From: Saccostrea echinata
Lineage: Eukaryota
Assembly: GCF_033153115.1 (NCBI RefSeq)
Contig: NW_026889800.1
Span: 7,502,001-7,566,000, forward strand
DNA: 64,000 nt
Reading direction: 5' to 3'
The translations under genes and the position numbers were made by a program. Under the pieces are notes generated by a model that was not told the DNA's origin, searched no databases, and saw only the letters and a program-made list of their open reading frames with translations. This document shows positions 1 to 64,000 of the stretch, piece after piece. Position 1 is the first letter of the stretch; every line of letters begins with the position of its first letter.

Positions 1-962
1 ATTTAATAAATAACCCTCTCCAAACAATAGGTCTAAATAAGTAAAACAATGTACACAGAAACAAGGACTGAAAAATAGCATCTACTAGTTAAATGTACAT
101 CAAAAATATATATATACTCTGTTTATCAAATCCATCATAGAAACTGTCATGTTTTGTGGCCGAACAAGTAAATAAAACACACAGAGTTAAGTATGTAACA
201 CAGAAAAATTTGCTTACATCCCCTGTATCTTGTATACATCTGCATAGAATATCGCATATTATCACATTATACTAAGCTAGGCTCCATAACCAAGATTATT
301 TTTTTATTCATATTATTCTCCAGATTATATTAAGACCCATGTTTCATGCAAAAGGTACATACATTGTGAATTGTAAATTATTGGAGTTCTTTTTAAAATG
401 ATCAGCAACGTCTTCAACAAAGATTACATAATTGCTTTAATACCCTATAAATCAATTTCAATTGCCCAACTAAGCTTCTTCAAGGTGAATAAGTTAACAT
501 AAAGCTTAAAAATTAAATTCTTTAAAACATCAAAGCATGATTGCACATATTTTCATTATTAATCTACTACTGCCTGTCTTCTACAGCACAGAATCAACAC
601 ATACTTTAGACTGACTAGATTTTCTTCAGAGTATTTTTTCACTTATCAATAAACAATACTACAGTCACAGTTTTTATTCTTTTAAAATGACGTAAATAAA
701 TGCAAATAAAAGTCATTTCAATGCCATGGATAACAGGAAGACAAGGGATCAACTGGGGAATTTTCTTATTTAAAAACCATTGCTTACAAAATAAACATTC
801 ATTAACAACTTTCATGGGGAAAAAATTATGGCATATATTATAGCACTTTAACCTCATCATGGATTCATTGTCGATTATTATCTTTGAGCTTGCCATTTAT
901 CAGAGCTTTCTTGCTTCATGAGTTCAATATCAGATATTATTGCCATTTATTCAAGCATTCTG

Positions 963-1024
963 CCTCCGTGAGTTTAATCTCTGGCTCCTTGAGTTTAATC
1001 TCCGGCTCCGTGAGTTTAATCTCC
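963..1024 (-). repeat. 21-bp tandem repeat x3 containing the SLC41 stop codon
   Basis: Minus strand: GGAGATTAAACTCACGGAGCC GGAGATTAAACTCAAGGAGCC AGAGATTAAACTCACGGAGGC. Confidence 0.9.
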
Positions 1025-4000
1025 GAGATCCGCGTCTTTATCTCCCACAAGATACAGAAGATGGAAAGCAATGGCGAGGAAACCTGTGCCTAGGAGATCT
1101 CCGATGGCAGTTAGGTAGGGAATGGCCACATTGTCAGGGTCATCCCCAAGCTTCCAAATGAAGTGGATCATCCAATGACAAATGTACAGCAATATTACCA
1201 CCTACAAAATGATTTTTACATAGGGACCTTAGTGCGGAGTGATACATAAATAGGAAAACAGAATACTGTTGAAATCATAATTCATATGTAATAATTAAAT
1301 CTGTTCTGAGTGCCAATGTAATTTGCATGTGTGTAATTAAATACACTGTATTTTCATAAAGAATGACAATCTTATTTTCATAAAGAATGACAATCTAAAT
1401 GCTGCCAATCTTTCATAATGCTATTAAATGCACTGAATCTTAAGAATAAACAAAGGAAGTCAATTGAAATACTGCCCATCTTTCATACACATTTATTTTA
1501 ATTCAGATCTGTTCTTAAATTACAGGTAAGTAAATTGCCAAAAAATTTAATCAATTTAGTATAAGCTTTTTTTCTTATTTGTGTCTTCCATCTTCTATTT
1601 TCATAAACTGAAGTCAAATTTTCGGCCTATAAACATATTGTGGCCTCCATGTCTATGATAACTCTGATCTAACCTGAAGAAGTGCAGCGGTGAGGTAGAA
1701 AAGAGCAAACGTCCAGGTAATACTGGTATGTCCTGCCTTCATGTAGGAAATAGTGACCATGAATATTAAATGTCCAGGTATAACTAGAGCAATCAGCACT
1801 CTGGCTGCTCGAGAATTCAAGGCTGAAAAAAGGAAAAGTACAATGCAATCTCATTCAAGTACAGATGTAAGTTAAATATAATTAAATAATCCTCAACCAA
1901 ATTCTGTTTATCACCATGTGTCCCACAGAATGTTCCTCCAGGATTGGGACAACCAATCAGAGAGACTTTAACAAAGAAATCCCAATGTAACAAGTTATTT
2001 GTCCATAGGAATACTCCCCCCAGGATTGGGATAACCACTCAGAGTGACTATAAAAAGAGAGCTGAATGTAACAAATTATCTTACTTGTCCCACAGAAGGC
2101 TCCCCCAGGATTGGGACAACCTCTCAAAGCACCAGAGGGGAGTTTTCCAGGTTTACTTCCTGTCATGTGCAGAGAAGTTGTTATTCTGCTTGCCTGTACT
2201 GCTACCAGATTACCCCCTACACCTGTAGAAAGAAGAATCCTATGGTGTCAGAGATTAATTTTCTGCAATTTATAACATATGGTAATTTTTTCCTCAGTTC
2301 AGATATTTATGCATCATTATTCATATGTGTTCTCATATGTATTGTATATGATCACTAAATTTTGCATTATAGAGCATTCATGTATGACTACCAAATATAT
2401 TTTGGGAAGTATTAAATACAAAAGTTACCTTAAAGTTCAAAAATTTTCTAATGAATTGAATTTCAAATTAAAATACTTACAAAAAAAGTGTCAGTTCAAT
2501 ATTTTAAAAATTGAGATCTTTGAGAATTTGCTATAAAAGAGGTAAATTTCCTTATTTTTAACCCCCAGGGAACAGAAAATCAGTTCGCTATATCTGTTAA
2601 TTCACTATATTTGAGTTTGTTATATCCATAAAAATTTACAAGGAATTTGGAATTTTGCTGGGGATTCCAAAATCTTTGCTATATTCGTAAATTCAATACA
2701 TCTGTGTTTGTATTAAAATGAGTTTTACTGTACTGAGAAGTTATATCAATTTTGTCACATTAATTATTTATTTTGTACTTCACCATAAACTACATGACAG
2801 TTTATCAGGCTGATATATACAGTCAAACCATAATATGTGAAACATGGCAAGACAGTCAAAAACTCTGAGATTACAAAAGAAAATGGAATTGAGAAAATTC
2901 ATAAAACAATTAGAACTGCTGACCCACATCATTTTACTCATGGTAATTGATGTGTCAGAGTTTGGCATACATGTACTAAAATTCCACTATAGAAAACACT
3001 GGTGTTCAGAGATTGATCTAGATAACATTATGTCAAGTTTCTTACCATTAATAACAGGCTGGAATACAGCAATACCATGATAATTAGCTACAGTGTAATC
3101 CAAAATCAGGCCTCCAACACTAAAATAATGAATAATAAGATATCTTTAATAACAGGCTGGAATAAGCAAATACCATGGTAATTAGCTACAGTGTAATCCA
3201 AAATCAAGCCTCCAACACTGAAATAATATCTCTTTGTATATTTGTTTCATTCTCTATGCTCTGTTCTATGTACAATTAGCTCATATATACATATATTAAT
3301 TTTAATAGCTTAGCATTCAAAAGGTCTTATGTTTAATATACACAGTATTAGTAAGAATTTTATCTGGAATAACATTCTGCTCACAATTCACAGTCATTCA
3401 TTGGTCTTTCTGATGGGAATGAAATGAAAATTTACACTAGATTTTATTCCCTACCTGCTGATGACCATTGCGCTGAGCACTGGTGTCCACCCGGAGTAGA
3501 TGACGTCATTTGTGTAGTGGTTTTTGACAGATATGTACACCCACAAAGGGGTTAGCACCAGAAATACACCGATGATGGTCGGTGCCAACCACACTTGGGT
3601 ACCTGTTAAATTTTACATAAAAACATCTTTTTTTTTTAACTGTACCTTACTTAAAACCTAGACTGTTTTCAATACTTAGAAATTTTTATTGGAAAATCCC
3701 ATGGACTGTACACTGCAACTGTGTAATTACCATCAGATTTCAATTGCACAGGTAAGCCTACCTATTGCTTTAAACAGCAGCATGGAAACCCCAGCAAGAA
3801 GAGACAGTGTGGTCAAGTCCCCTAGACTAGCAGCAATAGGGGTGGCTATATTGTCTGGATTTATTTTTAATTTCCTTGACACCAAAATTACTAAAACCAT
3901 TAAAGCACCTGTAAAACAGAGAAGTACACAAAGGTCATCACAACTGATAGTATGTATGAGATACATGTATTTTACAAAAAATTATAGAAATGACTACCTA

Positions 4001-6287
4001 TAATGATTATTAAACATTAAGAACCTTTATTTTACAACTCAAGACATGAAATGGTACCTAGCGATTAGACAATTTCCATAACATTTTCCTTTAAATGAAT
4101 ATATATCTTCCTACAAATTAATTTCTAGATCATAAGATTCTTTCAGGTAACTCTTTCCTAGATACTGGTGAATAAAATCTGTAATTTAAAAAAATTTATC
4201 CCCCCCTTTTTCTTTGGTAAAATGATTACTGTAGATTCCTAAATATACGCGAGGAATAAATTATCGCGTAATTACTCAAGAAGCACCATTCGCGAAATAA
4301 AATTACTCGCTTTTATTTTTATGGTGCTTTAATGTATGTAAAATCTCTAGATAAATCACCGATTCGCGAATTATTGTTCCCGCAATTTGACGCTCTTGGG
4401 CCATTTCGTGATATTAAGTACTCGCGTAAAATAAGGAATTTACAGTATATAGAGCCATAATGCCAAACTCTACTGAAGACAATCTTTACAAAAACTTCCA
4501 TAACTTACCTAATACAAAACTGGCCACAGCAGCAGTTAGTACACTGCTGGCACACAACAAGAGGCCATGGTGAACATTAAATTTTCCCTCGGGTATCCAC
4601 CCCATTATCATGGCAACCACAGAGGCCAAAAATCCTACCACTATTGCTTGGCACTGCAATTGAGGAGGAAAGTATAACAGTTTATCCTGTCAGTGAACAT
4701 ATACCACAGCATTGTAAAATCAAGCTAGGGGTACACTGAGGAACAACTACATGAACTTGCAAATTGACATACACATGGTCACATATACCTCCAAAATGGC
4801 CTAATCATTTCAATTTCCATATAAAGAAAATGTTACTACAATAAAACAGGGTTGTTCCTAAGACCCAGGGGCTGGAGAATTTCCCCCACCTATTATGATG
4901 TAATCCCTAGTTATTTTGGTATTCCTCTTCAAACCCCTTTTAGGGGAGGAAACCCATACCCCCTTCTACATTTTATAATGTCCCCTAGGGACTATTTGGA
5001 TTTTTAGGGACAGCCCTGAATATATAAACTGAAAACAGGCCGGGTTCTTCTTGTATAAGGGACATATTCTAAATTTGCTGTGAAGAGAACTATATTGTGA
5101 TTTATATGTTTTGAATTTTACCTGTACAAGAGCCATATTGCCACCAATCATCTTCCACTGCTCAGATTTTTTATCCATATTCCCTAAATTTGCCTAAAAA
5201 AAAGACAATCTTATCATCTTATTTCAACTTCAAACACTCAATTTATATGTTCAGTCATACTTTTAAATTAATCCAGACATGATTGCACAATTTAACAGTA
5301 TTAAATCACAGGAATCTCTAATTCACTCACCTGAGTAGATAGTCTTGAGGCTAATGTCATCTCCAGATTTCCTTTCAATCCCAAGAGAGAGGGGACGAGG
5401 ATGAAGATCTCAGATACTTGTATAAAAACATCTGTGTGCTGTAGAGGTAAGACACAGCATGTAGGAAACAGACAAAAAGATACAAATGTAAACAAGGATG
5501 ATTTTGAAAATTGTGACATCTCTTATCACAAATTTTGTTTCTTTGATTTGGGTACATAAATATAGATGTGTAATTTAGCAAGACCTTTCAAATTTCAATG
5601 TGTATGAAAACGTTCGACAACATACAGTGAACCTTAGTATCTCAAACATTGATATCCTGAATACCATGGATTTATGCCAAAGTGAGTTCGAACAGTATGA
5701 ACCAATTTTTTCTTTACCTATTTTAACCTCGAAATCTTTAACCTCTCAGATATCTTGAAATTTATTCTCTGTCCAATCAAGTTCTTGATAATAAGATTTG
5801 ACTGTACATGATATTTTTTTTTAGCTTTCAAGAAATCTTTAACTGTGATGTTTACCTGAACAACATCTAGGACCATACCAGCACCAACAGTCCCAAATCC
5901 TGCAATAATGTATGGAATAAATACTTGTAGGGCAATGCTGAATGAACCCTCATCTTTTTCTTTTAGCTGCACTTGAGATTCTTTTACACTTGTTTCTCCA
6001 TCACTGGGAGAATCTCCTGACAACAATGGCTGAGTTAAACTTGTCTGTTCAAACACAGTCTCTTCCTCTTCAGATCCAAGATAAACATCACTCTCCCCTC
6101 TGCCATGGTGCCCATTCTGATGTGGAATGATGCCCTGAAGCTCTATCACATTGTTAGGTTTAGCTTTGTGTTGAGGAATAATGGAGGAATGGTCAGATGG
6201 GGACGTCTGAGTAAGTAGGTCAGGGGTATTGGGAACCATTTTTCGGCGGCTTCGAAGGTTGTAGCTTCCTGCTCTCCCATCAGCCAT
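1016..6287 (-). CDS. SLC41A: SLC41-family (MgtE-like) Mg2+ transporter, 10 coding exons, ~532 aa
   Basis: Exons (minus): 6287-5856, 5438-5331, 5193-5122, 4653-4509, 3908-3762, 3602-3455, 3119-3046, 2222-2085, 1822-1674, 1201-1016. All GT-AG, phases consistent, total 1599 nt. SLC41 motifs: [67 protein letters not shown]. An acceptor AG at 6325-6324 implies an upstream non-coding exon. Confidence 0.95.
1915..2130 (-). repeat. Three diverged tandem copies of the 3' end of SLC41 exon 2222-2085
   Basis: Core gtcc-cacagaa..ccaggattggga-aacc recurs near 1920-1960, 2001-2043 and 2087-2125. Confidence 0.85.
3046..3226 (-). repeat. Tandem duplication (98-bp period) of SLC41 exon 3119-3046
   Basis: ttaataacaggctggaata..taccat..taattagctacagtgtaatccaaaatca.gcctccaacact.aaataat occurs at 3048-3129 and 3146-3227. 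Confidence 0.92.
4228..4445. mobile_element. MITE with TA-flanked CTGTA..TACAG ends (Tc1/mariner-like); second copy near 43307-43525
   Basis: TACTGTAGATTCCT...AGGAATTTACAGTA with CGCG-rich interior; an inverted close relative lies in EIF4E3 intron 3. Confidence 0.85.
4847..5018. mobile_element. Short MITE CAGGGTTGTTCCTAAG..TTAGGGACAGCCCTG (same family as 19811-19982)
   Basis: Terminal inverted repeats and shared internal GGCTGG.GAATTTCCC..CC; TSD not recognisable. Confidence 0.7.
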
Positions 6288-6474
6288 TATCCACTTACAT
6301 CCTTGCCAGCTTCTTCAACTTTACTGGAAGTAAGAATATTTAGAATATGTTTATTATACTGACAATAATCAGTTCATTTCCTACAGAGGCCTATAGGCTT
6401 AAAAGCCTCCATTCAGATCAGAATGTCTTATATTTCTGGTTATGAAAAAAGAAGCAATATGCATGTAATTGTAT

Positions 6475-6928
6475 CAGGTCCAGCACAATACCCTGATAAA
6501 GGTATATAGCTTGATAAAGCTATATACCTTTATCAAGGTATTACAAATACCTTGATCAACGTATTTTATGTAATGAAAATACAAAAAAAATTCCTAAAAA
6601 ATTAAATTTAAAAGTCAAATTATGAGTTGTGGTCAGTGTGTTCACTCGTGCATGAAAAGTACTCAGGTATCAAAAAGACAGCATAAAAGAACGTCTCCTC
6701 ACACGACATGCTTTTTTACCGATTTCTTTGTGTTTAAGTACTTTACATGCATGAGTGAATTTACCGAGAACAACTCAGAACTCGACTTTCAGTATTTATT
6801 TTTTTTTAGGATTTTTTTTTTGTATTTCATTACATAAATTACCTTGATCAAGGTATTTGTAATACCTTGATAAAGCTATATAGCTTTATCAAGCTATATA
6901 CCTTTATCAGGGTATTGTGCTGGACCTG
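6475..6928. mobile_element. MITE with ~125-bp TIRs and 5-bp TSD TGTAT
   Basis: TGTAT|CAGGTCCAGCACAATACCCTGATAAAGGTATATAGCTTG...CAAGCTATATACCTTTATCAGGGTATTGTGCTGGACCTG|TGTAT. Confidence 0.92.
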
Positions 6929-7329
6929 TGTATTATGAGGCTAAGAACACTGAAGAATAAGATACAGTGCAAAACTACTGACTAAAGAAAGCAAGCTATG
7001 GCTTTATATATAATTTTTGATGTTTCTTTCTCAAAAGATATTTGTAAAAAGATATAAATAATTTTTTTTAAATAAAACATCTACAATTTCTGTCCTCTAA
7101 TTATCGCTCTATAAGTATATTATCCTACTGGAAATGCCAACCTGTCAAAACAGTAAGTCTTTTATCAACTCATACGTACAATATTTCGTTTTTAGAATAT
7201 TGAAAAGCAAAAGGGAATTAATGCATAAAAATGAAATAAATTTAAAGATAGATTGATGAATCCCTGCTTTCGTTGATAAATTATTATTCATTTTTGGAGG
7301 TAATTTATTTTTGCAACTATTTCTTTTCA

Positions 7330-7600
7330 ACAAAACTCAGAACGAGTTAATTTGCCAGTGTTGGTAAAATGAGTAGTAAATTTGGACCGAGCCGGTTTAT
7401 CCGCTTATTAAGAGGTTTTTGCTTAAAAGTTTCAATGTAACTTATACATATTTAATTGTTTTATTCTATTTATTCTATTCCATTACTTAAAAGCTTAATT
7501 TTTTTAGTGTAACTTTCTTAAATATTACCAGAAACGTATACTAGTTAATATGCTCCTGATTTTACCTGAACTACAATTTAAAGATGGCGGCGCCCACGGG
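7330..7600. promoter_or_regulatory. Probable bidirectional promoter of SLC41 and NOPCHAP1
   Basis: Divergent ATGs 1.3 kb apart; YY1/TISU-like AAGATGGCGG at 7581-7590; CpG-containing patch at 7385-7405; minus-strand donor-like TTCAG|GTAAA at 7570-7561. Confidence 0.55.
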
Positions 7601-10600
7601 GAGCGTAAGTGTCAACAAAACCCAATCCTCAGAACTTCTTGCCCTCGAAATTAGGGACAATGGTACAGTATTCATGTTTGGAATATATTTATTTAATGTG
7701 AAAGCATGTGTCATGTTTCAGGGCGCAGACTAGAAATGCAAGCTACAGCAAATATTTTTAGATGTGAAGAGAGAGAGAGAGACGGATCAAGTACAATCAC
7801 TTAATTTAACAGTTACTCAAACAGTTGTTCAAAAGCAGAGATGTTTAAACTTTCTTTTCTCTGGGTTGCTTTTTTTAATTTCTGTTTCATTTAAGAAGTA
7901 ACTGTTTGTTGAAAAATTTACTTGTTGTAATTAGCTCAAAACCTTTAGAACTTTGATTCAATTGCGCTGAAGGAAACGCATCTTCAAGAGTAATTTTTTC
8001 CATGAATTGTTTTCAGATCAGTTCAAAGTTGATAATTATGTACTGCATAAGTATGATTTTTTTGTACATCACAAAAAGAAATGCTTATTTAAAAAGTAAT
8101 TATGATCAGAGACATAAATAATAGAGATTCACAACTGTTTGAAGTCTTGTGTGATCTTGCGGTCCCTAGTATATAGATGGTGCGACCATTAGGGCGAGCG
8201 TAGATACCTATACAGTTTTTGATTTACATTGTCTCTTCAAACCGCACGTGACATTTGGTACATCTAGACTCTGGGGTCACATGACGTCGTATGTAAGTTG
8301 CATAAAAAAATCTTACCTGAACAGCGTTAGTTTTAATGAAGAATGTTTAAGCTACTGTTTTCTCTGCAATATCTATTCAATGTGATTTTATTTTTGTTGA
8401 ATTTCTGTTGCTACCACGAGAACGTAGATGCAATTCGCAAAGCATTATGGGACCACAGGTTACTGCGGAAAAAAAATTGGTTTGGATTAATGTGCAAAGT
8501 CTGAATTTTCAGGATGTTATATTTTTGTAAGTTTCTTTATTTAAAACAATAACAAAGGAGAAACCTAAAATTGCAACAGATGACTCAAGGTCAGTCATAT
8601 CGCCACAGTTTTGCCGACTTTCGATTATTGACCTCTTTAATTTGCCTAGTTTGCTTTTAAAAACAATAAAGTTTTAAAATTTTACCAATCGTACACCTAT
8701 ATATAATAAAATTAATATTAAGTTAACTTTTGATAGAAATACACAAGCAATAAAGAGATATCTTTAGGATAACACCAAGATCGTCACATATTTCAATAAA
8801 CAAATATGTTAATGGCAGAGTTGTGAATCTCTATTATTTATGACTCTGGTATGATTTAGTAGGTAAATAAAGCTACTTAGGTAATCCAAACTATGTTGCT
8901 AAATGTAGCAATTGTATCGGACCATCTTCCCAAGTCAAGGGTTTCTGATCCACTCTGCCATGTCTGCTCCACATAAACCCATGACTGAATAGACTAAGCT
9001 TGACAGGTTAGAAATGCGCTCTCTGATTGGCCTTAATATACAAGTTTTCATGAGGCAAAAACAAAAAAGTTGTTTTATTTAACCTGAAACTAGATCATAA
9101 ATAGAAAAACATGCCAGTTTTAGTTCCAACAAAAACATCATTACCATTGAATAACTCAGTCTAATGTTTGTCTCAGCTTTTTAGTTAAATTTATGTTGAA
9201 TTTATTACCAACTTCCAATATTGTCTCGCATTCTCTGTTTAATTCACTTACTTTGATTGGTCAATAGCAGAGGTCAGTAGAGTTCAAAATGTGTAATCTC
9301 ACAAGATGCTGTGATAGTAAACCCGTCAAACTTAGTCTATTAGGTTAGTGGTTTATGTAGAGAAAAATGGATTTGAAACCCTTGACTTGAGAAGATGGTA
9401 CCAGACCTGAGAGATAGAGAGAATACATATGCAAATGTAAGCACCTAAAAACGAGTGTTCAAGAAAAATGTGTTGCATGCGGGTACTCCAAAGTCATATG
9501 TAACAGTAAGTATAATAAGAAAACTGAAATGTCCCATTAAAAAAACATATACATGTACCCTGGTAGGTTTTAAGGTATTATTTTTTTATTTTAAAAAAAA
9601 TTGTATTACATTTACAGAAACAATATACTATGAAAATAAAGAATTTGAGTAATACACAAGTAACATAACAGGATTGACTCAACTTTGTCAAGAGTTTCTG
9701 TCAGTGAAAAATTTTCACGAACAATGTCACAAGTACTGCTGGGCAGTTGCCTGATTGGACAAGTGAAGAAAACTATTGGAAAAAAGTATCTTTGAGAATT
9801 TCAGCAGATTTGGATGAAAAATTCCTGTTTTTTAATTTCAGGTAGTCACTTAGCCAATATTTTCGACCTGAAGAAAAAGAAGACTCCAGAAAAAACAGAG
9901 AAGAAAACATTCAGACTTCCTCCAAGTTCAAGTAATCCTTCAGATATAGACTACCACTTGATACTAAAATATATCACAATTTTATTTCAATTACTTTTAA
10001 ATCCAATTTCTCATGCAGTAAATCTTTCTGATTGTTGTGTTATCACAACTGGGCAGTAAATTTGTTAATGTTCATAAGGATGTAAATTTGTGGGTAAGGG
10101 AGACCCATGAACATTGGTTCCACATGAACAATTATGATTCTACTGTAATTCATCATTGTTCATATCAAATGATCACTTTTTGTATTGCAGTACATGTTTA
10201 ACATAAATCATGCAAGGTGTGATTAAAATTTTGGTAATCAAAATTGCACTTACTGATGGGTGCTGTGAAGTGCATTCTTTGAGTAAGGACATTGTATTTA
10301 TTCACATGCGTATGCGAAGATTCACTAAGTTATTTTCTACAATGACATTTAATTTGTTTTACTGTAGTTCTATCACAAGTAAGAGATTTCTTACCTCAGA
10401 TGGAAATGGCCAACAAAGCTCTTCAGGATAAGTCTACAGAAGAATTAGACATCGAACAGGTGTCAGATGACCAGGGTCAATTCATAGAAATGGTAAGACC
10501 ATCTTCTTCCTTAATGAATTAAAAACAGCAGACCAGGGCTGCTACATAGAAATGGTAAGACCATCTCATTCCTTAATGAATTAAAAACAGCAGACCAGGG

Positions 10601-11958
10601 CTGCTACATAGAAATGGTAAGACCATCTTCTTCCTTAATAAATTAAAAAGAGAGGACCAGGGCTGCTACATAGAAATGGTAAGACCATCTTCCTCCTTAG
10701 TAAATTAAAAAGAGAGGACCAGGGCTGCTACATAGAAATGGTAAGACCATTTCATTCCTTAATAAATTAAAAAGCGAGGACCAGGGCTGCTACAAAGAAA
10801 TGGTAAGACCATCTTCTTCCTTAATAAATTAAAAAGAGAGCACCAGGACTGCTACATAGAAGTGGTAAGATCATCTTCTTCCTTAAAAAATTAAAAAGAG
10901 AGGACCAGGGCTGCTACATAGAAATGGTAAGATCATCTTCTTCCTTAATAAATTAAAAACAGCAGACCAGGGCTGCTACATAGAAATGGTAAGACCATCT
11001 TCTTCCTTAATAAATTAAAAAGAGAGGACCAGGGCTGCTACATAGAAATGGTAAGATCATCTTCTTAAAAAATTAAAAAAGAGGACCAAGGCTGCTACAT
11101 AGAAATGTTAAGATCATCTTCGTCTTTAATAAATGAAAAACAGAGGACTAGGGCTGCTACATAGAAATGGTAAGACCATCTTCTTCCTTGGACCAGGGCT
11201 AATACATAGAAATGGTAAGATCATCTTCTTCCTTAATAAATTAAAAACAGAGGACCAGGGCTGCTACATAGAAATGGTAAGATCATAACCTCCCTTAATT
11301 TATTGAATTTACTCTCCTCTATCCAGATTCATTATGTTTTAATAAGTAAGTATCAAGCACACAATTGAGCCATTTTAGTTCTTAATATGCACCATTTTCA
11401 AACCTCTTCTGTAGGTGGAATTAGATTTTGTGGTATGTTGCTTTGAAAAGAAGAGCTCTTAATATTACCATTGATTTATAAAGATCGAGTGGCATCATTC
11501 ATCATGCTACTCAATAACTTCATAATTTGACTATTTGATGTTTGTTTTTAAATCTGAGGATGAAAAGTCTTGCATCATGTGAAATCATAGTCTTTATCTT
11601 AATGTCATAGTCTTTATCTTAATCCTACGAGAGTGTTCTCGAAGCTTTATTTTTTTGAAAAAATATTCTTATCCAAGTTATATTTTGCAACCTGGATATC
11701 TTTCAGAATATTGCAGTGGTGGAACAAAATGGAGATATCTCGGAAGACTCAGATTCAGAGCATTGTAGTGACTCAGACTGTGATATAAATTCTGATTCAG
11801 ATGAGTGTTTAATGGGCACAGTGACAGAAAACAATCTTCGGGTTAATAAAAAGGTGAAACACAAACCTAATATTGAGGAACTCCCAAACACTGCTTCAGA
11901 CAGAAGTGGAGCTTGTTATCATCAGTCTGAACATAAATCAGTTGTTGATAAAGGATAA
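7584..11958 (+). CDS. NOPCHAP1: NOP protein chaperone 1 (C12orf45/DUF4598 homolog), 4 exons, ~181 aa
   Basis: Exons 7584-7662, 9842-9931, 10368-10492, 11707-11958 (546 nt, in frame). ATG sits in AAGATGGCGG. ILSQVRDFLPQMEMANKAL...LDIEQVSDDQGQFIEMNIAV, then an acidic Ser/Asp tract and VTENNLRV...PNIEEL, matching the recalled human C12orf45 layout (LLDQVQTFLPQMARANEKL...FNIENI...VIQMDVAL). Confidence 0.88.
8106..8849. mobile_element. Non-autonomous DNA transposon, ~31-bp TIRs, TATGA duplication
   Basis: TATGA|TCAGAGACATAAATAATAGAGATTCACAACT...AGTTGTGAATCTCTATTATTTATGACTCTGG|TATGA. Confidence 0.85.
8919..9402. mobile_element. Older MITE with long imperfect TIRs
   Basis: GGACCATCTTCCCAAGTCAAGGG...AATAGACTAAGCTTGACAGGTT pairs with AACCCGTCAAACTTAGTCTATT...CCCTTGACTTGAGAAGATGGTACC. 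Confidence 0.75.
10469..11298 (+). repeat. 62-bp minisatellite (~14 units) built from the NOPCHAP1 exon 3/intron 3 junction
   Basis: Unit GACCAGGGCTGCTACATAGAAATG|GTAAGACCATCTTCTTCCTTAATAAATTAAAAAGAGAG. Donor-like GT at 10493, 10555, 10617, 10679, 10741, 10803, 10865, 10927, 10989, 11051, 11170, 11215, 11277; the copy at 11108 is mutated to TT. Confidence 0.95.
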
Positions 11959-12607
11959 AAATAAATGCTATAAGCCTTAATGGGATACACTTTTTCTGTA
12001 TGAAAATATGCTTAACACATGAATTAAGTGAGTAGATTGGTCTTCCTCTGTTTCTAAGACAATCAATTATCAAATATGATTTATATATTTTATGGTCAGG
12101 TGCGACTCTATGGGCAAGCGCAGTTGTACATTGTATACCATTAAAATCCTTTATGTAGCTTACTCTTTTAACTTTGATCCACCTCTTCAAACTTCAAACC
12201 ACACAAGACAGTCTAGACTGTGACATCGCATGTTAGTTGCACTTCCATAACAGAGTCTAGATAGTGCATTTTTTTTTAACGAAAGCATTATAGAGTAGAT
12301 GCAATTCCCATTGATTTTAGTTTCTTTTAAGCTCTCTACAAGAACTCAATCTTCACAATTACTGCAGGCCTTTTATAGTTTTGCCTTTCAAATTATCGAA
12401 TGGAATTGTGGTAGCAAAAGAATTCTGCGAAGGTTTCACACAAAATATGCTTGACAACAAATATACAAATTTTAGTTTGAATTTCCTCTGTTCTTACACG
12501 TTAGTCTATTGAGCTTGCTGCACTTGCTATAATTTAGATTTGATTGACCTTTCCCTTTAAAATTAAAACAATTGACAAAAATATGAAAGGATAAAAGTAA
12601 TAGTCAC

Positions 12608-13165
12608 TATGATATCTGACCTGTTAATTGGTGTCAAGATATCTGACCTGTTTTAAAATTAGTGCCTATGATATCTGACCTGTTAATTGGTGCCTATGAT
12701 ATCTAACCTGTTAATTGGTGCCTATGATATATGACCTGTTTAATTGGTTTTGATATCTGATCTGTTAATTGGTGTCAAGATATCTGACCTATTAAACTGG
12801 TGTCTATGATATCTGACTTGTTCAGTAGGTGTCCATTATATCTGACAGTTTTATTGGATTTATGATATCTGGCCCCAAGACCATAAACTGAGAACAGACT
12901 TAAGTCAAAATTTTGAATTTTGATATCGTTTTATTCAGTGTAATTGCTTAAAAATTTGCGATTTTGTGTAACATTTAATTTCAAACATATGATGAAAATT
13001 TTGTCAAAATTATTCAAAATGTTATATTGATTTGTATTTTTGACTTAAGTCTGTTCAGTTTATGGTCTTGGAGCCTGACCTGTTAAATTGTTGTTTATAT
13101 GCCAACTTGTGTCTATGATATCTGACCTGTTGAATTGGTGTTTATGATATCTGACTTGTTTTTAA
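12608..13165. repeat. ~28-30-bp minisatellite interrupted by a MITE
   Basis: Repeated TATGATATCTGACCTGTTAATTGGTGCC variants on both sides of the insertion. Confidence 0.88.
12871..13076. mobile_element. MITE with ~40-bp TIRs (possibly PIF/Harbinger type)
   Basis: GGCCCCAAGACCATAAACTGAGAACAGACTTAAGTCAAAA ... TTTTGACTTAAGTCTGTTCAGTTTATGGTCTTGGAGCC, inserted into a GATATCTGACCTG unit; can be read as a CTG duplication. Confidence 0.8.
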
Positions 13166-15406
13166 TTGATATGCTGACTTTTGAAAAATAAAGAGCACAC
13201 AGAACTATAATGTTAAATGATCTGATTTTAAATTACATGCATTTTAAACTCCTGTCATTATATAGTTCTGGCTTAAGTCCAATTGTTCAAAAGTTTTCAG
13301 GAAATTTTCTGCTGTAGTTGTAGATATCAAGGTGATTATACACAGATTGAGTTTCATGTCAGCTGAGTCCCTTTTTGCAGTTTCTGCCTTTTGATCGAAA
13401 ATACATGTACTTAAATAGATTTGCTGATAAAACTAGGTACCTGATAATTTCTGCACAAACTACAATTGAAGTTTACTATCCCAAACATCCATACCTTAGA
13501 TACCGGTACAATGGATATTTTGATCTGAGTTGGACATCCCAATCACATTTTACTTATGTACTTAAACCTCAAAATGTCAAAACCTTGGATATCTTTAACC
13601 CCATCAAGTATGAGGTAACAAATTTAGACTGTATGTGACAACTGATTAACAAACCATACATGTATTTAAAAGCTTTATTTAGAATCAGTGGTAGAGATTC
13701 TAGAAAATGCAACAAAATACAAGTATATTATATATCTAAAGCTTTATACAGTCATTGTGTAAAATAGTTCAAATGTGTAAAGCATTTATACAAAATATAA
13801 ATTATTTACTGTTCCTAAAAAATGTTGAAAATTTAGAAAGACGTAACGGTAATGACTGATGGAACAAACAGTCCTGTTATGTAACAGATTTAAAAACTTG
13901 ACCAGATCTGTGGAATGTTAAAAAAAATTAATAATTAAAAATATTAAACAATTAAACAACAAAAAATACTCAATTCCCAACAGGTTATTGATGGAATGCA
14001 GGTTGATGACAGAAGATGGCAACAGACTCTCTAATAGGAATGCATAACAATGGACTCGGGCAAATTATATATATTACTATGTACCGGTAATCTTAGACAG
14101 AAAAAAATGTGCTATTTCTGGCGATTTTAAGTAAACAACATTTCAATTTCGAGGAGTTGCACTGAATTTTATGGTATACAGCAAAACTCAGTCATAAAGT
14201 CACTGGAACTTCAAATTTTACTTCCTTATAAAGGAGATTCAGGAACATCCAGAAAAATTGCCAACGGGATTCATAAAAAAATTCCTACGGACTGAGATGT
14301 GTCTTCATAACCGACTTCTTTGTAACTGAGTTTTACTCTACAGACATAAACAGTGATATAGTTAAATATGACAATGAACAATTTGAGAATCTGACTTATT
14401 CAATCTGGTTATTCCACTTCACTATATCATATGATCACATACATTATTCTGTAAGGAAATTAAGTACAGCATATTTTGACTAATCCAATGCAACTCTAGT
14501 ATAGACTAATGCCCAGTACTTAAACAAAAATGAAAAACTATAAAACTACATTTTGTGACTTTAAATTTTTTTTTTTTTATCTAAGGCTATATATCAACTA
14601 GCAGCAAAAAAAAAAATAATAGGTATGAAAAATAAAATTGATAGAAACATACAGGATTCTGCAAAAATACACAATCATCAACTTGTCAGACAAACATCAT
14701 GTATAAAGATTATATCAGCAGATGAGCTACAAAGTGGCAAGAAAATACACTTTTTATAAATGCAGATTGATATCTTAAAGATAATTGTATTAAAATATCG
14801 ATATATGTAAGTACACAGTCATGTATAATGCAGGCACAGGTTTATTAGATGCACTGCCTGTGCTTTATAATCACAACCAAATACATAAAATGCCAGAACA
14901 ACCGTGTTAATGAACAAAGAAATTAAAAAGGATTCATGTTATAAAAAATCTTGGAAGAAAATAAAAAACTAAATGTCCTTGTATGGCAGGTTAAATATCA
15001 ATGCAGCAAATGACAATTAGGCCCCCTTCCTCTCTTCCCACTTGCAATCCTTGGTATAAATGTATCATTGGAAAACCAAGTGTTTAGGATAATTAGTGTT
15101 GGCTTACTAAACAAAATTATTATTGTCAGTAATCCAAATTGTTTGTGGTTTTGTTTATCTAGAAGGCATACCCCCCCCCCCAACCCCCAATATAAAAACA
15201 AACAATTAAACCAATTCTGGTTTGATCTAATATAAAGATCGACCTAAAATGATTGTTTGACATCAAATGCAGAAAATGATTAAACACAATCTATCACTAC
15301 TAATATAATGCCAAAAACAACAAAAAATTCACTATGTGAAACAGCATCTTAGATACTTGCATGTACACACATTGACAAATAGTTCATCCTACTGCATTGA
15401 AAGCTG

Positions 15407-18400
15407 TTATGTATAAGGATAAGCTACATCCAGGATGGCAAGTTTTTGTACATTTGGTCCAATTACATCTGCTTCCTCCCAAGTGTCACTTTCAGGATCA
15501 TAGATGTACAGATTAACACTGGTATGAATTCCCCCCATCACAAATATCTTATCAAACAAAGCATCGCTGTAGGGGAACAAATGTCCAAAGGCCTCAGGAG
15601 TGGGGGCAATTTCTGTCCATTGTCCTGTTTCAAGGTCATAGACTTCACAGTTTAGTTGATTCTTGAATGTTATGCGATCCTCTTTGGCAGTGTACCCACC
15701 CATAGTGTAAAGTTTGCCACTCAGAGCTGTGATGCTGTGTCCCTGTCGACCATTCAGCATATTAGCTTTGGGGACCCATCCTTCAGATCCATCCACCTTC
15801 AGGCACCAAGTAGAGTTCAGTGGCACAGGATCATCCGGCTCAGAGCTTATCCCACCAGAGACATACAGGCAGCCATTGGCAAAAACAGCAGCTTGATCAG
15901 AGGATTTGTAAGGCATTGGTTGGAGGTTGGTCCAGACATTGTCCTCTGGGTTGTACATCTCTACTGATCCTAGAACTTGCTCACTTTCCTCTTTTGTTTC
16001 TTCATCCATCGTGTGATTGACTCCGCCTACCACAAACAGTCTGTTGTCAGAGTTACACATAGCAAATGATACTCTAGGTTCATTCATTGATGCCACCTCT
16101 GTCCAGCCTCGATACTTTGGATCAAACATGAAGACTCTTCCTACAGTACAGTATTTATCATCATATCCACCTGCAGCATACAAGAAGTTGCCAATTTTTG
16201 CTTGACCCATGGCTTGGTAGGAAGCAGTGTCCAACCCACAAGGCCCTAATTCCTCCACAAAAAGACCACACTTGGTAGGATCTCTATACACCAAGATATT
16301 TGCTTCATCAGTGAATGCAAGGATTGTAACTACTGGTCTTGCCCCTCTCTGCTTATACATATCTCCACGCTTCAGGCATTGGCCCATAATGTTAAGACTG
16401 TAATTCATGGCATCCTCAACTATCTCACGTATTTCTGGGAACTCCAGCACCTCTGGAGGAACCGACTCAAGTTCCTCAGTTTCCATCGTATGAAATCTTA
16501 TTTGGCGTAAAAGAGAAAGAAGATGTTCTTTCCTATTTTTTTCATCTGCTTTTACCCATTTTAACACAACATCCAAAATGTAGAATTCTGGTGCTTCTGT
16601 GTAAATGTTCTCCATTAGAAACTGCAAAAGAAGTTCTAGAGAGAGATTTTCAAAGAAACTTGGCTGTTGAGTCAGTTCACCAAGATTTTGACCAATGAAT
16701 CTGAAAATATCCCATCGAAGATCACCAAGGTAGTATTTATCTGTAATCTCCATCACAGCATTATAGTTATCTAAGCTCAAATGTTGGATGAGAAACTCAC
16801 AGCTGACCTCCAAAAGCCAATCCACATGGAAGTACCTAGCTCCTTCTATAACCTCCTCCACTTTGGATGGTTCAAGAGTCACATGACCATGATAGAAATA
16901 ATCCAGCATGGCTGAAAAACCTTTTGGACTTATGTCTTTTAGTTCTATTTCATCTTGCCCTTTTTCTTTCATATTGTGTGAAAACATGGCAGAGAAATAG
17001 TCACTTGCCTCAGACAGAACGTCTCGATGAGCTTTGAAATTCTGGTCTCCAACCTTGAGTTTGATGTCACACTTGTAGTCATACATTTTGGCAGATACTT
17101 TCTTGAAGTTAGTGTTGATATACTTGACTTTGTTTTCTGAGATGACAATACATTCTGTTGGGTTTTGTGGAAATCCATCTTCTTCCTGGGGATCTATTGC
17201 AGCAGTGGCCATTTCACCGTTTATGTCTAAGGTGCAAAAAGTGGACTCTTGATCCTCAAATATGTTATTTTTCAAAGTAAGGTACTGGTTTAATGAAGGT
17301 TCACCTAAATCTTTCCTTACTTCCTCATTAGCACTCTGAACCTCTAAATGTGCCCTTTCTTCCTCTTCTCGAGCTTGCTCACGATTAAATTCAAGGATTT
17401 CTGGGTATTCTACCTCAGCCTCGTCAGTGTTTTCTTCTGTACATTTGACTTCCTCTTTGGTCTTTTCTTGTTCACCCTTGACACCTGATTGGTTGGTTTT
17501 CTTTAGATTCTCAACAGTCACCTCTTTCTCTGAGCTCTTCTTTGGTTTCTCTGCTACAGGTGGTGGCTGTTTTTTAGTCACCACATTTTCTTTGGCAGCT
17601 GATGGCTTTGGGCTATCTTTTACACTCCCAGGGGTAGGTTTACTCCCCTTGCTGGTGTTTGGTTTTGCAGTTTCAACAGCTTTCACTGATTTCTTGGCAC
17701 TACTGATAGTTGGTTCGCTGAGTCGACTAAATACTGAGGAGCTATTGGACTTTGTTTTTTCTGTGGTTTTGGTGGGGCGGTTCTTGGAAAATCCTGACCC
17801 ACAGTTCTCTTGCTCTCCTTCCTGTTCTTTGCCTTGAGTGAGATTTTTCTTTATCTGTGATATAAATTTCCCTTCACTCTTTACTGGTTTTGTTTTTCCA
17901 CTGACTCCATTCGTTCTACAAAATAAGAACATAAAGACTTTTTAAAGATGTATATTAAGCATTGCTTGATATTTTCATCCACTGAAAAGTGAACAACAAA
18001 CTTAAAACAAATACAATTTTCCTGTCAAAGTAAATTTAAACAAATTTTCATATTCTACCTATAAGTTCTGCATAAACAGCTGAGGCCCAATAACAGTAGA
18101 TATTCACTTTGCTTATAAGGAATGGGGAGGTGGGCCACATTGCTTTTAACGAATACAATTTTCCTGTCAAAGTAAATTTAAACAAATTTTCATATTCTAC
18201 CTATAAGTTCTGCATAAACAGCTGAGGCCCAATAACAGTAGATATTCACTTTGCTTATAAGGAATGGGGAGGTGGGCCACATTACTTTTAACGAATGGGC
18301 AGATAGCCCACATTGCTTAAAAGGAATGTAGAGATGGCCCACATTGTTTTTTAAGGAATGGAGAGGTGACCAAATAGTTGCTAAGGCGCACATTTGTTTT

Positions 18401-20526
18401 TAAGGAATGGATAGGTGGCCCACATTGCTTTTAAGGAATGTAGAGATAGCCCGGCCACATTGCCCACATTGCTTTTAAGGAATAGAGAAGTGCCCAGTAA
18501 AAGTTGAGGCACATTGCTTTTATGGAATGAAGATGTGGCCCAATATACCAACTGATTTTAGGGAATTGAGACATGGCCCAATACCAGCTTAGACCCGTTG
18601 CTTTTAAGGATTGGAGAGCATGTGGCCCAGTGGCAAGTGCAGCCCACATTGCTTTTAAAGTCATACATAGCGTATTTTTTGATCTTAAGTTCAGGTAACC
18701 AAAATTTAAAAAAAACTTTTAATATGTTTTATTACTTTAAAGATAGGACTTTCCTCTAAATTACACAATTTAAATCAATCGCGTTTAAAAGATATCAAAA
18801 ATTTAAAACAATAACCGATTTATTTACCGACTCCACATTCAAATAACAGACAAATTTAAAGTCAATTTAACTATAAAAACATGGGGTTATTCAAGCTCAA
18901 AATCAGTGAAAATTTTAATTTACCTGCTACTAGGCACATAACTGATATAATAATTAGTTTTAATATAAAGAAATTTCACATTTTATTTTTTATTCTGATT
19001 TCTATTGCTTTCAAAAATGAGCAAAAAAGCCAAGGTTTTCCTTTAGCTTTGTCAGTATAGGTAGTATATGTCACAAACAATCATCTTTATTCCCTGTTGT
19101 CATCATTCGTCTATCATCAGGTAAGTTATGGGAAGTGGACCACTATCCTTAATTCTATTCTCCAAACATGATAATTAGTAGTCGCAGGTGTGAAAGGGCG
19201 GAACGAGACTATATCAGTCACACATTTACCGACAACTATGGACCCTCGGGCCACACATGCAATCCTGACCAGTGTCCACGAAGACACACATGTATAACTT
19301 ATCAGTGACTGGTGTTGTCCACCCAATGTAAAATATTAATTACAAGTATGTTAACATTTGGAATAATTAATTGAAGAATTGGACAGTTCACACCTAGTAA
19401 TGTATCAAAAAAAGACGGAAAAATCTGAGTAGTTATACATGTAGACCTACACTTTGATGAAAAACTTCAAATGCTTACCTTCCAACTATAATATTTTACA
19501 GTATTAATTTTATTGTTTCAATCATCGTTTAGACTGGTACTCTTCGCTTTATTGATTAGTTATTTCTACACTTCCCCTGGTATGTACACAAAGCATATTT
19601 AGGGTATTGTTTATAATTAGCATTTTGTTAAATAATGTGTCTGAGGGAGTGTTTACTAATAGAAACAAGTTAATGTTTGCAAATCAAATTTTTCTTGCAC
19701 CAATATAAAAAATCATTTACTCAATTATTTGACTAAAATGAATAAACTAGAGAAAGACGCTAAATCTTTCTGGATTGTAGATGATGAGAATTGGCCCATT
19801 CAAGAGCATGCCGGGTTGTGCATAAGGCTCGGAGGCTGGTGAATTTCCCTGCCCATAATGACATAATGCCCTGGTTATTCTGGTATTGCCCCCTCAATCC
19901 CCACTAGGGAAGGAGCCCAAGACACCCTTCTACTTTTAATTACTTCTAATTCTATTCCAATTAATTCTTAGGAACAACCCTGGCATGATTGCTAAGTAGT
20001 CAAGTAAGGTTTTGTCGTCTATTTACTAAGTAAAACAATTAAATGAAATCTTTTTAAACACATATTACCTGAGCACCAAAAAAAAACATTTGGAGAGTTA
20101 AGTCAATAGTTGAAATAAGAGGGATGTGTCCTTTAAGAGGGAACAAAGACAATATAGCTACAGTAGGTATATACAGATAAAAACAGATAATACAGGTAAT
20201 ACCAACTAAATAATCTTACTGCCATCACTAAAATTAAAATAAAAAAGCCATAAACTGTTTATGTATTCAATACATTTGGTTTGGACTTTGTTGGACAAAA
20301 CCATTATGACATTTTACAACTTGCTCTGCAATACAAATGTAACACAGAAATATACATGTACTTAAAAATTTATACATGTATGCATTTCTGTCTTTTTATA
20401 GCAATTTCTTATGCAGTTAATCTGATTTTTTAAATGATATCTTTTTACTTAAGAAATAGAAAAAACTTACAACTTTTTATCAGTAGAATTTTCCATTGTG
20501 TCACCACTGACACCTTCCACCTCCAT
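15407..20526 (-). CDS. Kelch-like BTB-BACK-Kelch protein (Cullin3 adaptor type) with a long low-complexity N-terminus
   Basis: One 2.5-kb coding exon, 17915-15407, after acceptor ttttgtAG. BTB: CDIKLKVGDQNFKAHRDVLSEASDYFSAMF. BACK: VLKWVKADEKNRKEHLLSLLRQIRF. Kelch repeats: LYAAGG, LFVVGG, LYVSGG, LYTMGG, IFVMGG. A phase-compatible upstream exon 20526-20471 (MEVEGVSGDTMENSTDKK, donor GTAAGT) gives ~854 aa; the 5' end is less certain. Confidence 0.9.
18010..18660. repeat. 142-bp tandem duplication (18010-18293) running into a ~32-bp minisatellite
   Basis: AATACAATTTTCCTGTCAAAG...CTTTTAACG twice, then repeated CCCACATTGCTTTTAAGGAATG.AGAG.TGG variants. Confidence 0.88.
19811..19982. mobile_element. 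Short MITE with 5-bp TSD GCATG
   Basis: GCATG|CCGGGTTGTGCATAAG...CTTAGGAACAACCCTG|GCATG. Confidence 0.78.
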
Positions 20527-21989
20527 CCAATATCTTTACTAAATCCAACTATATTCAAAGCAACCAGTTATCTCTACAGTGTTTGAGAAACTAAAAGCTG
20601 CTGGTTTACAGAGCTGAACCTAATAATACTGCCAAGAAGCTGATGAATTATCCTCCTATAGCACAAGATCATGTGATCTCTTGCACAACAAACTACTCCT
20701 CCCAAATTATTACGATGTACTTTCTACGGACCAGACCCAGTCACGATTATCAAAATTAAAAATCGTCACTAGACTTCAAAAGCTCCTGGGCTAAAGTCTG
20801 CACGTCCCCAACCCTGAGTCAGTGGATTGTTAAACTGATGTCCGTTACCTGTTAGGAGACATTAATCTCATCCCATGTTGCTGCGAACCCTAGCCGACGT
20901 TTTACACCCCCCAGCCACACTGGCTTGCTTGGTGTGGATTTTACAACACCAGCCCTCCCAGGGATCATTACTCATTTTACTTACGCCTTGCTGGTAAACG
21001 TCTTTCTTCTCCTTATACTTGTTACACAGAGTTTAACAATTTTAATTTTCTCAATCTATTTAACTAACAAACACAAACAGGAAGAATATAACTGTTAAAA
21101 AGACAGCTCAAAATGTCCTCACAGAACTATTTCCTATCCCATCTGTCCCATTTATCCTGTCATCTTTTAAGATGACTTCAGAGTATCAAAACCTTAGTAA
21201 AATATTTTAAAATGTACATCACTTTCGCATTAATCATTGTAAACCCACCTTTATAAATACAAGTTGAAATTAACGATTCCTCATCCAGGTCTTTCTCAAC
21301 TGCACTCATTCATCTTTAATCTGAAAATAATAAAATTATCAAATCAGTATAGATTTAAACAGCTGTAAAATGAAAATCAGAGAAGTCCTAATGCTATCCC
21401 TTCAGTTCCTAGGGGGTGCCCTTTAAATGCTTGGCATTTATTTACAATATTGACATGATTCATAAGTCCATGTACTGGTTCTGAGGAATCTGTTAAATTT
21501 GTGGGGGTCAATGTTCATGAGCAACCAAATGATACTGATTTACAGAACATAATTTTGTAAGTGCTTCTTTATATAGAAGATTCAGTAAACTAATACATTG
21601 TTAATCAATGACTGTTAAAAATCATTCGTTGGGATGTAAATTTGTGGGTAAGTGTGATCCAAGAAAATCACATTCATCCACCATGAACACTAATGATTCC
21701 ACAGAAATCAGTCGATAGAGAAAATGACTTGTCACATTCATGAACACACACTTTCAACTTGGTCTTAAGTTGATTCTGATCCCTACAAAATTTAAAACCT
21801 CAGATCTCTTGGAAGAAGGGAAAATGCTGTCTGCAGCCAGTGTCACTCATGATTAATATGCAGCATGTGAAGCATGAATCAGACTAAGCATCCACAGATG
21901 CATCATAATGCATGTGCAAGCTTTAGTTTATATCATTGTGATAAGCTTAACAGTACTTAAACAATGACATCAAGCATAAATATAGGTCA

Positions 21990-22196
21990 GATGCAGCATC
22001 TAAAGCATGCATCATGATGCAACATTTAAAGCATGTATCATGATGCAACATCCAAAGCATGTATCATGATGCAGCATCCAAAGCATGTATCATGATGCAG
22101 CATCCAAAGCAATATTGTATCATGCTGCAGCATCCAAAGCATGTATCATGATGCAGCATCCAAAGCATGTATCATGATGCAGCATCCAAAGCATAT
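21990..22196. repeat. 26-bp minisatellite (~8 units)
   Basis: AAGCATGTATCATGATGCAGCATCCA repeated. Confidence 0.9.
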
Positions 22197-22589
22197 GTCA
22201 GACTAAAATCCATAGATACAGCATGCTTGTATATTTATTTAAGCTTAGTTCTGATATGTTTGATACCACTTATGTTAAGAATGGACCTTATTGCTTTCTT
22301 TATCCAGAATCATTCAAGCATAAAATCTAGGTCAGATTCAACATCAATAATCATCACAATTACTACTTTGGTTTGGACATTACTTTTGGTTAGCTAAGAC
22401 CTTAACTCTGAAGGTATGTTGAAGATTTAAAGACTGATGCACAAATGGACACTTTGATTTCAGTATAGACTACCTGCCTTCAATAGCAAATTTGTTGCTT
22501 GTTTCTGTGGTGGTGGTGGGAGGGAGATACTGAATCATTTTTTCCTTCTTTCTAATCCTTACATGGTGAATTTTAAACATGGGTAATCA

Positions 22590-23615
22590 AAAATTACAAA
22601 GCTCACCTCAACAAATGTTATCTATAAGTAAAGCAAATCTCACATATTTTTTTCTACTTAGTGTGCATCCCAAGATCAATATTCATGCAAGTTTCATTTA
22701 AGTAGAGCTTGTAGTTACTTGGAAATGGACCTGCTCTAAAAACTTTGACCTGTTCACTAATCAAAAATATGTTGGTCAGTTCCAACATCTGAAGCAAGTC
22801 TTGAAGTGTCCATCCTAAGATGCATCATCTATGCAAGTTTAATCATAACCCGCCATATAATTATAGAGCTACTCCAAAAAAACATTACCCTGGTCACTCA
22901 TCTGCAAAATGTAGGTCAGATTTAGAATCCAAAGCAAGCTAAGTCTAGAAGTGCCTATGCATAGATACATCATCCAATGCTTATTTGGTTAAAGGATGGC
23001 TAAAAATCACTAATCTGGAAAATAAGGGTCAGATACAGCATCTGAAGAAGGTTGGGTAGTGTCCATCCTTAGATTCATCATCAATGAAAGTTTGGTCCAG
23101 GTATAGGGCTTATTGTTACTTGGGAATGAACCTGCTCCTAAAACTTTAACATGGTCACTCATCTTGACAATGTAAGTCAGATCCAGTATCTAAATCAAGT
23201 CTGGTAGTGTCCTTTCCTAAATGCATCATCCACGCAAGTTTGGTCCAGGTAGAGCTTATAGTTACTTGGAAATGGACCTGTTCAAAAAACTTTAACCTAG
23301 TCACTCATCTGGAAAATCTTGGTCAGATCCAGCATCTGAAGCAAGTCTGGTAGTGTCCAACCCTAGATGCATCATCCTTGCAAGTTTAGTCCAGGTATGT
23401 CTTACACTTACTTAGGAATGGACCTGTTCCAAAAACTTTAACCTGGTCATTCATCTGGAAAATATAGGTCAGATCCAGCATCCAAATCAAGTCCATGCAT
23501 TCCTAGATGCATCATCCTTGCAAGTTTGGTCCAGGTAGGGCTTATAGTTGCTTGGGAATGGACTTCTTCCTAAAACTTTAACCGGGACACCGACTTAGTC
23601 AAGGTGAGCTAAAAA
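22590..23615 (-). mobile_element. Helentron/HINE-like non-autonomous element with internal ~143-bp tandem array
   Basis: Ends in AGGTGAGCTAAAAA (reverse complement of the TTTTAGCTCACCT 5' motif); ~6 units containing ATGCATCATCC.TGCAAGTTTGGTCCAGGTA...AAAACTTTAACCTGGTCACTCATCTGGAAAAT..AGGTCAGATCCAGCATC. Confidence 0.72.
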
Positions 23616-26394
23616 TTAGTTTAACAATAACATTAGGAAAAGTCTAACAGTTGTCTAACTGAGACTGAGCCTGATTGGGAAAGGCACCTAGTAGTAGTAG
23701 TACAAAGAACCATGTACTAAATATTAAATATATGGACAGGCCACTTAAACTTTGTGTCTTGACATTAACCTGCATGTGGTCATCAGATCTCCACATAACC
23801 TACTTAATTACATACATGCATGAAAATAGACTAGAAAAGTTTGTAAAGCACAGAGTAACTAGTGGTTATATTCTACCTGAAAGAATATACTTAAGATGAA
23901 AACCATGACCTTATATGAAAGAATTTATTCCACTTCATCAAATGTAAATTCTCTGCATTATACTTCAAAAGTAGTAATCAAAACTATACCCAGCACTTCC
24001 AACAGATACACAACACAGTATTATGCAAGATTAAAGTGGACCTTCTACAGATCCAACATAACCCAACACCTATCTGTATTATAAACATAGTCCAAAAAAT
24101 CTCTTTGTTAAATGCCATTTCTAAAGGATTTTGCAGCATGCGAGGAAGCATTGTTGTAAGCCACAGGTTTTTGTGTTCATTCTATATGGATTTTCTACAA
24201 ACCCGGTTTGTGGAAAAAGAATGGAAACAAAAACATGTGGCTTGTGATAATAGTGACTGGTCTCAACATTTAAGTTTGTCAGATGGACTGCTACAGTCCA
24301 CTGAGACTAGCATTCATCAGACGCAGTGAAAACAAGTTTTGCTGAGGAGCACCTGCTTAAATTCAACACTATATGATCTAGGACCAAGTTACAGGCCATT
24401 TTAAACATTTGGTTAATTTCAGAGGGGACTTCATAACTTTTACCCAATTGGTCAAACAATTTCTATAACATAAACCAATATTTGTATAACAACTAAGCAC
24501 TAGTTTCTCTTGTAATTTTTTTTCTTTCTACCCTAGGCTATTCAAGCTAAGGTTTAATGGCTTATAAATATGTCAAATTTTAGATTAATTTAACACACAA
24601 CAAGTCATTGGAAATATTCTGAAAGATACAAATCAAATTCAATAATATGATTATCAGTCAAGTGAAAACTTAATATTAAGTTACCTGCCATTTCTGATAT
24701 ATTGATTTGTACCTTAGATAATTAAACCTAATATTAAAGAATACAACTGCAAGATTCCATTTTTAAGACTATATGAAAGACAAAAAATAAAAATATTACA
24801 ATCATAACGTTAACTTTTCTTTTTGAAATTTAATTTGCCTTATGTATATAATATTTTCTGCTTGTTCAATGATTTGACCTCAGGTAAGTTCATATACCTC
24901 GGAACAATATATTTATATTGTAAAAAATTTTGATCATACACTATAACTATCTATAAACTTAATTTACAAGCTACCTATGTCAGAAATATAAGCATACCCT
25001 CTCTGATGAGCAAATCTGTTGTTTGAACAATTCAAACATTATAAAAACTTAAAATGACTGACTCTGGAGATTTAAAAATCTATGTTAAGTAGATTCCTGA
25101 TCGCCCACAGCTTTTCGAAGTAAATTCTGGATAAATAACAAGAGTTTTACTGATCAACTTCTGCAGATTTACAGATTATAATTTTCACCGGCAAATTCAC
25201 ACCTACATAGGACAATCCTTGTTTTCCTGTGGTTTACATACATGTACGCCCCTGTTTTCGTCACTGCACCTGTGGGCACATGTCTGTTTTTATCACACAA
25301 CGTACTCATCTGTTGACAGGAGTTTGTTCACCTGGACAGATTACTCAAAAATCAAACCGGTCTGACATCAATGCATACTAAACACCTTAACTTTCCAACA
25401 TGTCAGACTGACTTATAGTCTTTCTGCTATATTAGTTCCCAAGTATATGTATTCATTAACTAGCTGGGACAATCATTGATGTATATCCTAAAATTCTGTG
25501 CTTAATATTTAGAAAAATCAAAAATCTTTTACATTTGATATTAATTGAAAAATTAGACCAGCATTGGACCTTTTTTCATGCATGTATTTAAGAAAAATGT
25601 AAACTTTTAAATTTTGACTAGCTATTTAAAAATATGAAAAATTTAGCATGCATAAACCACAAAAACTTTAATACCTGATATTACCTTATGTTTTACCTGT
25701 AAGACCCAAACTACTGAAATAACTATTCTAACATGTCTAAGGTGGTAGTAAAATCCCTTTGTGTGTATATTATACCTTTCCCTGCTCTCACTGTTCAGGT
25801 CTAGCCATTATCAGCAGAATAACGGGTACCCACATATAATGGCCACCCACTCTGTCATCGGCATTGAACCACATTACATCACAGAACTTTCAAGCTGAAT
25901 GCTTTATTACTATACACCTTTAATATAAGTTTAAGTTTATAACCAAGCCCAGCCCATACAACCCCTTGTTGTGTTACATAAAAGAAATCTACTACCTACA
26001 GACACAAGTGGAATAGGAAACATTAAACTTCTATTAATATATGTCTTAGACCACTAGTCTTTCTTAAACATGTTAAATAAAATTTATCAGTCTTTGTAGA
26101 CTTTTCTTGGTTGTCTAAACAATAAAGAGCTTCTGATCAATGCATTTCCTGTAGGTGATTATTTATGCACTTGGAGTCTGTTCATTGTACAGTACATATG
26201 CAGTAAATGTAGTGAGAAAATGTCACAGTCTGCATTATGTAATTGGATATGCATTTCTGTTTTACTGCATGCATACTTAAATGAATGCAATGATAGATCA
26301 TATACACTGATATTATCTCACACTATAGTTTTAAAGTCTAAATTTCCCCTCTTTCATCTCCTCTCGGCCCTCTTTCTTTCATTTCTTTTATATT

Positions 26395-26526
26395 GAGGAG
26401 GAGTTCAGCTTTCCCTATGTGCATTGTCTCATACATTGCATTGGACCAGGACTCGAAACCGGGACCCCTGCATCACTAGTCAGGTGTTCTACGGACTGAG
26501 CTACCCAGGCCGATGTCCACGGCCCA
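26395..26526 (-). mobile_element. tRNA-derived SINE head (tRNA-Thr-like, AGT at the anticodon position)
   Basis: Minus: GGCCTGGGTAGCTCAGTCCGTAGAACACCTGACTAGTGATGCAGGGGTCCCGGTTTCGAGTCCTGGTCCA, with A box (TAGCTCAG) and B box (GTTTCGAGTCC); acceptor stem imperfect. Confidence 0.75.
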
Positions 26527-26594
26527 AACTATTACTCTAGTTTACTGCTAGTAAATTAGTATACTGTATGAAACAATTAAGCCCCTGTGGGTTT

Positions 26595-26698
26595 GGGCCG
26601 TGGTCTGGATAGCTCTCTTTGTAGAGCTGACAAGTGATGCAGGGGTCCCAGGTTTGATGCCTGGTCCAGAAATACATTTTCTCCTTTTCAGTTACATT
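26595..26698 (+). mobile_element. Second, more degraded tRNA-derived SINE in the opposite orientation
   Basis: GGGCCGTGGTCTGGATAGCTC...GTAGAGCTGACAAGTGATGCAGGGGTCCCAGGTTTGATGCCTGGTCCA aligns with the minus-strand copy; the tail differs. Confidence 0.7.
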
Positions 26699-26723
26699 TT
26701 TTTTTTATGTATACATATAATAC

Positions 26724-27891
26724 TAATTCGAGATTCCTCTGACTCCAACCCCTGCTTTTATATTTTGACATGTGCAGGGGAGATATCAAAATATAAAAGC
26801 AGGGGTTACTCAGCAGTCTAGAAGAACTCCAAAAACAGCGTTTCCGGAAGTAAGAAATTGAGACAGAAAAAGACTCCGAAAAAAGAGTTCGCACATGCGC
26901 AGACACACAAAAAATGGCGATTTTTCAGCAAAAATGATGCGTCTACAAAAACTGTCCGTGCAAAGTCTTGGAAAGTATGGCAATTATACCAGTACTCAGA
27001 AATGCTAAATAAAAGGTTTCGGAAGAGATCGTATTTGTCAGATTTTAGATTCTATTTGCAAATAAAGAGATATTTACTTTCAAAGTTGACGTTTCAAGTC
27101 AGATCAATTATGTGAGAAAATTATACGTTTGAGAATTAATCATGCTTAAAAAAGGGAAATATATTTAAAATGGAACAATTTATATTGTATCTGTAAAAAC
27201 TTTTACACATTTTACAAATTTATTATTATTTCGGTATTTTAATTGTGTTCGACATCTGAATTGAAAGCATGAGTTCTCACCATCGTTATTTACCGATTTT
27301 TTTTATCCAATACGAACAGATATTATCATGAAAACATTTTAAAACCATTATCTATCAATTTGAAAACTTAAAAAATCATTCTTTCAAAAAATTAACGTCA
27401 CAACAGGTTTTCTAAAAATGAACGTTAATATCTCTGCTCCGTGGTGAAAACTGTGCATTTTCTGATTAAATAAATACAATTTGGGTGTCTTTAAAATAAA
27501 ATTTAGGCATCTTTATTGTAAGAACGACATAAATTTTAAATCAAGGAGACAATATATTAATTAAAAAATTAATTCCTACCTGCATTATTGAATTCGATGT
27601 CGTATATCCAAAATCACTATTTAATGCAAGAGTTGGAAGCGACAAATAAGTCAATATCTACTATATAATTTAAAATGTTTAATTATTCATTCAAAAAAAT
27701 TAAAATAAAGTCACAGTGTAATAAATATAGCCATTTAGTGGTTGTATATTTGAAGAAAGCGAACGGATATCCATTGTTTGTTTACATCGGACGCCATTTT
27801 GCCGCAATGCATGATGGAGCCAAAGACTTCTTTTTTGGAGTTCACGCCGTTTTTGGAGTTCGTCTAGACTGCTCAGAGGAATCTCGGATTA
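26724..27891. mobile_element. Inverted-repeat-bounded element; left arm interrupted by a 22-bp-stem hairpin
   Basis: Left: TAATTCGAGATTCCTCTG[~70 bp]AGCAGTCTAGAAGAACTCCAAAAACAGCG. Right: CGCCGTTTTTGGAGTTCGTCTAGACTGCTCAGAGGAATCTCGGATTA. Confidence 0.75.
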
Positions 27892-29260
27892 ACATAAATA
27901 CATGGTGCACCACTAATAAATATTCCCGTTTTCGACTCATTATGCCATAATGAAGTCTATCTCTTTTAAGCTCAAAGGAGAGCATCAAAACGTACCCACA
28001 CAATACACCAATTATCAAAGTAATAATACTAAGGCTATACCACATGCCACACCTACCGCACGATACACCTATGGAAAGAGGAAATTCGAGTCAGACAGTT
28101 GCAGCTGCCGATCTGCATTGCCTAATGAATGTTATCGATTTACTATGTATTACATGTCTCTTTATACGCATGATACAACAGTGTGTTTTTCCATATTATA
28201 CTTACATAATTAGTAAAACATATCCTGTCCTAAAGGTCCCTGCCCGCGCCTCATAGATGTCGTTTACTCTCTCTGCAGATCGACTCCGTATCAAGGGCGA
28301 TAACTCGTGTAATAGTTATGCATAGCACCTTATAGTTGTAAGCCATAATAGATTTTTTTAAAAGAAAAAAAATGTGCTACATCTTTAATGCACTAATTAT
28401 GAAGAAAAAATATTGATCCTTTAAAAGAGTTTAATTGTGCTGTGTCTCAGCCATGCAGATTCATTTCCTATTGGAAATTAATTTAGGTTATACATAATGT
28501 AGTTGGATGATTCATCAAAAATTTAAAGGAACAGCTAGGTGCAATCCTTGTCTGATCCCTGGCATAATTTCATTTATAGATGTAAAATTTCCAAAGGCTT
28601 GGAATCAATTAAATTGATTTGAATTAATGCATCTACATGTATTGAATTAATATAATGAGCTCTGTCACTTCCTTATTGGCTGCATTTCATTTCCCAAAAT
28701 TTTTAAGCGGCATTCCTTAAAGATACTGCATGTATTGACTCTAAGAAATTATAGTGGAACAGTTCTCTTCCACAGAAATAAAAATCGCTAGCCATAATCA
28801 GAAATACAATCAACTGTTTCTATGAGCTATATATGACAACTGTATTAATTAAATGACCAAAAAAGTACACAGAAAGTTATTTTATTAATACATTGTTTTC
28901 TGGTACAGAAGTAAAACTATGATGCAGACAGGTAGCTGCTTAATAAAGGTAAATATTTACAACAACATAAAGCAAATAGTCTCTCAATACAGCTAGTTTG
29001 ACTCCATGTAAGAAGTACTGACTATTGTTGAACTAATCAATTTGTAGATATTTCTTTAGAAATTCACATCTTATCATTTCTTTACAGAACTTGGCCAATT
29101 TGTCCAAAAATTCACAATTGGACATATTTCCTATGAAATTCACACTTTAATACATATATTTAAAAAAACTTTCACAATTTTCCTTATATTCAGTAAATGT
29201 TCACAAATGTCACATTTATGGTACCACTAGGAGAGATAAGGATAATGAGGTCTTTGAAGG

Positions 29261-32200
29261 TCACACTGTGACAATGTCTTTACTGGAGATTCTTGATACA
29301 ATGGCTTCAACTGGACTACAGGCTGACAGCTCAGTGTCGGAAATCTTGTAAACCTTCAAAGAAAGAAAAGAAATATCCTCTGGAAATTTCAGTCTGCCTA
29401 ATATTATTTTTAATTTGATAGTTAAGTTAAGTCTACATACCTCAAGTACATCATGACTGCATAAAACTGAGCTTTACAATACAATGTATTGTCATTTATA
29501 CCAAATTAATTCTTGCTTTGAAAGATTCATTTTGTGAAAAGTATGAGATTAGTTTCAATTCCTTATTTTTCATCATTTTTATGACAATTTCACAGGGCTC
29601 AACATTAAGGAAGTCCAACCAACTCAGACTAGTAAAAGTTTGGTTTGGTCTAGTTTATTTTGCGTCAAGGTATCCTAACTGGTCGTGTAAAAATATACTG
29701 AAATACAAATGAAGCAAAAGTATTATTTTAGGATGATTCAATCTTATGTGCTTTCTTGTTTTATCTATGTGTTAGATTAGGTTTCACTTTCACATTTCGA
29801 TCCTGATGAAAAATATAATCATGAAAAGATTTGTTAGGAAAACTCTACTGATGTTATTGTACGGTTGTAATAGTTAATGGATTATGAGACATTTATTTAC
29901 ACTATTTTACATGTAGTATACACATCAATAATTTACCAATCTTGCTGCCATGTGTGTACAGTTTAAACTCTTCCCAGAGTTATCCTTCCTGCTCGGTCAT
30001 ATTAAAACTGCATGTTGCACAGTTTACATTTTAATTTAACCAGGCCTTGAACAAAAGTGAGTTGAAATATGACATATCTCCCTTTTTGATATTTTTCTTG
30101 AATTCAACAATAAGAAATTCAGTTGATAATATAAATTTTTTTTCAAAAAGACCAACTTGTGATTACCATCAATTTATTGATAATGTCATTATTCAACCAT
30201 AGGGATTTTTTCATGTCAATATTTCATTCTCTATCAAGAATTGTCATTTCCACTATGCTCCCACATACGCCTCTGTCAACACCCCTTATACAAGATTCTG
30301 GAAAATTTGTAAAATGGTGAAAAATTGTATTCAAAATTGTTTTAAATTATATTACAGTGAAACCGGCCTGTCTAATCCATCATGCACTGGAAGACAAATT
30401 TTGGGTCCGTCACTGTTAGAATAGACAGGATGTTGTATTACACAGTGTAAAGAAAATGAAATATAGTAAAATGGGAATAAATATAAGGGTCAGAATTCAC
30501 AGTACAACAGATTGTACAGGTGTTGTATTAGAAAGTTTTCATCATTTTTATCAGTAAAAAGAATTTATTTTTAATCTATAATCACTTTAAAAGTATTTTT
30601 GTAGTCCAGAGCTCCAGATTAGGTGCATATTTGCAGAAGTATGCATTTAAGTTGTCAAAATACGCATTAAAAATTAAAACAAGGTGTACAATTATGCATT
30701 AGCAATCATAAATAAGCATTACACTACAAAAGTACTGCGTACAATGGATTGAATGATACAAGTACGATTTAACTAATTATGTGAATTGATGTCAGCTCAG
30801 TGTTTGAATTTATATCAAAAGGAAATTTTGATTTATAAGCGTATTCGGAATAACCTAGGCCGATTTCCAGTTCGAGAGAAAGATTTGAATATTAAATACT
30901 CATATTTTTTCTGAAAATATTACAGATTTCCACTGTTCATATAACATCCTAATTTTCGTTCTTGACGTGTACACGTCGATATTGTCAAAATTGCGCAAAA
31001 CATGCATGGTGCCTATTTTATCCTTTATCACTGTTTATTAAACAGTTCTTATATACACTGTATTTATCATTTTCCCGAGCAATAACATCATCTAAAGTAC
31101 GCCGACAACCTTTATTAACTGTATGAAAATAATTGTTTTTTGCTTTCCACATGCTCCTTTGCTATATATAGCGCCTCGCAACTTTTAATGCAAACGGGGA
31201 GCAACTCCAAAACTTTTACCTCGATGCCAACAATTTATATAGCAAAACCTAATATATATTTTTGATAACAAAAAACAAAACAAGAACAAAAACAACGTGG
31301 CGGGACATTTTGAGAGGGGCAGGTGGGGATGATAATCTAAAGATTAATTTTGTCTGGCCAAAGGAAGGATATTTTTCTTGGTAACTCTTGCTACGATCGA
31401 TATAGGCCTAATCTTAAATGGAGTTCTATGTGCCCTTGGTAGCTTTGCCTACCGTATGGTCTTTCTGGCGAAAGAAACGAAATGTTTCTCAGTTATACAT
31501 GTAGCTTAAAGTTGACAATTTTTTTTAAAAATTCCATTAAGCTAATTGATAAATGCGAAAAATGTCCTTTATTTTTTACATTCTTCTCTGAAAAACACTT
31601 ATTTCGATAACAAGCTAAAAATCGCATTAGATGTCAAAAGAGCAATAGGTTAACAAAATACTTTTTGATTATTTTGCTAAATATCAAAATCTGCATTGAT
31701 TTGAAAATCAAGGAGTAAATACACTTTGAGGTGAAAAATTATCTGGATCTCTGTAGTCTTTGTGGAATGAAGGGACACTCAAATTCAGGTCCTCAATGAA
31801 GTTTTAAAATGACAAAGTTCAGTATCATGTATGTGCATCAACCACGAAATTCAATCCCATAAATCAGTATATTTTCTGCAAACAATGTAAATTGAACCAG
31901 TAAAATTTTCAAATACTAGTCCGATTGGTCTATAGCTTGTTTGTTTTAAAGTTAATGTTGAGCCCTGTGTCAACACTGTTTTCTGAAAATAAATACCTAA
32001 GGAATATCTACGGAAACAAAACTGACCTTCTTGATTGTTGGTAAATCTGAGTGTTTCCCGACCTCATTTATATTTGTAAGTTGACCTTTAACCTTGTTCC
32101 TCACTGCCTGACATGTGGCACCATCTGTATCATTGACTATAACCACAAACATGGAGGTCTCACTGTCTGCTAGACCAAACTTACGAAAGGAATCTGAAAT

Positions 32201-34942
32201 CTATTTTAAGTTATACTGATAAAAAATGAAAACAAAGTGCTTTTAACTATCATTTTTAATTGGTAAGACATACTTTCCAAATTTCAAGTTATTTTCATTT
32301 CAATTATGGGTCTAATGACAAAAAAAAAACAACAACACGTATTTATTATCTAACACCCCTGCAGTATTGTGTTGCCTGGGCTCTCAAAAGATTTTACATG
32401 CAGATAGTAAAACATAATGGTTAGAGTTAACTGAAAGCTAGAATTTACACTTTTATTTTAAATCATGGCTATTTAATATGTAATATTTCTGGTTAAAGGA
32501 GGCAATCTACAAAGAGTATCCATGACATACTTTTATAAAATACCACAGTCTATTCCTAAGCCTAAGGGTAATTATTAATTCCACATCTTTGTGTTTGTGT
32601 CAACCTGCTCTTTCCATTCATTCCACACCTTGTATCAGGGGTTAATTGCCCCTTATTGGTAAAGGATCCTCTACCCTTTCAATATTGGAAATTTTAGATT
32701 AAAAAGATAGCAAAATTTATGAATAGCAATGATTTATCGATATGATCATGTTTTACTTCAGAGTAAAGACAAATTATAGCCTTATCATCTATTCACATCT
32801 TTATTTAAGAAATAAAGTCCACGTTATCGTGAATGTTGCAGGATAACCTCCGAGGTCGAGAAATGTTGTCTGAAATATAAAAGCCGAGGCGTTAGCCGAG
32901 GCTTTTATATTTCAGACAACATTTCGAGACCGAGGAGGTTATCCTGCATCATTCACGACAACAAGGACTTTATTTCTATTCTACTAACGGCTCTAAAATA
33001 CAGTTGATCGTTTTCTCTAACGAGAAACGAATTAGGTCACCATGTCGCAATTCCGCTGTTCCATTTAACACCAGAGGGTCCATCGATTGCATAAAATGCA
33101 GACGATTTTAACTTTTGTTGGATTAAAAATATCCTTTAATTATTTATAAATTTGCTTATAACATAGATTGATTAATTTTTATGAATGAAAAATAACAAAA
33201 TCAGTTGTCTTTTTCATTGATTTATCAGTAAAATCACGGGAGTGTAAATGTTGTGGGGAGGTCCGTACAACAGCCCCATTTGGCTATAAAAATGGATATT
33301 TATCAGCTGATTCAGGCAATACACACGTTTAGACTGCGGAAGACGACACATCGATGTGGTCTAAATAAGTATTAGATTATACAGTGAAATATTTATTTCA
33401 ACTGTACAGATTTGACATGTGTTTCTGATCTGATAATTTTTTGATGACGTTCGTGATTTATTGGAGAATAATGTCCGCGGCATTTCTTTGATCTCGGCAA
33501 TAACCGTAGTAGAATCAATATTACATATAGTCTCAATATTCAAGATTTATTTTAAAGAGTACTGAAAAATTCAATCTGCTAGTCATTTAGAACTTTTTAT
33601 CTTAATCTGGATGGAAAAAAAAGAATCTGATGCAATTTTCTATTGGAACAGGGTCTTTTTACCAGACCTGCATGCAATAGATATTAACTGGGGAGCCCTG
33701 TGTATGTTATAAAAAAAAATCTAGACAACATCAATATTATTGCTTTTGAATATATGGGAATTACATGAAGTTAGAAAACATAGTATGTGAGATATTCTAC
33801 TGATTTACAGTCAGCTCGTACCCAAACCGAGTCGTACCCAAACCGAGTCGTACCCAAAGAGTCAACACTATATAATGCCATAAAATTTGCAAAGTTTATT
33901 ATGGTAATATCCATAAAGTTTATTACTTACCTGAAAAAAAAGAAGATTTTTAAAGTGTAAAATTTACGTTTCACAATTTGTTGTTTGTATGTTGTTGTTT
34001 TTATGTTTTTGTTATCTTATAGTGTGATAAAATCAGAGAAAATAGAACTATTTATATAGTCATTAACAATACACATTAAGAAATAAAATACAAGAATCAT
34101 ACAAACTATATATTTACCCTTGAAAACAATTAATTGTTTCTTCTTATGATTTAATTTTTGACATTTGAGCTTTGGGTACGAGTTGACTCTGGGTTTGGGT
34201 ACAAGTCAGTTTGGGTACGAGTTGACTGGATACAATTCTACTGACCATTCATTAACAAAAGCTAACTTGAAATCTGTGTAACAATATATCATGAAATCTA
34301 TGTACCAATATCAGCTAAAAAAAATTTTCTTAACCACTGTTAAGGTTAGGGCTTATTGTGTTTTGTGTGTTATGTTATGGATATCACACTTAATCCATTT
34401 GTCAACTTGATTCTCATGCATTAATTTAAAACTGCATTTCATTGTACTTTTTTTTAATACTTTGTGAAATACAGACTGTAATAATGAGTAACTTTACATA
34501 TTGCCACAGGATATTAATGGTCTTAAAACTACTTACATTTTTACTTGGGGAAAGACTAAACAAAACTTCAGAGTGTACATTTTTGGTCATCATTTTGTTA
34601 ACTCTGTGAAGATGAATAGCCCTGTTTGCAGCAACAATCACTTGGAATGGCTCTAAAATCTGTAAGAAAATACCATATGGATTACTTAGGAAATAATTTG
34701 CTTTGTTCAGATTGTTGATTAAAGGTTCTCATGATTTGAAAAAAAAATGTTAATTAAAGGTAAAAATTGGACAATTTAATCTGTGTATCGTTCTGTACCA
34801 TTGATGTTTTCAGGAGTGCTGCTTCAAATTCTCCACTCATGACAGATTTTCGAATTTCTGTCGCATTTTCGACGTTAGAAAATAGCATCAAAGTCATGCT
34901 GCATTCTGGATAAAGTCCACACGGAATGACCTCAGCTGCCAT
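29261..34942 (-). CDS. TPRKB: EKC/KEOPS complex subunit TPRKB (CGI-121), 4 exons, 177 aa
   Basis: Exons 34942-34799, 34659-34537, 32200-32027, 29353-29261, all phase 0. Motifs [72 protein letters not shown] on minus at 28881-28886. Confidence 0.95.
29593..31967. mobile_element. Non-autonomous DNA transposon filling most of TPRKB intron 3, with nested insertions
   Basis: TTTCA|CAGGGCTCAACATTAA...TTAATGTTGAGCCCTG|TGTCA: perfect 16-bp TIR, 4/5 TSD match. Confidence 0.78.
30607..31753. mobile_element. Nested non-autonomous DNA transposon, 5-bp TSD TAGTC
   Basis: TAGTC|CAGAGCTCCAGAT...ATCTGGATCTCTG|TAGTC. Confidence 0.82.
32808..32977. repeat. Long hairpin with CCGAGGCGTTAGCCGAGG apex (possible Crypton-type element)
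   Basis: AGAAATAAAGTCC...GGATAACCTCC...AAATGTTGTCTGAAATATAAAAGCC / GGCTTTTATATTTCAGACAACATTT...GGAGGTTATCC...GGACTTTATTTCT. Confidence 0.8.
33803..34233. mobile_element. MITE with CTCGTACCCAAA repeats in its TIRs and ~10-bp TSD (Mutator-like)
   Basis: TATTCTACTG|ATTTACAGTCAGCTCGTACCCAAACCGAGTCGTACCCAAA...TTTGGGTACGAGTTGACTGGATAC|AATTCTACTG (9/10 match). Confidence 0.8.
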
Positions 34943-35184
34943 TGTACATTAAACTTGTGAGAAAACAAATTGTCTCACATTATATATTATCTGATCATGG
35001 CCATGTTGTTGAAAATCACACTGGAAAGCACATATAGAACGGTAAATTAAGAACCTCACGAAACACTACAAATATTTCCGGATAGTTGAACGGGATTTTA
35101 AAAAAAACGGACACGGGATGTAGAGTATGTGAATGCATAGGGTAGAATGCATGGTGTCCGATATCGAATATTGATGTGCGTAAG

Positions 35185-35393
35185 CATGGCTGTAGTCCTG
35201 AACCGGGGGGGGGGGGGGCAATAATTTTGCCGATATAAGGAATACTCTAGAAAGCTTAGCTACAATAATTATGCTTTTGACCCTTCAAAAATAACGTCTG
35301 ATAACCCTCCCCCCTTTTTTTTTTTTGCTTGTCAAGGAATTCTTGGTAGTTGATAGTGCCCCCCTCCAACTGAAATTGCTTCCTACGGGCCTG
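35185..35393. mobile_element. Short MITE with G/C-run subterminal tracts between TPRKB and the LRR gene
   Basis: GTAAG|CATGGCTGTAG...G-run...C-run...CTACGGGCCTG|GTAAT. Confidence 0.55.

Positions 35394-64000: not shown

Follow-up and report, generated by a model that had tools for sequence, protein, structure and literature searches.

A 62-bp minisatellite across an exon–intron boundary of oyster NOPCHAP1 repeats a 5′ splice site of which RNA contigs use the first copy

Minisatellites that extend over an exon–intron boundary are known from the human genes F7, CBS, 6-16, LMNB2 and PDGF, as described in PMC1557585. Intron 7 of F7 carries a 37-bp variable number tandem repeat whose most upstream donor alone is used (Borensztajn et al. 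2006, PMC1557585). There, when the donors were inactivated one after another, splicing moved at every step to the most upstream one still intact. Downstream sites that had been strengthened entered into competition only if they were a perfect match to the consensus, and identical downstream sites stayed unused, with no other variant among 50 clones. The authentic donor alone is also reported there to be used in LMNB2 (100 bp, 10–15 units) and in PDGF intron 4 (81 bp, 16–18 units); two further pseudo-sites are used in CBS, whose intron 13 holds 15–20 units, and in 6-16, whose intron 2 holds 25 pseudo-sites. The title of a paper referenced in that source associates the repeat in CBS with reduced enzyme activity, which, together with the use of further donors in CBS and 6-16, indicates that members of the class are not always silent.

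Here we describe a 62-bp minisatellite of 14 units at the exon 3/intron 3 boundary of NOPCHAP1 in the oyster Saccostrea echinata, which lies within a 64-kb window (the whole stretch of DNA analysed). Judged by its sequence, the array is a member of the already known class of junction-spanning minisatellites (F7 IVS7 type). As in F7, unit 1 spans the authentic boundary, identical donors follow downstream (an intact donor is repeated in the intron in 12 of the 13 downstream units) and the first donor alone is seen in use, in the oyster at contig resolution. The two arrays differ in build, with 37 bp, 5–9 copies and 4 exonic bases per unit in F7 against 62 bp, 14 copies and 24–29 exon-derived bases per unit in the oyster. 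They differ also in what is known of them: the mammalian array has known length alleles and minigene proof that its pseudo-sites are functional, whereas the molluscan one is known from one assembly, by sequence and contigs alone. The arrays of CBS, 6-16, LMNB2 and PDGF belong to the same class and resemble the oyster array in unit size and copy number; CBS and 6-16 use two pseudo-sites, whereas none is seen in use in the oyster at contig resolution.

The host gene and its array

The gene has four coding exons (Table 1), which together encode a 181-aa product identical, letter for letter, to the database protein P0001 (S. echinata LOC133203599), that is, the product of donor 1. Residues 58–157 match the Pfam NOPCHAP1 profile (PF15370) over positions 2–110 of 110, with a score of 50.1 bits (cut-off 27). 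This match and the identity to the database protein bear out the gene name given in the original prediction, which had been made from the DNA letters. NOPCHAP1 occupies a single locus in the S. echinata genome, and its oyster relatives P0002–P0005 continue across the exon 3/exon 4 junction with nothing inserted. Human NOPCHAP1, also known as C12orf45, links NOP58 with RUVBL1/2 in box C/D snoRNP assembly, as stated in the portions of PMC7826282 drawn on here, which contain nothing on splicing control of the gene. Both the oyster and the human proteins are small conserved PF15370 factors, the profile being matched over nearly its full length, and from this likeness we infer that the oyster protein would also be a box C/D snoRNP assembly factor. 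Among the titles listed by a literature search for NOPCHAP1/C12orf45, none concerned oyster or the splicing of this gene, an outcome that does not prove absence from print.

Table 1 Features of the oyster NOPCHAP1 gene and its array
Feature	Coordinates	Strand	Remarks
Exon 1, coding part, ATG at 7584	7584..7662	+	Joint 7661/2→9841/2, GT..AG, runs X1 and X6
Exon 2, 90 nt, symmetric	9842..9931	+	Joint 9931→10368 in 4/4 runs
Exon 3, 125 nt, ends in phase 0	10368..10492	+	Encodes Pfam PF15370, first 45 positions
62-bp minisatellite, 14 units	10464..11309	+	Unit = exon 3 end + intron 3 start
Authentic 5′ splice site, ATG/GTAAGA	10490..10498	+	Sole site seen in use; loose end past 10492 reads exon 4 start, 4/4 runs
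Intron 3, 1214 nt	10493..11706	+	
Predicted AATAAA/ATTAAA hexamers	10518..11240	+	21–26 nt past donor, 12/14 units
In-frame TAA after exon 3 extension to any later donor	10520..10522	+	107-aa product
Intact pseudo-donors, n = 12	10552..11282	+	+1 = 10555, 10617, 10679, 10741, 10803, 10865, 10927, 10989, 11051, 11170, 11215, 11277
Dead donor copy, unit 11	11105..11113	+	T at +1 (11108)
Only 18-nt microexon candidate with pyrimidine tract (unit 13, 0.75)	11197..11214	+	Reads G*YIEM
Exon 4, coding part, up to stop codon	11707..11958	+	

Cutting positions 10469–11314 at the unit start yielded 14 units, and TRF reported a period of 62 with 90% matches and a score of 1132, in agreement with the roughly 14 copies of a 62-bp unit that had been proposed. 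The units are 62 bp long, with two shorter exceptions, unit 10 at 57 bp and unit 12 at 45 bp, and the array makes up about two thirds of intron 3. The unit had been described as 24 nt of exon 3 plus 38 nt of intron 3; it does span the boundary, but the similarity starts about 5 bases earlier, at 10464, and stops near 11309, and the alignment places unit 1 at 10464–10525. A CTTAAT motif, expected in each unit, was found in only 9 of the 14.

The sequence G/GTAAGA occurs in 13 of the 14 units, as the true donor at 10493 and the 12 extra intact copies that had been predicted to follow it, the copy in unit 11 being dead. Eleven of the 12 intact pseudo-donors match the true donor at every position from −3 to +6. 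Of the 17 G/GTAAGA sites that the window has on its + strand, 13 fall in the array, a clustering far beyond chance. Three units used as DNA queries against the S. echinata genome (923 Mb, 425 contigs) gave 6 matches, an outcome that does not prove rarity; as all of these fall within the array, a dispersed-element origin finds no support. No look-alike stretch was found in the other genomes searched.

The frequency of such arrays was estimated from 664 kb of the same contig, comprising the window and 60 further stretches. Minisatellites are common in this sample: tandem repeats make up 12% of it, and 63 arrays (95 per Mb) have a period of at least 15 and at least 4 copies. In seven of the 63, the NOPCHAP1 array and 6 others, half or more of the units contain GTRAG. 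None of the 4 others that were inspected by eye, without annotation, resembles a coding exon end; two 146-bp, 4-copy arrays were left out. If the array frequency is scaled up to the genome and the donors are taken to number of the order of 200,000, some hundreds of arrays would be placed on real donors by chance alone, a rough figure that is an upper one because many arrays belong to mobile elements.

RNA contigs use the first donor

The RNA evidence consists of assembled contigs from 4 runs of 3 studies, placed on positions 7400–10530, so that the comparison covers the exon 3 side of intron 3 up to 10530; the sampled animals may or may not carry the array. These are 4 of 10 listed runs (X3, X5 and X7–X10 were left out), 9 of which contain part of the stretch, none being recorded as RNA and none reaching half of its words. 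In all four runs, the contigs join exon 2 to exon 3 and then depart at 10492 into the first letters of exon 4 (among the rows listed, 24 of 46 loose ends and 32 of 63 pieces). The predicted junction from 10492 to 11707 is thereby supported by RNA, with the donor at 10493 and the acceptor at 11707. Run X6 was guessed to be DNA, yet its contigs are plainly spliced. The depths of the last bin, observed and as predicted for cover that stops at 10492, were 45.8 and 45.82, 7.39 and 7.37, 10.8 and 10.77, and 7.01 and 7.03, and this agreement indicates zero cover of 10493–10530 by the contigs of all four runs. No contig therefore extends to a later donor or ends at a poly(A) site of the array, as either would have to cross 10493–10530.

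Alternative splicing elsewhere in NOPCHAP1 is visible in the same contigs. A second exon 1 donor is used in X1 (7604→9842, depth 25 versus 71), and other first exons occur in X4. The contigs of X1 are interrupted where exon 1 meets exon 2, the site of the second donor, and one X1 contig runs unbroken across the exon 3/exon 4 junction. At contig resolution, the donor at 10493 alone is used; contigs lose rare forms, and targets of nonsense-mediated decay (NMD) are scarce in ordinary RNA without an NMD block, so that rare use of other donors is possible.

Extension of exon 3 to a later donor would end the protein early. The reading VRPSSSLMN* had been predicted for such extensions, and it holds for all 12 later donors, the stop cutting the Pfam domain after residue 98. 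The distance from this stop to the last junction is 94–754 nt for donors 3–13 (11 of the 12 later donors) and 32 nt for donor 2. In mammals, a stop more than 50–55 nt before the last junction marks a transcript for NMD, a rule that may not hold in molluscs. Under the 50-nt rule, transcripts spliced at donor 2, which by analogy with F7 and CBS is the likeliest to leak, would escape decay and be the easiest to see, and they are absent from the contigs of the four runs.

These stops are what an expression dial coupled to NMD would need, as the original prediction had suggested: part of the transcripts would use later donors and reach the TAA at 10520, those from donors 3–13 being degraded and those from donor 2 encoding a truncated chaperone, and more units would mean less NOPCHAP1. 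A premature stop from every later donor, in 11 cases at a distance compatible with NMD, and the truncated domain are consistent with this reading. The two extra donors used by CBS and 6-16 (PMC1557585) and the splicing-altering tandem repeats catalogued in humans (PMC10078293) also speak for it. However, no contig of the four runs passes 10492, the stop of the donor-2 form lies 32 nt before the last junction, inside the 50–55-nt limit, so that this form should have been visible in 10493–10530, and in F7 the identical downstream sites are unused (50 clones, PMC1557585). We therefore regard such a dial as unlikely, while giving it some weight.

Donor strength and history of the array

Neither strength nor folding singles out the first donor. 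Paired with the U1 5′ end, all 13 intact donors give a duplex energy of −8.0 kcal/mol, against −1.5 kcal/mol for the dead site, and the accessibility predicted for the true donor, 0.002, falls within the range of the intact copies (0.0002–0.024). Equal duplex energies and overlapping accessibilities indicate that position, not strength or fold, sets donor 1 apart. We considered whether folding might conceal the copies while leaving the true donor free, and rejected the idea, since a short hairpin lies over the unit 1 donor as it does in most copies.

The edges of the array differ from its interior in opposite halves. Relative to the array consensus, unit 1 has 7 differences in the 29 positions of its exon half and 1 in the 33 of its intron half; unit 14 has 1 in 29 and 10 in 33, respectively. 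Such a pattern is expected if, after a single duplication, the hybrid unit in the middle was amplified. A local tandem duplication across the exon 3/intron 3 boundary may thus have started the array, and slippage or unequal crossing-over would then have amplified a hybrid unit made of the intron half of the first copy and the exon half of the second. Two inner units are separated by 5.4 differences in the mean, although units 3 and 9 have the same sequence, and position +7 holds a C/T variant that is mainly C toward the 5′ side and T toward the 3′ side. CpG decay, considered as the source of the difference between the exon and the copies, was dropped, because unit 13 has two letters in common with unit 1 in the columns concerned. 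The shared letters point to either an older state or conversion from unit 1.

Because the array is known from one assembly, it might have been inflated by the assembler or be confined to one animal. Its units, however, share structured variants and carry two different deletions in addition to the inner-unit differences, features that argue against assembly error and imply time for mutations to build up; the probability that we attach to an artefact or a private allele is close to negligible.

In units 2–13, the donor 9-mer carries 2 of 25 substitution alleles against 3.6 expected (P = 0.57), a comparison of low power in which even a complete absence of such alleles from the 9-mer (0 of 25) would reach P = 0.02. 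At this power, there is no sign that the copied donors are either better kept or more decayed than the remainder of the unit. A role as a U1 decoy, also put forward in the original prediction, finds no support in this lack of extra conservation.

Poly(A)-like hexamers

The units also carry predicted AATAAA/ATTAAA hexamers after their donors, a feature absent from the earlier prediction. Their density is 21 per kb in the array and 3.0 per kb in the window, and the density in the array reflects one A-rich stretch that was copied and not hexamers that arose 12 times independently. No hexamer is present in the last unit, which has diverged, and no GU-rich or U-rich downstream element was evident by eye. 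At least half of the units carry hexamers in 6 of the 63 arrays; the NOPCHAP1 array alone among the 63 has donor and hexamer on one strand, although it was picked for its donor.

This arrangement could suit units that bind U1 without being spliced, and that either silence the poly(A)-like hexamer downstream (telescripting) or help or hinder the definition of exon 3 according to their number. The placement of a hexamer at +21 to +26 in 12 of the 14 units, its density and the pairing of both motifs on one strand, in an array selected for its donor, are in keeping with such loading. Against it stand the presence of hexamers in other arrays anyway, their origin in a single stretch copied 14 times, the last unit, the missing downstream element, the donors without special conservation and the contigs of four runs, none of which enters the array. 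We hold a U1-loaded array to be very unlikely. Among the titles listed by a literature search on tandem repeats with telescripting, none dealt with arrays of donor plus poly(A) signal, which does not prove their absence from print.

Microexon candidates

Each copied donor could in principle close a microexon, if an AG located 18 or 24 nt before it served as an acceptor and GCYIEM or DQGCYIEM were inserted between exons 3 and 4. The in-frame stretches foreseen for this purpose exist, twelve with a length of 18 nt and eight with a length of 24 nt, and exon 3 ends in phase 0. Their surroundings, however, do not resemble those of acceptors: the 20 nt upstream of the candidates are 50–60% A and 20–40% pyrimidine, compared with 20% A and 65–75% pyrimidine for the three main acceptors that are supported by RNA. 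The expected lack of a pyrimidine tract beside the AG accordingly holds for 11 of the 12 candidate units (0.2–0.4) and fails for unit 13 (0.75), where a 17-bp deletion in unit 12 moves a pyrimidine tract next to the CAG of the candidate. This one exception encodes a stop. Moreover, the contigs pass from 10492 directly to exon 4, and P0002–P0005 have no such insertion. The array as a generator of microexons, which had been offered as a third possibility, is thus highly improbable.

Discussion

We consider it probable, with good confidence, that the array is a neutral minisatellite and that splicing takes place at the first donor only. By analogy with mammalian F7, the later donors would be competent yet outcompeted by the first. 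The donor at 10493 would be favoured, again as in F7, by exon definition from the acceptor at 10368 and by the order of 5′-to-3′ synthesis. The array may be tolerated because the spliceosome would choose the donor nearest the exon, and rare slips to donors 3–13 would be cleared by NMD as noise.

Poison exons and other elements that couple alternative splicing to NMD in SR protein genes typically show deep conservation, and their use can be seen. An alternative site would bring a premature stop in the oyster gene too, but here the later donors are unseen in use and appear to drift at the rate of the remainder of the unit.

The array could also act as a length-polymorphic dosage control on an ancient snoRNP chaperone. 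Every further unit would add a U1 site and, 21–26 nt downstream of it, a poly(A)-like hexamer, and the number of units would determine the share of pre-mRNA that goes into splicing at later donors and NMD or, if U1 runs short, as it might under stress, into intronic cleavage. We think this very unlikely; if true, it would be a U1 sensor built from repeats in an invertebrate. Unless later donors are used or copy number affects expression, the array opens no new mechanism.

As the exon halves differ between the true and the copied units, at positions −16 to −11 before the donor, reads can be assigned to them, which makes the array a natural test substrate. As a neutral minisatellite spliced at its first donor, it would be a further clean example, from a mollusc, of a row of identical donors that leaves splicing unconfused, and it suggests that the first-donor preference of human F7 is general in animals.

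Repeat arrays in the window and along the contig

In the survey of tandem repeats across 664 kb of the contig, donor-like motifs were found in two 35-bp arrays of the stretch L013, with AG|GTAAG occurring in most or half of the units (see table). By eye, the flank that follows the first of these arrays and the flank that precedes the second are reverse complements of each other, which suggests that the two arrays belong to a mobile element rather than to an exon end.

At 11190–11214, unit 13 of the 62-bp array shares two letters with the real end of NOPCHAP1 exon 3 that are absent from all other copies, suggesting either an older copy or conversion from unit 1. The window also holds arrays of 166–168 bp and 146 bp (44719–45836, 48793–49548, 49847–50404 and 23007–23590), and the size of 166 bp is reminiscent of the common oyster satellite. 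A stretch of approximately 450 bp (about 6475–6930) has long inverted ends with 18-bp repeats and looks MITE-like by eye; NOPCHAP1 starts 650 bp downstream of it.

Features located in L013 and in NOPCHAP1 intron 1
Feature	Location	Position	Remark
35-bp array, 25 copies	L013	434–1298	
35-bp array, 8 copies	L013	4579–4856	
First alternative 5′ exon, run X4	Intron 1	8926–9006	First joint listed with GT..GT ends
Second alternative 5′ exon, run X4	Intron 1	9359–9505	Joined to exon 2

Alternative 5′ ends of NOPCHAP1

The S. cucullata protein model P0002 lacks the 30 residues encoded by the symmetric exon 2 (9842–9931), reflecting either exon skipping or a difference between gene models. The unnamed, 131-residue protein P0006 matches exon 4 behind an unrelated front end. 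The protein looks like a relative's reading frame that runs on from the last part of intron 3 into exon 4; if so, intron 3 would sit at the same site in that relative.

Assembled contigs from run X4 contain two further 5′ exons within intron 1, joined to exon 2, and these forms carry nine short upstream frames before the first long frame, which begins in exon 3 and encodes 114 residues. Contigs assembled from run X1 reveal a second exon 1 donor, with a joint from 7604 to 9842 (depth 25 versus 71) that is marked 'between: not known'. Read from the main ATG (7584), this form reaches a stop after 10 codons; an ATG lying further upstream (7550) instead opens an in-frame reading of 173 residues with a different N terminus. 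The choice of exon 1 donor at 7604 is a better candidate than the array for regulated splicing of NOPCHAP1.
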